Origin: an uncultured Phycisphaerales bacterium | Lineage (GTDB): Bacteria; Planctomycetota; Phycisphaerae; Tepidisphaerales; Tepidisphaeraceae | Assembly: GCA_963755915.1 (NCBI GenBank) | Contig: CAVWLP010000002.1 | Span: 1,024,001 to 1,088,000, forward strand | Length of the DNA stretch: 64,000 bases | Reading direction: 5' to 3' | In this document: positions 1 to 64,000 of the stretch, in pieces | How the letters are laid out: each line of letters starts with the position of its first letter | Position numbering within the stretch: position 1 is the first letter of the stretch | Notes under the pieces: model-generated | The model's input: the letters and a program-made list of their open reading frames with translations, nothing else | Database searches by the model: none | Told to the model about the DNA's origin: nothing | Program-made: the position numbers and the translations under genes

Positions 1-783
1 ATCGGAATTTTCTGGCTCGGATGGTTTCTCCTGCTCCAGTTGCCCACGGCACACATCGTCACCCAGGAGGCCGGCTATTCCGAGCGATACGCCGCCCTGG
101 CGATCCTCGCCCTCCCCGCCCTGGCGGGAATGCTTCTCTCCGCAGCCAACGGCGCGAGGCTGCGGCGCGCCGCCGGAATTGCCGCCTGCACGTGGATCGC
201 CATCGAGGCGTGCGTCACTTTCTATCGCGGTGCCTATTACACTGACGATGCGTCGTTTTCCATCCAGTGGCGAAACACCAATCCCGACGCCGCCGGCCCG
301 CATGACGGGCTGGGTCGTGTCGCCCAGCAGCGCTTGCAGTGGGAGACGGCGATCCAGGAATATCAGGCGGCTCTTTCGATCGAACCCAATGATTCAACCG
401 CGCGAAACAATCTCGCCAATGTCTACTCCATCACCGGAGATTTCGCAGGCGCCACGCAGCAATATGAATGGCTCCTGAACCACAACAGCGTCGGCGCCGA
501 CCCCGTGGCCGTGATGACCAATTACGCCCAGCTCCTCGCCCAGCAGGCCTTCGACCGGCACGACGCCGCGATGCGCGACAAAGCCCACGGCCTGCTCAAC
601 GCGGCCCTGCAGCTTCGCCCCGATTATGCCCAGGCGCATCTGATTCTGGGCGAATGGAACCTGGCCTTCGGCTCACGCGAAGCCGCGATCCGGCAATTGC
701 AAATTGCCCTGGAATTGAGGCCGGGATGGAAAGAAGCCGAAAGATTGCTGCGGGCGGCGGAGCAGTCAGACAGCTCAAAATAG
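1..783 (+). CDS. TPR-repeat membrane protein (TMTC-like C-terminal part), 5' end outside window
   Basis: Frame 1 is open from position 1. Hydrophobic segments with an ERY motif are followed by TPR helices (AIQEYQAALSIEPNDSTARNNLANVY; ALQLRPDYAQAHLILG). Confidence 0.7.
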   Translation: MGIFWLGWFLLLQLPTAHIVTQEAGYSERYAALAILALPALAGMLLSAANGARLRRAAGIAACTWIAIEACVTFYRGAYYTDDASFSIQWRNTNPDAAGPHDGLGRVAQQRLQWETAIQEYQAALSIEPNDSTARNNLANVYSITGDFAGATQQYEWLLNHNSVGADPVAVMTNYAQLLAQQAFDRHDAAMRDKAHGLLNAALQLRPDYAQAHLILGEWNLAFGSREAAIRQLQIALELRPGWKEAERLLRAAEQSDSSK

Positions 784-799
784 CGACTCCAGCCAAACA

Positions 800-915
800 C
801 CCCAAGGCAGCCCCGGACGTCACCGGGGCAGCCGTGTGCTCGCGCAGCGGAACCGCGTGTTATATACGAGTGACTGCCTCTTCTCGTCACTAAAACCGTA
901 ACCGAAAATACGCTT
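800..915 (+). repeat. Interspersed ~110-bp repeat family A, copy 1 (empty IS110 target)
   Basis: Near-identical to 33520-33632 and to the split copy 28304-28362 + 29838-29888 (ACGTCACC-GGG..GCCGTGTG-N4-CGCAGCGGAACCGCGTGTT...CTTCTCGTCAC-AAAACCGTAACCGAAAATAC). Confidence 0.9.
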
Positions 916-1017
916 TCTTCTCTTTCGGCCCCGAATAACGCCGTTCCCTAAATCCAGATGGTCGGTCACACCCACAGCCTGCGAGCGCGACAAGAGAGAG
1001 TAATACCTGCGGCTTCC

Positions 1018-2367
1018 CTACCGCGTATTACTCCCCATCGGCACCACCACATTCTTCGTCCCCCGCTTAATCGTCACCGGAACCGTGCTTTCCGGAATGC
1101 ATCGCGCCGCAAACTCATCGTAATATTTATTGATGAACGTCCGCGTCACCCACGCCGTCCCGTCCGCCAGGCCGCAGATCGTCGTGCCCGGCATGAGGCC
1201 CTGGGTCTTTTCAAGTTCCATCAGCATATCCAGGTCTTTAACCCGCCCGTAACCATCGACGATCCGGTCGAGGATTTTTCGCATCCACGTGCTCCCTTCC
1301 CGGCACGGGGTGCACTGGCCGCATGATTCGTGGGCATAAAACCGGACGCAGTTGCGCAGCGCCCGCACCATGTCGGTCTGCTCGTTCATGACGATCATCC
1401 CAGCGGTGCCCAGCCCCAGGCACCCGCCGCGAAAGCGCACGTCGTCGAAATCGAGCTTGATGTCGAGTTGCTCCGGCCCAAGCACCCCCATCGAGATTCC
1501 CCCGCAAATCGAGCCTTTGTGCTTGCCCCCCTTCATTCCGCCGGCCAACTTGTTGATGGCATAGTCGAGCGTGATCCCGAGTTCATCTTCGTAAACCCCC
1601 GGCCGATTAACGTGACCCGACATCCCATAAAGCTTCGGCCCCGGGCTCGACGGTGTCCCCATCGATTTAAACCACCCCGGCCCCCGCTCGATGATCGGCG
1701 GAACGCAGCAGAGCGTCTCGACGTTGTTGATCACCGTCGGCCGCGCAAATGCACCCGCAATCGCCGGAAACGGCGGCTTATTCCGCGGCCACCCGCGCTT
1801 CCCCTCCAAAGCTTCCAAAAGCCCCGTCTCTTCCCCGCAGATGTACGCCCCCGCGCTGGCATGCACGTAACACTCAAGCTTGTATTTGCTCCCAAAAATT
1901 CCGTTCTTCCCGAAAATCCCGTGCGCGTAGGCTTCTTTGAGCGCCTGCTCCGCCACCTTGATCTCACGATGAAATTCCGCCCGGACGTAGATGTAAGCCA
2001 CGTCCACCTGCGTGGCGATCGAAGCAATCGCGATCCCTTCCAGCAAACTGTGCGGATCGTAATCCATCAGATAGCGATCCTTGAACGTCCCCGGCTCCGA
2101 CTCATCCGCATTTACGGTCAGATAATGCGGCCCCTTCTTTTCCTTGGGGATGAACGACCACTTCTGCCCCGCCGAGAACCCCGCCCCACCGCGCCCGCGC
2201 AGGCCCGATTCCGTGACCGTCTTGATGATGTCGTCCGGCTTCATATCCAGCGCCTTGCGCAGCGCCAAATAGCCCCCCGTCGCGACATAATCGTCATACC
2301 AGTGCAGCTTGCGCTTAAAAGGGTCGGGATCGATGCGCTTGATCAGAACGGGTTCGTTGTAAGCCAT
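1018..2367 (-). CDS. nuoF: NADH-quinone oxidoreductase subunit F
   Basis: GLRGRGGAGF, NADESEPGTFKD, YICGEETGL, ESCGQCTPCREG motifs. Confidence 0.97.
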   Translation of the reverse strand: MAYNEPVLIKRIDPDPFKRKLHWYDDYVATGGYLALRKALDMKPDDIIKTVTESGLRGRGGAGFSAGQKWSFIPKEKKGPHYLTVNADESEPGTFKDRYLMDYDPHSLLEGIAIASIATQVDVAYIYVRAEFHREIKVAEQALKEAYAHGIFGKNGIFGSKYKLECYVHASAGAYICGEETGLLEALEGKRGWPRNKPPFPAIAGAFARPTVINNVETLCCVPPIIERGPGWFKSMGTPSSPGPKLYGMSGHVNRPGVYEDELGITLDYAINKLAGGMKGGKHKGSICGGISMGVLGPEQLDIKLDFDDVRFRGGCLGLGTAGMIVMNEQTDMVRALRNCVRFYAHESCGQCTPCREGSTWMRKILDRIVDGYGRVKDLDMLMELEKTQGLMPGTTICGLADGTAWVTRTFINKYYDEFAARCIPESTVPVTIKRGTKNVVVPMGSNTR

Positions 2368-2378
2368 AAATACTCTCT

Positions 2379-2756
2379 TTAACTGCCCGTAAATACCGTC
2401 TTTTCATCCACTAGACAAATCGGATTGCCGAACGGGTCCTTCGCGTAGAACGAGCGTTCCCCCCACGGCCGGCGTTCGATTTTCGCCTCCAGCCACTGGC
2501 ACCCCGCCTTTCCCGCTCGCTGATAAGCCCCCTCCAAATCCGAAATTGCGAAATAAACATGATCCGGATTGGGCTTGGCACTATTCGTATCCCCATCAGC
2601 TTTAGGATCGTAACATGCCAGGATCGTCCCCCCGCAGTCAAAATAATGCCGACCCGGCGAGACCCGCTTGCCTGCTATCCCCAGGAGCCGCGAATAAAAT
2701 CGCTCCGCCTCGGCGATATCGGAAACCGGCAAAATGACGCGATAAAGCCGCACCAT
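2379..2756 (-). CDS. VOC/glyoxalase family protein
   Basis: VSDIAEAERFYSRLLG and PWGERSFYAKDPFGN motifs. Confidence 0.9.
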   Translation of the reverse strand: MVRLYRVILPVSDIAEAERFYSRLLGIAGKRVSPGRHYFDCGGTILACYDPKADGDTNSAKPNPDHVYFAISDLEGAYQRAGKAGCQWLEAKIERRPWGERSFYAKDPFGNPICLVDEKTVFTGS

Positions 2757-2758
2757 CG

Positions 2759-3001
2759 TTAAGACTTATTCCTGGGCGATTTCCCTTTCCGCTCCACCAC
2801 AACTTCGTCGATCACCGTCCGGCGAAGCTTCACCTTGGGATCCTGCGGCAGCGGCTTCTCTTCGACTTTTTTATCCCGATAGACCGTCGTCGGCCCTCCC
2901 ACATCCGTTTTGATCGCCTTCCGCACATGCCCCACCTGTCGGCCCAGCCACCCGAGCACCCCTTTTCCAGGCTTCGGATTCTCGCGGTTTGGTTGCGTCA
3001 T
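2759..3001 (-). CDS. Small hypothetical protein
   Basis: Tightly packed ORF (MTQPNREN...) in the nuo transcription direction; its start overlaps the upstream stop. Confidence 0.55.
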   Translation of the reverse strand: MTQPNRENPKPGKGVLGWLGRQVGHVRKAIKTDVGGPTTVYRDKKVEEKPLPQDPKVKLRRTVIDEVVVERKGKSPRNKS

Positions 3002-3231
3002 GACGCCCCGTCCGGTTTCAGATCGATCCCAAACTCCTTTTTCACCTGCGAGAGTGCATCCTGCAATGTTCCATGCCACGTATCACCCACAAACCCCCCC
3101 GCATCGTCGAACCGATACAAAACCCAGTTGTCGAGCTGCGGTTCGATCACGATCCGATAAACCATCCCCGGCATCGGCCGGGTCCCCGACCCGCGCACGA
3201 ACCAAGATTCATCGCCGCATGCGGCAGGCAA
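2998..3231 (-). CDS. Small hypothetical protein
   Basis: Protein-like ORF (LYRFDDAGGFVGDTWHGTLQDALSQVKKEFG) whose stop overlaps the next start. Start uncertain. Confidence 0.55.
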   Translation of the reverse strand: MPAACGDESWFVRGSGTRPMPGMVYRIVIEPQLDNWVLYRFDDAGGFVGDTWHGTLQDALSQVKKEFGIDLKPDGAS

Positions 3232-3285
3232 TCGTTGCCGGCAGGCATCGGGCGAGGCAGATTATGGGAAATCTTCCCAGCCATC

Positions 3286-3861
3286 TTATTCCACCGATTG
3301 CGGCAATTGCGAAGTCATTCGCTGCCCCTCTGGATCATAGGTCTCAATGAAACGCTTGATGTCGCCTGTCGTTCGCTCGCTGTGGCCAAATCCCTGAATG
3401 GCATCCAGTGCCTGGTCCTTAGAGAGCTTCAGCACGCTCAGTTCGTAGGCCGCCACCATCATCCCGGTTCTCCTTACGCCCTGCGCACAGTGTACCAGCA
3501 CCGGCTGCCGCGCCGGATCGTTGGCGATCGCCAGAAACTGGCTGATTTGATCATCCCCCGGCCAACCCCCCAGCGGCACCGGAATCCGAACCACGTCAAT
3601 TCCATGCGACTTACAGTACGCCAGCTCATCCGTAAACGGCTCGTGCCCGATCTCCTGCCCGTCCACCAGCGAAACAATCGTCTTCACGTGCGTCTTCTGC
3701 ATCGCCAAATCAAACTGGTGCATGGTCCGAACCCCATCCCGATAAAGCACTCCCTCCCGAACCGTCCCCAGGTGATAGGTATCAAACCAGTTCCAATAAA
3801 TCCACCACCCCAGCGCCGCCAGTATCACCACCGCAAGAATTATCGGACCAATCGCTTTCAT
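3286..3861 (-). CDS. Dual-specificity/tyrosine phosphatase family protein with N-terminal TM helix
   Basis: PVLVHCAQGVRRTG (CX5R) catalytic loop. Confidence 0.9.
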   Translation of the reverse strand: MKAIGPIILAVVILAALGWWIYWNWFDTYHLGTVREGVLYRDGVRTMHQFDLAMQKTHVKTIVSLVDGQEIGHEPFTDELAYCKSHGIDVVRIPVPLGGWPGDDQISQFLAIANDPARQPVLVHCAQGVRRTGMMVAAYELSVLKLSKDQALDAIQGFGHSERTTGDIKRFIETYDPEGQRMTSQLPQSVE

Positions 3862-3868
3862 GGATTTT

Positions 3869-3908
3869 CCCCCGCCCCCGGTATTCCGGGGGAGGGTTGG
3901 GGAGGGGG
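3869..3908 (+). repeat. REP-like palindrome family B (CCC.CCC.GGTA.TCCGGGGGAGGG..GGGG.GGGGG)
   Basis: Similar copies at 22332-22371, 23532-23611, 25247-26678 (interrupted) and 32987-33024. Confidence 0.8.
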
Positions 3909-3933
3909 CAGTACCGCAGGCAACGGTAATTTC

Positions 3934-4344
3934 CTACTGAAGATCATATTCCTTGTTCTTCCCGCTGACGTCGTGCAGATCGATAAACCCCGAGTTCCCA
4001 TCCACGCTCACCGCCGCGCTGCACATCCCCTTGGGGGTCATCTCCGACACCAGGACATTGGCCGAATCCTTATCCGCCATGAGACGGATCACGGTTGGAC
4101 AGGTGGAAGACGAAAGCGTTATAGCCGCCTTGTCATTCATGCACGAAGCCGTGATAAACGCCCCACCCGCCCGGCTGCGAATCGAGATCGACTGCGCCGA
4201 GATATGCCCAAACTGCCCGTCCGGCAGAGCCGCAGGCTGCGCCGCCGCTCCAGTGAACGCAGCCGCAATCAGCAGCAAACATCCCAATTTCCACCGGCGG
4301 CACGACCGCTCCAGCCGCTCCACGCGCTGTTCTAACGTGTCCAT
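3934..4344 (-). CDS. Hypothetical exported/membrane-anchored protein
   Basis: MDTLEQRVERLERSCRRWK followed by a hydrophobic segment; GGAG RBS upstream. Confidence 0.7.
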   Translation of the reverse strand: MDTLEQRVERLERSCRRWKLGCLLLIAAAFTGAAAQPAALPDGQFGHISAQSISIRSRAGGAFITASCMNDKAAITLSSSTCPTVIRLMADKDSANVLVSEMTPKGMCSAAVSVDGNSGFIDLHDVSGKNKEYDLQ

Positions 4345-4385
4345 AGGTTTTTCCCCAATGTGAAAGGTCAGCACTCACCAGGCTT

Positions 4386-4967
4386 TTAATGCCCGTCGCC
4401 TGTCTCCCACGTGACCGTGGGATCATGATAATCCGCCGCCTTCTGCGGCAGCTTGGCGATCAATTGATCGACGCGCTCGACAGTCAGATTTTCATGCAGC
4501 ACATCATTTACCAGCATCACCGGCGCCGTCCCGCACGCCCCGAGACATTCCAGCTCCACCAGCGTAAATCGCCCATCGGCGGTCGTCTCCCCCTCCTCGA
4601 CATTCAGCGTCTTCATCAGGTTATCCGTGATCTTCCGCGAATCGCAGATTTCACACGAAAGCGACCGGCAAACCTGGAGCAGGTACTGCCCCTTCGGCCG
4701 CAGCCAGTATTCCTCGTAAAACGAAGCGGTGTCCAGCACCTCGGCCGGCGACATTTCCAGAAACGCCGCGAGCTCCTCCATCGCCTGCGCCGGAATCCAA
4801 TTGTATTCATGCTGAATCGCATGCAGCGCCGGCAGCAGCACCGCCCGCTTGTTGGGATAACGCGGAAAATACTTCGCCGCGAGCTTCTGCTTCAGCTCCT
4901 CAGTGAGATAGGGCTCAGCGCGACGCTCGATGGTTTCGGTTCGACGGTTTTCGGAGATCCAGGCCAT
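4386..4967 (-). CDS. nuoE: NADH-quinone oxidoreductase subunit E (2Fe-2S)
   Basis: VCRSLSCEIC and ELECLGACGTAPV motifs. Confidence 0.96.
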   Translation of the reverse strand: MAWISENRRTETIERRAEPYLTEELKQKLAAKYFPRYPNKRAVLLPALHAIQHEYNWIPAQAMEELAAFLEMSPAEVLDTASFYEEYWLRPKGQYLLQVCRSLSCEICDSRKITDNLMKTLNVEEGETTADGRFTLVELECLGACGTAPVMLVNDVLHENLTVERVDQLIAKLPQKAADYHDPTVTWETGDGH

Positions 4968-4999
4968 AGTGCAATTTATGTGCTAAGCCAGCAGCTAAT

Positions 5000-5233
5000 T
5001 CAAGTCTTTCGAGTTGGCATACGCCGGCGATCGCGCCGGCCACGCAATTTTTTCATTTCTTCCACCGTCATCAGATTCCTGAACGTGCCGAGCAACGCCC
5101 GGGCTCTTTGTATGTCATGTTGGCGGATGAATGAACGCAGCGCGAACAATACAGCCTCTTGTTTTGTCGCTGAGCGCGAATGTTTCACCGTTTGACGGAG
5201 CAGATCGGCGGGAATATCAAGCACTATCTTCAT
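5000..5233 (-). CDS. VapB-like antitoxin (DUF2191-like), no adjacent toxin
   Basis: MKIVLDIPADLLRQTVKHSRSATKQEAVLFALRSFIR resembles the RHH-type VapB pattern. Confidence 0.65.
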   Translation of the reverse strand: MKIVLDIPADLLRQTVKHSRSATKQEAVLFALRSFIRQHDIQRARALLGTFRNLMTVEEMKKLRGRRDRRRMPTRKT

Positions 5234-5249
5234 CTAACCTGGATCCGAT

Positions 5250-6524
5250 CTATCGATCCAATTCCGCCGCGATCACATTAATGCTCCCCAGCACCGCCAC
5301 CACATCCGAAATCATGTGCCCCTCGATCAGCTTCGGAAACACTTGGTAGTTGATAAAGCTCGGCGGCCGCGTGCGCACCCGCCAGGGAATATTTTCGCCC
5401 GCGGACACAATGTAATAGCCCAGCTCCCCGTTGCCGCTCTCGATGCAGCCATAAACCTCTCCCTTGGGCGCCACGAACCCGCGGTTCGTCATGATCAGTT
5501 CAAAATGCTGAATCAGCCCCTCAATGCTGCTGAAAACCTGGTCCTTCGGCGGAAGAACGTCCTTCCCTTCCGGACTCACGTTCACGTGACCCGGCGGAAT
5601 GTTGTCGATGAGCTGGCGAATAATCGCCATGCTCTGTTTCAACTCTTCCAGCCGAACGAGATATCGCGCATAAACATCCCCTGTCGTCATGACCGGCACT
5701 TTGAAATCCACCGCCGGCGCCCCCTGCCCATCCCAATTGTCTACAAAGCAAAGATACGGCTCATCCTTCCGGATATCCCGCCGAACCCCGCTGGCCCGCG
5801 CCATCGGCCCCGAGAGACTCCACGCAATCGCTTCCTCCCGGCTGATGATCCCCACGCCTTTCGTCCGGTCGATGAAAATCCGATTCTTATTCAGCAGCGC
5901 TTCCACATCCGCCGCCGCCTGTGGCATGTCCTCATCGACGAACTTCCTGACCATCTTCCTGAAAGTCGCCTCGTCCGGCAGATCCATGTTGAGCCCCCCC
6001 ACCCGCGTCCAGCTCGTGTGGAACCGCTGCCCCGACATATATTCAACGATGTCGTAAATCGTCTCACGCTGATTGAACCCGTAAAGGAACGCGGTGAACG
6101 CCCCAAGATCCAGCCCGGCCGCCCCGATGCACAAAAGATGCGACTGAATCCGCCCCAGCTCCCCCGCCAGCGTACGCAAAACCTTGCATCGCGGCGTCAG
6201 CTCGATCCCCATCAGCTTTTCAATCGCCCCATGCCAGGCAAGCTCGTTGTAAATCGGAGCCGAGTAATCCATCCGGTCGACGATGGTGACATACTGATTG
6301 TAATTAAGATGTTCCCCAAGCTTTTCAAAACCGCTGTGCAGATACCCGATATGCGGCGTGGCTCGGAGGATGCGCTCGCCGTCCAATTCCAGGACCAGGC
6401 GAAGGGTCGTATGCGTCGCCGGATGCTGCGGGCCGAAATTCAGCGTCCATCGGTTCTCACCAGAGGCTCCGCCCAAGTCTGGCGGCAAGTTATCGATATT
6501 CGGTTGGGTAAGCGTATAAGGCAT
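5250..6524 (-). CDS. nuoD: NADH-quinone oxidoreductase subunit D
   Basis: LNFGPQHPATHTTLRL, IGYLHSGFEK, DRMDY motifs; C-terminal ELDR. Confidence 0.97.
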   Translation of the reverse strand: MPYTLTQPNIDNLPPDLGGASGENRWTLNFGPQHPATHTTLRLVLELDGERILRATPHIGYLHSGFEKLGEHLNYNQYVTIVDRMDYSAPIYNELAWHGAIEKLMGIELTPRCKVLRTLAGELGRIQSHLLCIGAAGLDLGAFTAFLYGFNQRETIYDIVEYMSGQRFHTSWTRVGGLNMDLPDEATFRKMVRKFVDEDMPQAAADVEALLNKNRIFIDRTKGVGIISREEAIAWSLSGPMARASGVRRDIRKDEPYLCFVDNWDGQGAPAVDFKVPVMTTGDVYARYLVRLEELKQSMAIIRQLIDNIPPGHVNVSPEGKDVLPPKDQVFSSIEGLIQHFELIMTNRGFVAPKGEVYGCIESGNGELGYYIVSAGENIPWRVRTRPPSFINYQVFPKLIEGHMISDVVAVLGSINVIAAELDR

Positions 6525-6662
6525 AAGCCGGGGGATTATAGCCGTACCCATCCAACGCACCAGCAGCAAGCAAACTAGCGTCTGCTAACATATTTAACGC
6601 AATCTTGCTATCGCGAGCCTTTGCAGTCGTGCTGGGCGACTGATAGACTTTCTCCCGCACAT

Positions 6663-6678
6663 TGTTCCACGTGGAACG
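6663..6678. promoter_or_regulatory. parS: parS site
   Basis: TGTTCCACGTGGAACG, 15/16 match to TGTTCCACGTGGAACA, just upstream of parB. Confidence 0.9.
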
Positions 6679-6713
6679 TCGAACCCGCAACCAAGAGGAA
6701 AGGAGTCCTAGCC

Positions 6714-7634
6714 ATGTCCCAGGCAGTCAAGACCAAGCCCCGGTTGGGGCGGGGGTTGAGCAGTTTGATCTCCGTTTCAAGTCTCCCGGTCGAAGCCGAA
6801 ATCAGCAGCCATTCTGTTGAGGCCCCGAGTCGCGGTACCCCTGTTTCAGATGGGACCCCCCTTCTTGTCCCCGTCGATTCGATCCGCCCCAATCCGCATC
6901 AACCCCGAAAGACATTCAATGAAGCGAGCCTTTCCGAGCTGGCGGCCAGCCTGAAAACCTCGGGAATCATCCAACCCCTGGTCGTCCGAAAGACCACCGA
7001 CGGCTACGAGCTGATCGCCGGCCAGCGCCGCTGGCAAGCCGCGAAAAGGGCGGGTCTTACCGAAGTCCCCGTCATCCTCCGCGACGTAGACAGCTACACG
7101 CAAGCCCAGATGGCCCTGGTGGAAAACATCCAGCGCGAGGATCTGAACCCCATCGAACGCGCCCAGGGATACCGAGCCCTGATGGAACAGCTTGGCCTGA
7201 CCCAAGCCGAGCTGGCCACCCGCATGGGCGAAGACCGCAGCAGCATTGCCAATTTCCTCCGCCTTCTCGAACTCCCCGAATCGGTGCGAGCCCTGGTTCG
7301 CGACGGAAAGCTCTCCCTCGGCCACGCCAAGATCATCGCCGGGATCAGCGACATCATCGAGCAGCAGCGCCTCGCCGAAATGGTCGTCGCCCAGGAACTC
7401 TCGGTCCGGAACCTTGAGCGCGTCATCCAGGACCGCCCCGCTGCCACCCCTGAACGAAAAACTCCCGGCCTCTCGGCCCATTTGGCCGACCTGGAGAAAT
7501 CAATCTCCGGCCAGCTTGGCATGCGTGTCCAAGTCCGCTCCGGCCCCAAAGGCCGCGGCCGCCTGGTCATCCACTACAGCACCCTCGACCAATTCGATGA
7601 CCTCCTTCTGAAACTCGGCGTCAAAGCCGACTAA
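6714..7634 (+). CDS. parB: Chromosome partitioning protein ParB/Spo0J
   Basis: LGRGLSSL, PNPHQPRKTF, IAGQRRWQA, ALVENIQREDLNPIE motifs; AAGGAG RBS. Confidence 0.97.
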   Translation: MSQAVKTKPRLGRGLSSLISVSSLPVEAEISSHSVEAPSRGTPVSDGTPLLVPVDSIRPNPHQPRKTFNEASLSELAASLKTSGIIQPLVVRKTTDGYELIAGQRRWQAAKRAGLTEVPVILRDVDSYTQAQMALVENIQREDLNPIERAQGYRALMEQLGLTQAELATRMGEDRSSIANFLRLLELPESVRALVRDGKLSLGHAKIIAGISDIIEQQRLAEMVVAQELSVRNLERVIQDRPAATPERKTPGLSAHLADLEKSISGQLGMRVQVRSGPKGRGRLVIHYSTLDQFDDLLLKLGVKAD

Positions 7635-7661
7635 GCCCCGCCGCTCTCTACGACGGAATTC

Positions 7662-7826
7662 TCACCGCCCGCTTCGCGAGGGATCGCTGAGAAGAACAAG
7701 AAGAAGCGAGAAACCGCGGATTACACAGATGACGCGGATAGGACCAATTCTTTATTATCCGCGCAATCCGCGGTTCTCTTTTTCTGCTCAGCGCTCTCTG
7801 CGATCTCCAGCGAAGCGGGCGGTGAA
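7662..7826. repeat. Large nested inverted repeat downstream of parB
   Basis: TCACCGCCCGCTTCGC...GCGAAGCGGGCGGTGA encloses AACCGCGGATT...AATCCGCGGTT. Confidence 0.75.
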
Positions 7827-7829
7827 CTG

Positions 7830-7845
7830 AGTTCCACGTGGAACA
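7830..7845. promoter_or_regulatory. parS: parS site
   Basis: AGTTCCACGTGGAACA, 15/16 match to consensus. Confidence 0.9.
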
Positions 7846-7867
7846 GCGAAGTGTTTAATATTCATAA

Positions 7868-8916
<1,049 letters not shown>

Positions 8917-8970
8917 GGGGGTCATCTCCGATCTCGAAACCCGCAATCATCGTTAACCATTCCCTCTCCC

Positions 8971-8997
8971 GTTTAGCCGCGACCCGCAGGGGAGCGC
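8971..8997 (+). repeat. REP-like family C (GTTTAGCCGCGACCCG(C/A)AGGGGAGCGC)
   Basis: Seven + strand copies, at 8971, 15337, 34820, 37308, 38005, 41497 and 61453, all downstream of stop codons. Confidence 0.9.
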
Positions 8998-9086
8998 TTT
9001 CCCCTCCGAACCCGCCCCTTCCGCAAATATCCCACGAGGTTTTTATGGGTCGACGCCCCCGGCGAGGTGGCGTATGTTAAGGCTCC

Positions 9087-9941
9087 ATGTCGGTTTGTCG
9101 CCGAATTCCGATCTGCTTCTTAACCCTCCTCTTGGGCCTCGCCCCGATATCCCACGCCCAGGCCACCCGCTCCGACCCGCCCGACGAGGTAATGGCCCAG
9201 GTCACCCGCAAGGGCCCGCTGCTCCTGCATCTGCCCGGAATCGGCGGCCCACGATGGTGCGATGAGCACCTGATGTCCGGCCTCCGCTTCGGCGGCGTCT
9301 TCGCCAACCAGGTCATCTACGACTGGACCGAAAGCCAGCCCGGAATTCACGCCCTCCAGGCCTACGAGCAAAACCATGACGAGGCCGCAAAGGTCGCCGA
9401 GATGCTCGCCGCCCACGCCTCCGCCGATCCCGATTCAACGATTTACCTCACCGCCCACAGCGGCGGCTGCGCCATCGCCGTCTGGGCCCTGGAAAAATTG
9501 CCCGACAATGTAAAAGTCCACACGGTCCTGCTCCTTGCTCCCGCTCTTTCCCCCGATTACGACCTCACCCCCGCCCTGCGCCACGTCAGCGACAAAATGA
9601 TCGTCTTCACCAGCACGCTGGACACGGTCGTTCTTTTCACCGGCACGAAACTCTTCGGCACCATGGACGGCCAGCACGTCCCCGCCGCCGGCTTCAGCGG
9701 GTTTGTCCAGCCCCCGGGCACCGACTCCGCCGAATATCGCAAGCTGCACCAATATCCCTATCGATATTCGTGGGAACAGTTTGGCGATTACGGAGAACAC
9801 ATCGGCGCTGACAGCGCCGCTCTTCGCCCAGTGGGTCATCGCCCCGCTGATCCTCGACCGCAACACCCCCGCAACGCAGCCTGCGGGGAGGTAAAGGCGA
9901 CCGCCTGCCGCGTCAGGGCAGAGGGGCGGTCGACGGGTTAA
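9087..9941 (+). CDS. Secreted alpha/beta-hydrolase; C-terminus possibly frameshifted near 9815
   Basis: Signal peptide, HLPGIGG and LTAHSGG nucleophile elbow. Confidence 0.75.
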   Translation: MSVCRRIPICFLTLLLGLAPISHAQATRSDPPDEVMAQVTRKGPLLLHLPGIGGPRWCDEHLMSGLRFGGVFANQVIYDWTESQPGIHALQAYEQNHDEAAKVAEMLAAHASADPDSTIYLTAHSGGCAIAVWALEKLPDNVKVHTVLLLAPALSPDYDLTPALRHVSDKMIVFTSTLDTVVLFTGTKLFGTMDGQHVPAAGFSGFVQPPGTDSAEYRKLHQYPYRYSWEQFGDYGEHIGADSAALRPVGHRPADPRPQHPRNAACGEVKATACRVRAEGRSTG

Positions 9942-10091
9942 CAATTCCCCACTTTTCCCCAAATTTCCCCAAAAATTCGCGAATGTTTGTACCCATTTAA
10001 AGCGAGACGCAGGAGAAGCTTTATGCCTCTATAAACAGGTCCAAAAGGTGTACGTTTAGTACCTATTTTCAAAAATCCGGGAATTTTTCAG

Positions 10092-10123
10092 GTGCGATTA
10101 ATGAGAATGCAAAGAATCTGACA
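10092..10123 (+). repeat. 32-bp direct repeat, copy 1
   Basis: GTGCGATTAATGAGAATGCAAAGAATCTGACA versus 11889-11920 (30/32 identical). Confidence 0.85.
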
Positions 10124-10166
10124 GGGAGCCCCTCCGGAACTATGCACTTGATAAAACTGGCCACAA

Positions 10167-10421
10167 TTACTGGCGGGTCGGAGGCTTGCGATAGATGACA
10201 AAGACACCCAAGACGATTACGGCCACTGCCGAGCAAACTATGAGTTCCCCGAACACTGGCGGCGCGCCAATTTCTCCCAGTTTGGCGCCCACCATATCAA
10301 CAATGGTCCCAGTGATCCCGACAAGCAAAAAGACCATGAACGCCTTGTAGCTTCGCTCCCGCCTGTTGGTCCCTTTGGCTGATGGCTTGACGCGGTAGTC
10401 CAGTGTTGGTGGCTTGTCCAC
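10167..10421 (-). CDS. Small two-TM hypothetical protein
   Basis: PTLDY N-terminus and two hydrophobic segments; starts 2 nt after the upstream stop. Confidence 0.55.
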   Translation of the reverse strand: MDKPPTLDYRVKPSAKGTNRRERSYKAFMVFLLVGITGTIVDMVGAKLGEIGAPPVFGELIVCSAVAVIVLGVFVIYRKPPTRQ

Positions 10422-10423
10422 GG

Positions 10424-10593
10424 CTACGCCTTCTTTCGGCTCCGTTTCGCCTTGTCCGCTTCGGCCTCCAGCTGCTTTACGTCCGCTGGCTTGACGCGCT
10501 GCCGCGCAGGGCTTCGTACGGCGATAGGGGGGCGAGGGAGATTGGGCTGCCCTTCTTGCTGTTGGTGTTCCGATTGTGGGCCTGCTTTAACAT
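10424..10593 (-). CDS. Small basic hypothetical protein, apparently frameshifted near 10500
   Basis: MLKQAH...ISLAPLSPYEALR continues in another frame as RVKPADVKQLEAE...RKKA*. Confidence 0.45.
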
Positions 10594-10908
10594 GCCACCA
10601 TTGTAGCACGTTCCGCCCTCGGCGTTAAAATGCGGGCGTCGGGAAAGCCGTCTGATCCACGGCTTGACGGTTCGGCGCAACGCGGCTGTTCACCAGTGGC
10701 CGCGATGCCCGGACCCACCCGGCAGAACTGGTGAAGCATGGTTGACGGGACTTCGCGCGACGAAGAATCTGAACGACTTTCCTCCGATTGGCAAAGGCAC
10801 ACTGGATGCATAAGTGCGCATCGGGCGGCTCACCACCGCTTTAGTATGATTCATTATCAGCTGTACAGACTTTCTTCAAAATGCCCAAACGATCCCCCGC
10901 GAATGCTT

Positions 10909-11361
10909 TGTTGGAGACTGCGATCAGCAAAACATGTGGTAAGGCTTCGCAAGAGAATATTCGAAACACAAGCGCAATTACGGTCTGCGATCAAAATGCG
11001 AATCGAGTTCATGGAATACCTGGGATTGGACCCCTGCTATCTCAAGCTCCTCTTTCAAATGCGCCCGATATCCCTCCACGGTTTTACATCAAGAATTCAG
11101 GAGCAAACCGGAATGGCGATTCTTTCCATATTTGAGTGCGAAGAATTTCTCAGCAATCGCGGCAAACAGAAACAAATCACGGAAAACCAATTTTCTGACA
11201 CTTCGTTAACCACATCTTCCGCCATTCGTGAGATGAAAGACGAGATGGCCAGCACCCAAATTCCATCATATGAGCGCGATGCTTTTCGCAGCTTTGTTGA
11301 AGCGGTCAAAGAAAATCCTCTCTGGCGCGGCGCCCTCTCCGCGAGGTCTACCGCTGGATAA
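10909..11361 (+). CDS. Low-GC hypothetical protein, start uncertain
   Basis: Long ORF (10738..11361) in a lower-GC segment; no recognisable motif. Confidence 0.4.
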   Translation, partial: CWRLRSAKHVVRLRKRIFETQAQLRSAIKMRIEFMEYLGLDPCYLKLLFQMRPISLHGFTSRIQEQTGMAILSIFECEEFLSNRGKQKQITENQFSDTSLTTSSAIREMKDEMASTQIPSYERDAFRSFVEAVKENPLWRGALSARSTAG

Positions 11362-11888
11362 TAGAAAATGGCGTAACAATTGACGGCGAGAAATATATTC
11401 CGCCTCGCGACTTTGGAACGTGGGCGAAATATCGACGCTCCGGACGCGTCACGCCAAATAACCACTACCCCAGCGGAAAAATATTAAACTTCCGCCCCCA
11501 TTTCCGCCTCCGGAAAAGTAGTTCCGCGCGGCTTTCCGCGCCGTTCCGCACTTCCCCACCCCCAAGAGTCCAAAGCGACGGCTCGGTTTGAAAAAACGCA
11601 GGCCCCCAATAAAAGCGGCTTGCGGATGTTGAAGCATCCCAAGCCCGGTAGAGCCGTCGAGGAGATTCTTGTGAAGTACCATTACCTCAACGGGCGCTAC
11701 GCCCGCAATTCTATCCGTGCGCCACCACAGCCGCCACTCCCGGAGGGGAGCCGTCGCGGCCGTGGCGATGGACGCCAGGTATTGCCCGTTCGAATCGGGT
11801 CGGCCGTATTGAATGATTTATTCGCCAGGAGGAGGCGGTAATGCGGGCGGTGAATTTGGGGACATGGGAGGAGGACGGGGCAGAGGAT

Positions 11889-11920
11889 GTGCGATTGACG
11901 AGAATGCAAAGAATCTGACA
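11889..11920 (+). repeat. 32-bp direct repeat, copy 2
   Basis: GTGCGATTGACGAGAATGCAAAGAATCTGACA. Confidence 0.85.
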
Positions 11921-12142
11921 AGCCTCCCTTCCACTGGACGCGGCAGGGTCGGTCGGCTACCCTCGCGTTGCCAAAGCAAAGGAGTAGACGAACATGGCCA
12001 AGCCTCGGCGCCGACGGAAGATCGGCAGCAAGAAGCGCAAGGCGCGTCGCGATCGCCGCAAGCGATAACGACGTCGACGGATCGCGAATCGCCCGTATAG
12101 TCCCGGCTGGCTTCATTGTCCGGTCCAGACGCTCCATTGTTT

Positions 12143-14266
12143 ATGCATCGCAGTTCAACCGGACAAATTCCACCAGCATCCGGCCCATCGTCGCCTCCGA
12201 CCACCCCAGCCCCGACCACCCCCGCCGAAAAATATTTCAACCGCGAGTCGAGCTGGCTCAATTTCAACCGCCGGGTTCTGGAACTGGCGGAAGACCCCGA
12301 AGTCCCCCTCCTCGAACGCGCCCGATTCCTGGCCATCTTTTCCTCCAACCTCGACGAGTTCTTCATGAAGCGGGTAGGGGGGCTCCAGCGGCAGCAGCAT
12401 GCCGGCGTCACCGAGCGCTCCATGGACGGCCTCACCGCCGTTCAGCAGCTCGAGCTCATCCGCACCCAGCTTCTCCCCATGCTCGAAGAACAGGTCGCCT
12501 GCTGGCTCGACGAGGTGAAACCCGCCCTTGAGCAGCAGGGGATCGTCATCCACGATTATGAATCCCTCACCAAGCTCGACCGCGCCGAGGCCGACCACTT
12601 CTTCAGCCGAAACGTCTTCCCCATTCTCACCCCCCTCGCCGTCGATTCCGCCCATCCCTTCCCTTTCATCTCCAATCTAAGCAATTCCATCGGCGTAATC
12701 CTCGAGCATCCGACCCGCAAGGAAAAATCGTTCGTCCGCATCAAGGTCCCCGAAAATCTCCAGCGCTGGGTTCCCGTCACCGCCGAAAATCACTTTGTCC
12801 CTCTCGAACAGGTGATCGGCGGCAACCTTTCGCTCCTCTTCCCCGGCATGAACGTGCTGGAACATTCCCTCTTCCGCGTTACCCGCAACGCCGACATCGA
12901 AATGGACGCCGAAGACGCCGACGATCTGCTCATCCTCGTCGAGCAAGAACTTCGCGCCCGCCGAATGGCCCGCGCCGTCCGCCTTGAGCTGGCGCAGTCC
13001 ATGTCCCCCGCCTTGCTCCAGTACATCACGCATGGCGTCGACGTCGATCCCCAGGACATTTACCCCACGCGCGGCCCCGTCGATCTCTCCGACCTCGCCG
13101 CCCTCGCCAACCTCGATTTCCCGGAACTGAAATATAAACCCTGGCACCCCATCCGCCCCCCGCGGCTCGAAAGCGAAGACGCCGATATTTTCCACGTCAT
13201 CTCCGAAGGCGACATGCTCGTCCACCATCCCTACGAGGGTTTCGCCGACAGCGTCGAAAAATTCATCGCCATGGCGGTCATGGATCCCAAGGTGCTGGCG
13301 ATCAAGATGACCCTCTATCGCACCGCCGCGGATTCGCCGTTCCTTCTCTCCCTCATCCACGCGGCGGAGTCGGGAAAACAGGTCGCCGTGCTGATCGAAT
13401 TGAAAGCCCGCTTCGACGAGCGGCGAAACGTGCAGCTTGCCACCACCCTCGAAAACGCTGGCGTTCACGTCGTCTACGGCCTGATCGGCCTCAAGACGCA
13501 TTGCAAGATCGCCATGGTCGTCCGCGACGAGCCCGAAGGGTTACGCACCTACTGCCACATCGGCACCGGCAACTATAACTCCCGCACCGCCCAGCTCTAC
13601 ACCGACCTGAGCCTGTTCACCTGCAACACCCAAATCACCGACGACGTGATCGACCTCTTCCACTATCTCACCGGCCGCTCGCTGAAACGCGACTACCGCA
13701 AGCTGCTCGTCGCCCCCGTCATCATGCGCGAGCGTTTCATCCTCAAGATCAACCGCGAGATCGAGCACGCCCGCGGCGGCAAAGAGGCCCGCATCGTCGC
13801 CAAAATGAACGCCCTCCAGGACCCCGAAATCATCGAGGCCCTCTACGCCGCCTCCCAGGCCGGTGTAAAAATCGAGCTCTTCGTCCGCGGCTTCTGCTGC
13901 CTCCGCCCCGGGGTCGAAGGGATGTCCTCCAACATTTCCATCTGCGGAAACCTCGGCGTTTTCCTCGAACACTCCCGAATCTATTATTTCCTTAACGGCG
14001 GCGCCGAAGAATTCTACATCGGTTCCGCCGACTGGATGCACCGCAACCTCGACTGGCGCGTGGAAGCCATCACCCCCGTCGAATCCCCGCCGCTGCGCGA
14101 ACGCCTCCGCGAAATTCTCGACGCCATGCGCACCAGCAAGACCCACTCCTGGAAGCTGGGCGCCGATGGCGCCTGGCGCCCGCGCTGCCCCCCCGACGCC
14201 GCCGAAAAATGCGAAGACGTCCAGGCCGTCCTCATGCGGCGAACCCTGAAAAAACTCCGACCCTGA
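12143..14266 (+). CDS. ppk1: Polyphosphate kinase 1
   Basis: YFNRESSWLNFNRRVL, SSNLDEFFMKRV, VHHPY, ELKARFDE, KTHCK, GSADWMHRNL motifs. Confidence 0.97.
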   Translation: MHRSSTGQIPPASGPSSPPTTPAPTTPAEKYFNRESSWLNFNRRVLELAEDPEVPLLERARFLAIFSSNLDEFFMKRVGGLQRQQHAGVTERSMDGLTAVQQLELIRTQLLPMLEEQVACWLDEVKPALEQQGIVIHDYESLTKLDRAEADHFFSRNVFPILTPLAVDSAHPFPFISNLSNSIGVILEHPTRKEKSFVRIKVPENLQRWVPVTAENHFVPLEQVIGGNLSLLFPGMNVLEHSLFRVTRNADIEMDAEDADDLLILVEQELRARRMARAVRLELAQSMSPALLQYITHGVDVDPQDIYPTRGPVDLSDLAALANLDFPELKYKPWHPIRPPRLESEDADIFHVISEGDMLVHHPYEGFADSVEKFIAMAVMDPKVLAIKMTLYRTAADSPFLLSLIHAAESGKQVAVLIELKARFDERRNVQLATTLENAGVHVVYGLIGLKTHCKIAMVVRDEPEGLRTYCHIGTGNYNSRTAQLYTDLSLFTCNTQITDDVIDLFHYLTGRSLKRDYRKLLVAPVIMRERFILKINREIEHARGGKEARIVAKMNALQDPEIIEALYAASQAGVKIELFVRGFCCLRPGVEGMSSNISICGNLGVFLEHSRIYYFLNGGAEEFYIGSADWMHRNLDWRVEAITPVESPPLRERLREILDAMRTSKTHSWKLGADGAWRPRCPPDAAEKCEDVQAVLMRRTLKKLRP

Positions 14267-14349
14267 CGCGAGATTTCCCCCGGCTCGGTCCATTTCATTC
14301 GGCATTTGTCCTTCGGCATTCCCCATTTTCTGCTAACATTCCCCCCGCA

Positions 14350-15318
14350 ATGTCCAAGCGTGACCACGACTTCCCGTTGCTCAAATACACCGACTCCCTC
14401 GTCGAGAATCTCCGCGAGCTGATCCCCTCCGCGGTAGGGGGGCAGGACGAGGATGACGTCCACGATGCCCGCGTCATCACCCGCCGCCTCAAAGCCCTCA
14501 GCACCCTCGTCCAGCCGGTCGTCTCCAACAAATCGCGCCGCCCCTTCAATCGCGTCGGAAAATGCCTGCGCCGCCAGCTTGGCCCCCTGCGCGACATCGA
14601 CGTGATGCTCGAACACCTCGAAGAATTCAAGCACCCGAAATTACAACCCGCCATCCAATGGCTCCGCGATCGCCTCGGCGAGCTTCGCCGCCAGGCCATC
14701 GACTCCGCCGGCGAAAAAGCTCCGCCGGCGCGAATGCTCGGACGCCTCGGCGCCTGGTGGGGAATGCGCCACGAAATCGAGCAGGCCCGCGATTCCATCG
14801 AGCAACTTCTGGCCCAGTCCGTCCATTTGCAGCTCGACGCCTTCATCGAACAAGCCCAGGACCTCGCCGGGGAGAGACGAAACGACCCCCACCAGCTTCG
14901 CATCGCCGGCAAATCGCTCCGCTACACCCTGGAAATGGCCCGCGAGCAGGGAAACAAATTACCCGCCGCCGTCCTCTCCCTCTTCAAACGGATGCAAACC
15001 GCCCTGGGCCTCTGGCACGATTACGTGGTCTTGGCCGAGCGCATCATGCGCGAATCCGTCGAATGCGACCTCGCCCTGCACGATATGAAATTGCAATCGG
15101 ATCTTTTGCAGGCGGTCCAGATCTGTTTCCGCCGCTCCGAGGCCCAGCTAAAAAAAATGGCCGCCCTCTGGAAAACCCGCGGCGACTCGCTGACGGAAAC
15201 GATTCGCCAATCCTTCCCCCTGACACCGCACCCGCCCGAAGCCCCCGAATCACCCGATCCCGCGCCCCCCGAGGCCCCACCCATTGAAATCGAGCACAAC
15301 CCGGCGATTTCCGCCTAA
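14350..15318 (+). CDS. CHAD domain (polyphosphate-binding) protein
   Basis: VHDARVITRRLKA, LGPLRDIDV, HQLRIAGKSLRY, LGLWHD motifs; adjacent to ppk1. Confidence 0.92.
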   Translation: MSKRDHDFPLLKYTDSLVENLRELIPSAVGGQDEDDVHDARVITRRLKALSTLVQPVVSNKSRRPFNRVGKCLRRQLGPLRDIDVMLEHLEEFKHPKLQPAIQWLRDRLGELRRQAIDSAGEKAPPARMLGRLGAWWGMRHEIEQARDSIEQLLAQSVHLQLDAFIEQAQDLAGERRNDPHQLRIAGKSLRYTLEMAREQGNKLPAAVLSLFKRMQTALGLWHDYVVLAERIMRESVECDLALHDMKLQSDLLQAVQICFRRSEAQLKKMAALWKTRGDSLTETIRQSFPLTPHPPEAPESPDPAPPEAPPIEIEHNPAISA

Positions 15319-15383
15319 ATCGCGCATCGGTTCCCCGTTTAGCCGCGACCCGAAGGGGAGCGCGTTTTCTCTTTTACATTGCA

Positions 15384-15425
15384 TAAAAAAAGAACGCAGC
15401 CAGTGTCACTAACTCTGGCTGCGTC
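15384..15425 (-). terminator. Rho-independent terminator of the LysM gene
   Basis: ACGCAGCCAG/CTGGCTGCGT stem with an A7 run (U-tract on the minus strand). Confidence 0.7.
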
Positions 15426-15446
15426 CCGTCTTGCGTAGTGGCTTGC

Positions 15447-15818
15447 TTACGGCAGGGTGATCGTCTGCCCCACGCGCAGTTCGCTGGGAGTCAGACCAGG
15501 ATTCGCGTCCGCGATCTCACGCCACTTCTTCCCATCCCCATAGTGCTGGCTGGCGATCTTCCAAAGCGTGTCGCCCCGCTTAATCGTATAACTCCCGTTC
15601 GCCCCCGATGCCGACGCCATTTCCGTCGGCGCCGGCGAAGCCAGAGCCGGATCAGGCGTGCTCGTCTGCACCGGTGCGGGCGCGGAATACGCCACCGGCG
15701 TCGGCTGGGCACTCACATCCAGCGTCCCGGAGTCGGTCATAGGCTTGGAACCCTGCTGCTCCTGGCACCCGGCAGCAATCAAAAGCGCAACGGCAATGGC
15801 GGGAATCGCAAATTTCAC
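15447..15818 (-). CDS. LysM-domain lipoprotein
   Basis: Lipobox AAGC; YTIKRGDTLWKIA...ANPG...LRVGQTITLP. Confidence 0.92.
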   Translation of the reverse strand: MKFAIPAIAVALLIAAGCQEQQGSKPMTDSGTLDVSAQPTPVAYSAPAPVQTSTPDPALASPAPTEMASASGANGSYTIKRGDTLWKIASQHYGDGKKWREIADANPGLTPSELRVGQTITLP

Positions 15819-15954
15819 GACTTGCTCCTTATCTATCAGGACTTTATGCGAAAGGCCGTCCTGACCTTTCTTCTCTTCTCTTTTATCGGACCGATGAAGC
15901 AGCCCCCTTGAATTGTTGCGTTGCTCCCATCATTCCGGGCCTTATCATCACAGG

Positions 15955-16920
15955 ATGGCCCTGCGCTACTTGATCCTCGCGATCGTGATGATTGGCGTCG
16001 GCCTCGCCGCCGCCGCGGGAATGACCGTCATCCTCGCCTTCATGCTCCTACGTCCCAAGCGCATGACTGACGGCCGCGCCCTCGCCGCCCTCCGCCGACT
16101 TTCCCCGCGCGACCTCGGAATGGAATTTGAAACCGTTTCCTATCAGGTCATCGACGAATCCACCGGCGGGAAAATCAAAATCGCCGGCTGGTGGATTCCC
16201 ACGCCCGAATCGCGCGGGAAATCCGCCATCATCCTCCACGGATATTCCGACGCGAAAGTAGGGGGGATCGCCTGGGCGCCGATGCTCCGCTCGCTGGGCT
16301 TCAACATTCTCGCCCTCGATCTTCGCGCCCACGGAGAAAGCGGCGGCTCCTTCACCACCGCCGGATTCTGGGAACGCCACGACATCAGCCAGGTCATCGA
16401 CCAAACCAAATCCGAGCGCCCGCGCAATTTCGAGCAGGTGATTCTTTTCGGCGTCAGCATCGGCGCCGCCGTCGCCGCCGCCACCGCCGCCATCCGCACC
16501 GATCTCGCCGCCGTCATCCTCGAAAGCCCCTTCTCCGATTTTCAACACGCCGCCACGCGCCACGGAACCAACCTCGGCACCCCCGGACCCATGTTCCAGG
16601 ACCCCGCCTATCGTCTGGCCCAATGGATCGCCAAGGCCGATTTCAACGCCGTCCGCCCCGTAGACATCATTCCCAAAATCCCCTCCCCCGTCCTCCTCAT
16701 CCAATCCGGCGACGACCCCTTCGTCTCCCCCGAAGATCAGGCCGAGCTCAGGCGTGCCATCGCAACCTCCAAATCCAGGCCCCCAGGCCCCATCTGCTGG
16801 GACCTCCCCGGCGTCCACCACGTCTTCGGTTTGCAGCTCCTTCCCATCGAATATTCCCGCCAAATACAGGATTTCCTTTCCAGGGCCTTGCATTCAGCCG
16901 TGCACATATGCGAAAAGTAA
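15955..16920 (+). CDS. Alpha/beta-hydrolase with N-terminal TM anchor
   Basis: ILHGYSD, DLRAHGESGG, FGVSIG motifs. Confidence 0.9.
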   Translation: MALRYLILAIVMIGVGLAAAAGMTVILAFMLLRPKRMTDGRALAALRRLSPRDLGMEFETVSYQVIDESTGGKIKIAGWWIPTPESRGKSAIILHGYSDAKVGGIAWAPMLRSLGFNILALDLRAHGESGGSFTTAGFWERHDISQVIDQTKSERPRNFEQVILFGVSIGAAVAAATAAIRTDLAAVILESPFSDFQHAATRHGTNLGTPGPMFQDPAYRLAQWIAKADFNAVRPVDIIPKIPSPVLLIQSGDDPFVSPEDQAELRRAIATSKSRPPGPICWDLPGVHHVFGLQLLPIEYSRQIQDFLSRALHSAVHICEK

Positions 16921-16936
16921 GATTTTCGGAGCAGCT

Positions 16937-19900
16937 TTGTTGAGGGCACTTCAGGCAATTCAAGCGGATTTCTCCCGCACCACCCGCCTCAAGGGCGAGG
17001 ACTATTTCCGCCGTGGCGCCGTCCGGATCCTCGAAAACGATTCCGGCCGCGTCGTCGCCCAGGTTCAGGGCGGCGACCTTTACGATGTCAACATCGGCTG
17101 GAACGGCAGCGAATACTCCTACTTCTGCACCTGCCCCCACTACTCAGACAACGGCGCCCTCTGCAAGCACATCTGGGCCACGCTCGTCGCTGCCGATGCG
17201 CGGAAAATTCTGCCCGGCGCAGACGAAATGCCCCGCCTCCGCGAATCCACTGATGAAACCGAAGACGATTGGGAAGACGACGAAGAAGATTTCGAGCCCG
17301 AAATCCGCTCGATGAATTTCGGCAACCGCAAGGTCGATTTCATTCACTACCGCGAAAAGCCCAAGCCCCCGCAGAATAAACCCAAATCCCACGCCGTCTG
17401 GCGCCGCCGCCTCTCCGAATTGCGAACCGACTGGAGTTGGGAAAACGATTCTCCCCAAAACCCCTGGCCGCCCGGCAAGCAGATCATCTACGCCCTCTCC
17501 CCCGACACCGACGGCGAAAGCCGCGAAATCTCCATCGAGCTCTTTACCCGACCCTCGGAAAAGTCGAAGGGCCTCAAGCAGCTCCGCTTGCCGATGGCGC
17601 AGATCAACTCCCTGCCCGATCCCGTCGATCGCCAGCTCATCGGCATGCTCGTGGGAATCGCCGATCAGCAATTTAACGCTCCTTATGGTGTCTCGGTTCC
17701 CCACGCGCTGAAGTTCCGCAACGCCCGCGATTCGGTGGCGCTGCTTCGATCGATGTGCCAGACCGGCCGCTGCGTCCTCATGACCGGAAACGCCGACGAG
17801 CATATCCCCCTCCAATGGGAAGAAGGCGAACCCTGGCGGATGGAGCTGGCAATCGCCCCCGATGCCAGCGGCAAATCCTACAAGCTCAAGGGCGTGCTAA
17901 AGCGCGGCGACCAAAAAATCGACGTCACCCAGCCCCAGTGGATCGCCCGCGGCGGCCTTGTCGCCATCGACGGAAAGATCGCCGAACTCGTCGACGACGG
18001 CGCCTTCCAATTCGCCCGCCTCCTGCGCCACGAGCAGAACCTCGAAATCCCCGTCGAGCAGGGCGACCAGCTCCTCGAAGAATTGCTCGATTTCCCCCGC
18101 GTTCCATCGCTCGAGCTACCGGAGTCGATGCAGATTTCACAGGCCCGAACGCCGCCGCGCCCGCGCCTGACCGTCTCCCACCCCAAACAGCGCGACCAGG
18201 GAGCCGAGGATCGCCTCGTCTGCAAGCTCACCTTCGATTACCAGAACGCCCCCATCGAGCACGGCGACAAGCGCACCGCCGTCTTCGATTCCGCCCAGCG
18301 AAAAATCGTCCATCGCGATCTCCACGCCGAGCACCAGGCCCTGGCCCTTCTCAACGAACTCGGCCTGCGCCCCAATCGCAATTGGGACTCCGATCCCACC
18401 GAGTTCACCGTCGTTCCCCGCCGGCTCCCTGCCGCCGTCCAGGCACTCACCGCCCGCCAATGGCACGTCGAAGTCAGCGGAAAAATCTATCGCCAGCCCG
18501 GAAAAATCCAGGTCCGCGTCTCCTCCGGCATCGACTGGTTCGAACTCGACGGCGAAGCCGACTTCGAAGGCGTCGACATCAAAATCCCCAAGCTCCTCCA
18601 GGCCATCCGAAAAGGGGAAACAACCGTCGTCCTCGACGACGGCACCGTGGGCATCCTCCCCGAAGACTGGCTCAAGCGCTACGGCCTTCTCGCCGCGGTA
18701 GGGGAGGTCAAGGACGAAGCGATCCAGTTCGGCAAAAACCAGGTCGGCCTCCTCGACGCCTTGCTCGCGGAAGTACCCCTGGCCAGCGTCGACGAAGCCT
18801 TCGCCAAGGCCCGCGATCAGCTTCGAAAATTTGACGGCGTCCGCGCCGTCGACCCCGTCGAATCCTTCACCGGCACCCTCCGCCCCTATCAATGCGAAGG
18901 CCTCGGCTGGCTCGGCTTTCTTCGCACCTTCGGCCTCAACGGCTGTCTCGCCGACGACATGGGCCTCGGCAAAACCGTCCAGGTCCTCGCCCTACTCGAA
19001 GAGCGCCGCACCCTTCGCGCCCGCTCCGGCGTTAACGGAAATTCCAAAATCGGCCCCTCCCTCGTCGTCGTCCCGCGCTCCCTCGTCTTCAACTGGCAGC
19101 AGGAGGCCGCCAAATTCACGCCCCAGTTGCGCGTCCTCAATCACGCCACCATCGATCGCCTCAAAACCCCCGACCACTTCCACGAATACGACCTGGTTCT
19201 CACCACCTACGGCACCCTCCGCAACGACGTCGCCGATTGGCGCGATATCCGCTTCGATTACGTCATCCTCGACGAAGCCCAGGCGATCAAAAACGCCGCC
19301 AGCGAATCCGCCAAGGCCGCCCGCCTTCTCCGCGCCGATTATCGCCTCGCCCTCTCCGGCACCCCCGTCCAAAACCACCTCGGCGAACTTTGGAGCCTCC
19401 TCGAATTCCTGAATCCCGGAATGCTCGGCGCCTCCCGTGCCTTTTCCTCGATGGTCGTCGGCGCCGATCGCGCCGCCAGCGCCGAAACACGTCAGTTCCT
19501 CGCCAGCGCCCTCCGCCCCTTCATCCTCCGCCGCACCAAGGAGCAGGTCGCCCGCGATCTCCCCGAAAAGTTCGAGCAGACAATTTTCTGCGAGCTCGAC
19601 AAGCCACAGCGCACCCTTTACGACGAGCTCAAGGAGCATTACCGCCAATCGCTGCTGACCAAAATCGAGCAGGAGGGTCTTGGCAAATCGAAATTGCAGG
19701 TCCTCGAAGCCCTTCTCCGTCTGCGCCAGGCCGCCTGCCATCCCGGCCTCCTCAGCAAAACCCGCCTCGACGACGCCAGCGCCAAGCTCGACACCCTCCT
19801 CCCGCGTCTCGCGGAAGTCGCCGAGGAGGGCCACAAGTCAATCGTCTTCTCCCAATTCACCAGCTTCCTCGCCATCGTCCGCAAAAAGCTCGACGAGCAG

Positions 19901-20284
19901 GGCGTCATCTACGAATACCTCGACGGCAAAACCCGCGACCGCCAGCAGCATGTCGAGCGCTTTCAGACCGACCCCAATTGCAAGCTCTTCCTCATCAGCC
20001 TGAAGGCCGGCGGATTGGGTCTGAATCTCACCGCCGCCCAATACGTTTTCCTCCTCGACCCCTGGTGGAATCCGGCCGTCGAAGCCCAGGCTATCGACCG
20101 CGCCCATCGCATCGGCCAGACCAGTCAGGTCTTCGCCTATCGCCTCATCGCCAAAGACACCGTCGAGGAAAAGGTCATCAAGCTCCAGCAAAGCAAGCGC
20201 GATCTGGCAGATGCCATCATCAACGCCGACAACGCACTCATCAGCCGCCTCGGGAAAGAAGATTTGGAACTGCTATTATCGTAG
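16937..20284 (+). CDS. SWIM zinc-finger SNF2-family helicase
   Basis: CTC...CKH SWIM; LADDMGLGKT, DEAQ, SGTPVQN, SLKAGGLGLNL, DRAHRIGQ motifs. Start approximate. Confidence 0.95.
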   Translation: MLRALQAIQADFSRTTRLKGEDYFRRGAVRILENDSGRVVAQVQGGDLYDVNIGWNGSEYSYFCTCPHYSDNGALCKHIWATLVAADARKILPGADEMPRLRESTDETEDDWEDDEEDFEPEIRSMNFGNRKVDFIHYREKPKPPQNKPKSHAVWRRRLSELRTDWSWENDSPQNPWPPGKQIIYALSPDTDGESREISIELFTRPSEKSKGLKQLRLPMAQINSLPDPVDRQLIGMLVGIADQQFNAPYGVSVPHALKFRNARDSVALLRSMCQTGRCVLMTGNADEHIPLQWEEGEPWRMELAIAPDASGKSYKLKGVLKRGDQKIDVTQPQWIARGGLVAIDGKIAELVDDGAFQFARLLRHEQNLEIPVEQGDQLLEELLDFPRVPSLELPESMQISQARTPPRPRLTVSHPKQRDQGAEDRLVCKLTFDYQNAPIEHGDKRTAVFDSAQRKIVHRDLHAEHQALALLNELGLRPNRNWDSDPTEFTVVPRRLPAAVQALTARQWHVEVSGKIYRQPGKIQVRVSSGIDWFELDGEADFEGVDIKIPKLLQAIRKGETTVVLDDGTVGILPEDWLKRYGLLAAVGEVKDEAIQFGKNQVGLLDALLAEVPLASVDEAFAKARDQLRKFDGVRAVDPVESFTGTLRPYQCEGLGWLGFLRTFGLNGCLADDMGLGKTVQVLALLEERRTLRARSGVNGNSKIGPSLVVVPRSLVFNWQQEAAKFTPQLRVLNHATIDRLKTPDHFHEYDLVLTTYGTLRNDVADWRDIRFDYVILDEAQAIKNAASESAKAARLLRADYRLALSGTPVQNHLGELWSLLEFLNPGMLGASRAFSSMVVGADRAASAETRQFLASALRPFILRRTKEQVARDLPEKFEQTIFCELDKPQRTLYDELKEHYRQSLLTKIEQEGLGKSKLQVLEALLRLRQAACHPGLLSKTRLDDASAKLDTLLPRLAEVAEEGHKSIVFSQFTSFLAIVRKKLDEQGVIYEYLDGKTRDRQQHVERFQTDPNCKLFLISLKAGGLGLNLTAAQYVFLLDPWWNPAVEAQAIDRAHRIGQTSQVFAYRLIAKDTVEEKVIKLQQSKRDLADAIINADNALISRLGKEDLELLLS

Positions 20285-20288
20285 CCGC

Positions 20289-20762
20289 ATGAGAATTCTC
20301 GGCATCGATCCGGGGCTGCAAATCACAGGATATGGCGTCGTCGATTTCCGCGCTGCTCAACCCCAGCTCGTCGATGGCGGCGTGATCCGCCTGGCCCCAA
20401 AGACCACAATCCCCGAGCGCCTCGTCGAATTGGAATCCGAACTCGATGCCCTGCTCGCCGAATTTAAGCCCGACATCTGCGCCGTCGAACAGCTCTATTC
20501 CCATTACAAGCACCCGCGCACCGCCATCCTCATGGCCCATGCCAGGGGCGTGATCCTTCTCACCGCCCAGCGCCGCAACGTCCGCGTCAAGGAATTCTCC
20601 GCCAACCGCATCAAGCAATCTCTCGTCGGCTTCGGTCACGCCGGCAAAGCCCAGATCCAGCGCGGCATCCAGCAGATTTTCCGATTGAAGGAGCCCCTTC
20701 GCCCTCCCGACGTTTCCGACGCACTCGCCGCCGCTTTGTGTTGCGGCCAAAGCCTCCGTTAA
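20289..20762 (+). CDS. ruvC: Holliday junction resolvase
   Basis: MRILGIDPGL, AVEQL, HARGV, DVSDALA motifs. Confidence 0.95.
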   Translation: MRILGIDPGLQITGYGVVDFRAAQPQLVDGGVIRLAPKTTIPERLVELESELDALLAEFKPDICAVEQLYSHYKHPRTAILMAHARGVILLTAQRRNVRVKEFSANRIKQSLVGFGHAGKAQIQRGIQQIFRLKEPLRPPDVSDALAAALCCGQSLR

Positions 20763-20774
20763 GATGCCCTCCCC

Positions 20775-21398
20775 ATGATTTCCGCCATCACCGGAACTTT
20801 GCATCGCGTCGGCCAGGACCGCGTCCACCTCGCCTGCGGGCCGTTGCTCTACGAAATCCTCGTCCCCGCCTCCGACATCGGCCAACTAAAATCCCTCTCC
20901 AACACGGAAATCACCCTCCACACCATCTTCGATCTCGAAGGCGATGCCAGCCGCGGCGGCCTCACCCCGCGCCTGATCGGATTTCTCCGCCCCGAAGACA
21001 AACAGTTCTTCCAGCTCTTCATCACGGTAAAAGGCATCGGCCCCAAGCGCGCCCTTCGCGCCCTCGTCCAGCCCACCGGCCAGATCGCCGCCGCCATCGA
21101 AGCAAAAAACGCCCGCTATCTTGTCGAACTCCCCGAGATCGGCAAACGCATGGCCGAGCTGATCGTCGCCGAGCTCGCCGGCAAAGCCGCCCCCTTCGCC
21201 CTCACCGGCCACGCCCCCACGGCCATTTCCGCCCATTCCACCGACGAATCCGAAGCCATCGACGCCGCCGTCCAACTCGGCATCCCCCGCGTCGAAGCCG
21301 AACGACTTCTCGAGCGCGCTCGCCAGGTAAGCCCCACCATCAAATCCGCCGAATCCCTCCTCCGCGAAATGCTTAGACTTCGGACGACGCGGGGATAG
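20775..21398 (+). CDS. ruvA: Holliday junction branch migration protein
   Basis: MISAITG, LIGF, VKGIGPK, LPEIGKR HhH motifs; follows ruvC. Confidence 0.93.
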   Translation: MISAITGTLHRVGQDRVHLACGPLLYEILVPASDIGQLKSLSNTEITLHTIFDLEGDASRGGLTPRLIGFLRPEDKQFFQLFITVKGIGPKRALRALVQPTGQIAAAIEAKNARYLVELPEIGKRMAELIVAELAGKAAPFALTGHAPTAISAHSTDESEAIDAAVQLGIPRVEAERLLERARQVSPTIKSAESLLREMLRLRTTRG

Positions 21399-21414
21399 CG
21401 AGCTAAAATACCTC

Positions 21415-22302
21415 ATGCCAAAAAATGGCTTCCGACTTTTTCAGGTCTTCGGAATCACGGTCTTCCTTCACTGGTCCTGGTTCCTCGTCGCCGCCTACGA
21501 CCTCATGCAGCGCCGCGGCGACTACACCTCCCCGCTCTGGAACGTCGCGGAACTCATCTCGCTTTTCGCCATCGTCACCATGCACGAATTCGGCCACGCC
21601 CTCGCCTGCCGCTCGGTAGGGGGGCGGGCCGATCGCATCGTCCTCTGGCCCCTTGGAGGCGTCGCCTACGTAAGCCCGCCTCTTCGCCCGGGCGCAATGC
21701 TCTGGAGCATCGTCGCCGGTCCGCTGGTCAATGTCGCTCTTTTACCCCTCACTCTCCCATTCCTTTTTCTCTCAGGAACCTCGGATTTCGATTTCTTTCT
21801 CCGCTCAGTCGCCATCATCAACCTCGTCCTTTTGATCTTCAATATGCTCCCCGTCTATCCCCTCGACGGCGGCAAGATTCTCTGGTCCCTCCTGTGGTTC
21901 GCGCTGGGAATGGGCCGTTCACTCATGGTCGCCAGCATCATCGGAATCGTCGGCGCCGTTGGCCTCGGCATTTTTGCCCTTTGGGTGAGCGGGCCGTGGC
22001 TCGGACTCATGGCCGCCTTCGCCGCATACCAGGCCTGGATGGGATTCCGCAGCGCGCAAATGGTCCTCCGCCGGCAATCCGCCCCCGTTCGCGAAAACGT
22101 CGCCTGCCCGGTCTGCCGCGCCCATCCACCCCTCGGCCCCTACTGGATCTGCTCCCAATGCAAAGCGCGCTTCGATGCTTTCGAGCACCAGATTTCCTGC
22201 CCCGGCTGCGGACGTCCCCATCTATGGAATACCTGTCTCGCCTGCCGAGCCAAAACCCCTTTCGCCGCCTGGACCCCCCAGCCGCCGGTGGTTCCCTCAT
22301 GA
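21415..22302 (+). CDS. Site-2 (M50) protease with C-terminal Zn-ribbon
   Basis: HEFGH, AGPLVN, NMLPVYPLDGG motifs; CxxC pairs. Confidence 0.92.
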   Translation: MPKNGFRLFQVFGITVFLHWSWFLVAAYDLMQRRGDYTSPLWNVAELISLFAIVTMHEFGHALACRSVGGRADRIVLWPLGGVAYVSPPLRPGAMLWSIVAGPLVNVALLPLTLPFLFLSGTSDFDFFLRSVAIINLVLLIFNMLPVYPLDGGKILWSLLWFALGMGRSLMVASIIGIVGAVGLGIFALWVSGPWLGLMAAFAAYQAWMGFRSAQMVLRRQSAPVRENVACPVCRAHPPLGPYWICSQCKARFDAFEHQISCPGCGRPHLWNTCLACRAKTPFAAWTPQPPVVPS

Positions 22303-22438
22303 CTCAGCGCCTCAATCACTAATTGCAAATTCCCCCGCCCCTGGTACGCCGGGGGAGGGTAGGGGAGGGGGTCGCATGTTTTTGGAGTCTCGCCTGCCGA
22401 CTTTGTGATAGCCGTACAAAGGGTTAAAACTGTATTCA

Positions 22439-23500
22439 ATGCCACGCGAACGCATCGTCTCCGCCGAACCCGCTTCCGAAGAAGAAAATCGCTTTAACTT
22501 CGCCCTCCGCCCCAAAAATTTCTCCCAGTACATCGGCCAGGAAACCCTCCTCCGCCGGCTCAAGATCGCCGTCGATGCCGCCCGCGGACGCAAGGAGCCC
22601 GTCGAGCACATCCTCCTCCACGGCCCCCCCGGCCTCGGCAAAACCACCCTCGCCCACGTCATCGCCAACGAAATGGCCGCTCAGGTCCATGTCACTAACG
22701 GCCCCGCCCTCACCAAGGGCGCCGACCTCGTCGGCATCCTCACCAGGCTTAATCAGGGAGACGTCCTTTTTATCGACGAGATTCATCGCTTGCCGGCAAT
22801 CGTCGAGGAATACCTCTATCCCGCGATGGAGGATTTCAAGGTCGATATCACGGTCGATAAAGGGATGCACGCGCGCACGCTCAACATGGACATCCCTCCC
22901 TTCACTCTCATCGGCGCCACCACCCGCATCGGCCTGCTCACCGGCCCCATGCGTAGCCGCTTCGGCATCTCCAACCACATCGAGTTTTACGCACCCGAAG
23001 CCCTCCACGAAATTCTCCGCCACAACGCCGAGCTCTTGAAAGTGAAGGCGGATGACAAAGCCCTCTGGGAACTCGCCCGCCGCAGCCGCGGAACCCCCAG
23101 GATCGCCAACCGCCTCCTCCGCCGCGTCCGCGATTTCGCCGCCGTCGAGGGGGACGGCCATCTCACCCTCCCCATCACCCAGGAGGCCCTGAAGCTCGAA
23201 GGCATCGACGACCGCGGCCTCGACGAGCAGGACCGTGCCTACCTCCGCACTCTCATCCAGGTCTACGACGGCGGACCCGCCGGCGTCGAAGCAATCGCCG
23301 CCACCCTCGGCGAGGAAGTCGACACCCTCGTCGACGTCGTCGAGCCCTTCCAATTGCAAACCGGCCTCGTCATGCGCACCCGCCAGGGCCGCCGCGCCGC
23401 CAAATCAGCTTACGAACACCTCAAGCTCAAATACGTGCCCCCCGCCCAGCCCCTCGACGAAAGCCAAAACGAGCTCTTCAACGAAGGCGAAAACTCGTAA
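22439..23500 (+). CDS. ruvB: Holliday junction helicase
   Basis: LRPKNF, GPPGLGKTT, FIDEIHR, GATTR, SRGTPR motifs. Confidence 0.97.
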   Translation: MPRERIVSAEPASEEENRFNFALRPKNFSQYIGQETLLRRLKIAVDAARGRKEPVEHILLHGPPGLGKTTLAHVIANEMAAQVHVTNGPALTKGADLVGILTRLNQGDVLFIDEIHRLPAIVEEYLYPAMEDFKVDITVDKGMHARTLNMDIPPFTLIGATTRIGLLTGPMRSRFGISNHIEFYAPEALHEILRHNAELLKVKADDKALWELARRSRGTPRIANRLLRRVRDFAAVEGDGHLTLPITQEALKLEGIDDRGLDEQDRAYLRTLIQVYDGGPAGVEAIAATLGEEVDTLVDVVEPFQLQTGLVMRTRQGRRAAKSAYEHLKLKYVPPAQPLDESQNELFNEGENS

Positions 23501-23724
23501 CATTATCGGCCCCAGATTCCTCCCCTCTTATCCCCTCCCCTGGTACTCCGGGGGGTTTTGGAGGCTGAGCGAAGCGAAGTCCCGACTTGTCGGGAGCCAG
23601 GGTGGGGGCGGTTTACTTCCGTACGGTCTTATCTATCAACACCGCACATATTTGCTCCGATATAAATATAACGCCGCGCGCATTTGATTCATTTTCAAAT
23701 GAACGCACCAGGTCCCGAGCGCCT

Positions 23725-25215
23725 ATGCACAGCACGATCAAATCCGACGTGGTCGTCGTTGCCGACGTAGAGGTCTCTCCCGACGGCATGACCGTCACGC
23801 TCAAGTGCAGCGAAACCCCCGACCGCGGCGTCGCCCCCGAAGATCTCGCCGCCCAACTCACCGGCATGGGAATCCTCGTCCCCGACCCCCAGCTCATCGC
23901 CAGCCACGCCGACCCCGACGGTAAAATTCGCGCCCACGCCGACATCCTCCTTCTCGAGGGCACCCGCCCCATCCACGGCAAGCCATCCTGGTTGGAAATC
24001 CTCGTCACACCACCCGACCCCAATCTCAAGCTCAGCCACTACGAGCGCATGGCCTACCTCACCGCCCGCCCCGGACAGGTCATCGCCAAAATCCATCCCG
24101 CCCTCAAAGGCACCGACGGCATCGACGTCTTCGGCAAGCCCGCCTCCCACATGAAGGCCCAAAGCCCCGTCTTCGACCTCGGCAAAAACGTCGCCCTCGA
24201 CCCCGATGGCATGATCATCCGCGCCACCACCCTCGGCAGAATCAATCACGAGGGCTATTCCCTCTGGGTCGAAGACGCTCTCGAAGTGCCGGGCAACGTC
24301 GATTTCGCCTCCGGCAACGTCGACGTCTCCGGCGACGTCCACATCCGCCGTGGCGTCCTCGACCTCTTCAAGGTCAAAGGCGCAAACGTCTTCGTCGGGG
24401 GCGCCGTCGAAGGCGCTGAAATCGTCGCCAACGGCAACCTCCACGTGAACGGCGGAATCGTCGGCAAGGAAAAAGGACACTGCTCCGCCACCGGCGATAT
24501 CTCCTGCAAATATTCCACCAACGCCACCCTCATCGCCGGTGGAAACGTCGTCGTCAACGGCACCGTCTCCAACTCCAATATCGCCTGTACCGGACGCCTC
24601 GCCGTCGATCGCGGCCCCCTCATGTCCGCCCACGTCACCGCCAACGGTGGTGTCTCCTGCCAGTCCCTCGGAACACCCACCAGCGAAAAAATCTTCGTCG
24701 AAGCCGGCATCGACGACGCCCTCCGCCAACTCGCCAAATCAAAGCTCCACATCGTCCTCGCCCGCCGAAAAAAAGCCGCCGACATGCGCACCAACGTCGA
24801 GCAGATGCTCAAGCAGATGCGCAACCCCACCCCCACCCAGAAGCAGCAGTCCACCGACATGCTCAATGAAGCCCTCGCCGCCGAAAAAGAAGCCGACGAA
24901 ATGCTCCGCGCCCTCCGCCAGGCCTACGACGCCAGCCGCGCCAAACGCTGTCCCGAAGTCGTCGTCCAGAACGTCGTCCACGCCGGCGCTTCCATCCGTT
25001 TCCCCGGCGTCGAAACCACCATCGAGACCGACTGGCAAGGTCCCCTTCGCCTCATCCCCAGCAAAACCGGCGAAGAATGGGAAATCCTTCTCATCGACCT
25101 CACCACCAACAGCAAGCAGGTCCTCCCCTCCCACGCCTGCACCGACCCCATCATGACCGCCCTGGAAAAAGCCATGGAAGAAACCCGCCCCCAGCCCCGC
25201 CATTCGTCAGATTAG
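23725..25215 (+). CDS. FapA/DUF342 family protein
   Basis: GIDVFGK, GNVDFASGNVDVSGDV beta-helix repeats and a coiled coil. Confidence 0.8.
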   Translation: MHSTIKSDVVVVADVEVSPDGMTVTLKCSETPDRGVAPEDLAAQLTGMGILVPDPQLIASHADPDGKIRAHADILLLEGTRPIHGKPSWLEILVTPPDPNLKLSHYERMAYLTARPGQVIAKIHPALKGTDGIDVFGKPASHMKAQSPVFDLGKNVALDPDGMIIRATTLGRINHEGYSLWVEDALEVPGNVDFASGNVDVSGDVHIRRGVLDLFKVKGANVFVGGAVEGAEIVANGNLHVNGGIVGKEKGHCSATGDISCKYSTNATLIAGGNVVVNGTVSNSNIACTGRLAVDRGPLMSAHVTANGGVSCQSLGTPTSEKIFVEAGIDDALRQLAKSKLHIVLARRKKAADMRTNVEQMLKQMRNPTPTQKQQSTDMLNEALAAEKEADEMLRALRQAYDASRAKRCPEVVVQNVVHAGASIRFPGVETTIETDWQGPLRLIPSKTGEEWEILLIDLTTNSKQVLPSHACTDPIMTALEKAMEETRPQPRHSSD

Positions 25216-25284
25216 GTAGAAACACTCAAGAGATTCCCGAGTATTTCCCCCTCGCCCGGTACTCCGGCCTTCGGCTCTGAGCCT

Positions 25285-26641
25285 TGTTTTGTTCCAGGAC
25301 ATAGATAACACCTCTCTCAGGACATAGGTAACACTTTTTGTGTGCTGTGCCGAGCCGGAGGGAGCGCAGCGACCGGAGGCTCGGCACAGCACACAACTCG
25401 CCGACGGCCTCGGCTGATTTCCTTCAGATTGACGCCCGCCACTGTTTGTCTGGCATAGACCACGGCCATTATTCCATCCGCCGCGGTCAACCGAATCGCT
25501 ACCGTCTCGCCCGCAAAGGCAATGCCCAAACGCCACTCGATGCTCCGGAAGGCGAACAGCCCATTGCGATCCACCTTTCTCACCTGGTCACCGGCAAGGT
25601 ACTCCACCTTGAGATCAGGCTCGTAAGCCCGAGGACTTTTGCCGTAGCGGCTGGCCGGAACCGCCAGACCCAACGCCTCGTGGGGACGCACGCAATTGTA
25701 CTGCTCACGCCAGGGGTCGAAATGCTTCTGGGCATCAGCCATATTGGCCAGCGGCTGACGCATCAGCAGCTCCTCTTTAAGCGTTCGATGCAGACGCTCG
25801 TCCTTGCCTTGTGTTTGCGGGTGACGCGGACGGCCGTGACATACTCCCACGTTCTGACGCAACAGCCACAGACCCAAACGCGTGTACCCTTGCCGTTCCT
25901 GCCCATGCCAGGTGCCCCACGGAGGACCGTTGTCGCACAAAATCCTCAGCGGCAGGCCATTTTGCTGGAATAGTCGCACCAATGCGGGCTTCACATCCTG
26001 CTCGGTCTCACCCGTGCATGCCTGCAGGCAAAGACAATAACGTGAGTGATCATCCAGCACCGTCAGGGCATGGCAACGCCGCCCGTTGCCCAAGGCGAAA
26101 TGTCCCTTGAAGTCCATCTGCCAAAGGTCATTGGGCTGATCGTGCTCAAAGCGTTGAAACGCCCGGTGCTGTGATGATCGAGCCGGATCGATCAGTCCAC
26201 CGCGAAATAAAATACGCCCGATCGTGCTCACCGCAGGCAACGTCGCCGGATCCCGACCCTGATTCTCCAGCAGCTTCCTCAGCTTGCGGCCTCCCCACAC
26301 CGGATGCTTCATGCGAAGCCTCACAACCGCCTGCCTCATCCGGCCGTCCACCTGTGCGGGACTGGCGTGCGGGCGACGCGAACGATCCAACAATCCCGCC
26401 TGACCCTCGGCACGATAACGCCGGAGCCATTTGTAACCACAGCGCCGGCTGATTCCGAACCGTCGGCAAAGCGCTGCCAGGTTAGCATCCGCCCGCATAG
26501 CCAGTTGCACAAACTCACCGCGAACTTCGTTCGTCACACATTCCTTCCAGGGCATCGGCCTCCTTTTTGGCCGTGATACCCAAAATGAAATGTGTTACCT
26601 ATGTCCTGAGAGACCTGTTACCCATGTCTCCGGTCTATACA
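25285..26641 (-). mobile_element. IS481-family insertion sequence
   Basis: TGT...ACA ends; ~50-bp imperfect IRs, each with two GACAT(A/G)G(G/A)TAACA boxes. Confidence 0.92.
25317..26555 (-). CDS. IS481 transposase (HTH + rve)
   Basis: MPWKE, LCRRFGISR, WQMDFKG, DDHSR, DNG, PQTQGKDER, RPHEAL motifs. Confidence 0.96.
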   Translation of the reverse strand: MPWKECVTNEVRGEFVQLAMRADANLAALCRRFGISRRCGYKWLRRYRAEGQAGLLDRSRRPHASPAQVDGRMRQAVVRLRMKHPVWGGRKLRKLLENQGRDPATLPAVSTIGRILFRGGLIDPARSSQHRAFQRFEHDQPNDLWQMDFKGHFALGNGRRCHALTVLDDHSRYCLCLQACTGETEQDVKPALVRLFQQNGLPLRILCDNGPPWGTWHGQERQGYTRLGLWLLRQNVGVCHGRPRHPQTQGKDERLHRTLKEELLMRQPLANMADAQKHFDPWREQYNCVRPHEALGLAVPASRYGKSPRAYEPDLKVEYLAGDQVRKVDRNGLFAFRSIEWRLGIAFAGETVAIRLTAADGIMAVVYARQTVAGVNLKEISRGRRRVVCCAEPPVAALPPARHSTQKVLPMS

Positions 26642-26729
26642 AGGCTCAGGCTCGAAGAGGAGAGGGTCGGGGTGAGGGCCTGAAAAAAAACCAGCCCCGC
26701 ATCGTGCGTCGTTCGGCGAATAGCGCGCC

Positions 26730-27932
26730 TCACACGATCCGCTCAACCGCCTCCGGTGTACTGTCGCTCTCCATCCCCGAATCCCCACCCTTCCTCACCT
26801 CAAGATTCTCCCTCGACCTCCTCCGATACTGCCTAGGACTCAGCCCAAACCTTTCCTGAAACGCCGTGCTAAGCTGCCGCGTCTCCTTAAACCCGCAAGC
26901 ATCCGCGATCTCCCGCACCGGCCGATCCGTCCCCGCCAGCAGCAGCCGCGCACGCTCAATCTGCACCCGCCGGATTTCCTGGTAAGGCGATCTCCCCAGC
27001 GCCTTGCGAAACCGCATCTCCAGCGATCGCCGCGAGAGTGCCGTCCGCGCCAGCAAATCTTCCACGCTGATATCCCTACCTCCCTGGTCCCGGATGAACC
27101 GCATGACGGACGCCACCTCCCCATCCCCCAGCGCGATCACATCCGTCGATCGCCTGGTGATCACCTCCCGCGGCGGAATCAAAATCGGTTTTGCCGGCGC
27201 CGCTTCCCCCGCGATCAACCGCGCCAGCAGCGCCGCCGCTTCATACCCGATCTGTTCCGTATTCAGCCGAATGCTCGACAGCCTCACCCCCGAAAGCTCG
27301 CATTGAATGTCATCGTTATCCACCCCCAGCACCGCCACATCATCCGGCACAATCGCGCCGTTCCGAACCACTTCCCGCACGATCTCCCGCGCAAACGCGT
27401 CGTTGTAACAAAAAATCCCCAGCGGCCGCGGCAGCGATCTCAGCACCTCCTCGCGCTGCAGCGCCGAATCCTCCCCCGACATATCCATCGCCTGACACGA
27501 ATACGGCGCCACCGCCTCGCAAAACGCGTCCCGCCTGATCCGGCAGCACTCCAGCTCAAACGGCCCGCAAAACGCGAAGCTCCGCAAATGCCGCTCTTCC
27601 AGAAAATATCGCGCCGCCATCCGACCCGTCGCAACGTCATCGGGAAAAACCCCCGGCAATCCCGCCTCCGGATTCAAAATATTCGCGACATTCACCGCCG
27701 GCTTCCCCATCTGGATGAGGAAGTCCGCCTGCCCCCGATCCTTGATCTGGATGATGAACCCGTCGAAATCGTCCTTCGTCAGGCTCCGCGAAAAATCCCA
27801 GTCCGACATCGGATTGAAATCAAAGTCCCAGTTCCCATGGATCTTCGCGAAGTCCGCAATCCCGCGCAGAATCCCCCGGCTATACGCGTACGCAATGTTC
27901 GCACAAAGTCGGATTCGCAGGTTTTCAGCCAT
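26730..27932 (-). CDS. XylR-type regulator (periplasmic-binding-like domain + AraC HTH)
   Basis: VPDDVAVLGVDND, LSSI, RRSTD, SRRSLEMRF motifs; C-terminal AraC HTH. Confidence 0.92.
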   Translation of the reverse strand: MAENLRIRLCANIAYAYSRGILRGIADFAKIHGNWDFDFNPMSDWDFSRSLTKDDFDGFIIQIKDRGQADFLIQMGKPAVNVANILNPEAGLPGVFPDDVATGRMAARYFLEERHLRSFAFCGPFELECCRIRRDAFCEAVAPYSCQAMDMSGEDSALQREEVLRSLPRPLGIFCYNDAFAREIVREVVRNGAIVPDDVAVLGVDNDDIQCELSGVRLSSIRLNTEQIGYEAAALLARLIAGEAAPAKPILIPPREVITRRSTDVIALGDGEVASVMRFIRDQGGRDISVEDLLARTALSRRSLEMRFRKALGRSPYQEIRRVQIERARLLLAGTDRPVREIADACGFKETRQLSTAFQERFGLSPRQYRRRSRENLEVRKGGDSGMESDSTPEAVERIV

Positions 27933-28435
27933 AAACCTCGACGTTGCGTATATTGTGAACATATTAGCAGCTTTTTGCACTGTCGCGAGCATACCCCAAC
28001 ATTTTCTAAGGAATATTCCCCCCAACTTATTGCCGGAAAACACGTTATCGGCTGTTAATCCCCCGAATCCGGGTTACTGCCCGACTCGCGTTCTGATACT
28101 TTTGCCGTTCGTGAGGTCTCTACGTTTTTTGCCGCTCGCCTTCCTCGTCGGACGAGAGGGTTTCGTCTTCTTCCTCCCGTTCCTTCTGGCCTGCATTTTC
28201 ATTCATTTAGTAGTTCGCGCCGCCCGGGGTTGATCGAAACCTCAGCCAAATCAGCAGCCAAAATTCTCGAACTTCTCCCCCGACTTTCTTCCCAACACCT
28301 CACAGCCGCCCCGAACGTCACCGGGGCAGCCATGTGTTATCGCGGCGGAACCGCGTTTTATAATCGCATGAAAGGCCATCTCCCTGCCGGAAGTTAACAT
28401 TCCGGTTTTGGTGTCATTCACACAAGGAGATAGCC

Positions 28436-29635
28436 ATGAAGTTATACGACAAGGTAGTTCAGGTAGGGCTGGACGTCCATCGGAAGTTCTCGTCCGCCAG
28501 TCTGCGCGACGCTTCCGGGAAGGTCATTGCTCGCGAACGCCTGGATCACCTGGATCGCCAAAAGCTTCGAGAGCGAATCGCTCAGTGGCCGCGAGGCACG
28601 CCGGTGATCCTGGAAGCGACATTTGGCTGGGGATGGCTCAGCGATGAGTTGCAGATTTTGAACATGCAGCCCCACCTGGCCTCGAGCCGCAAAGTGGCGG
28701 CATGGCGGGAAGGACGCGGGATCGCCAAGAGCAACAAGGTCGATGCCGACCTGCTCAGTGAACTCTGGAACGAAAAACCGATATTTAAGCGAGGCATCAT
28801 GAAGCGCTGGTGGGAAGTCTGGCTGGCCCCACGCGAGATTCGTGATCAGCGGGAGCTGCTGCGCCATCGGATGACCCTCGTTCAGGCTCAAACGCAGTTG
28901 AAAAATCGCATTCACGCGACGCTGCACCGCCATGGAATCGTCAGCGAGCTCACCGACCTCTTCGGTGTGCAGGGCCGGCGTTTCCTGTCGCTGCTCACCG
29001 AGGACAAGACCCTGAGCCTCTCAGGACGCCAGACGCTCAAGGAAGATCTCATGCTGCTGGATTCTCTGCGTCGCCTGATCGCACGGGCCACCCGCCGGTT
29101 CCGCGCGACCATGAAACGATCGGAGATCGGCCAGCGCCTGATGACCGTGCCGGGCATCTCCACCGTGCTGGGATATACGCTGGTCGCCGAGATCGGCCGA
29201 ATCGATCGTTTCTCCTCCAGTCGATGCCTGCTCCAATACAGCCTGCTGGCGCCGCAGGCCGACGACAGCGGAGAAGATCGCGATGCCAAGCCCATCGGCC
29301 GCCGACTTGGTCACGCCGGTCGCACTACCCTTCAGTGGGCCTTTATTCAGGCCGCCCACTCGGCAGTGCAAAGGGACGCTTTTTTGCGAGAACTTTTCAA
29401 TCGCCGTACCAACAACGGCAAACAGGACCGCGGTCGCGGCTACATCACCGTCGCCAACCGCATATGTCGGATCGTCTATTCAATGTGGAACAACAACCAG
29501 GATTATCAGGAGGTGCCGCCCCCAAGACCGGGAAGCAAAAGACATAAGGAACTGATCTCGTCCGGAAGTGGGCCAGCCCTGGCTCGAATTGGCCATGAGC
29601 CCGAAGCAATTCAGGCTCGAGAGGCCACGTTATAA
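28436..29635 (+). CDS. IS110 RuvC-like DEDD recombinase/transposase
   Basis: VGLDVH, ILEAT, KSNKVDA, TVPGI, AEIG, LAPQADDSG (catalytic Ser motif), VANR; AAGGAG RBS. Confidence 0.96.
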   Translation: MKLYDKVVQVGLDVHRKFSSASLRDASGKVIARERLDHLDRQKLRERIAQWPRGTPVILEATFGWGWLSDELQILNMQPHLASSRKVAAWREGRGIAKSNKVDADLLSELWNEKPIFKRGIMKRWWEVWLAPREIRDQRELLRHRMTLVQAQTQLKNRIHATLHRHGIVSELTDLFGVQGRRFLSLLTEDKTLSLSGRQTLKEDLMLLDSLRRLIARATRRFRATMKRSEIGQRLMTVPGISTVLGYTLVAEIGRIDRFSSSRCLLQYSLLAPQADDSGEDRDAKPIGRRLGHAGRTTLQWAFIQAAHSAVQRDAFLRELFNRRTNNGKQDRGRGYITVANRICRIVYSMWNNNQDYQEVPPPRPGSKRHKELISSGSGPALARIGHEPEAIQAREATL

Positions 29636-29730
29636 TTGGGCCGCCCGCGCCGGATGAGATCATGTGCCGCTCGGCCAAACGCTGTTGATCGGGCCCGGCC
29701 AGCACGAATGGATATATGGACCGCCGAGAG
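29553..29730 (+). ncRNA. Candidate bridge/seekRNA
   Basis: Hand-folded long hairpin 29553-29662 with internal-loop strands GGCTCGAAT and ACGTTATAAT matching the target; ATGGATA (29708-14) matches the element right end. Boundaries are inferred. Confidence 0.7.
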
Positions 29731-29934
29731 GCCAGTCACCAGCCGGCAGACGGACGAAGAGGTCTCGGAATGAAAAAGAAGTAACCGCTTTTCGCGAGGA
29801 GAATTTTTTTGTTGATCGGGGAAGCCTTTCATGGATATTCGAGCCCCCGCCTCTTCTCGTCACCCAGACCGTAACCGAAAATACTCTTCCTTCTTCTCGA
29901 TCTAAATGTCTGACGATCTCGCCCGCCTATTCAT

Positions 29935-32865
29935 TTACGCAATCTTCTGCCGCGTCTCCCGCCGCTCTTCACCCAGCTTCGGCCCCAAATACTCCCCCGT
30001 ATAACTCCCTCTCACCTGCGCCACCTCTTCCGGCGTCCCCGCCGCCACCACTCGCCCGCCCCCCTCGCCCCCTTCCGGACCCATATCAATAATCCAATCC
30101 GCGCACTTAATCACATCCAAATTATGCTCGATCACCAGCACCGTATTCCCCAAATCCGCCAGCCGATTCAGCACGTTCAAAAGATTATTGAATATCCGCA
30201 AAATGCAACCCCGTCGTCGGCTCATCCAGCACATAAAGCGTATGCCCCGTCGCCGATTTCCCCAGCTCCGTCGCCAGCTTCACCCGCTGCGCCTCCCCGC
30301 CGGATAAGTTGCGTGCTCGGCTGCCCCAGCTTCACATAACTGAGCCCCACATCATTCAGTGCCTTCAGCAAGCTGCGCAATCCGCGGAAAATTCTCAAAG
30401 AAAACCAGCGCCTCCTCCACCGTCATGCTCAGCACATCCGCGATGTTCTTCCCCCGGTAATGAATCTCCAGCGTCTCCGCGTTGTACCGCGTCCCATGGC
30501 ACACTTCGCAATCCACATAAACATCCGGCAAAAAATGCATCTCGATGCACTTGTTCCCCTGCCCCTGGCAGGCTTCGCACCGCCCACCCTTCACGTTAAA
30601 GCTGAACCGCCCCGCTTCATACCCCCGAATCTTCGCTTCCCGCGTCTTCGCAAAAACCTTGCGAATATCGTCGAACACGCCGGTATACGTCGCCGGATTC
30701 GATCGCGGCGTCCGCCCGATCGGGCTCTGATCAATCTCAATCACCTTGTCGATCTTATTGACCCCATTCACCGCCTTATGCACCCCCGCCTTCACCTTCG
30801 AAGCATAAAGCTTCCGCTTAAGCACCGGCAAAAGCGTCTGATTCACCAGCGTCGATTTCCCCGACCCGCTCACCCCCGTCACGCAAACCAGCCCCCCCAG
30901 CGGAATCCGCACGTCGATATCCTTGAGATTGTTCTGCCGGCACCCCCGCAGCTCCAGCGCATTCTTATCCGGATTCACCGGCCGCCGCGCCTGCGGCGTC
31001 ACGATCGCATATTCCCCCGTCAGATATTTAATCGTCGTACTATGCGTATTCTCCAAAACATCCGGCATCGGCCCCTGCGCACACCACCTGCCCCCCATGC
31101 GCCCCGCCGCCGGCCCGATATCGATCAGATAATCCGCCGCCCGGATGCACTCCTCATCATGCTCCACCATCATGACCGTATTCCCGATATCCTGCAGCCG
31201 TCTCAGTGTCCGAATCAGCCGCGTGTTATCGCGCTGATGCAGCCCGATCGTCGGCTCATCGAGCACATAACACACCCCACCAGCCCGCTCCCCACCTGCG
31301 TCGCCAGCCGGATGCGCTGCGCCTCGCCGCCAGAAAGCGTCGCCGTCTTTCGATCCAGCGTCAGATAGCCCAGCCCCACATCCACCATGAACCCCAGCCG
31401 CGACGAAATCTCCCGCACGATCGGCTCCGCGATCGCCGCCCCTTCTTCGCTCAAGCGCAGATTCTCAAAAAACCGCTTCGCCGTCTCGACGGTCAAACTC
31501 GAAACATCATGAATGCTATACCCCGGCAGCTTAATCCCCTCCGCCCCCGGCAGCGGCGCCGCCACCGGCCCAGGCGTATCACTGTGCAACCGCACCGCCA
31601 GCGCTTCCTTCTTCAGCCTCGTCCCCCCGCAAACCTCGCACGGCTGCTCTGACATATATTGATGCAGCCGCGTCTTCACAAACTCGCTCTCGGTATTATC
31701 AAACCGCCTCTGCAAATTCGGCAGCACCCCCTCAAACCACGTCCCCGTCCCTCCATCCCCGCGCTTCTCCGTCCCCTCCATCAAAATCTGCTGAACCTTC
31801 TTCGGAATGTCCTTGAACGGCTGCGTATACGAAATCCCAAAATCCCGGCAAAATTGCCGCAGCACCCGGCTGTAAAAAATATTCATCCGCTTGCCGTTTT
31901 TCCGCCACGCCTCAATCGCCCCGTTCTCCAGCGACAGCGACTGGATCGGGAACGATCAGCTCCGGATCAAACTCGAACTTCGTCCCCAGCCCATGACACG
32001 CCAAACACGCCCCATGCGGACTGTTAAAGCTGAATATCCGCGGCTCCAATTCCGGCAGCGATACATGCGGATGATCCGGACACGCAAATTTCTCGCTGAA
32101 CGTCTGGTCCGACCACCCCTCCCCCTCCTTCTGCACCGTCACCACAACCAACCCCTGCGAAAGCTTCAGCGCCGTCTCAATGCTGTCCGCCAGCCGCGAC
32201 CGAACCTCCGGCTTCAGCACGATCCGATCGACAATCGCCTCAATGGTATGAACCTTCGTCTTCGTCAGCGCCGGCGGCTTCATTTCCCGCCAGTTCCAGA
32301 ATCTCCCCATCCACCCGCGCTCGCACAAACCCCTGCTTGCTTAATCGCCCCAAACGTCTCCTTGTGTTCCCCCTTCTGCCCCTTGATCAGCGGCGACAGG
32401 ATCATCACCTTCGTCCCGGCCGGATACTTCATGACCGCATCCGACAATCTGCGACGGCGACTGACTCGCGATCTCCCTCCCGCAAATCCAGCAATGCGGC
32501 GTCCCCGCCCGCGCCAGCAGCACCCGCAAATAATCATAAATCTCCGTCGTCGTCGCGACGATACTCCGCGGATTCGAAGAAGCCGACCTCTGCTCAATCG
32601 CAATCGTCGGCGGCAACCCCTCGATCTCATCAATATCCGGCTTCTGAAGCTGCTCCAGAAACTGCCGCGCATATGCCGACAGCGACTCCACATATTTCCT
32701 CTGCCCCTCCGCATAAACCGTATCAAACGCCAGCGTCGATTTCCCCGACCCGCTCAGCCCCGTGACGACCACGAGCTGATCGCGCGGAATCTCCACGTTG
32801 ATATTCTTAAGATTGTGCTCGCGCGCTCCCTTGATCCGAATGAACTTTTGTTCTGCGTTAGCCAA
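29935..32865 (-). CDS. uvrA: Excinuclease ABC subunit A (several frameshifts)
   Basis: [62 protein letters not shown] motifs, spread over successive frames. Confidence 0.95.
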
Positions 32866-33076
32866 AGTTAAGCCGGAATTCGAACGGGTCATTGTAGGAG
32901 AGCAATCGCAGCCGGGCAAAGCGGGCAGCGGGGTGCTTCAAAGCTCGCGGGTCTGACATTCTTTTGCAGTCGCTCGCCATCTTTTTCCCTCCCCTGGCAC
33001 TCCGGGGGAGGGCCGGGGTGGGGGCTCCTTTGTTCTGCTGTCTACTTTCTACTGTTCCTCTCTCGCGCAGCGCCGC

Positions 33077-33104
33077 TTGCCATCCCCTTCCCCATCGCTA
33101 CAAT
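33077..33104 (+). promoter_or_regulatory. Putative sigma70 promoter of rpsR
   Basis: TTGCCA-N16-TACAAT, 36 bp upstream of the ATG. Confidence 0.5.
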
Positions 33105-33140
33105 TCTCCACCCTTGATTTAACTGAACACGGAGCCATTA

Positions 33141-33413
33141 ATGCCCAGAGAAAAGCCCGAACGCCGCGAAAAATCTGAAAAGTTCCAGACCTTTTCCCGC
33201 CCCAAGATAAAGATCGCCCGCACCAGCGCCGCCGGAAAGGTTTACATCGACTACAAGGACACCGAATCCCTCCGCAAGATGGTCAGCGGCAACGGCAAAA
33301 TCCTCGCCCGCAAACGCACCGGCGCCAGCGCCATGGAACAGCGCATGATCGCCCGCGCCGTCAAACGCGCCCGCTACATCGCCCTGTTGCCCTACGTCAC
33401 CACAAGCTTCTAA
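33141..33413 (+). CDS. rpsR: 30S ribosomal protein S18 (no Zn-ligand cysteines)
   Basis: IDYKD, GKILARKRTG, QRMIARAVKRARYIALLPY motifs. Confidence 0.95.
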   Translation: MPREKPERREKSEKFQTFSRPKIKIARTSAAGKVYIDYKDTESLRKMVSGNGKILARKRTGASAMEQRMIARAVKRARYIALLPYVTTSF

Positions 33414-33519
33414 TCGCATTTATCTCCGAGGGTCGCGAAAAGCCGCGCGAAAGATCCCCGAATCCCCACCACCCTCCCATAACAAAGCCGTGGGTGCTTG
33501 CACCCACGGGAACCAAGCC

Positions 33520-33632
33520 CCCAAAGCCGTCCCGAACGTCACCAGGGGAGCCGTGTGCCCTCGCAGCGGAACCGCGTGTTACATTCGAGCCACCGCCACT
33601 TCTCGTCACCAAAACCGTAACCGAAAATACTC
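33520..33632 (+). repeat. Repeat family A, copy 3 (empty; core ACA)
   Basis: Aligns to copy 1; preceded by a CCGTGGGTGC-TT-GCACCCACGG hairpin (33488-33509). Confidence 0.9.
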
Positions 33633-33755
33633 TTTATCCTCTTCCCCCCGAAACCCCCTTACCAAAAGAAGATTTAGGCAAGAATGAAAATACCAATCTC
33701 CCCGTCCTTTAATCCCCTTGTCCCCATCCCCCCCGACCCGTAGCATCTCGCCAAT

Positions 33756-34817
33756 ATGCCCAACGGTCCCTGGAAAATCGCCATCATCGGCACCGGCGTC
33801 GTCGGCGAAGTCCATCTCCGTTCCCTCCAGAAAGTCCCCAACTGCCAGGTCGTCGCCGTCTGCGACATCGAAGGCCCAAAGGCCAAAAAAGTCATCACTC
33901 AAACCAGCACCGATGTCCCCATCTTCACCAACCTGACGGAGATGCTCAAAACCCAAAAGCTCGACTCCGTCCACGTCTGCACCCCCTCCGGCGAGCACCA
34001 AGGCCCCGCCATCGCCGCCATGCAGCACGGCAAAAACGTCCTCGTCGAAAAGCCGATGGAAATCCTCCCCGACCGCGTCGATGAAATGATCGACGCCGCC
34101 AAAAAGCACGGCGTCCGCCTCGCCGGCATCTTCCAGAACCGCTGGAACGAAGCCAACATCGTCCTCCGCGACGCCGTCAAACAAAACCGCTTCGGACGCC
34201 TCGCCTGGGCCGGAATCTTCACCCCCTGGTATCGCAGCGACGAATACTACGCCACCGCCGGCTGGCGCGGCACCTGGAAGCTCGACGGCGGCGGCGCCGT
34301 CATGAACCAGGGCGTTCACCAGGTCGATCTCGCCCAATGGATCATCGGCCCCATCAAAACCGTCACCGCCTTCGCCTCCAGCCGAATCCACCCGCAAATC
34401 GAAGTCGAAGACACCCTGACTTGTGCTTTACAATTCGAAAACGGCGCCTACGGAACCTTTGTCTCCACCACCGCCATGTGGCCCGGCGGACCCGTCCGCA
34501 TCGAAATCGGCGGCGAGTTCGGCTCCGCCATCAGCGAAAACGGCCTCAAACGATTCGAATTCAAAGACCCCCAACCCACCGATCAGGACCTCCTCAACCG
34601 TCTCGACCCCACCCGAGCCCAAAACTCCGGCGGCGGCAAAGCCGCCACCGACATCGGCCTCGACCTCCACGGCAAAAACATGCACCACGTCTACGAATCC
34701 TGGTCCAAAAACCAGGACGCCGAAACCGCCGGCCCCGAAGCCCGCAAAGCCGTCGCCATCATCCAGGCCATGTATGAAAGCGTCCGCAAAAACGGCGCGC
34801 CAGTCGATGTGAAATAA
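33756..34817 (+). CDS. Gfo/Idh/MocA oxidoreductase
   Basis: IIGTGVVG, VLVEKP, WRGTWKLDGGG, NQGVH motifs. Confidence 0.95.
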   Translation: MPNGPWKIAIIGTGVVGEVHLRSLQKVPNCQVVAVCDIEGPKAKKVITQTSTDVPIFTNLTEMLKTQKLDSVHVCTPSGEHQGPAIAAMQHGKNVLVEKPMEILPDRVDEMIDAAKKHGVRLAGIFQNRWNEANIVLRDAVKQNRFGRLAWAGIFTPWYRSDEYYATAGWRGTWKLDGGGAVMNQGVHQVDLAQWIIGPIKTVTAFASSRIHPQIEVEDTLTCALQFENGAYGTFVSTTAMWPGGPVRIEIGGEFGSAISENGLKRFEFKDPQPTDQDLLNRLDPTRAQNSGGGKAATDIGLDLHGKNMHHVYESWSKNQDAETAGPEARKAVAIIQAMYESVRKNGAPVDVK

Positions 34818-34859
34818 TTGTTTAGCCGCGACCCGAAGGGGAGCGCGTTCGCACAACGT

Positions 34860-35555
34860 CTAAAACGCCTCAACGCGCTTCGTCCACTTCCTCGCCACCG
34901 CGATCGTCCCCAGCCCAATCAGCGCAACCAGGATCTGCCCCGCCGCCGCCGGCAGCGGCACCGCCGACCCGCCGATCGGAGTCACCGGTGGTGGAATCAC
35001 CGCTTGTGAAAACGTCACGTCAAACACATCTCCACCATTAGTCGTATCGCTGAACGGCCCCATCGTATATGCCGCCGCCTGGTTCTCCATCTCATGCTGG
35101 AAGTAACTCGAGGGCCCCGTGATCTGCGTTGGACTTTCCGTGCTGTCGAACTGGAATCCCGATATCGATTGCCCTGCGTGCAGCAGGCTCCCGCTCCCGG
35201 CCACCCATTGAATCGACGTTCCATCCGTCGAGTTGTCGGCTCCAGTCAGTTTCTCCGTCCAACCCGCCGGCGACGTCACATCCGTCGGCACCGCCTCCAT
35301 ATATTCCTGCCCCGGCGCCCACGAAAACCAGAACGTCCCAACCGTCGTGTCCGCGTTGTCCGCTCCCGATTCATTGAACAGCGTAATCGCATATTGCCAT
35401 TCGCCTCCACCCAGGTTGGTTGGCTTTAAAATTCCCGCCGCCACTTCCATCGTCGCGCCGCGCGCTAATGAAGAACCCCCCATCAACCCCGCCGCAACAA
35501 CCACCGCAAAACCCCCCATTCTCCGCAACATACCGATCATAAAACATCCTTTCAT
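34860..35555 (-). CDS. Exported protein with VPLPA/PEP-CTERM-like sorting signal
   Basis: Signal peptide; C-terminal AVPLPAAA + TM helix + RKWTKR. Start uncertain. Confidence 0.8.
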   Translation of the reverse strand: MKGCFMIGMLRRMGGFAVVVAAGLMGGSSLARGATMEVAAGILKPTNLGGGEWQYAITLFNESGADNADTTVGTFWFSWAPGQEYMEAVPTDVTSPAGWTEKLTGADNSTDGTSIQWVAGSGSLLHAGQSISGFQFDSTESPTQITGPSSYFQHEMENQAAAYTMGPFSDTTNGGDVFDVTFSQAVIPPPVTPIGGSAVPLPAAAGQILVALIGLGTIAVARKWTKRVEAF

Positions 35556-35730
35556 TTTGACTTCACCTCTAAGACCACTCCCCTCGCCCCCTTATTCCAA
35601 AAAAATCTTAAGGTTCGCCACCACCCCGCGCACGAGCGCTAAATCCCCGTATTGCAGCCGCGCTTAACTTCGGCGAGCTCAGTCGAGCCGCGCCGCGCGT
35701 TCCATGCCAATACGTGTAGGGTAAGCATTC

Positions 35731-35778
35731 ACTTACAAAACCTCAAAAAGTGTAACAAAACGTAACATTCTGTAACAT
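35731..35778 (-). repeat. AT-rich phased motif (GTAACA x3, 10-bp period) upstream of der
   Basis: GTAACA at 35752, 35762 and 35772; 39/48 identical to the reconstructed IS4 target region. Confidence 0.75.
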
Positions 35779-35789
35779 GCCCCCCTCCA

Positions 35790-37231
35790 ATGCCCTCCCT
35801 CCCCGTCATCGCCATCGTCGGCCGACCCAACGTCGGTAAGAGCTCCCTCCTCAACGCCCTCGCCCAAAAACGCATCAGCATCGTCGAAGACATGCCCGGC
35901 GTCACCCGCGACCGCGTCTCCTTCCCCCTCGAAATCGACGGCCGCTTCGTCGACCTCGTCGACACCGGTGGCTACGGCTTCGTCGACCCCAACAAGCTCA
36001 CTGAACACATCCAGCAGCAAATCGAAATCGCCATGACCCAGGCCTCCCTCGTCCTCTTCATCGTCGATTGCCAGGACGGCCTCACCGGTGGCGACGAAGA
36101 AATCGCTGCCATGCTCCGCAAACGCGGCGTCAAAACCCTCCTCGTCGCCAACAAAGCCGACGGCCCCAACGCCGACGTCGCCCTCGGCGATTTCGCCCGC
36201 CTCGGACTCGGCACCCCCATCGGTGTCTCCGCCCTCAACGAGCGAAACCTCGACCAGCTCCTCATCGCCATCAAAAAAAATATCGACCTCTCTAATGCCC
36301 CGACCGACCTCCCCAAACCCCAGATGATGCTCGCCATCGTCGGCAAGCGCAACGCCGGCAAGAGCACCCTCGTCAACGCCATCGCCCGCCTCTACGAAGG
36401 CGACCCCCAGCGCGTCATCGTCTCCGAAATCCCCGGCACCACCCGCGACAGCATCGACGTCCGCTTCGACAAGGACGGCAAAACCCTCATCGTCATCGAC
36501 ACCGCCGGCGTCCGCAAAAAACGCCGCATCGTCGCCAGCGACATCGAGTTCTACAGCTTCCACCGCGCCCAGCGCTCCATCCGCCGCGCCGATGTGCATC
36601 GTCATGCTCATCGACGGCACCGAGCCCGTCTCCGAGCCCGACAAAAAGCTCGCCCGGTACATCGCCGACCAGTTCAAGCCCGTCATCCTCGCCATCAACA
36701 AGTGGGACCTCACCCGCGAAAAACTCCGCGAAACCCGCAAGGAATTTGCCGACGGCAGAATCGACGAAGACCGCAATCATGCAGGAATTCCGCGAGTACC
36801 TCGATGAGGTACTCCAGAACCTCAACTACGCCCCCATCGCCTTCATCACCGCCAAGGACGGCAAAAACATCCAGACGATCCTCGACGAATCCCAGCACCT
36901 CTTTAAACAAACCACCACCCGCCTGACCACCGGCCAGCTCAATCGCGTCGTCCGCCAGATCCTCGAGGAAAAAAACCCCAGCACCCCCAGCGGCCGCAAG
37001 GCCAGAATCTATTACGCCACCCAAACCGCCGTCGCCCCCCCAACGATTGTCCTTTTCGTCAACAACCCCAAATTCCTCGACGAAGCCTACCGCCGCTTCA
37101 TGATCAACCGCCTCCGCGAATTGCTCCCCTATCCCGAAGTCCCCATCCGCCTCTTAGTCCGCGGCCGCGAAGCCCGCACCGCAGGCCCCTCCCTCGATGA
37201 AGCCTCCGACGAACAAATCGATCAGGAATAA
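35790..37231 (+). CDS. der: Ribosome biogenesis GTPase Der/EngA (two frameshifts)
   Basis: Two G-domains (GRPNVGKS, DTGG, NKAD; GKRNAGKS, DTAG, NKWD) plus KH-like YATQ...PPT. Confidence 0.95.
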
Positions 37232-37411
37232 AAACCCCAATCTGAAATCTCAAATCTCAAATCCGATCTCCCCGTGTAGCCGCCGGGCTTGCCCGGCGCA
37301 GTCCCCCGTTTAGCAGCGACCCGAAGGGAAGCGCTCTGTATCCGAAATCTGAAATCGGCATTTGTCATTCCTCAATAGTCAACTCCCATCCCCCCCGGTT
37401 ATGATTCCCCC

Positions 37412-37975
37412 ATGCCCCACTACTCCACCCCCGAACTCATCATCTTCGCCTTCGCCGGCGCAGCCCTCCTCCTGATCGGCTATCGCGTCGGCCGCTGGAT
37501 CGGCACCCTCTCCGCCCTCAAGCAGCTCGACGTCAAAGACAAGGAACATTTCACCGCCCAGCGCGGCTTCAAGCAGCTCTACGAATCCGAAACCGCCCAG
37601 CTCAAAGACCAGAACGCCAACCTCATCGCCGAGGTCGAATCCCTCAAAACCCGCGTCGAAGAATACCGCAAAAAAGCCGCCGGCCTCGGCGGCCTCTTCT
37701 CCTCCGGCGGAAAACGCGCCGACGCCATGTACGCCCTCCTCTTAGAAAACGAAGCCCTCGAAGACGCCCTCTATTCCCAAAACGAAAAACTAAAACAGGA
37801 GCGCACCGACTTCCTCAAAGAACAGCTCCGCGCCACCGGCTATCGCCGCGTCCTCATGAGTCAATTACTCAACGACGAGCGCATCAAAGGCTACGTCGCC
37901 GAAGTCCTCGCCGACGACAAACGCCTCCCGCCCCCCTCGGAAGCGAATCATTCCGAAACAAGCCCCACCCGCTGA
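37412..37975 (+). CDS. Membrane-anchored coiled-coil hypothetical protein
   Basis: N-terminal TM helix, heptad pattern, host-like codon usage. Confidence 0.8.
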   Translation: MPHYSTPELIIFAFAGAALLLIGYRVGRWIGTLSALKQLDVKDKEHFTAQRGFKQLYESETAQLKDQNANLIAEVESLKTRVEEYRKKAAGLGGLFSSGGKRADAMYALLLENEALEDALYSQNEKLKQERTDFLKEQLRATGYRRVLMSQLLNDERIKGYVAEVLADDKRLPPPSEANHSETSPTR

Positions 37976-38040
37976 CCCAATGCGATCACCAAAAACCCCT
38001 CCCCGTTTAGCCGCAACCCCGCAGGGGTGCGCGTTCCGCC

Positions 38041-38256
38041 TCATCGCTCAACCCGATCCAAGCCGCTGATCGATCGCTTCCGGTAATTCCGCCGCAAAAA
38101 ATGCGCATACCCCACCGGATTCTGCCGCATCACCTCAAACGCCGCCTTCTGCATCTCCCGCATCTCGCGCATGCGCTGCTCCGGCGTCTTCGCCCACGCC
38201 AGCTTCCGCCGATAGCTGTCCCTGATCGCGAGTTGTCGCTCGATTTCTTTGTCCAT
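38041..38256 (-). CDS. Small hypothetical protein
   Basis: WAKTPEQRMREM; protein-like ORF between a REP and the ABC genes. Confidence 0.55.
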   Translation of the reverse strand: MDKEIERQLAIRDSYRRKLAWAKTPEQRMREMREMQKAAFEVMRQNPVGYAHFLRRNYRKRSISGLDRVER

Positions 38257-38295
38257 TGATCCACGCTATTCTATCCCCATTCGAGCCCAATTTAA

Positions 38296-39334
38296 GTGAC
38301 CCCCACCTCCTACGCGATCAACCTCCAAAACGTAGTAAAAATATACCGCCGCCGCGTGCACGCCCTTCAGGGCGTCGCCATGCAGGTCCATCGCGGTGAA
38401 ATCTTCGGCCTCCTCGGCCCCAACGGCGCAGGCAAAAGCACCCTCGTCAAAATCATGGTCACCGTCGTCCGCCCGACGCGCGCCGAAGGAATAATCCTCG
38501 ACCGCCCCATCGGTCACAAAGGCACGCTATCGCGCATCGGCTATCTCCCCGAAAATCATCGCTTCCCGAAATATCTCACCGGCCGCCAGGTCATCGAATT
38601 CTTCTCCGCCCTCGCCAAAGTCCCGCGCCAACCACGCCGCGCACCGCGCATCCGAATTACTCCAGCTCGTCGGAATGACCGACTGGGCCGACACAAAAAT
38701 CTCGCAGTATTCCAAAGGCATGCTCCAGCGCATCGGCCTCGCCCAGGCGCTCGGGGCAAATCCCGATCTAGTTATCCTCGACGAGCCCACCGACGGCGTC
38801 GATCCCGCCGGCCGACGCGACATCCGTCAGGCTCTCCTCCACCTCCGCGAAAAAGGCGCCACCATCTTCATCAACAGCCACCTCCTCAGCGAGCTGGAAA
38901 CCGTCTGCGATCGCGTCGCCATCCTCGTCGGCGGAAAAGTCGCCACCCAGGGCTCCGTCGACGAGCTCACCATCGCCAAGCAGTGCTACCTCTTCGAGCT
39001 CGAAAATCCTGCCTGGGACGCCGTCCGCGCCGCCTTGCCGGGCGCTTTCGATTCCCCCACCCCTCCGATGCCCGGCCACCCAACTCCAGCCCACCTCCCC
39101 GACCAAACCTGGTGCGAATTCGACGGCTCAAATCTCCGCATCGGCAAAACCGAACCCGCCGAAGTCCAGCACATCCTCGACGCCCTCCGCCGCGCCGGCC
39201 TCATCGTCCGCCGCATGCAACTCGTTCGCCCCTCCCTCGAGGATCTCTTCTTCGAAGTCGTCACCGATCCCATCACCGGCCAGCGCGTCCTCCCCGGCGC
39301 CATGCCCCCCGCCTTTCCCATCATCCAGAAATGA
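38296..39334 (+). CDS. ABC transporter ATP-binding protein (frameshift near 38640)
   Basis: GPNGAGKST, YSKGMLQR, ILDEPT, NSH motifs. Confidence 0.93.
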
Positions 39335-40446
39335 TTCAAACCCTGGCCCTTATCCTCGACGCCTACCGCGACCTGAACTCCAGGCGAATGTTCTGGATCG
39401 TCCTGATCATCTCCACCCTCGTCGCCGCCTCCTTCGCCGGCATCGGCCTCACCCCCGCCGGCTTCGAAATCCTCTGGTGGAAAATCCCCTCCGTTTTCTT
39501 CAACAGCAACGACATCTCCCCCGCCGACTTCTACAAGACCGTCTTCCTCAACTACGGCATCGGCTTCTGGCTCACCTGGATCGCAACCATCCTCGCCCTC
39601 ATCTCCACCGCCAGCCTCTTCCCCGACTTCCTCGCCACCGGCGCCGTCGACCTCTATCTCTCCAAGCCCCTCGGCCGCCTCCGACTCTTTCTCACCAAAT
39701 ACTTCTGCGGCCTCCTCTTCGTCGCCCTCCAGATCGCCTGCTTCTGCGCCGCCAGTTTCCTCGTCATCGGCATCCGTGGCGGCGCCTGGGAACCTGGAAT
39801 CTTCCTCGCCGTCCCCATCGTCGTCCTCTTCTTCAGCTACCTCTATTGCTTCTGCGTCCTCGTCGGTGTCTGGTCTCGCTCCACAATTTCTGCGATCCTG
39901 CTGACCCTCCTCTTCTGGCTCTGCATTTTCGGCGTACACACCACTGAGGTAACCCTACTCACCCTGAAAATCGCCGATGACAATTCCGCCGCCAGGCTCG
40001 ATCGCCAGATCGACGCCACCCAAAACTCCCTTGCCGACGCCAAGCACGCCGCCGCCACCCTCCCCAGCGATCGCAACGCCCGCTACGTAAAAATGTATCA
40101 AAAAGAGCTGGATTCGCGCCAGGCCGAGCGAGCCAACGAGCACAACCCCTTCACCCGTCCTCACGAAATGTTCTACGAAGTGAAAACACTCTTACCCAAA
40201 ACCTCCGAAACCGTCGATCTCCTCCAGCGAATGCTCGTCCAGCGCGCCAACCTCCAGTCCGTCAACGACACCCGCGACGATTCCCCCCAGCAAACCGTAG
40301 ATTTCAACGGAAATCCCGTCGACCCCCGCGAAGTCCAAAAGCAAATGCGCAAGCGAACCGTCGGCTGGATCGTCGGAACCTCCGTAACCTTCGAGCTCGT
40401 CATCCTCACCCTCGCCGCCTGGATCTTCTGCCGCCGCGATTATTAG
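39331..40446 (+). CDS. ABC-2 type permease
   Basis: Multiple TM helices, LYLSKPLGR, C-terminal FCRRDY; ATGA overlap with the ATPase gene. Confidence 0.9.
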   Translation: MIQTLALILDAYRDLNSRRMFWIVLIISTLVAASFAGIGLTPAGFEILWWKIPSVFFNSNDISPADFYKTVFLNYGIGFWLTWIATILALISTASLFPDFLATGAVDLYLSKPLGRLRLFLTKYFCGLLFVALQIACFCAASFLVIGIRGGAWEPGIFLAVPIVVLFFSYLYCFCVLVGVWSRSTISAILLTLLFWLCIFGVHTTEVTLLTLKIADDNSAARLDRQIDATQNSLADAKHAAATLPSDRNARYVKMYQKELDSRQAERANEHNPFTRPHEMFYEVKTLLPKTSETVDLLQRMLVQRANLQSVNDTRDDSPQQTVDFNGNPVDPREVQKQMRKRTVGWIVGTSVTFELVILTLAAWIFCRRDY

Positions 40447-40503
40447 CCGGTCCCCTCGCTAGTTTAAAATCAGTTCCTATGCTCTTTCAGAAGGAGTTTT
40501 CCC

Positions 40504-41460
40504 ATGCCCAAAGTCCGCAAAGCCGTCATCACCGCCGCCGGCCGAGGCACCCGCCAATACCCCGCCTCCACCGCCGTCCAAAAAGAAATGTTCCCCCTCG
40601 TCGACCGCGACGGTCTCACCAAACCCATCATTCAAATCATCGGCGAAGAAGCCCTCGACTCCGGCATCGAAGAAATCTGCATCGTCACCCAGCCCGGCGA
40701 CGAAAAACAGTACCGCGAATATTTCCGCCGGCTCGACGACGACATGGTCAAAGCCTTCCGCGGCAAGGACTGGGCCATCGTCGAATCCGAAAAGCTCGGC
40801 CGCTTCGGCGAACGCCTCCGCTTCGCCGAGCAGCACAGCCCCGAAGGCTTCGGACACGCCGTCTACCAGGCCAAACATTTCGTCGGCGACGAACCCTTCC
40901 TCCTCCTCCTCGGCGACCACGTCTACATCAGCGACTCCAAAGACCGCTGCGCACGCCAACTTGTCTCCGTCTTCGAAAAAAATTCCCTCGACGCGATCAG
41001 CGCCGTCCAACCCACCCTCGAGCGCCTACTCCATTCCTTCGGCGTAATCCGCGGCCTCCCCCTCGAACCCGAAAAAGGAATCTATAAAGCCGACCTGATT
41101 CTGGAAAAACCCACGATTGAAACCGCCCGCAAGAGCCTGGTAACCCCCGGCCAGCCCGCCGGAAACTACCTCGCCCATTTCGGCATGCACGTCTTCTCCC
41201 CCCAAATATTCGATTCCCTCGAATACCTCATCAAAAACAATCTCAAGGAGAAAAACGAAATCCAGCTCACCTCCGCCCAGGAGCACATGCGCCAAAACAG
41301 CGAAAAATACTGGTGCCTCATCTCCTTCGGCCAGCGCTACGACACCGGAATCCCCTACGGCCTCATGGAAACCCAGTTAGCCCTCGCCCTCGGCGGCATC
41401 CACCGCTCCGAAATCTGCGAAGCCATCGCCCGAATCCTCGCCACCCAGGCGCGAAACTAA
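40504..41460 (+). CDS. Sugar-phosphate nucleotidyltransferase (GalU-like)
   Basis: KAVITAAGRGTRQYP, KEMFP, GFGHAV, LEKP, EIQLT motifs. Confidence 0.9.
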   Translation: MPKVRKAVITAAGRGTRQYPASTAVQKEMFPLVDRDGLTKPIIQIIGEEALDSGIEEICIVTQPGDEKQYREYFRRLDDDMVKAFRGKDWAIVESEKLGRFGERLRFAEQHSPEGFGHAVYQAKHFVGDEPFLLLLGDHVYISDSKDRCARQLVSVFEKNSLDAISAVQPTLERLLHSFGVIRGLPLEPEKGIYKADLILEKPTIETARKSLVTPGQPAGNYLAHFGMHVFSPQIFDSLEYLIKNNLKEKNEIQLTSAQEHMRQNSEKYWCLISFGQRYDTGIPYGLMETQLALALGGIHRSEICEAIARILATQARN

Positions 41461-41647
41461 CCCGAGCACCACAATTCGACGACGCCCTCTCTCCCCGTTT
41501 AGCCGCGACCCGCAGGGGAGCGCGTTTCGTGCACTACAAACATCCCAAACTCACGCAAAACCCCACTCTTACGCCCCCCATTTCTCCCCCCTCGCGTCTT
41601 GCCCCCGGAGGGCTATAATCCCCTGTTTCGATTGCGGAGTGCCTTAA

Positions 41648-43054
41648 ATGCCGTCCATGACAATCACAGAAAAAATCCTCGCCCGACACGCAGGTCGATC
41701 CTCCGTCTTCCCCGGCGAAAACGTCTGGGTCAACGTCGACATCCTCATGACCCACGACGTCTGCGGCCCCGGCACCATCGGCATCTTCCACGAACAGTTC
41801 GGGAAAGACGCCAAAGTCTGGGATCCCGACCGCGTGGTCATCATCCCCGATCACTACATCTTCACCGCCGACCAGAAGTGCCATCGCAACGTGCAAATCC
41901 TGCGTGATTTCGTCAAACAGCAGGGCCTGAGATATTTCTACGACGCCGAGTTCGTCAAAAATGAACCGACAATGCCCAACCCCTACCGCGACCCGACCAA
42001 GACCAGCTACAAAGGCGTCTGCCACAAGGCCCTCCCCGAAGAGGGCCACGTCCGACCCGGTGAAATCCTCCTCGGCACCGACAGCCACACCTGCACCGCC
42101 GGCGCCTTCGGCCAATTCGCCTCCGGCATCGGAAACACCGACGCCGCCTTCGTCCTCGGCACCGGCAAGCTCTGGTTGAAAGTCCCCCCGACCATGCGCT
42201 TCACCTTCCACGGCGCCATCCCCCCATACCTCACCGCCAAGGACCTCATCCTCGCCGTCATCGGTGAAATCGGCGTCGACGGCGCCACCTACCGCAGCAT
42301 GTACTTCGCCGGCGACGGAATCTCCTCCCTCACCCTCGAAGACCGCATGACCCTCACCAACATGGCCATCGAAGCCGGCGGCAAAAATGGCGTCTGCGAC
42401 GTCGACGAAAAAACCCTCAAATATGTCCGAAATCGCAGCAAAATCCCCACCTGGGAAGTCGTCCGCGACGACCCCGACGCGAAATATTGTTTCGATGCCG
42501 AGTGGGATCTGGCAACGCTCGAGCCGCTGGTCGCCAAGCCCCACAGCCCCGACAACCGCGACACCGTCTTCAACTGCCGCGACGTCAAACTCGACCAGGC
42601 CTACATCGGAAGCTGCACCGGCGGCAAGATCACCGACATGATCTTCGCCGCCAACATCCTCAAGGGGAATCGCGTTAAAATCCCCACCTTCGTCGTCCCC
42701 GGCAGCACCGAAGTCCATGCCGACATGAAACGCCTCAACCTCCGCGGCGTCGAAAAAGGCCCCAACGAAAAAAGCGTCGAAGACGTCCTCCTCGACGCCG
42801 GCTGCAACGTCGGCTCCTCCGGTTGCGCCGCCTGCCTCGGTGGCCCCGGTGACACCTTCGGCCGCCTCCAACGCAGCGAAGTCTGCATCAGCACCACCAA
42901 CCGCAATTTCCCCGGCCGAATGGGCAGCACCAAGAGCGCCGTCTACCTCGCCTCACCCCTCACCGTCGCCGCCAGCGCCCTCACCGGCTATGTCACGGAT
43001 CCACGCGAGTACGTCAGCCAGCCCATTGAAACCGGCACCGCCGGAGTCGCCTAG
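41648..43054 (+). CDS. leuC: 3-isopropylmalate dehydratase large subunit
   Basis: DHY, GTDSHT, GSCTGG, CAACLG, STTNRNFPGRMG motifs. Confidence 0.92.
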   Translation: MPSMTITEKILARHAGRSSVFPGENVWVNVDILMTHDVCGPGTIGIFHEQFGKDAKVWDPDRVVIIPDHYIFTADQKCHRNVQILRDFVKQQGLRYFYDAEFVKNEPTMPNPYRDPTKTSYKGVCHKALPEEGHVRPGEILLGTDSHTCTAGAFGQFASGIGNTDAAFVLGTGKLWLKVPPTMRFTFHGAIPPYLTAKDLILAVIGEIGVDGATYRSMYFAGDGISSLTLEDRMTLTNMAIEAGGKNGVCDVDEKTLKYVRNRSKIPTWEVVRDDPDAKYCFDAEWDLATLEPLVAKPHSPDNRDTVFNCRDVKLDQAYIGSCTGGKITDMIFAANILKGNRVKIPTFVVPGSTEVHADMKRLNLRGVEKGPNEKSVEDVLLDAGCNVGSSGCAACLGGPGDTFGRLQRSEVCISTTNRNFPGRMGSTKSAVYLASPLTVAASALTGYVTDPREYVSQPIETGTAGVA

Positions 43055-43088
43055 GGGAAACAAGATATAAGCCTATTCGGGAAGGGAC

Positions 43089-44403
43089 ATGGCATCAGAA
43101 AAAGGCACAGATGATCCCGCCCGCATCATCCGGCGCGCTGCTTCCGCCGACCCCGAGATCAAAAACTATCAACCCGTCGACCTGAGCGAAAAACGCAAGG
43201 GCCTGGCCGATCTAGTCTATTGCATTGCCGAAGCGGCCGAGGAGCCCGGTCGCGTGTTCGATCGTCTCCGCTGGGGTGGCCAGGCGATCGTCATTTGTCC
43301 GTCACATAACGAAGCGGTTCGGCTCAGCGAGGGCTTTGAAAAGTCTGGGTTCGATCTCACCGACCGCCCTTCCCAATTGCGCCGCAAATTTCTGGGCATC
43401 CCTTTCCCGCTGTTTTCCAAAATAATCCACTATTTCATCGCGCAAAAATTGAACTCGTTCCACCCGGCGAAACGACGGATCGGTTCACTTATAATGTTCA
43501 TCTCACGCGCGGCCCCCAAAAAGGCCAATATATTGTCGTAAAAGAGGTCCCCACCCTCGAAATGGTGATGCGGCGGCTACGCAATAAGTGGCCCGATCTT
43601 GCCCCCGAAATCATCGAAAAACGCGCCCGCAAATTCTCCGACAAAATCTTCCCGATATTCCTGACCCGCGAGGCGGCAATCCTCAAAATCGTCAACCGCG
43701 ACCTGCCTCCAGAGTATAGCGATCGCGTCCCCAGCCTCCTCGACATGGAGACGGACGAAAAAGGATTCGCCAAACGCCTCCACCTCAGTTGGCTGCGCAA
43801 CGGCGGCAAACGCCTCGGTCAGATCGAATTCGCCCGCCAAAGCGCCGATTTACTGCGGGCGCTGCATGATGATGCTGGCGTGATGCACCTTGATTTGCGA
43901 CTGGACAATTTTGTAATTACCCCCGCTGGCGTCGGCTTTGTTGACTTCGGGTCGGCTGTCCGCGTCGATGAAAATCTCAAGCAAAGCGTCTCTTGTCCAG
44001 CCTCTTTGAAGAGTTGATGAAAACCAGCGAAATCCAGCGCATGCTCCTCCGCATGACACGAACTGGAGAAGTGACCAGCGAAGCGATTAGCGGAGGACTC
44101 CACAAAGTCGACAAGGCCGTCGACTGCTTTTATCTGGCCATGCAGATCAGCTCGCCGCACGCCAATCCCGACCTGAGCGATCTGATAGAATTTGACAAGA
44201 ATAGCCCTGAAGCGCAGATGCTGTCTGCACTTACAGACCAAATCCTCCGCCCAAAAGACCCCGCAAAACCCGCCTTCCGCTCCGCCGCCGACATCCTCCG
44301 CGGCATTGCTGACTTGAAGCCGGTCCAGATCCCCGATCCCACTCCATCCGCTCCAATGCAAACCTTCGACATGGAAGTGTCGAAAACCCTGCCCCGTCCT
44401 TGA
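43089..44403 (+). CDS. Protein-kinase-like hypothetical protein (frameshifted into three ORFs)
   Basis: VVKEVP, MHLDLRLDNF and VDFG motifs. Confidence 0.7.
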
Positions 44404-44524
44404 CCCCAATTGTGAAATAAAGTAAACGGTAGGCTACGGATGAAGTATTAAACGCGGCCAGAAAAACGCCGTTGGGGAAGAGCATCGGCGCACCGCGTTC
44501 ACAAATGAAAGGGACGCCTATTAA

Positions 44525-44782
44525 CTAAGACTTCTTTTTCCCGTCCGATCCAATCCGCTTCAGGATCATCTCCACGACCTCAGAACGAATGTCGTGCGGA
44601 TAGAGCCCAAGGATAGCGGCCTGAACAACGTCCGATTGGGTCGTGAACCATTCGATGATCCGGCTTGTCGCCGCGATCTGCGTCATTCCCAACCGATCGC
44701 AAAGATCGGCGAGCCCTTTCTTGGACTCGGGGTAAAGTTCGATCCGCATGATCACGCGGCGGGTTTGATTAGCAGCAGCCAT
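44525..44782 (-). CDS. Small RHH-like protein (paralog 1)
   Basis: RVIMRIEL...LCDRLGMTQIAATSRIIEWF. Confidence 0.75.
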   Translation of the reverse strand: MAAANQTRRVIMRIELYPESKKGLADLCDRLGMTQIAATSRIIEWFTTQSDVVQAAILGLYPHDIRSEVVEMILKRIGSDGKKKS

Positions 44783-44903
44783 TGTAGTTTCCTTACGCTA
44801 AAGGACTTAGAAGACAATAGTGGTATATACTAACTAAATTTCACTATGATGGAATAGCCCGGAAACGCTCCGGTCTTCATTCCCTGCCCCTTAAGCCTTC
44901 CCT

Positions 44904-45143
44904 TTAATCCTTACCTCGGGACGCCATCTGCTTCAGCATCTGTTTCGCAAGCTTCCCAAGGGCCGCTTCCGAAAGTGAGGTCATCACCGCCGTTTGAATG
45001 ACTTCGTCCTGTTTTACAAACCAGCCCACCAGACGCGACATCATCGCGATCTGGGTCATCCCCCTCTTCTCACAAAGCTGGTCCAACGCGTTTTTCGCAT
45101 GTGCGTCCAGTTGGATACGCATTATTGCTCGCCGGTCTGCCAT
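44904..45143 (-). CDS. Small RHH-like protein (paralog 2)
   Basis: RAIMRIQL...LCEKRGMTQIAMMSRLVGWF. Confidence 0.75.
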   Translation of the reverse strand: MADRRAIMRIQLDAHAKNALDQLCEKRGMTQIAMMSRLVGWFVKQDEVIQTAVMTSLSEAALGKLAKQMLKQMASRGKD

Positions 45144-45413
45144 AAAACTTCGCTCCGTTGTGTTGTGCGCCCCGACCCCATACACCTTCGACGCGCACTT
45201 CCTTTTTGGTCTCAAACACATTTAGATTAAAAGTACACCGCTTCAAAATTTACTCTGGCCGAATATATTACTACGTAGATTCCAGGCAAATCATCTCACA
45301 AAATTTTAAGATTATTTTTGTAGTACGCCGCAAAATCTGGTGAATCACTTCCGATTCTGCGAACTTTTCCTCTTGGCGCGGCTTGCAATCCTTTCTACCC
45401 ATACCCAAAAAAC

Positions 45414-45695
45414 TCATTTCCCCAGATTCCGACCCGTCAATGCTCGCGCTATCGTTGTCGGGGAATTCGGCACAGATAACGGACCGTGGTCGTCGATCAA
45501 TTGCGCGCTCAGCCGCCGATTCCCTTCCACCAGGGGCTTCCCAATCACTTGCGCGATCTGATTTACCTCTTCCTGCTTCTGCGCCAGAAGCTTCTCCAAC
45601 TCCAGCACCTTCGCGTCGAGCTCCTCGTATTCTTTTAGTGCGTTCTGGTAGAGTTCCTCCCCCTCCCGCATCCATTCTTCAATAGACTTGGCCAC
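45414..45695 (-). CDS. Coiled-coil hypothetical protein
   Basis: GGAGG RBS before the GTG; heptad pattern. Confidence 0.7.
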   Translation of the reverse strand: MAKSIEEWMREGEELYQNALKEYEELDAKVLELEKLLAQKQEEVNQIAQVIGKPLVEGNRRLSAQLIDDHGPLSVPNSPTTIARALTGRNLGK

Positions 45696-46192
45696 TACCC
45701 GAACCTCCCACAGGATCTCATCGAGAATCTGTTCACGCTTTACATTCCGCGCCGCCCGTACCGCCTTACTCCACCCAGCATTTCGATCGATGCTATAACG
45801 CGCGATCACCCATTCACATTTCATTCAAATTCGAAGCTGCTTCAGTTCAATTCGCGCCATCATTTCCGGCGCTGGTATTGGAAGGGCACCCAATCTAACG
45901 CTGCCTTCCATGTTAGCACAAACAACACAAGTTCAGCGAATATTAATTATCGGTTTAGCCCGGCAACGCAAATTTTCCCGAACTTTGCGCAACACAACTC
46001 CTCCGCATTGCGCGAAGCCAAAAGCAGTTCAACAATTGAACATTTCTCCTTCATCGTAGAATATTGGTTCGTTTTGGTATAAATTGGGTCCCCTCCCGCC
46101 GCCCAAACCCCGCCCCAGACCCGTCTCGCGCACCGCCAATGACGTTCCATCCCCCCGGCGATAAAATGCCCGGCTACTTTTCAAAAGGAACC

Positions 46193-47410
46193 ATGGCCAG
46201 CAACCAATCCAGCGACCCCTTTAAAGAAAAATTCCGCCCCGATCTCGACGCCAAACTCGACGCCCAGATCGACGCCGCCATGGACGGAATCTCCATCGAC
46301 GACCTCTACGGATTCAACAAGTCCAAAGCCACCGAACCCCACACCGAAAAAGGCGTCCGCCGCGGAAAAATCGTCTCCATCGAAAAGGACGACGTCTTCG
46401 TCGATTTCGGTGGCAAGAGCCAGGGCGTCGTCCCCGCGCTCCAATTCGAAGAGCCCCCCCAGGTCGGCCAGGAAATGGAGTTCAACGTAGAACGATACGA
46501 CTCCTCCGAAGGCTTGCTGATCCTCTCCCGAAAAGGCGCCGCCGCCGGAAACGTCACCTGGGAAACCCTCGAAGTCGGCCAAATCGTCGAGGGAACCGTC
46601 ACCGCCGTCAACAAAGGTGGCCTCGAACTAACAGTCAAAACCATGCGCGCCTTCATGCCCGCCGGTCAGGTCGATCTCTATCACGTCCCCGATCTCTCCC
46701 AGTTCATCAATCAGAAAATCACCGCCGAAGTCACCGCCTTCGAGCGCGAAGGCCGCAACATCGTCCTCTCGCGCCGAAACATCCTCGAACGCCAGCGCGA
46801 AGAGCAAAAGCAAAAGCTCATGGAAGAACTCGCCGTCGGCCAGATCCGCCGCGGAACCGTCCGCAGCATCATGGACTTCGGCGCCTTCGTCGATCTCGGT
46901 GGCGTCGACGGCCTCCTCCACGTCAGCGAAATGAGCTTCCGCCGCGTCCGCAATCCCGGCGAAATCGTCAAAGAGGGCGATGTCCTCGACGTCAAAATCC
47001 TCAAGATCGACCGCGAAGCCGGAAAGCTCAGCCTCAGCCTCAAGCAAGCCCGCGGCGTAGACCCCTGGCTCGACGCCCAAACCCGCTACTCCGTCGGCTC
47101 CCAAATCACCGGCCGCGTCACGAAGATCGAAACCTTCGGCGCCTTCATCGAAGTCGAGGAAGGCATCGAAGGACTTCTCCCCATCAGCGAAATCAGCCAT
47201 CGCCGCATCAAATCCCCCAGCGAGGTCGTCAAGGAGGGCGACACCCTCCGCCTCGTCGTCCTCTCCGTCGATCCCATCGCCCGCAGAATGTCCTTCAGTC
47301 TCAAACAGGCCATGCTCCCCGAAGAACCACCCCCCGAAAAAGCCGCCGACACAGCCCCCGCCAAACCAAAGAAAAAGCGCCCCCAACTCCGCGGCGGACT
47401 GGATTTTTGA
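46193..47410 (+). CDS. S1 RNA-binding repeat protein (RpsA-like, about four S1 domains)
   Basis: VFVDFGGK, FGAFVDLGGVDGLLHVSE, FGAFIEVEEGIEGLL motifs. Confidence 0.9.
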   Translation: MASNQSSDPFKEKFRPDLDAKLDAQIDAAMDGISIDDLYGFNKSKATEPHTEKGVRRGKIVSIEKDDVFVDFGGKSQGVVPALQFEEPPQVGQEMEFNVERYDSSEGLLILSRKGAAAGNVTWETLEVGQIVEGTVTAVNKGGLELTVKTMRAFMPAGQVDLYHVPDLSQFINQKITAEVTAFEREGRNIVLSRRNILERQREEQKQKLMEELAVGQIRRGTVRSIMDFGAFVDLGGVDGLLHVSEMSFRRVRNPGEIVKEGDVLDVKILKIDREAGKLSLSLKQARGVDPWLDAQTRYSVGSQITGRVTKIETFGAFIEVEEGIEGLLPISEISHRRIKSPSEVVKEGDTLRLVVLSVDPIARRMSFSLKQAMLPEEPPPEKAADTAPAKPKKKRPQLRGGLDF

Positions 47411-49053
47411 AAATCTCCTCTTTCATCGCCGCCATCGCCCTCCTTGCCGCCGTTTGCAACGGCGCCGATGCCCCGCAATCCGTCGAGCCCCAGCTCGCCC
47501 CCAATGTCGCCGACCGCTGGGCTCTCACCTTCCCGCGCGACCAGGACGGATTCACCATCTTCCCCCTCGGCGAAGGCTCACGCATCGTCCTCGTCAGCAG
47601 CTCCGACGGCAGTGACTTCTACGACGGCATGATCCAGCCCGTCCGAACCCTGAAAAAAGCCCTCACCCTCGTTCGCAACGGATACCCCGATCGCATCCTC
47701 TTCAAGCGCGGCGACGTCTTCCGCGAGGCAGGCCTCGACGTCAACATCGAAAAACAGGGCCGCAGCGCCCTCGAGCCCTTCATCATCGGCGCCTACGGCA
47801 GTACCCGCCTCCCGCGCCCCATCCTCTATTCCCACATCAGCCTCGGCGCCAAGATCGAGCCCCGATATCTCGTCCTCCAAAGCCTCGACCTCTTCGCCGA
47901 CACCCGCGATCCCTCCCAGCGCGCCACCTTCAGCGTCAAAAAAATGAGCGACCACCAGACCTTCGGCATCGGCCTGATATGCCCGGGCAGATTCCTCTGG
48001 ATCGAAGACTGCCGCATCCGCGATTTCGGCATGGGCCTCGTCCTCGAAGCCCCCCTCACCAACTATTTCGATACCCTCATCCTCCGCCGCTGCGAAGTCC
48101 TCGATTCCTGGGCCTTCGGCATGTCCTCAGGAATCTACCTGGAGAATTTTGAAAACGTCCTCATCGACGAAAACGTTTTCGACCACAACGGCTGGGCCGA
48201 CCTCCCCGGCGCCGGCAAAACGATGTTCAACCACGACATGTACCTCCAGCACGGCCACATGGGCGAAGACCGCCACATCACCGTCCGCGGCAACATCATC
48301 GCCCGCGCCGCCAGCCACGGCTGCCAGCTCCGCCCCGGCGGATTGCTGGAAGGCAATCTATTTCTAAAAAATCCCCTCGGCGCCTTCATGAGCTTCTCCC
48401 CCTCCATCGCCAGAAACAACGTCGTGCTGGACGGCGATTCCATCGCCCCGGGTTTGGAGCGCGGCCAGGGCCTCGAATTTTTGAACTGCTATCAAGCCCT
48501 CGCCGAGGGAAACATCATCGCCCACAAGCCCGACAAACGAAACGGCCAGGAAGGCCTCGCCTTCTACCCCGAAGGCCGCCAGGGAATCCCCGCCCCCACT
48601 GTCGGCATTTTCCGCCACAACATCGTCTACGACTGGGCCGGCCCCGCCTTCTTCATGGTCTCCGAGCCCGCCGGCCTCGTCGCCACCGACAACTTCTTCG
48701 AACAAACCGACAACCCCGACATTTTTCTCCACGACTGGCAGAGCAAATTCGTCTTCCAGAACAACCACTACACGTCCCAGCTCTCCCAACCCTTCCGCAT
48801 CGGCGAGAAATACCTGGACCTCGCCGGTTGGATCGCTCAGACAGGCGAGAAGCCCAACACCGCCGCCGCGAAGTTTGTCGATCCCTCCCGCGACATCGCC
48901 AGTTATGCCAAGTCCATCGGCCTCGAGGATCATTCGCTGGAAGGCTTCCTCACCGCCGCCCGCGAGCAGCGCCGCGGGCACTGGGATAATCGCCTCACCG
49001 CCGAGGCGGTGAACCAATACATCCGCGCCGGGTTTGCGATTCGATCGCCGTGA
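47407..49053 (+). CDS. Secreted right-handed beta-helix protein
   Basis: Signal peptide, DRILFKRGDVF, IGAYG, NVFDHNG and repeated GN(I/L) turns. Confidence 0.8.
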   Translation: MKISSFIAAIALLAAVCNGADAPQSVEPQLAPNVADRWALTFPRDQDGFTIFPLGEGSRIVLVSSSDGSDFYDGMIQPVRTLKKALTLVRNGYPDRILFKRGDVFREAGLDVNIEKQGRSALEPFIIGAYGSTRLPRPILYSHISLGAKIEPRYLVLQSLDLFADTRDPSQRATFSVKKMSDHQTFGIGLICPGRFLWIEDCRIRDFGMGLVLEAPLTNYFDTLILRRCEVLDSWAFGMSSGIYLENFENVLIDENVFDHNGWADLPGAGKTMFNHDMYLQHGHMGEDRHITVRGNIIARAASHGCQLRPGGLLEGNLFLKNPLGAFMSFSPSIARNNVVLDGDSIAPGLERGQGLEFLNCYQALAEGNIIAHKPDKRNGQEGLAFYPEGRQGIPAPTVGIFRHNIVYDWAGPAFFMVSEPAGLVATDNFFEQTDNPDIFLHDWQSKFVFQNNHYTSQLSQPFRIGEKYLDLAGWIAQTGEKPNTAAAKFVDPSRDIASYAKSIGLEDHSLEGFLTAAREQRRGHWDNRLTAEAVNQYIRAGFAIRSP

Positions 49054-49099
49054 GGGGACGCGGTTTTTGAGCTGAAAACGCGGAAATGTTACATAATTT

Positions 49100-50588
49100 T
49101 AATCCCGTTCGGCACGGGGTTCGCGCAAGCAGCAAGATATTGAGATTGCGCCTTTGATCTTTTTATGGCATGCTGCCGGACGTGCAGGCAAGACTGAAGG
49201 AAAAAGAGATCCTGTGCCTCGGACATCTGCGGCGCGTCTTCGCGCTGCTGCCCACGCTGCGGGATGTGGGCTGTGAGCGGGATCGAGCCGGGAACCGCCA
49301 GCTTCACTTCGACGATTATTGCAAGCTGGTTTTGCTTTACACCTGGAATCCGCTGATCCAATCCCTGCGGGATCTTCAGGAGGTTGCTGAAATGCCCAAG
49401 GTGGCCAAGGCGCTGGGAATTAAGCGTTTTTCCGTGGGCAGTTTCTCTGAATCGGTTCGGGTGTTCGAGCCGGGGCGTTTGACGCCGCTGATTGAGGAAT
49501 TGGCGGGGGAACTGCCCCAGGCGCCCGATCCGCGTCTTGCGGACTTTGGGCAGGCGATCACGCTGGTCGACGGGACGGTGCTGACGGCGCTGAGTCGGCT
49601 GGCCAAATCCGCTTGCGGCATCGATGCGCGCTACAACACCTCCCGGGACGGGAAAGCGGTCTATGGCTGGCGTTTGCACGTTCAATTCGATCTGGAGACG
49701 TTCAAAGTCCATCGCCTCGACCGCACTGGCGCTCGCAACGCGGGGGCCAACCGTGAAAACAACGTCCTGCGGCGCAGCCTGGAAGCAGGACGGTGCTATG
49801 TAGGAGACGGCGGCTACGCCGACCGGAGCCTCTTTGCGGACATCGCCGCGGCGCAAAGCTCCTTTGTGATGCGGGCCGCGGAAAACTCGGTGTTTGAGCT
49901 GTTTGAAGAACGATTGCTTTCACAGGAAGCATTGGACGGCGGCGTGGTGCGAGACGCGCTGGTGAAACTCGACGGCCTGGAGACGGCGGCGGATAGGGTG
50001 GTGCGACGGGTGGAAGTGCAGGTGAAACCCCATCCGCGCCGCACGCGCAGCGGCAACAAGCCGACGGACCTGATCATCCTGTACACGAACCTGCTGGACC
50101 TGCCGGCGGAATTGATCGCCCTGATTTATCTGTACCGCTACACCGTTGAGTTGTTCTTCCGGATCTTCAAGCAACTGCTGGGCATGCGTCACCTGCTGAG
50201 CCAACGCCAGGAGGGGATCGACATCCAAATCCACTGCGCGCTGATCGTCTGCGTGCTGATTCAGCTGATCAGCGGCAGGAAGCCGAACAAGGCGATGCGG
50301 AACATGATCGGCTGGTATCTGCTGGGGCTGGCCGAGGAACAGGACGTGCTTCGATTCCTGAACAAGCCGGATAACACCGGGATTAAGCTGAGGGCAAGAG
50401 CGGAGGCCTTGAAAAAACTGGGAGTAAACTGAAGGGGAATCCGTCGCCGCGGAGACCTCGCGGTTGATGCTGCGTCTTGCGGACGCCGGCGTGCAGCAGG
50501 GGAAAGTAAAAGTATCTAAGCTTCAATTGTTTCGCGTCCTCCACAGCTTTGGAATGCTCCGATGAAGCCTGCGTGCCGAACGGGATTA
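49100..50588 (+). mobile_element. IS4-family element 1
   Basis: 16-bp IR TAATCCCGTTCGGCAC / GTGCCGAACGGGATTA; 9-bp TSD ACATAATTT (49091-99, 50589-97). Confidence 0.95.
49170..50432 (+). CDS. IS4 transposase
   Basis: VDGT, VGDGGY and YLYRYTVELFFRIFK (YREK) motifs. Confidence 0.95.
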   Translation: MLPDVQARLKEKEILCLGHLRRVFALLPTLRDVGCERDRAGNRQLHFDDYCKLVLLYTWNPLIQSLRDLQEVAEMPKVAKALGIKRFSVGSFSESVRVFEPGRLTPLIEELAGELPQAPDPRLADFGQAITLVDGTVLTALSRLAKSACGIDARYNTSRDGKAVYGWRLHVQFDLETFKVHRLDRTGARNAGANRENNVLRRSLEAGRCYVGDGGYADRSLFADIAAAQSSFVMRAAENSVFELFEERLLSQEALDGGVVRDALVKLDGLETAADRVVRRVEVQVKPHPRRTRSGNKPTDLIILYTNLLDLPAELIALIYLYRYTVELFFRIFKQLLGMRHLLSQRQEGIDIQIHCALIVCVLIQLISGRKPNKAMRNMIGWYLLGLAEEQDVLRFLNKPDNTGIKLRARAEALKKLGVN

Positions 50589-50618
50589 ACATAATTTTAC
50601 GTTTTGTTACGTTTTTGG

Positions 50619-52141
50619 CAATAGTGTCCGGAACGCGGGCTCACCAATGACACAATCTTGCGCCTGCGCGAAGCAGCGTTTTGTGGTTCACTGCCGCCAC
50701 GTGCACGCGGACCTTTGCCCAGCTTCTGGATTGCCCGCCAAGCCGGGACGAAAGCCGCGGCCGGCGGTGCGGGGGGAGGATTTGTTCGGCGGCAAGTACG
50801 TCGGTATTTTGCAGGATCATCTGGCCCGCCTGCGGGCGGCGCATCCCCACCCCAATCGCACGCTTTTTTATGACGATGTGACCCTTGCCTATCTGCTGGC
50901 GTTTTTCACGCCGGCGATTCGCAGCCTGCGGACGATGGAGGATTTCAGCCAGACCGAGCAGATGCAGGAGCAGCTTTCGGTCGATCGCCTGCCGCGTTCC
51001 ACGCTTTCCGATGCCAACGCCCTGTTCGATCCGACGCTGCTGGAGCCGATCATCGAGGAGTTGCGGGCGCGGCTGCCGCACCTGCGTCACGGCGATCCGA
51101 AGCTGGCGGAGTTGACCGAGCGGGTACGGGTGGTGGATGGGTCGCTGTTCACCGTTGCCGCCGACGTGGCCTGGGCGCTGCATCAAAGTCGACCCAACGG
51201 AAAGCCCATGGACACGATTCGCCTGAATCTTCAATGGGCGGCGGGCGTGGGGGTTCCCGAGGGAGTGACGATCAGCGGCGCGGGATGCTCCGAGGCGCAG
51301 GCGCTGATGCAGTCCCTGGAGCCGGGACAGATTTACGTCATGGACCGCGGCTACGTCTGTTTCGAGCTGCTGGAGCGGATCGTACATGCCTGCAGCGATT
51401 TTGTGCTCCGGCTCAAGTCAAACAACTATTTCATTCCCATCGAAAACAATGACTTGACCCCCAAGTCCCTGCCGCTGAGCGATGAAGACCGCGCTGCCGG
51501 CATTCTCAGCGACCGGATCGGATACCTGGGCTCAGAAGGGCCACGCTTTGCTCCTCCGGCGGGAAAATGGCTTCGGGAAGTGACGATCTTCGACCCGGAC
51601 AAACCCGACAGGCCCCTGCGGCTGCTGACCAATCTTCTTAACATTCCCGCCCATGTCATCGGTCTGCTCTACCGCTGGCGATGGAAGATCGAGCTGTTTT
51701 TCCGCTGGCTGAAAGTGCACGCCCACTTCCGCCATCTCACCAGCCACAGCAAAAACGGCGTCACCACCGGGTTCTACATCGCGGTCATCGGGGTGCTGTT
51801 GATCTATCTGCACACGCAGCGTCCGGTGAGCAAATATGCCTACGCGATGCTGAGCCTGGTCGCCGCGGGAGGGGCCACGTTGCAAGAGATTATTCCCATC
51901 CTGCAGCGCCGAGAACGGGAATGCGAGCTGCAGCGTCAGCGTGTGGCACGGAAGAAGGCTGAAAAAATCGTCAAGTAAGTCACCGGGGGTTTTTGTTGTC
52001 CGGCCGCCGGTGAACGCCGCGGCATGCGCTGCAGGAGCAGCGCTGAACCTTCCACGCCGTTGCCCATCGAGGCAACGCAGCCTTTCGAGTGAAAACCCGA
52101 AAAATCCCAGCTTTAAGACGCGGAAGTCCCGGACAATATTG
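50619..52141 (+). mobile_element. IS4-family element 2
   Basis: IR CAATAGTGTCCGGAAC / GTCCCGGACAATATTG; 9-bp TSD CGTTTTTGG (50610-18, 52142-50). Confidence 0.95.
50647..51978 (+). CDS. IS4 transposase
   Basis: VDGS, MDRGY and YRWRWKIELFFRWLK motifs. Start uncertain. Confidence 0.95.
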   Translation: MTQSCACAKQRFVVHCRHVHADLCPASGLPAKPGRKPRPAVRGEDLFGGKYVGILQDHLARLRAAHPHPNRTLFYDDVTLAYLLAFFTPAIRSLRTMEDFSQTEQMQEQLSVDRLPRSTLSDANALFDPTLLEPIIEELRARLPHLRHGDPKLAELTERVRVVDGSLFTVAADVAWALHQSRPNGKPMDTIRLNLQWAAGVGVPEGVTISGAGCSEAQALMQSLEPGQIYVMDRGYVCFELLERIVHACSDFVLRLKSNNYFIPIENNDLTPKSLPLSDEDRAAGILSDRIGYLGSEGPRFAPPAGKWLREVTIFDPDKPDRPLRLLTNLLNIPAHVIGLLYRWRWKIELFFRWLKVHAHFRHLTSHSKNGVTTGFYIAVIGVLLIYLHTQRPVSKYAYAMLSLVAAGGATLQEIIPILQRRERECELQRQRVARKKAEKIVK

Positions 52142-52309
52142 CGTTTTTGGCGAATTAGTAAGTATATGCTAACTTATTTTGATTTAAGTCTGTGTGTGGG
52201 AGATGGTTGCGCGGGGTTTGGTTAATTTTCAATAAACGAGGGATGTAACAATTGCGGGGCCCTGGGCGAGGTCGATGCAGGCCGAAAAGAAAACGCATTG
52301 CCGATTTCG

Positions 52310-52690
52310 TCAAAACTCAGCCTCGGGGTCGATGAGCGAAAGCGAGCGAATGGTGACCTCGTCCAAAATGCCGCGCGGGCATTTGGCGATCAGGCTCATC
52401 GAACGCTCTCGGTAATCGAGTTGACGCAGGGCATCGGAAAGAACTACCGAATCAACCTCACCCACGCCCGCTTTGGGCGGCAAGACGCCCTTCGGCAAAA
52501 GCACCTCAAACGGACCGCCTCGAATCCGCGACGTAATCGCGGCACACACGGCAAGCCCAGTCGCCTGGCTGTACGATTTAGAGCTCAGAACCAGCGCGTA
52601 ATGCGGGCCGGTCAATTCACGGCCAGCGGAGGGGCTCAAATTGACGTGCACTAAATCGCCGCGGTCCGGCACATACGTGAGTCTGGCCAT
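52310..52690 (-). CDS. mazF: MazF/PemK toxin
   Basis: YVPDRGDLV, PSAGRE, ALVLS, AITS, LDYRER motifs. Confidence 0.92.
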   Translation of the reverse strand: MARLTYVPDRGDLVHVNLSPSAGRELTGPHYALVLSSKSYSQATGLAVCAAITSRIRGGPFEVLLPKGVLPPKAGVGEVDSVVLSDALRQLDYRERSMSLIAKCPRGILDEVTIRSLSLIDPEAEF

Positions 52691-52712
52691 CGCGGATTCC
52701 TACCCGATTTTC

Positions 52713-52949
52713 CTACCAGACTTCCTTACCAACCGCATCACCGATGTCCCATTCTCCGTGCCGATGCTTCGGCCTGAACCGCGCCACGAGCTCAGATAAC
52801 TTGATACGCTGCCGCCGTGATTTAACCACGCGCACAGGTTCAAGGTCAATCACGCTGCCAACGTCGATATCCCGCATCTTCGCAAACTGGCTGGGAATCA
52901 GCACGGCCATGCTGCTTCCCCATTTTTTGACTTTGACGGGCGTCGCCAT
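52713..52949 (-). CDS. mazE: MazE/AbrB antitoxin
   Basis: VKKWGSSMAVLIP and C-terminal GDAVGKEVW. Confidence 0.9.
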   Translation of the reverse strand: MATPVKVKKWGSSMAVLIPSQFAKMRDIDVGSVIDLEPVRVVKSRRQRIKLSELVARFRPKHRHGEWDIGDAVGKEVW

Positions 52950-53079
52950 GTGGCCTCCAAAGAGTGATACAAAATGATATATCGTCATTCTGCGATATTC
53001 AATTGATCTGCAACTCCAGCAATGGGGGGGAGAAAGCGGCTGGCAGAATCAGCGGAAATGGTCAGAGGCGACGTTACGC

Positions 53080-54626
53080 CTACCATGTATACCTAACGGT
53101 ATAAGTCACCGTCTTCTCCCCATCCTTCGGCACATCCACCGGAAACTCAATCGTCCGAAAATCCTTCTTCTCCCAAGTATCGCTCGAAGCCGTGATCTCC
53201 CAGTTCGCCCAGCGATATAGATTCTCCCGCACGATCACATGAACCGCATCCGCCTTATGATTCCGCACCTTGATTTCGAATGATTCCGTCGACTCATGTC
53301 CGTTTGAATTGACGTTGAAATCCGTCTGCCGCCGGTCGCCGACGATGTCGAACGCGCTGCCGAGCTTCATCATCACATCCTCATCCTTCGGCGTATGCTG
53401 AACCACATCTTCGCCAATGAATTCGCTCGACCCATCCGCCTCATCGCGCTTATACGCCCGAATCCTCCCCGCCGGCAGCGGAATCCCCAACCCGTTTTTC
53501 TCGCTGTTCTTGAGGGTAAGATAAACGTCCACCTTCTTATTCGCCTGCGTCCCCAAACCAGAATCCAAATTGGGCGATCCCCCATAATTCCAGTTCCGCA
53601 TTTCCTCCCCCGCCCCGAAATAAACATAAGTCTTCGTCACCGGCACACCCAGCTTCGGATCAAAGAGTTCAATCTGCTTCGTACTGTTATTCGAAACCGA
53701 CGTCGTCCTCCCCAGCGTATAAAGGTGATATTCAAAAAACGGCTTTTCCACAAACCCCTGCTCCGTGCGCCGGCCAATCCCGCGACCGACCGCGCCATCT
53801 GAAACACCGGCCGCGGCGGCTGGATCCTCTGCACATCCCCCGCCACCAGCTTCAATCGCGCATCCGGATAACTCGCCCCGCTCTCGTTCATGATCGTCAC
53901 CCACGCCCCCAGATCCGCCGCATCCTCCGCAGCGTCGAGCGTCAGGTTGTAATCCGCCCGCCACGTCAGCGAAGAAGTCTGATACGTCACCTGCGCCAAC
54001 TGATCCTGCGCCTTATCGCTGTGAATCCTCCACACCAGCGTTGGCTTGGTAATCAGCCCCGTATCCGATTTCGCAAGCTGAATCCCCATCAAATCATTCC
54101 CGCGCGGAATCACCTGCACATCCCCGGACGCCTGCTGAATCACCAGGTTCGAATCATCAAACGAAAGCAGGTCTCCCTGAATCGTTTCAGCCCCGGTGGG
54201 GTTGCGGCGCATGATCGACACGCCCTGCCCCAGATACTTCCCCAGAATCTTATCCGCACTGACGAGGTCATATTCATAATTCTGCTCCAGCACGCTCGCC
54301 GATCCCGGCGAAGTCAGCGCCTGAAACGAAACCGTGGTCGGATCGATCTGCTGCGCCACATCCGTAAACCGCAGCGTATTATCCCCCGCCTCCAGATGAA
54401 TATTGCGATTCTCCCGCACCACCCCAAACCCCGGCAGCGGATTCTGCAAAAAGTAGTACGCATTCTGCGCCTGCTGCCGCGCATAATCCTGCGGATCGAA
54501 ACTGGCCGGATCAGCTGTACTATATATCGTCAGCGAAAACCCGCTCTGCGGCGCATCCGCGCCCGCCACCGCCGACACAGCCCCAAACACAAACGCCGCA
54601 ACAATCGCAAGTCCCGTCTTATTCAT
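53080..54626 (-). CDS. DUF4139 domain secreted protein (frameshift near 53770)
   Basis: SLTIY, EQNYEYDL, LTWRADY, FEYHLYTL, PLPAG motifs. Confidence 0.85.
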
Positions 54627-54751
54627 GGAGAACGCTCCCAATTGGATGTTTCTGGCCCCGACAATCCTTTTGGATGCGTCAGCAGCCCTGAAGTTTCACC
54701 ATTCAGAGTAAATCCTTTGTTTCCCCACAGGAAGCAGCTACAGTTAATTTA

Positions 54752-55258
54752 ATGCCCCAGTTCGTCGTTACCGCTGTTGGCCCCGATCGCCCCGGAATCG
54801 TCGGCGAGCTCACCTCCCACATCCACGCCGGGGGCGGAAACATCCTCGATTCCCGCATGGTCAACCTCCGCGGCGAATTCGCCATGCTCATCCTCCTGGA
54901 AGGGGCCCCGGCCCTGACCGCACAACTCCCACCCCTCGGCGAAAAAATCGGCCTGCGCCTCACCATCTCACACGTCCACGGCGCCAAGCCCGTGCGCGGC
55001 ACAGCCTATCGCCTCAAAACCTACGCCCTCGATCAACCCGGCATCGTCGCCCGCCTCACCCAGGTCCTGCGCGAATTCGCCGTCAACATCGAAGAGCTCA
55101 CCGCCCGCCAAGAATCCGCACCCTTCGACGGCTCCCCACTCTTCGTAACCGAGATGCGCCTCACCATCCCCGAAAACGTCCCCATCCCCAAATTACGCTC
55201 CGAGCTCCAATCCGTCGCCGCCACCCTCAATTGCGACCTCGATCTGGACCCCGCGTGA
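54752..55258 (+). CDS. Double ACT domain protein (GcvR-like)
   Basis: VGPDRPGIV and DQPGIV motifs. Confidence 0.88.
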   Translation: MPQFVVTAVGPDRPGIVGELTSHIHAGGGNILDSRMVNLRGEFAMLILLEGAPALTAQLPPLGEKIGLRLTISHVHGAKPVRGTAYRLKTYALDQPGIVARLTQVLREFAVNIEELTARQESAPFDGSPLFVTEMRLTIPENVPIPKLRSELQSVAATLNCDLDLDPA

Positions 55259-56409
55259 AACCGATCCGCTACGAGCCCCTTGCCAAAGACCCCCATACCG
55301 CCGCCCGCCTCGGCCGCGTCCACACCCCCCACGGTTCCTTCGACACTCCCGCCTTCATGCCCGTAGGCACCCAAGGCACCATCAAAGGCGTCCTCCCCGA
55401 CCAAATCCAAAAAACGGGGACGCAGCTAGTTTTGGCCAACACCTACCACCTCATGCTCCGCCCCGGCGAAAAAGCCGTCGCCGCCCTCGGCGATCTCCAC
55501 AAGTTCATGGCGTGGCCCGGACCCATCCTCACCGACAGCGGTGGATTCCAAATCTTCTCCCTCGCCGATCTCAACGAAATCTCCGACGCCGGTGTCAAAT
55601 TCAAATCCCACATCGACGGCTCCGAAGTCTTCCTCGACCCGCGGCGCAGCATCCACGTACAGAACGACCTCGGCTCCGACATCATGATGGCCCTCGACGA
55701 ATTCCCCCCCGGCGACGCCCCCCCCGAAATCCACCGCCGCGCCGTCGACAGAACCCTCCGCTGGGCAGAGCAATCCCTCGCCGCCCACCAGCGCCGCGAC
55801 CAGCAAGGCCTCTTCGGAATCGTTCAAGGCGGTATCGACGTCCAGCTCCGCCTCGACTGCGCCAAAGCCCTCTCCGCCATGGATTTCGACGGTTACGCCC
55901 TCGGCGGCCTCGCCGTCGGTGAAGGCTTCGAGGGCATGTCCCTCATCCTCCGCGAAATCACCCCCTCCCTCCCCGACGATAAACCCCGCTACCTCATGGG
56001 CGTAGGATTTCCACGCGATATTGCTATCGCCGTCGCCGCCGGCATCGATATGTTCGATTGCGTCCTCCCCACCCGCAACGGCCGCAACGCCTACGCCTTC
56101 ACCGCCGACGGCCCACTCCGCCTCCGCAACAGCAAATTCCACCGCGATCCCGCCCCCATCGAGCCCGGCTGCGACTGCTTTGCCTGCCAAAATTTCACCC
56201 GCGGCGCCATCCGCCACTTTTTTTTCGCCGCCGAGATGCTTGGCCCCATCCTACTTTCCGTGCATAATATGCGGTTCTACCAGCGGTTGATGGCGGATAT
56301 GCGCCGCTCGATCGGCGAAGGAACCTTCGCCTCCTTTATTTCGAGCGACATCCGCTGCAAGCTGGGCCCGGCCCCAGAAGCCGATCCTGCGGCCGGGCCT
56401 GAAGATTGA
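55255..56409 (+). CDS. tgt: tRNA-guanine transglycosylase
   Basis: TPAFMPVGT, NTYHL, TDSGGFQ, DMFDCVLPTR, CDCFAC motifs. Confidence 0.97.
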   Translation: MKPIRYEPLAKDPHTAARLGRVHTPHGSFDTPAFMPVGTQGTIKGVLPDQIQKTGTQLVLANTYHLMLRPGEKAVAALGDLHKFMAWPGPILTDSGGFQIFSLADLNEISDAGVKFKSHIDGSEVFLDPRRSIHVQNDLGSDIMMALDEFPPGDAPPEIHRRAVDRTLRWAEQSLAAHQRRDQQGLFGIVQGGIDVQLRLDCAKALSAMDFDGYALGGLAVGEGFEGMSLILREITPSLPDDKPRYLMGVGFPRDIAIAVAAGIDMFDCVLPTRNGRNAYAFTADGPLRLRNSKFHRDPAPIEPGCDCFACQNFTRGAIRHFFFAAEMLGPILLSVHNMRFYQRLMADMRRSIGEGTFASFISSDIRCKLGPAPEADPAAGPED

Positions 56410-56440
56410 TCGGCATCGCGGTTTTTCGAAGGAGACCTTC

Positions 56441-56800
56441 TTGAGCATCCTGCATCTGTTGTCCGACGGCGCCACCACCCAGCCCACCCAGGCCATGCCC
56501 TTCTGGGCCAACCCCCAGGACATGTTCCTGATCGTCATCTTCGGCATGCTCATGTTCTTCCTCTTCAGCTCCTCAAGAACCAAGAAGCAGGAACAAAAAC
56601 AACGCGACGAAATGCTCAAGAACATGAAACGCGGCGACCGCGTAATGACTGCCGGGGGAATCCTCGGCAGCGTCGTCGAAGTCCGCGACACCGAGGTCGT
56701 CCTCAAAGTTGACGAAAGCTCCAACACCAAGATCAAATTCACCCGCGACGCCATCAAGCGCGTCCTAACGGAGGACGAGGCCGCCGGCTCGGCCAAGTAA
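56441..56800 (+). CDS. yajC: Preprotein translocase subunit YajC
   Basis: TM helix + KRGDRVMTAGGILG; lies between tgt and secD. Confidence 0.93.
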   Translation: MSILHLLSDGATTQPTQAMPFWANPQDMFLIVIFGMLMFFLFSSSRTKKQEQKQRDEMLKNMKRGDRVMTAGGILGSVVEVRDTEVVLKVDESSNTKIKFTRDAIKRVLTEDEAAGSAK

Positions 56801-56829
56801 AATAAAAAAAAGACCGCAACCCGCTCCCA

Positions 56830-56854
56830 GTGTAGCCGGCGAGCTTGCTCGCCG
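56830..56854 (+). repeat. GTAG-footed REP hairpin
   Basis: GTGTAGCCGGCGAGCTTGCTCGCCG; related copy GTGTAGCCGCCGGGCTTGCCCGGCG at 37274-37298. Confidence 0.7.
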
Positions 56855-56912
56855 TTTCTGCCCAAAAGGAGCCCCGATAACGTAGAACTATTCCCAGCCG
56901 CACAGGAACTCC

Positions 56913-59900
56913 ATGCCAACCAATTATTCCGGAAGAGTCACGCTCACACTCACGGTGCTCATCGTAGCCCTCCTCGCGATTTTCTGGGGCCCCCCCTCGC
57001 GCCTCGTCAACCCCCATCTCTCGTTGATCCAAAAAACCGACCTCCGCCCCGGCATCGACATGGTCGGCGGCGTCAGCCTCGTCTACGCCATCCAGGCCCC
57101 CAACAATTCCGACCCCGATCTCTCCGAGCACGTCATGGAAGCGCTGAAAAAGCGCGTCGACCCGACGGGCTTGCGTAACCTCGTCTGGCGTCCCCAGGGC
57201 GCCAACCGCATCGAAATCGAAATGCCCCTCTCCCCCGAGGCCACCGAAGCCACCCCCATCAAGCAAGCTTATGAGCGGGCCACTCAACTCCTCGATTCCA
57301 CCAAGATCACCCAGGAAGCCGTCGTCAACGCCGTCGAAAATTCCACCGGCCCCCAGCGCACCAAAGCCCTGCAAGACCTCGCCTCCGACAGCCAAACCCG
57401 CGCCGATCTCTTCAAGCAGATGGTCGCCACCTTCGACCAGATCCAAACCCTCCAGAAAAATCCCGACAAGCTCTCCCCCGCCGCCCTCGCCGTAAAGCTT
57501 TATCCCCTCAAAACCGCCTACGACGATCTCAAAGCCCAGGTCGAGGACACCAATCTCCCCTCCTCCGATCTCGCCTCCATCCTCGACCAGGTCTATTCCG
57601 ACGACCCCGACCAGCAAAAAGCCGGCAAGGACAAGCTCGACCAGCTCCACAAAAAATTCGCCGACTTCCCCTCCATCCTCAGCGCGATGCAAAATTTCGA
57701 GGCGAAGTATAAGGACTTCGACTCCGTCAAAAACGCCATCACCAGCGCCGACGAACTGAAGCGCCTCCTCCAGGGCTCCGGCGTCCTCGAATTCCACATC
57801 CTCGCCGACGAAGTCACCGCCAATCCCGCCGACCTCAAAGCCATGGAAGCCCGCATGCAGCCCGGTGGCCGCGGCCCCATCCCCCAGCCCGGCGACACCA
57901 TCCAATGGATGGAAGTCGACAAACCCTCCGAATTCGAACGCCCACCCGCCCCCCCCGAATACACCGTCTGGAACGGCAAGGACTACATGCCCGTCCTCGT
58001 CACTCCCGACGCCTCCATGACCAAATCCAGCGCCGAAAAATGGGGCCTCGAAAAAGCCGGCCCCGAGCAGACCCAAAGCGGTTCCTACGAAGTCGCATTT
58101 AGCTTCGACACCACCGGCGGAAACCTCTTCGGCGACCTCACCTCCGATTGGTATAACCGCGCCAAGCAGCGAACCGACCTTCCCGATCCCCACGCCAAAC
58201 TCGCCATCGTCCTCGATAACAAGATCATCAGCGCCCCCAATCTCAACAGCCCCATCACCGGCGGCAGCGGTGTCATCGAAGGCGGTGGCGCAGGTGGCTT
58301 CACCACCAACGACCTCGATTACCTCATCAACACCCTCAACGCCGGCTCTCTCCCCGCACAGCTTTCCGATGAGCCCCTCAGCGAACAGCAGATTGGACCA
58401 ACCCTCGGCGCCGACAACCTCCACCGCGGACTCGTCGCCTGCGGATTCGGCCTTCTCGTTGTCGGGGTCTTCCTCATCAGCTACTACTACGTCGGCGGCA
58501 TGGTCGCCTTCGTCGCCGTCTGCATGAACCTCGTCATCACCCTCGGCGTGATGTCCGCCCTCAACGCAACCTTCACACTCCCCAGCATCGCCGGAATCGT
58601 CCTCTCCATCGGCACCGCCGTCGACGCCAACGTCCTTATCTTCGAACGCCTCCGCGAAGAACAGCACAAAGGCCTCCCCCTCCGCATGGCCCTCCGCAAC
58701 AGCTACGCCCAGGCACAAAGCGCCATCATCGACTCCAACATGACCAGCATCATCACCTCGCTGTGTCTATATGCTTTTGGTTCTGAAGAAGTGAAAGGTT
58801 TCGGGCTCACCCTCATCATCGGCATCGGCGCCAGCCTCTTCACCGCCCTCTACGTCACCAAAACCATTTTCGGAATCATGATCGACAAGTACGGCATGAC
58901 GCGAGCTCGGCAGCCTCCCTCTCACCTTCCCCAAGTGGGACAAGCTCCTCAAGCCCAACATCGACTGGATGGGCCTCGCCTGGATCTTCTACGCCTTCAG
59001 CTCCGTCGCGCTCATCATCGGCCTGAGCCTGTTTGTCATAAAGGTGAAAGAGGGCCGCATGATGGACATCGAATTCGCCACCGGCACCTCCCTCCAGCTC
59101 CAGCTCAATGAGCCGATGAACCAGGACGACGTGCGCACCCTCATCGAAGCCGAAAGCCAGAAAGACCCCGTCGCCCTCCCCAGCCCCAGCGTCGTCGCCG
59201 TCGGCACCGACCGCCTCAGCTACCAGATCGTCTGCCCCAACGACAACCGCGTGCAGGTCCGCAACGCCGTCCTCGACGCCATGAAGGGCAAGCTCCAGAT
59301 CACCCTCCCCTCTGATTTTGACGGCGCACTCCCAGCCCTACAACGACATCGCAACCAAACTCGCCCTCCCCATCACCGGAAAAGATTTCTCCGTCAACGG
59401 ATATACCCCTCCCGCCGCCGCCGCCCAGCCCGGTGGCGTCGTCCTCGTCCTCAAAAACATCTCTCCTCCCCTCTCCGTCGAAGAGATCACCAAGCGCCTC
59501 GACGACCAGCGCAGCTCCAGCTCTTCCGACACCATCGGAAACCTCCAATACGTCGTCCAGGCCCCCGGCGACCCGACCAAGCCAACCAATTTCGCCGTCA
59601 TCGTCGGCTGGAACTCCTCCGTCTCCTATCAAGCCGACGCCGGCAAATGGGCCGACGCTCTCGCCTCACCTCTCTGGGGCCTCGCCAAGGATGCCATCAA
59701 CCACCCCCCGTCATTCGAGCAGGAAACCAATTTCGATCCCCAGGTCGCCGGCGAAATGCAGCGCGACGCCTTCCTCGCCCTCACCTTCTCCGTCATCGCC
59801 ATCATGATTTACATCTGGGTCCGCTTCGGCAACCTCAAGTACGGCACCGCCACCGTCGTCGCCCTCCTCCACGACACCCTCTTCACCCTCGCCGCACTCG

Positions 59901-60385
59901 GTTTCGCCCACTACATCACCCAGTACTGGCCCCACAACTTCCTCGAGATCGAACCTTTCCGAATTAACCTCACCGTCGTCGCCGGAATCCTCACCATCAT
60001 GGGCTACTCCATGATCGACACCATCGTCGTCTTCGACCGCATCCGCGAAAACCGCGGCCGCTACGGCCACCTCGACCGCAAAGTCATCAACGACGCCATC
60101 AATCAGACCCTCTCCCGCACCGTCCTCACCTGCGGCACCACCATCATGACCGTCTCTTTCATGTATTTCCTTGGTGGTGCAGGCATCCACGGCTTTACTT
60201 TCGTCCTTCTCATTGGCATATTGGTGGGAACATATTCGTCGGTAGCCATTGCCGCCCCCATGCTTCTCTGGGGCAAAGAAAAAAGTTCAGGCACCGGCGT
60301 TGTGCGGCCGCCAATGGCGCCAAAGGATTCAGGATCGGGAATCGTTAGACCCGGCCTGGCACCTGCAGCCCGGGCGAGCCTCTGA
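56913..60385 (+). CDS. secDF: Fused protein translocase SecDF (frameshifts near 58905 and 59325)
   Basis: GIDMVGG, NAGSLP, VDANVLIFERLREE, DIEFATG, GYSMIDTIVVFDRIREN, GTYSS motifs. Confidence 0.93.
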
Positions 60386-60419
60386 CAATTCGATTGATTT
60401 TGGGAAAGGAGTCCCACCT

Positions 60420-61445
60420 ATGCGCAAGGATGTGAAATTCGGATTGACCATCGGGGCAATCCTCGTCGTTACCCTCGTTATCTACGTGATCGTGCTCTCC
60501 CGTGGCCCGGCTCTGCCTCCCCACATCAGCACCATCGCCGCCCAGAATCCCGCGGATCAATCCGCCGATTCCGACAACCCCATCCCCCCGGCCAATAATT
60601 CCGCCGCCGCCCCCAAGGACGGAACGGATGATCAGCAGGATGTGGCCGCCATCCCCCCGCCCGATGAGTCCACCACGACACCACCCCCGGCCGCTGTAAA
60701 CCAAAATGCCCCCGCCACCCAGCCAACACCCAATCCCCAGACCTCCGCCGCCGATTGGCAGAAGGTCCTCGATAACGGCCTCGCCCCCGGCGCCTCCTCC
60801 CCGCAGCACACCGTCACCCCCACCATCGACCCCAATGCATCGACTGCCATGAATCACCCCGGCATCGCCCCCACCCCCAACACCCCCATGATCGACCCGA
60901 TTCCGGCAACCCAGCCCTCCCGCTTCCTCATGAGCAATCTCCCCCCCATGTACGCCACCGATCCCGCCCCGGCACCAGCCCCGGCAATAACCACCCCATC
61001 CATTCCCGCGCCCACCATCGACCCCTCTCCCACCGCCTCAACCCCGCGCACCCACCGCGTCGCCGCCGGCGAATCCCCATATTCGATCTCCCAGCTCGTC
61101 TACGGCAGCGGCCGCTACTACAAAAAAATCCTCGCCGCCAATCCCAACATCGATCCCCACCGCCTGAAGATCGGCCAAATCCTTGTGATCCCCGAGCTTA
61201 GCGACACCGACCGCCCGGCCATAGTAAATCGATCCGCCGCCACACCGGTCGATTCCTCAACCTCCTACGTCGTCGTCTCCGGCGACACCCTCGAAACCAT
61301 CTCCCGCAAGCTCTACGGCGGCCCATCCATGATCGAAGACCTCTACAAGGCCAACAAAACCCTCATCGGCCCCGACGAAAACGTCCTCAAGATCGGCTGG
61401 GTCCTCAAACTCCCCGCTCCACCAACCGTTGCCGCACAGCGTTAG
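60420..61445 (+). CDS. Membrane-anchored double-LysM protein
   Basis: MRKDVKFG + TM helix, Pro-rich linker, two LysM repeats; AAGGAG RBS. Confidence 0.92.
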   Translation: MRKDVKFGLTIGAILVVTLVIYVIVLSRGPALPPHISTIAAQNPADQSADSDNPIPPANNSAAAPKDGTDDQQDVAAIPPPDESTTTPPPAAVNQNAPATQPTPNPQTSAADWQKVLDNGLAPGASSPQHTVTPTIDPNASTAMNHPGIAPTPNTPMIDPIPATQPSRFLMSNLPPMYATDPAPAPAPAITTPSIPAPTIDPSPTASTPRTHRVAAGESPYSISQLVYGSGRYYKKILAANPNIDPHRLKIGQILVIPELSDTDRPAIVNRSAATPVDSSTSYVVVSGDTLETISRKLYGGPSMIEDLYKANKTLIGPDENVLKIGWVLKLPAPPTVAAQR

Positions 61446-61688
61446 CATCCTCGTTTAGCCGCGACCAGAAGGGGAGCGCTTTCCGGCCGCCGTAACTTAG
61501 CGGCCCCTATATATGACCGATTTCAGTAAATCCCCCAATTTTCGCCTGTTTTGCGCATTTTTTTGTTGCCAGTATTCCATCTCACCGCTAATCTCTGGAC
61601 TTGTCGCCTTTCGCCTTCCGCTCGGAGCACGGCAGGCCAATCGCGAGGTCAAATTCGCATCGTCAGCATTTGCTCTGCTTGTCTCTCT

Positions 61689-61892
61689 CGGCCGAAAAGT
61701 AGTCTTTTGAAGGATTGGGCGTCTTCCGGAGTTTCTGGGGCGATCTTTTTCTCGCCGTCAGAATGGAAACCAGGGCGCCGGACGCCAGTGTCCTCCACGG
61801 ACACCGGCCAAACCGGGCAGCGGCTGATCCGCTCGGGAGGAAATGGAGAGAAGGGAAAGGATAAAGGGCGGGCTGCGGAGCCCGCCCTTTTT
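61689..61892 (+). ncRNA. Candidate structured GGA-rich sRNA
   Basis: Intergenic, with nested stems and about ten GGA motifs, ending in a strong terminator. Confidence 0.35.
61863..61892. terminator. Bidirectional Rho-independent terminator
   Basis: AAAGGGCGGGCT-GCGG-AGCCCGCCCTTTTT. Confidence 0.85.
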
Positions 61893-61901
61893 GTCTGCGC
61901 A

Positions 61902-62435
61902 CTATTTGTGCCCAAAACCCGATGGACAAATCACCGTGTAGACCACGGGATGATTCTCATCCGGAAGGGGCTCCGACTCTGTCCTCTTATCGCCATAGTA
62001 AAAGTTCCACTTTCGGGGCGGCATGTACGGTTTGTACAGCGGAACCCCCAGATACTGCGCCCCCAGTTTGAAATGCTCAACCATTAAAACATCCCCGTCC
62101 TCCCCCTCAACTGAAAAATTCCCGTCTGCACCCGTTACTCTGTCAACCCGTTTGAAGCACCCCGATCCCCTGTCCTGAATCAATGGAGGGATAAGCGGGT
62201 TGAATCTGACCTCAATTTGAACCATCACCCCGGCGACCGGCTCCCCCCGTTCGTCAACCAGCCGGCCATAAAAATCGATCTCCCCGTTTCCCCTCGAATA
62301 ATCCCACCAGCGATACACCGAATATCCCCCCACGCTCAGGAAGCCAAATGCGAACAGAATCGCCAGCCAGATTGCCCTGTGGACACCCCCCTTGATTGGC
62401 GTTGCTTTGACTTCCGTCATCGATCCTCTCGTCAT
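61902..62435 (-). CDS. Membrane-anchored hypothetical protein (carboxypeptidase-regulatory-like fold)
   Basis: TM helix, then FYGRLVDERGEPVAGV...TGADGNF. Confidence 0.7.
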   Translation of the reverse strand: MTRGSMTEVKATPIKGGVHRAIWLAILFAFGFLSVGGYSVYRWWDYSRGNGEIDFYGRLVDERGEPVAGVMVQIEVRFNPLIPPLIQDRGSGCFKRVDRVTGADGNFSVEGEDGDVLMVEHFKLGAQYLGVPLYKPYMPPRKWNFYYGDKRTESEPLPDENHPVVYTVICPSGFGHK

Positions 62436-62486
62436 GGAAATATCGGCTCCACATCACGACGGCTCCAGTGAATTGGAAGCACCTGA

Positions 62487-62757
62487 TCACGTCGGTGCGC
62501 TTCCGGTAATGCTCTGCGTTTTTCTCAATAAAGCTCCGCCACTGCTCCGGCAAATCCTCCTCCGGAAAAATGGCTTTCACCGGACATTCGTCCTGGCACA
62601 AATGGCAGTCGATACACCTCGCCGGGTCGATATAAAGCATCGGGCTCTCCGCAAATCCTGTTTCGTCCTTCGTGGGATGGATACAGTCCACGGGGCAGAC
62701 CGCCACGCAGGCGGTGTCCTTTACCCCGATGCACGGCTCAGCAATCACGTATGCCAT
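62487..62757 (-). CDS. Ferredoxin (FdxA-type); stop probably lost to an indel
   Basis: CIGVKDTACVAVCPVDCI and CIDCHLCQDECPV motifs; AAGGAG RBS. The ORF runs on to 62254. Confidence 0.9.
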
Positions 62758-62859
62758 TGAAAACTCCTTTCGGGCGATGAACCGGCGGGAGCATAGTGAT
62801 TGCAGCGACATAAATAAAATACATAATATCTTAGATAATCATAGATTTTAGTTATATCG

Positions 62860-63785
62860 ATGAACCTCAATCACCTGGCCATTTTCCACGCCGTCGCTCA
62901 GGAAAAGAGCGTCACCGCCGCCTCGCGCCGCCTGCTGATCAGCCAGCCCGCGATTTCCAAGCAGCTTCGCCAATTTGAGAAAAGTCTCGGCGTGACGCTG
63001 TTCGACCGCCAGCCGCGCGGCGTCCGCGCCACCGAGGCGGGCGACGTCCTCGCCTCCTACGCCGCACGCCTGTTTTCCGTGGCCGACGAAGCCGAGCACG
63101 CCATCAGCGAACTGCGCGGCCTGCGCCGCGGCCGCCTGCGCATGGGCGCGAGCACCACCATAGGCGTCTACCTGCTTCCGGAAATCTTTGTCCGCTTCCG
63201 CGCCGCCCATCGAGGCGTCCAGCTCGAATTGCAGATCGCCTCCAGCGCGGTTTTGGCCGAGCGATTGACCAATGGATCGCTCGACATCGCTTTCACAGAA
63301 GGCGTCCTGGCCAGCGAATTTCTCGAGTCAAAAGTGTTCATGTTCGACCATCTCGTTGCCATCGCCCCGCGAAATCATCCGCTGCGCGCAAGCGATCGGT
63401 CAGTGCCGCCGTCCTTTCCCGCCAACCTTTCGTCGTTCGCGAAACCGGCTCCGAGTCACGATCATTGGTCGAGCGTTCCCTGGCGGCGCACGGTCTGAGC
63501 CTTCGGCCGGTCATGTCTCTGGGCAGCACCGAGGCAATCAAACATGCCGTTATCTCCGGCGTCGGCATCGCGGTCGTCTCCAGCCTTGCCGTTTCCCTGG
63601 AAGTTCAGGCGAAGAAGCTCGCGATCTTGCGCATCAAGGACTTGAACATTCGCCGACCGCTTCATCGCGTCACGCTGGAAGGTTCGCATCGAAGCAATAG
63701 TCTCGAAGCATTCATTGAGATGCTGAATTTGGAGGGATCAGGGACGTCTCGACGCCAGCGATGGGATCCACTTTTTCAAAAATAA
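62860..63785 (+). CDS. LysR-family regulator (CysL-like), frameshifted near 63390-63420
   Basis: HTH SVTAASRRLLISQPAISKQL; GASTTIG; REtGSESR; GSTEAIK. Confidence 0.9.
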
Positions 63786-63902
63786 TAAAGAAAAATCCCG
63801 CCCCCGATCCAAAATAGGTACAAAACGTACACCTTTCGGACCTATATATAGGGCAATAATATACTTGACAAAACAGAGCAAATTCGCAAGATATATGGCG
63901 GC

Positions 63903-64000
63903 GTGGCGTATGCGAAACCGGCCTTTTCCCGCCGACAGTTCGACGACGCTGGAAGTGCGCTCATTGAACTTGCCAAGGACGATCCGCGACGCAATGAGGC
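63903..64000 (+). CDS. Partial ORF, possibly the N-terminus of a RelA/SpoT-domain protein
   Basis: VAYAKPAFSRRQFDDAGSALIEL...; TTGACA at 63865 upstream. Only 32 codons visible. Confidence 0.3.
   Translation, partial: MAYAKPAFSRRQFDDAGSALIELAKDDPRRNE

Follow-up and report, generated by a model that had tools for sequence, protein, structure and literature searches.

An IS110-family insertion sequence with a predicted guide RNA in an interspersed repeat of a soil planctomycete

The insertion sequence and its recombinase gene

The window analysed here, a stretch of 64,000 nucleotides from the genome of a soil planctomycete, contains an insertion sequence of 1475 bp (28363..29837, + strand) that is located within a copy of an interspersed repeat of the host. 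The left half (28304..28362, + strand) and the right half (29838..29900, + strand) of the interrupted repeat both align with empty copies of this repeat, the left half with 38 full-length ones. The left junction reads ...GGAACCGCGTTTTATA|ATCGCATGAAAGGC and the right junction reads GCCTTTCATGGATA|TTCGAGCCCCCGCC, and the boundaries of the element are ambiguous within the trinucleotide ATA that is common to both (28360-28362 and 29835-29837). Excision of 28363-29837 rejoins the flanks into an intact repeat, which aligns over its full length with the 38 empty copies, and the precise insertion into an interspersed repeat that was claimed in a preliminary description of this locus is upheld. A BLAST search of the whole genome, of the kind proposed there, has identified four copies of the element, each 100% identical over 1475 bp. 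Each interrupts a different copy of the one repeat, always at an identical position and in a single orientation, so that the refuting outcome named in that description (copies at unrelated sites or elsewhere in the repeat) did not occur. The four share an identical left flank of 22 bp (CGCGGCGGAACCGCGTTTTATA) and the right flank TTCGAG.

The element carries the 10 bp subterminal inverted repeats that had been noted earlier, CATGAAAGGC on the left (28367..28376, + strand) and GCCTTTCATG on the right (29824..29833, + strand), each read directly, located 4 bp from the respective end and also found in the relatives described below. The recombinase gene (28436..29635, + strand; 399 aa), which was identified with Pfam, NCBIfam and an alignment of relatives, leaves non-coding ends of 73 nt on its 5' side and 202 nt on its 3' side. 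A conserved hairpin in the left end (CCGGAAGTTAACATTCCGG; 28387..28405, + strand; 28386-28406 in a terminator scan) is followed by the ribosome-binding site AAGGAGA, and in a by-eye reading of the relatives its stem changes on both sides (CCGGAC..GTCCGG and CCGGGC..GCCCGG).

The protein matches PF01548 (E 7.4e-9) and PF02371 (E 1.6e-13), both above the cut-offs, and the NCBIfam model NF033542 (IS110 family RNA-guided transposase) at 161.5 bits, where the cut-off is 140 bits. The residues D13, E60, D103 and S278-G279 are invariant in all 7 aligned relatives, and S278, aligned with the serine of YESG in IS621, is taken by offset counting as the counterpart of the catalytic S241 of that protein. 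The C-terminal motif reads LLAPQADDSG. Identity to the IS4321 protein is 27.3% over residues 3-370 (E 5e-12), and the similarity that can be detected to IS621 is confined to the C-terminal domain (E 7e-4). By these protein matches, the element is a member of the IS110 family. The conserved core of the recombinase extends to about residue 365, and the C-terminal tail beyond it is the translation through a predicted guide RNA gene; the reading frame of the tail differs among relatives although the nucleotides are conserved.

The crossover core and the host repeat

Information regarding the crossover was obtained from relatives of the element, of which 91 loci were examined and 72 elements had both ends. 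The dinucleotide TA directly precedes the element in 71 of these 72 relatives and ends it in 68, and the base preceding the left TA varies (G in 51, T in 9, A in 9 and C in 2). Because of this variation the core is TA (left copy, 28361-28362, in the left repeat half; right copy, 29836-29837, the last two bases of the element) and not ATA; the trinucleotide that had been put forward earlier is indeed present at both junctions, and its third shared base, judged from the relatives, is coincidental in this element. The accompanying claim that nothing besides the core is duplicated stands, all four copies being at one site and TA being kept across the relatives. The expectation that target, donor and core could all be read from this one window is not borne out, since the core and the guides required the relatives.

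The ends of the relatives are almost invariant. The motif CATGAAAGGC is present in 70 of the 72 and GCCTTTCATG in all 72 (the ends were located by these motifs), CATGAAAGGC being exact in nearly all loci even with 2 mismatches allowed in the search. These elements share CATGAAAGGC and GCCTTTCATGGATA, yet they occupy many different targets. The clade comprises at least 1064 proteins (at E <= 1e-30) and is represented in metagenomes by 444 confirmed stretches, mostly unnamed and soil-derived; its hosts include Planctomycetota and, on the evidence of one source name, possibly Acidobacteriota.

The host repeat is an interspersed sequence of ~130-160 nt, common in the genus of the organism, with 38 full-length empty copies in this genome (2 in the window and 36 elsewhere). 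Several identities were considered for it and rejected. As a structured RNA it yields consensus folds of only -5.5 and -5.0 kcal/mol in standard RNAalifold (the latter with 11 pairs, 2 of them compensated); a ribosum-scored alifold run that favoured its minus strand (-44.8 vs -28.9) is unsupported by standard RNAalifold and by mutual information, where none of the top 25 column pairs is Watson-Crick, and searches of six repeat loci against Rfam gave no matches. As an attC it would be expected in arrays, and its copies are instead scattered over two contigs. The orientation of the copies relative to neighbouring ORFs, which were called crudely, is 20:15, without bias. In related genomes the repeat makes up the arms of long palindromic elements, 7 of 10 loci from other genomes having two inverted copies around a palindromic centre; most copies in this genome are single arms. 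The orthologous intergenic region of genome G124 lacks the repeat, but its entire spacer differs, and neither a target duplication nor sharp ends emerged for the repeat.

The predicted guide RNA and its targets

Alignment of 37 relatives with RNAalifold gives a consensus structure of -44.5 kcal/mol in which 14 of 37 pairs are compensated. Its first domain (29556..29659, + strand), predicted from RNAalifold and covariation, is closed by the helix P1 (29556-29565 paired with 29650-29659) and contains a putative target-binding internal loop, which overlaps the 3' end of the recombinase ORF; the conserved RNA reaches ~80 nt back into the ORF. In the helices flanking the loop 96.5% of cells are paired, as against 24-43% when the partners are slid, and none of 500 shuffles attained any of the five measures used. 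This structure is seen only with the alignment of relatives, the single-sequence fold being insufficient: a fold of the 3' end alone is no better than shuffles (z = +1.6). A search of the window against Rfam at gathering thresholds gave no matching family, and a match of the element to Ysr276 (13 bits, in a search at E <= 1) was set aside as chance. None of the public RNA runs searched contained the stretch, the overlap with one metatranscriptome being 0.06 of the words.

The two sides of the loop correspond to the two sides of the target. The right target guide GGCTCGAAT (29581..29589, + strand; GGCUCGAAU in RNA letters) is complementary to the top strand A|TTCGAGCC, viz. the A of the core and 8 nt of the right target. 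It was missed in a complementarity scan of the non-coding ends because it is part of the ORF, and the scan began downstream of it. The core T is unpaired by this guide (U opposite T); the guide of most relatives reads ..CCCUAU. The left target guide TTATA, followed by A (29630..29635, + strand), is identical to TTA+TA, that is 3 nt of the left target and the core, and only these 3 nt are matched beyond the core in this element; the guide of one relative, L063, matches 8 nt in addition to the core. The right guide (29581-29589) hence lies 5' of the left guide (29630-29634). The stop codon of the ORF, TAA, is shared with the left guide; a stop within this guide was rejected as a conserved feature, being found in only 16 of 57 relatives, which is about the chance level.

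The assignment of both guides is based on their covariation with the targets among 42 distinct elements. The mean contiguous match of the right guide is 5.45 with the cognate target and 1.50 with non-cognate ones, and that of the left guide beyond the core is 2.57 and 0.84, respectively. For both guides none of 5000 permutations attained the cognate value, although the relatives are not independent and these counts overstate the significance. In 29 of the 42 elements the loop segments track the target in register over 6 nt plus the core. This covariation supports the earlier suggestion of an element programmed against the repeat.

Together the guides specify TTA-TA-TTCGAGCC, which in this genome occurs only in one subfamily of the repeat. 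The 13-mer TTATATTCGAGCC has three intact genomic occurrences, all in empty repeat copies outside the window, and three of the four occupied sites rejoin to this same 13-mer. At the fourth (C3), positions 7-8 of the right target are mismatched, and recognition would therefore either tolerate mismatches or be shorter than 9 nt. The subfamily, with its three perfect empty targets, would still be open to insertion. The two empty copies in the window, which had been described as empty targets, are indeed paralogous copies of the repeat; as targets they are imperfect matches to the guides, the first (788..928, + strand) having the site GTTA-TA-TACGAGTG and the second (33512..33644, + strand) the site GTTA-CA-TTCGAGCC, without the TA core.

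The second RNA domain (29660..29757, + strand), in which helices 5 and 6 covary, is probably the donor-binding loop, an assignment to be read in view of donor ends that hardly vary. It contains ATGGATA (29708-29714), the same 7 nt with which the right end terminates, and the aligned relatives conserve the motif A[AT]TGGATA. The sole variable donor base is the fourth base of the left end: RNA with C goes with a left-end G in 5 of 5 cases, and RNA with A goes with all four bases, which is a hint only. The T that follows ATGGATA (29715) equals the first base of the right target, and in 58 of 66 cases the base after AUGGAUA agrees with that at the start of the target; this match, likewise a hint, depends on essentially one clade change, and a second clade with targets starting in T has C.

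A circular form of the element would bring its ends together into a promoter. The predicted outward-facing -35 box TTGATC (29812..29817, + strand) would lie 16 nt from GATA|AT on a circle, a -10 box that would be split between the right and left ends. All 68 distinct circle junctions that were computed score at least 8 of 12, mostly as TTGAC(N)-16/17-GATAAT. In IS621 a promoter is formed at the circle junction, and a comparable one is predicted by computation for the present element. No circle junction is present in the genome assembly. Four soil metagenome runs have contigs with the element, and these contigs, which drop rare forms, show neither joints nor empty alleles nor circles.

Proposed mechanism, alternatives and known systems

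On these observations, the element is very probably an IS110-family insertion sequence of IS1111-type layout that is, or has recently been, active and that is guided by RNA to recombine at TA. A guide RNA of ~200-255 nt (a bridge RNA or seekRNA) would start in the 3' end of the ORF and span the right non-coding end. The 5' side of its first loop, GGCUCGAAU, would pair right of the crossover with the top strand and the 3' side, UUAUA, left of it with the bottom strand, both guides including the TA core or part of it. The second loop with AUGGAUA would probably recognise the joined ends of the element, and circle and target would recombine at TA, resulting in insertion with no duplication except the core. 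What we infer in this scheme is the production of the RNA and its association with the recombinase, the circular form, the donor role of the second loop and the chemistry.

The four copies could, alternatively, descend from one old insertion that was spread by duplication or gene conversion between repeats. The left flanks of the copies at C3:899527 and C2:348428 are nearly identical over 90 bp, the right flank of the latter resembles that of the copy in the window (which could reflect exchange), and an inverted pair of right halves encloses the relative L001 (identical to L027), indicating that rearrangements across elements do occur. However, each of the four loci has its own sequence outside the repeat, the repeat halves themselves also differ between loci, and in other organisms four relatives with 79-90% protein identity (L024, L026, L030 and L002) occupy this very position in members of the repeat family, with other flanking sequences. 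Covariation of guides and targets would also be unexpected from such spreading, which we regard as unlikely.

Still less probable is a choice of target by the protein alone or by DNA structure, with the conserved 3' region having only a regulatory or terminator function. The feet of GC-rich palindromes are frequent targets in the clade (GGGT begins 21 of the 72), the left guide is short, and the element lies just after a small hairpin with a T-run in the left repeat half (CGCGG-CGGAA-CCGCG TTTTATA; 28341-28355, from a terminator scan), all of which could be accommodated by such a reading. Against it, the loop changes with the target in register in the elements noted above while the ends of both protein and DNA remain constant, compensatory changes preserve the helices that surround the loop, the nucleotides are conserved independently of the reading frame, and RNA guidance has been shown experimentally for members of both the IS1111 and IS110 types (PMC11187229, PMC11208160). 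That the repeat halves belong to a larger composite with boundaries wider than 28363-29837, as the shared 22 bp to the left of all four copies might suggest, has a negligible probability, since the whole 22-mer is present in the empty copies C2:1286294 and C3:805624 (and with one base changed in C2:1266970) and relatives with the same ends are inserted in unrelated targets.

RNA guidance at TA being thus the preferred reading, the element may be compared with known systems. It resembles the seekRNA-bearing IS1111-type elements (viz. ISEc11, ISPa11, ISKpn4, and ISPst6; Siddiquee et al., 2024, PMC11187229) in having a DEDD recombinase with PF02371, a long non-coding region downstream of the gene, subterminal inverted repeats (7-17 bp in IS1111; PMC11208160), and a specific target for each element or clade that is often a repeat. 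The two guide segments overlap at the crossover as in IS1111-type seekRNAs, and they have the same order, with the complement of the top strand 5' of that of the bottom strand (PMC11187229). It differs in its ORF of 399 aa, where IS1111 transposases have 330-350 aa (PMC11187229), in its C-terminal motif (LLAP----SG vs GL-P----S(T)G), in its identity of ~27% to IS4321, the only named IS1111-group protein compared, and in the location of the target loop, which in the predicted RNA of this element is inside the 3' end of the ORF and in IS1111-type elements is wholly in the non-coding region. Of the earlier designation as an IS1111-type recombinase element, family membership is confirmed by Pfam and NCBIfam; within the family the element is IS1111-like in its layout and a candidate for the IS1111 subgroup.

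The predicted RNA is like the bridge RNA of IS621 (Durrant et al., 2024, PMC11208160; Hiraizumi et al., 2024, PMC11208158) in its two internal loops and in left and right guides that include a dinucleotide core; insertion likewise entails no duplication except the core, and the base beside the donor motif that matches the partner DNA is possibly akin to the handshake guide of IS621. It is unlike IS621, whose RNA is in the left end, upstream of the gene, whose guide order within the loop is reversed (PMC11208160), and whose core is CT rather than TA. The precise, single-orientation insertion into repeated sequences of the host or of mobile elements is shared with the elements covered in PMC12288879, and the target, an undescribed ~130-160-nt repeat of Tepidisphaeraceae, sets the present element apart from them. 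It is also set apart from most relatives in its own clade, which target the foot of REP-like palindromes. A literature search joining Tepidisphaeraceae with IS110 found no reports.

RNA-guided IS110/IS1111 recombinases are under development as programmable tools for DNA insertion, and to our knowledge only a handful of them have been tested so far. The clade described here is a compact IS1111-type system from Planctomycetota for comparison with IS621 and ISEc11, and its almost invariant donor ends, together with naturally varying guides that can be read by eye, provide a ready table of 42 distinct guide-target pairs. The element also marks a repeat family of its host organism. It is possible, though we hold this only tentatively, that the repeat belongs, as one arm, to a palindromic mobile element of Tepidisphaeraceae that has yet to be described, and that the sub-clade to which the insertion sequence belongs is a parasite of a parasite, with its guide tuned to a variable 7-nt block of that mobile element and with subfamilies of element and target co-diversifying. 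If this were true, each retargeting would also rewrite the C-terminal tail of the recombinase, the target loop being within the ORF.

Copies of the element and the host repeat

The element is a 1475-bp IS110/IS1111-type insertion sequence (window 28363-29837) with the left junction GGAACCGCGTTTTATA / ATCGCATGAAAGGC and the right junction GCCTTTCATGGATA / TTCGAGCCCCCGCC (bar, breakpoint), and its 10-bp inverted repeats (28367-28376 and 29824-29833) are each located 4 bp inside the corresponding end. The sequence at 28304-29888 is as given in the preliminary description, with the element inserted in a copy of an interspersed host repeat, and the rejoined flanks align with the repeat copies at about 800-915 and 33520-33632. 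A BLAST search of the 1475-bp element against the genome assembly (6.6 Mb, 3 contigs) identified 4 copies, each 100% identical; the same 22 bp on the left and TTCGAG on the right are shared by all four, and the sequence further out differs. Hence, the four copies occupy one position, in one orientation, in four different copies of the repeat, and none was found at an unrelated site or elsewhere in the repeat, in agreement with the preliminary description. At the left junction the insertion creates a perfect TATAAT (TTTTATA / AT, 28360-28365) closely upstream of the recombinase gene, for which no matching -35 box was seen (2/6 by eye). The neighbouring genes (26730-28043 and 29935-31275, both on the minus strand) appear, by the look of their translations, to encode a sugar-binding/AraC-type regulator and UvrA.

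The host repeat is intergenic and about 130-160 nt in length. Its profile yielded 50 matches in the genome, of which 38 are full-length empty copies, 8 are half copies on either side of the 4 inserted elements, and 4 are partial or weak. Compared with the neighbouring ORFs (crude calls), neither orientation is favoured (20:15). With a sequence-only model the repeat was found in 16 of the 141 genomes of the family, viz. 12 of the 13 from this genus (this genome included) and 4 from 3 other genera, most of the 16 containing at least 21 scored matches; this tally includes the unpublished genome G062 (genus g40), and excluding it leaves 15 of 140 genomes, with 2 genera besides this one. At 7 of 10 loci from other genomes, two copies form inverted arms on either side of a long palindromic centre that contains hairpins of its own, the centre being about 35-300 nt in related genomes, while the copies in this genome are mostly single arms, two of them with half of the palindromic centre. 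Genome G124 lacks the repeat at the orthologous locus and has an unrelated spacer there, between flanking genes of 92-94% identity. On the basis of these features, the host repeat may be one arm of a palindromic element, either mosaic or MITE-like.

Several other characteristics of the repeat were observed. The G124 locus (L152, G124:C5), orthologous to window 28237-29935, has a 106-nt spacer with a CCCCCGG...CCGGGGG hairpin. The repeat is modular (window 788-928 and 33512-33644; elsewhere in the genome e.g. C2:1266970 and C2:4138315), with an inner hairpin GCGCCGTGC...GCACGGCGGC in many copies, an outer extension AATAAATGTGAGTAATGACAAGT in some, and the motif G(G/C)GTGAC(G/T) repeated inside each arm. 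A lone left half at C3:908914-908998, separated by 8 kb from the element copy on C3 and with no element sequence adjoining, breaks off near the insertion position. The repeat was also considered as a recognisable RNA and rejected as such, as it has no Rfam matches, a weak consensus fold and no covarying pairs.

Related elements and the crossover core

Related elements were examined at 91 loci, in 72 of which both ends lie on the contig. Two loci came from species genomes, 11 more genomes of the family had matches (12 of 141 counting this genome), and 80 metagenome loci were retained out of 444 confirmed stretches. The ends are near-invariant, with CATGAAAGGC in 70/72, GCCTTTCATG in 72/72 and terminal GGATA in 68/72 elements, counts that are partly by construction because the ends were located with the same motifs; a looser search still recovered them in exact form at almost all loci. 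The target flanks of the 72 elements are very diverse, yet TA closes the left flank in 71 of them, preceded by any base. The constancy of TA next to a variable base identifies TA as the crossover core, and the ATA of this element is TA with a coincidental A. The short core common to both junctions, proposed earlier as ATA, is thus retained in the reduced form TA.

Most relatives are located at the base of GC-rich palindromes (TA / GGGTGGGC...GCCCACC and similar), and the closest ones (L024, L026, L030, L002 and L001; 79-90% identity) share with this element both the repeat family and the position within it. The REP-like palindrome TA / GGGTGGGCGTAC.CGCCCACC is the site of many relatives (right flanks of L005, L012, L035, L038, L047, L057, L070 and others), and similar palindromes occur beside some repeat copies of this genome (e.g. 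near C2:1215908 and C2:4406568). At L001:2370-3964 (same as L027), an 83%-identical element lies between two right halves of the repeat in inverted orientation, and the reverse complement of its right junction gives its left junction exactly; either an assembly fold-back or an inversion involving two copies of opposite orientation could account for this arrangement.

The predicted guide RNA and its targets

An alignment of the 3' parts of the relatives revealed a conserved stretch whose start precedes the stop codon by about 80 nt and which folds as helices P1-P4 around an internal loop. Standard pairs make up 96.5% of cells (37 sequences) vs 24-43% with slid partners, compensatory changes are present in 14 of 37 pairs, and any of five measures was reached by none of 500 shuffles. 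In the guide region nucleotides are kept while the reading frame varies (GGG CCA GCC in this element, GGC CAG CCC in L005), which indicates a constraint on RNA or DNA and not on a protein tail. On its 5' side the loop carries the reverse complement of core plus right target, and on its 3' side a sequence identical to left target plus core. In this element, the right guide GGCTCGAAT (29581-29589) pairs with A / TTCGAGCC, the core T lying opposite U, and the left guide TTATA (29630-29634) is followed by A, its last bases forming the stop codon TAA. The ORF stops at the TAA of the guide in just 16 of 57 relatives, and hence this overlap is incidental. The top-strand complement comes first (5'), the order described for IS1111-type seekRNAs in section 9 of PMC11187229 and the reverse of that described for IS621 in PMC11208160.

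Among 42 distinct elements, the mean contiguous match of the right guide was 5.45 to its own target vs 1.50 to the targets of others, with exactly 6 nt adjoining the core matched in 29 elements, and that of the left guide was 2.57 vs 0.84. Neither cognate value was reached in 5000 permutations, counts which overstate the statistics because related elements are non-independent. The pattern is nevertheless visible case by case, as in L063, which matches CCGCCGCGTA over 10 nt. This covariation supports the earlier claim that the element is programmed against the repeat, and the mechanism that we infer draws on it together with published work on related elements. The further expectation that target, donor and core could all be read from one window did not hold, relatives being needed for both core and guides.

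The combined guides specify TTATATTCGAGCC, which occurs intact three times in the genome, in every case in an empty repeat copy (C2:1267027, C2:1286350 and C2:4406640). Three of the four occupied sites rejoin to this sequence and the fourth (C3) deviates at right-target positions 7-8. The two empty copies in the window, described earlier as targets, both align with the rejoined flanks but are imperfect, one having TACGAGTG on the right and the other CA replacing TA. A short hairpin followed by seven T (29785-29810), ahead of an outward -35 box, may end the guide RNA; it is altered on both sides in relatives (by eye) and is absent from the list of the terminator scan.

The donor side and affiliation of the element

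A second RNA domain carries ACGAATGGATA[T], in which ATGGATA is identical to the final 7 nt of the right end, core included, and by analogy is probably the left donor guide. In 58 of 66 elements the base after ATGGATA matches the first base of the target, a figure reflecting about one evolutionary change, and no right donor guide could be assigned. On a metagenome contig (L033:2100-2162), the right end of a related element is fused to sequence 3' of the AATGGATA inside the guide RNA gene. This joint, which is what a donor mimic would permit, looks like either a partial tandem copy or the product of recombination with the mimic inside the element. In every computed circle junction, the right-end -35 box is aligned with a -10 box whose two parts come from either side of the junction (score of 8 or more out of 12 in 68/68; TTGATC-16-GATAAT in this element). 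The circle junction was not found in the assembly, nor were joints in contigs of 4 soil metagenome runs, a low-power test.

The element is occupied by a single long ORF (28436-29635) for a 399-aa recombinase, which matches Pfam PF01548 and PF02371 and scores above the cut-off for NCBIfam NF033542 ('IS110 family RNA-guided transposase'). Among solved structures, IS621 and ISCro4 are matched by the C-terminal domain only, and at low significance (E about 1e-3). In the alignment with IS621, S278 falls on the YESG serine, which by offset counting we take to be the catalytic S241 named in PMC11208158. IS4321, an IS1111-group element, is 27.3% identical over residues 3-370, and relatives on annotated plasmids are all below 30% identity. 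Layout and guide order fit membership of IS1111, which is not thereby proven. A large protein collection contains at least 1064 relatives at E <= 1e-30, none of which bears an ISfinder name; the few that are named are 'IS110 family transposase' from Tepidisphaeraceae, Humisphaera and Terriglobales MAGs. The element belongs to a large, uncharacterised clade from soil, whose natural guide-target pairs form an unusually clear table.

Follow-up and report, generated by a model that had tools for sequence, protein, structure and literature searches.

The insertion sequence and its target repeat

The window, a stretch of 64,000 nucleotides of contig CAVWLP010000002.1, carries on its + strand an insertion sequence of the IS1111 group (IS110 family) at positions 28363-29837 (1475 bp) with TA as the core. 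Since ATA occurs both in the left flank and in the right end, the element boundary is ambiguous over as many as 3 bases. A left subterminal inverted repeat (CATGAAAGGC, 28367-28376, + strand), which is kept in relatives, is the reverse complement of the 10-bp right subterminal inverted repeat (GCCTTTCATG, 29824-29833, + strand). Four bases lie outside each repeat, an arrangement that fits the IS1111 definition of repeats of 7-17 bp with short terminal extensions.

Four copies of the element are present in the genome, identical across 28341-29843 and with diverging flanks, which indicates recent activity. All four occupy one and the same point of a dispersed repeat of ~130 bp, without target duplication. 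The left half of this target repeat (28291-28362) has at its end a terminator-like hairpin (28341-28355) with a T run and ATA after it, and the first 8 bases of the right half (29838-29895), together with the preceding A, are those that the 5' loop strand described below would read. Comparison with uninterrupted repeat copies, of which the genome holds at least 40 with the left half joined straight to the sequence of 29838-29895, showed that the flanks are joined directly at empty sites, with the shared ATA alone between them. A scan of 28250-29900 for terminators and promoters listed no promoter, nor did it place a terminator at the element's right end.

The transposase

The transposase open reading frame (ORF; 28436-29635, + strand) encodes 399 residues, with codons 373-399 lying within the RNA hairpin. 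Pfam matches were obtained to DEDD_Tnp_IS110 (PF01548, E = 7.4e-9) and Transposase_20 (PF02371, E = 1.6e-13), giving an N-terminal DEDD (RuvC-like) and a C-terminal Transposase_20 domain. Residues D13, E60 and D103 are invariant across 26 relatives. The IS1111 motif P----S(t)G was located in the C-terminal domain, where P273, S278 and G279 are invariant in 6 relatives; across the 26 relatives P273 is invariant and G279 is retained in at least 90%. The folded body of the protein ends near residue 353 and is followed by a short basic linker leading into the hairpin codons. The tail is predicted to be disordered, the AlphaFold2 model having a pLDDT below 50 for residues 370-399. The closest relative, L052, encodes a protein that is 83% identical.

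Fold and conservation of the hairpin

A bridge/seekRNA-like hairpin had been drawn by hand over the 3' end of this gene in a first-pass annotation, whose coordinates and strings are all present in the sequence and whose fold was reproduced by the minimum free energy (MFE) fold of 29540-29740. The candidate target-binding hairpin (seekRNA or bridge RNA; 29553-29662, + strand) is built from basal arms TGATCTCGTCCGG (29553-65) and CCGGATGAGATCA (29650-62), which form 13 pairs including one G.U, a second stem (29568-79/29638-48), a 10x10 internal loop (29580-89 and 29628-37) and an apical hairpin (29590-29627). The MFE of 29540-29740 is -88.7 kcal/mol (z = -3.78), and an equally good fold was obtained in 0 of 200 shuffles. 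RNAalifold applied to 16 relatives gave 28 consensus pairs, 9 of them with compensatory changes, and the G.U pairs of the consensus hairpin hold on the + strand alone. A covariance model built from these 16 relatives scored 95.8 bits on the + strand and 30.3 bits on the - strand at the hairpin of this element, and matched 41 loci on the + strand (34 of them distinct), every one at the 3' end of a transposase gene; these relatives do not count as independent cases, and among them are several decayed copies or MAG contigs.

An Rfam scan of 28000-30200 (E <= 1) listed no relevant family, and a match to Ysr276 inside the coding sequence was set aside as a chance match. In one metatranscriptome run 6% of the sampled words were present, and its contigs, 90-95% alike, come from a relative; one of them, 448 nt long, spans 29443-29886 with guide changes of the L052 type. 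As contigs, they are evidence neither of a transcript nor of where it would begin and end.

Target guides in the internal loop

The 5' strand of the internal loop (UGGCUCGAAU, 29580-29589, + strand) lies inside the ORF. Within it, GGCTCGAAT (29581-89) is the exact reverse complement of ATTCGAGCC (29837-45), a match of 9 bases across the element junction that had already been claimed on first reading. At least 6 contiguous flank bases are matched by the guide in 21 of 29 distinct cognate guide/flank pairs, compared with 4.9% of 802 non-cognate pairs (the other 8 of the 29 match over fewer than 6 bases), and the co-change of 5' guide and right flank spans 13 different flank hexamers. Retention of one loop sequence by homologs with different targets had been named as the observation that would speak against a guide; relatives inserted in different targets were found to have different 5' strands, matching their own flanks. 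The guide of L052 differs at the base that separates ATTCGAG from ATACGAG, its flank shows the same difference, and both variants are present among the repeat copies of the genome under study. Judged by this co-change, the 5' loop strand is the guide for the top strand on the right target side, and it changes with the flank among relatives. The window contains four occurrences of ATTCGAGCC against 1.17 expected, three of which are the guide, the junction and an empty target-repeat copy at 33583, and the fourth, at 38279, lies outside any repeat copy.

The 3' strand of the loop (CGUUAUAAUU, 29628-29637, + strand) has the sense of the left flank (TTA), the TA core and the first two left-end bases, and pairing with the bottom strand would therefore be expected; it also holds the stop of the ORF. 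The first-pass annotation had taken GTTATA (29629-34) within it as left target side plus core. The TTATA portion does match, giving 5 bases including the core in this element, but the G of GUUAUA faces T in the 4 occupied sites, and the left-side guide match is weak. Among relatives, the mean run matching the left flank beyond the core is 1.79 bases versus 0.88 in non-cognate pairs, and the base preceding the core agrees with the left flank in 31 of 33 distinct relatives. The TAA of this strand is kept in most relatives, with TAT in seven. Of the two matches, which occupy opposite strands of a single internal loop, the top-strand one stands 5' of the bottom-strand one. According to the available text of Siddiquee et al. 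2024 (PMC11187229), this is the order found in IS1111 seekRNAs, that of IS621 being reversed; the earlier likening to the target-binding loop of IS621 holds as to a guide loop of an IS110-family RNA, with the guide order being of the IS1111 type.

Downstream strand, distal parts and a putative circle-junction promoter

The hairpin is followed by a second hairpin (29663-29703, + strand), whose length varies between relatives, and by a conserved strand (29704-29717, + strand) containing AUGGAUA (29708-14), which equals the last right-end bases including the core, the next base being equal to the first flank base. ATGGATA recurs at 29831-37, in agreement with its earlier reading as right end plus core, and in relatives ATGGATA or ATGAATA tracks a right end of GGATA or GAATA, with T, A or G as the next base, like the flank. 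By this tracking, 29704-17 is a candidate donor-side guide with a one-base handshake. A guide to the left end was sought by eye, both as a reverse complement of the left end and as covariation with its variable fifth base; neither the linker that follows the hairpin, nor the second hairpin, nor the region before AUGGAUA showed anything convincing.

A third hairpin (29718-29737, + strand) has a GAGA cap, and its GGGC/GCCC pairing alternates with GGAC/GTCC in relatives. The consensus fold of 29650-29776 from 15 relatives was poor because the second hairpin varies in length: no usable consensus was obtained for that hairpin, and the outer pairs of the third hairpin alone were recovered. A distal near-repeat of the 3' arm of the target-binding hairpin (29750-29761, + strand) may be an alternative partner of the 5' arm if a longer RNA exists. 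Where the 5' arm has changed from C to T, the distal arm has changed from G to A in 8 of 10 elements, the proximal arm staying G, a pattern that could stem from a single evolutionary event. Further downstream, a -35-like hexamer (29812-29817, + strand) belongs to a putative promoter that would need the right and left ends to be joined in a circle before it is complete. With the ends of this element abutted in silico, the -35-like hexamer matches at 4/6 positions, the spacer is 16 and the -10-like hexamer across the junction matches at 5/6; both hexamers match at 4/6 or more in 24 of 26 distinct relatives.

Overlap of the ORF with the RNA

The stop codon of the transposase (TAA, 29633-29635, + strand) lies inside the 3' loop strand, where it consists of the guide's copy of the core TA and of the left end's first A, and the hairpin is co-encoded with the protein tail, as had been recognised in the first-pass annotation. 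The hairpin begins 80 nt upstream of the stop in this element and 48-102 nt before the stop across the clade. Sorted by stop position, the 34 distinct elements comprise 24 with the stop in the apical hairpin, 5 with it in the 3' loop strand, 1 with it in the 5' loop strand and 4 with it further upstream. The placement of both target guides in the coding sequence had been called unusual, and this is so for the pair, both guides lying inside the ORF in only 5 of the 41 loci, but not for the 5' guide, which does so in 29 of the 34 distinct relatives.

The overlapped codons evolve, by their substitution pattern, like RNA rather than protein. Entropy in the overlapped part is 0.66, 0.62 and 0.52 at first, second and third codon positions, whereas in the gene body it is 1.23-1.40 at third positions and 0.59-0.95 at first and second positions. 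The hairpin is also read in different frames, giving SSGSGPA... in the lineage of this element and SRPGTGQP... in the majority. As had been foreseen, a change of target alters the protein tail; the tail varies naturally among relatives, and on that natural variation it tolerates such changes. The tail peptide is most likely tolerated rather than needed. Counter to a merely tolerated tail, the conserved frame and linker lengths in multiples of 3 suggest selection on the entry of the ORF into the RNA.

We consider it highly probable that 29553-29662 encodes the target-binding hairpin of a guide RNA belonging to an active insertion sequence of the IS1111 group, and that the overlapped codons are shaped by the RNA and their tail is tolerated. 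The short left-side match, the failure to find a left-end guide, the 8 cognate pairs with fewer than 6 matched bases, and the sub-variant preference and well-matched but unoccupied repeat copies described below speak against this reading. By analogy with the family, the RNA would be made as the 3' part of a transposase transcript that starts at the promoter formed by the abutting ends in the excised circle, and the DEDD transposase would then bind it. Sequence and covariation show that the 5' strand of the internal loop pairs with the target's top strand, beginning at the core A and reaching into the right flank, and that the downstream strand (29704-17) is a copy of the right end and core plus a single flank base. 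The ORF runs past the folded body and the basic linker into the hairpin, its own stop TAA doubling as core and handshake base of the 3' guide. In most relatives the ORF terminates in the apical loop. The tail peptide differs in sequence whenever the guide differs, and a change of reading frame from one lineage to another alters it as well.

A further proposal, which we regard as tentative, is that the overlap is functional, the stop in the hairpin coupling transposase synthesis to the folding, binding or processing of the seekRNA, for example through cis-preference, through a feedback in which the transposase binds its own mRNA at the 3' end, or through a choice by which an mRNA is either translated or cut to release the seekRNA. 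The translation stop inside the guide hairpin, whether in the apical loop or at a stop codon made from the recombination core, might then be a selected feature of the clade: the seekRNA would be unfolded by every round of transposase synthesis, and an mRNA whose seekRNA was bound or excised would be blocked or destroyed, giving dosage control and cis-preference, a scheme that we hold to be possible at a similarly low level of confidence. Consistent with a functional overlap, the overlap is clade-wide: 30 of the 34 distinct elements have their stop within the hairpin, and the apical loop is its usual place. Stops are depleted in the coding frame from the conserved RPG motif to where the 5' guide ends, with 4 in that frame versus 18 and 20 in the other two, counted over 32 elements. 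The linker length is divisible by 3 in 23 of 29 elements, these 23 frame-keeping linkers having 15 different lengths from 3 to 105 nt. The seekRNA is moreover inferred in the available text of PMC11187229 to be co-transcribed with tnp and then processed. However, 4 relatives (two of them probably decayed copies) stop ahead of the RNA, the lineage of this element still has four identical copies with another frame and another stop position, and the overlapped codons bear no coding signature. In addition, the guide of IS5075 lies ~97 nt past the stop and the studied seekRNAs lie downstream of tnp (PMC11187229, in the text available); therefore, the chemistry does not need the overlap.

It is improbable that the tail peptide encoded by the RNA (SRPGTGQP..PMV in most relatives) is itself a functional protein motif whose conservation the nucleotides merely mirror. 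The peptide is kept in the 25 distinct elements of the majority frame, and the frame is maintained; third codon positions are nevertheless no freer than first and second ones, the observed changes are transitions that keep pairs as G.U or A-U yet alter the amino acid, the lineage of this element reads the same RNA in another frame, and the tail is disordered by prediction. That the hairpin is a mere terminator, attenuator or REP-like palindrome with chance flank matches is scarcely credible, for although it is GC-rich and stable and matches of 5-6 bases are frequent by chance, the loop strand covaries with 13 different flank hexamers, the hairpin is not followed by a T run and is absent from the terminators listed by the scan of 28250-29900, and its position and architecture are those of an IS1111 seekRNA.

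Comparison with known systems

The IS1111-group seekRNAs studied by Siddiquee et al. 2024 (ISEc11, ISPa11, ISKpn4 and ISPst6; PMC11187229) share, as far as their available description extends, a DEDD transposase with Transposase_20, subterminal inverted repeats, an RNA on the 3' side of tnp and a loop with two strand matches overlapping at the insertion point. The same source also describes natural retargeting in relatives, a repeat element as target and a circle-junction promoter, the last being putative here. There the seekRNAs map downstream of tnp in a "non-coding region", whereas the hairpin reported here begins 80 nt upstream of the stop and one or both target guides are therefore codons. 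The transposase of this element differs from the studied members, as described there, in a 45-residue extension past the last helix, and its left-side match, unlike theirs, is short.

IS5075/IS4321 (IS1111 group; NZ_MH643790.1), which targets the inverted repeats of Tn21-type transposons, encodes a transposase ~27% identical across 89% of its length. It likewise has subterminal inverted repeats and a 3' segment in which, by eye, 9 bases complement the right flank, but its coding sequence (334 residues) extends only to locus position 1708, whereas the segment that matches the flank lies from 1805 onward, without overlap. The bridge RNA of IS621 (IS110 group; PMC11208160, PMC11208158) is alike, in the portions of these articles available, in that a second element reads the donor and in having handshake bases; its RNA comes from the left end upstream of the gene, with the reverse guide order and two clear loops (PMC11208160, same portions), whereas in this element the RNA overlaps the 3' end of the ORF and a left-end donor guide was not found.

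The guide-in-codons layout is common to the relatives and is not described for the studied family members in the available published texts. No statement of a guide within a recombinase ORF was found in the accessible parts of PMC11187229, PMC13604230 or PMC12288879 or in a wider literature search; the supplements of Siddiquee et al. (NCR sequences, long-seekRNA folds) and of Durrant et al. (extended data, tables) might contain an example. Interest in genome-editing tools has made RNA-guided IS110/IS1111 recombinases an object of mining, and the published descriptions and pipelines, in the parts available, seek the guide RNA in "non-coding ends" or intergenic sequence. Durrant et al. 2024 took 3' flanks with only 50 bp of coding sequence (PMC11208160, methods as available), and a 2026 preprint, according to its available text, clustered the intergenic sequences adjoining the recombinase gene. 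As the hairpin starts 48-102 nt before the stop in this clade, searches of non-coding ends or intergenic sequence would cut or miss it. A programmable guide can sit in codons, with two or three tail residues varying freely with the target, which makes a clean natural example of RNA constraint overriding protein constraint. If the overlap were regulatory, it would add a layer of control to RNA-guided recombinases. Engineers of such a system would have to provide the RNA in trans or else separate the tail from it.

Variants of the target repeat

Repeat copies of the ATTCGAG type hold all 4 insertions, and among 40 empty copies 15 carry ATTCGAG and 23 carry ATACGAG. The GCGTTTTATA sub-variant was present at all 4 insertions versus 3 of 40 empty copies (Fisher p = 2.6e-4), a preference for which the two loop strands give no explanation and which may be real specificity or come from gene conversion among the copies. 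AAACGC (29677-82), the reverse complement of GCGTTT in the left flank, was considered as its cause and found no support by eye from relatives L072 and L053. Among the unoccupied repeat copies, one (GTTATATTCGAGCC) matches both guides still better, and two are identical to the occupied sites.

Element, copies and target repeat

The transposase ORF (28436-29635, plus strand, 399 aa) contains the Pfam domains DEDD_Tnp_IS110 and Transposase_20, both of which are those of IS110-family transposases. When 28200-29900 was used to query the genome from which the window comes, four full copies of the element were identified, which upon alignment were identical over 28341-29843 and diverged farther out. 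The same search also returned short hits by the dozen to the left and right outer parts of the query, which adjoin each other at other places in the genome; for this reason, the flanks of the element were assigned as the two halves of a ~130-bp dispersed repeat, the junction being spanned by at least 40 uninterrupted copies. Repeat copies are located at 793-921 and 33513-33634, with the separated halves at 28291-28362 and 29838-29895 and at least 40 more in the genome; the family, which the element targets, is marked by a conserved hairpin and T run, with a TATA-like spacer at the centre. Comparison with the uninterrupted copies placed the element at 28363-29837, the boundary sliding by up to 3 bases because ATA is common to the left flank and the right end, and revealed insertion without target duplication. 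Subterminal inverted repeats of 10 bp are present at the element ends (28367-76 and 29824-33), and this anatomy is that of the IS1111 group.

A protein search found matches in 12 of 141 genomes of the same order, the window's own among them, and a scan of species-representative genomes yielded 59 loci, nearly all from MAGs of Phycisphaerae or other Planctomycetota. In the relative L032 (the same as L052), the left flank is the reverse complement of the locus's own right end and flank, joined at the subterminal repeat, owing either to recombination between inverted copies or to an artefact of MAG assembly.

Structure and conservation of the guide hairpin

The minimum-free-energy fold of 29540-29740 was the one drawn by hand in the first-pass annotation, all strings and coordinates of which were correct when checked against the sequence. 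It comprises the hairpin arms (29553-65 and 29650-62), a second stem (29568-79 and 29638-48), a 10x10 internal loop (29580-89 and 29628-37) and an apical hairpin (29590-29627), with z = -3.78 and none of 200 shuffles as stable. Read as its reverse complement, the 5' loop strand matches 29837-45, nine bases that comprise the element's last base and the start of the right flank. The 3' loop strand runs in the same sense as the final three left-flank bases, then the TA core, then the left end's first two bases. In GTTATA, the G that had been counted in the left-side match agrees with some empty copies of the repeat but fails at the four occupied sites, where TTATA matches. The top-strand match comes first in the hairpin, an order described in a passage of PMC11187229 for all IS1111 members tested and reversed in the IS110 type.

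Analysis of 16 well-aligning hairpin regions in RNAalifold gave 28 pairs, 9 of them with compensatory changes, and several G.U pairs of the consensus would be A.C on the opposite strand. The covariance model built from this alignment detected the hairpin on the plus strand at 41 loci, representing 34 distinct guide pairs, in every case at the 3' end of the transposase gene, and scored the window's hairpin at 95.8 bits on the plus strand versus 30.3 on the minus strand.

After the third hairpin, 29750-61 is a near-repeat of the guide hairpin's 3' arm, with the form CCGG..CGGACGAGA in relatives. T for C in the 5' arm is accompanied by A for G in this distal copy in 8 of 10 elements, the proximal arm keeping its G, which suggests an alternative long-range helix between the 5' arm and the distal near-repeat in a longer form of the RNA; this covariation may stem from one evolutionary event. 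The left end also has a hairpin with a T run behind it (28386-28406), located after the inverted repeat and ahead of the start codon; the segment preceding it (28380-28396) resembles the guide hairpin's 5' arm.

Covariation of guides and targets

Loop strands were taken per locus from the model alignment and junctions were defined by the conserved subterminal repeats. A right flank was present at 35 loci, giving 29 distinct guide/flank pairs, and in 21 of these at least 6 contiguous flank bases were common to the locus's own guide, compared with 4.9% of 802 non-cognate pairs, bearing out the earlier assignment of the 5' loop strand as the right-side target guide. The 21 matching pairs span 13 different flank hexamers, and the 8 weaker ones include copies that look rearranged or decayed (for instance L055, L059, L041 and L097). 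In the window's genome, ATTCGAG lies just right of the insertion point in 15 of 40 empty copies and at all four insertions, and ATACGAG in 23 of 40 empties; in the closest relative, L052 (protein 83% identical), the guide differs precisely at the position that distinguishes the two readings, giving ATACGAG instead of ATTCGAG, and the flank likewise has ATACGAG.

The left-side guide signal is weak: the mean matching flank run beyond the core was 1.79 in 33 distinct cognate pairs versus 0.88 in non-cognate pairs. The base immediately preceding the core nevertheless matches the left flank in 31 of 33, including the five cases other than G. In most relatives the 3' loop strand contains TAA, whose TA is the core and whose final A is the first base of the left end; seven have TAT. 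The donor strand AUGGAUA (29708-14) equals the element's right end, as had been read by eye, and becomes AUGAAUA in relatives with a GAATA right end, the next base being T, A or G in agreement with the first flank base. The aligned loci show covariation in three parts, namely the right-side guide, the base preceding the core and the donor strand.

The 22-bp left flank (28341-28362) is identical at all four insertions and corresponds to the GCGTTTTATA sub-variant, which just 3 of the 40 empty copies carry (Fisher p = 2.6e-4). This preference is not accounted for by the two loop strands and could reflect gene conversion among the copies or a further determinant of specificity.

Judged from sequence, the hairpin is real and its identification as an IS1111-type guide RNA is well supported. 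As in the rest of the family, the element would excise to a circle; with the ends abutted in silico, a promoter-like site was found in 24 of 26 distinct elements (-35 at 29812-17 in the window's element). The transposase gene and the RNA would be co-transcribed and then processed, the transposase would bind the RNA, the two loop strands would pair with the two target strands around TA, and strand exchange would follow.

Overlap of the transposase ORF and the guide RNA

The new point is the architecture, in which the target-reading half of the guide RNA lies within the transposase ORF, a layout that is conserved across a Planctomycetota clade. The element, its ends, its target, the conserved hairpin and the entry of the ORF into it can be read directly from the DNA. 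Stop positions were scored in the transposase frame for the 41 loci (34 distinct elements). The stop lies in the apical hairpin in 31 loci (24 distinct), in the 3' loop strand in five (five distinct: the window, L053, L054, L077 and L097), in the 5' loop strand in one (one distinct: L087, frame uncertain) and upstream of the RNA in four (four distinct: L065, L041, L089 and L039). In L065 and L041 the stop comes directly behind the conserved PGS motif, and these two are possibly decayed. The 5' guide is thus inside the ORF in 29 of the 34 distinct elements; inclusion of both guides, as initially described, holds for the window and is the rarer form among relatives.

Over the stretch that starts at the conserved RPG motif and finishes with the 5' guide, 4 stops were counted in the coding frame versus 18 and 20 in the other frames (32 distinct elements, two without an anchor having been dropped and three having a misplaced anchor), and the linker joining this motif to the RNA is between 3 and 105 nt long, 23 of 29 linkers having a length divisible by three. 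These counts show that the ORF stays open as far as the RNA. In relatives L052-L090, the C-terminal linker, located between the conserved PGS motif and the RNA, contains many Lys, Arg and Ser residues, is 1 to 35 codons long and is in frame in most elements.

Within the overlap, mean entropy was 0.66, 0.62 and 0.52 at codon positions 1, 2 and 3 (25 majority-frame elements), compared with up to 1.23-1.40 at third positions and 0.59-0.95 at first and second positions in the gene body, and the overlapped codons do not evolve as codons. The window's lineage (the window, L052 and L072) enters the RNA in another frame than most relatives, its tail reading SSGSGPALARIGHE versus SRPGTGQP..PMV, and the window's element has four identical copies despite this other-frame tail. 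AlphaFold2 (26 sequences) predicted the transposase body confidently (mean pLDDT 84.6; last helix 332-353), with pLDDT <50 for aa 370-399. Our reading is that the tail is translated and kept in frame, yet its sequence is dictated by the RNA, and that the two or three guide-encoded tail residues vary freely with the target.

Comparison with known elements and neighbouring genes

The seekRNA of studied IS1111 members is described in part of PMC11187229 as deriving from the non-coding region downstream of tnp, and a deletion of ISEc11 from base 1170 is said there to leave the transposase gene intact. In a passage of Durrant et al. (PMC11208160), IS1111 bridge RNAs are placed 'within the RE', and the 3' flanks searched take in 50 bp of CDS. 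No statement of a guide lying in the ORF was found in the text of the searched papers. In one plasmid copy of IS5075, the CDS (334 aa) runs to locus position 1708 and the 9-base right-flank complement starts at 1805, so that guide and ORF do not overlap, unlike in the window's element; its protein stops directly after the last helix, whereas the relatives add a C-terminal linker.

Upstream of the element, both on the minus strand, are an IS481-family transposase (25317-26555; HTH, LZ_Tnp_IS481 and rve domains) and an AraC-type regulator with a periplasmic-binding-protein domain (26730-28043). Directly downstream lies a uvrA-like gene (29935-31886, minus strand) broken into three or more ORF pieces that overlap or are out of frame, with the UvrA DNA-binding domain in 31215-31886; the breaks mark a pseudogene or else come from assembly indel errors.
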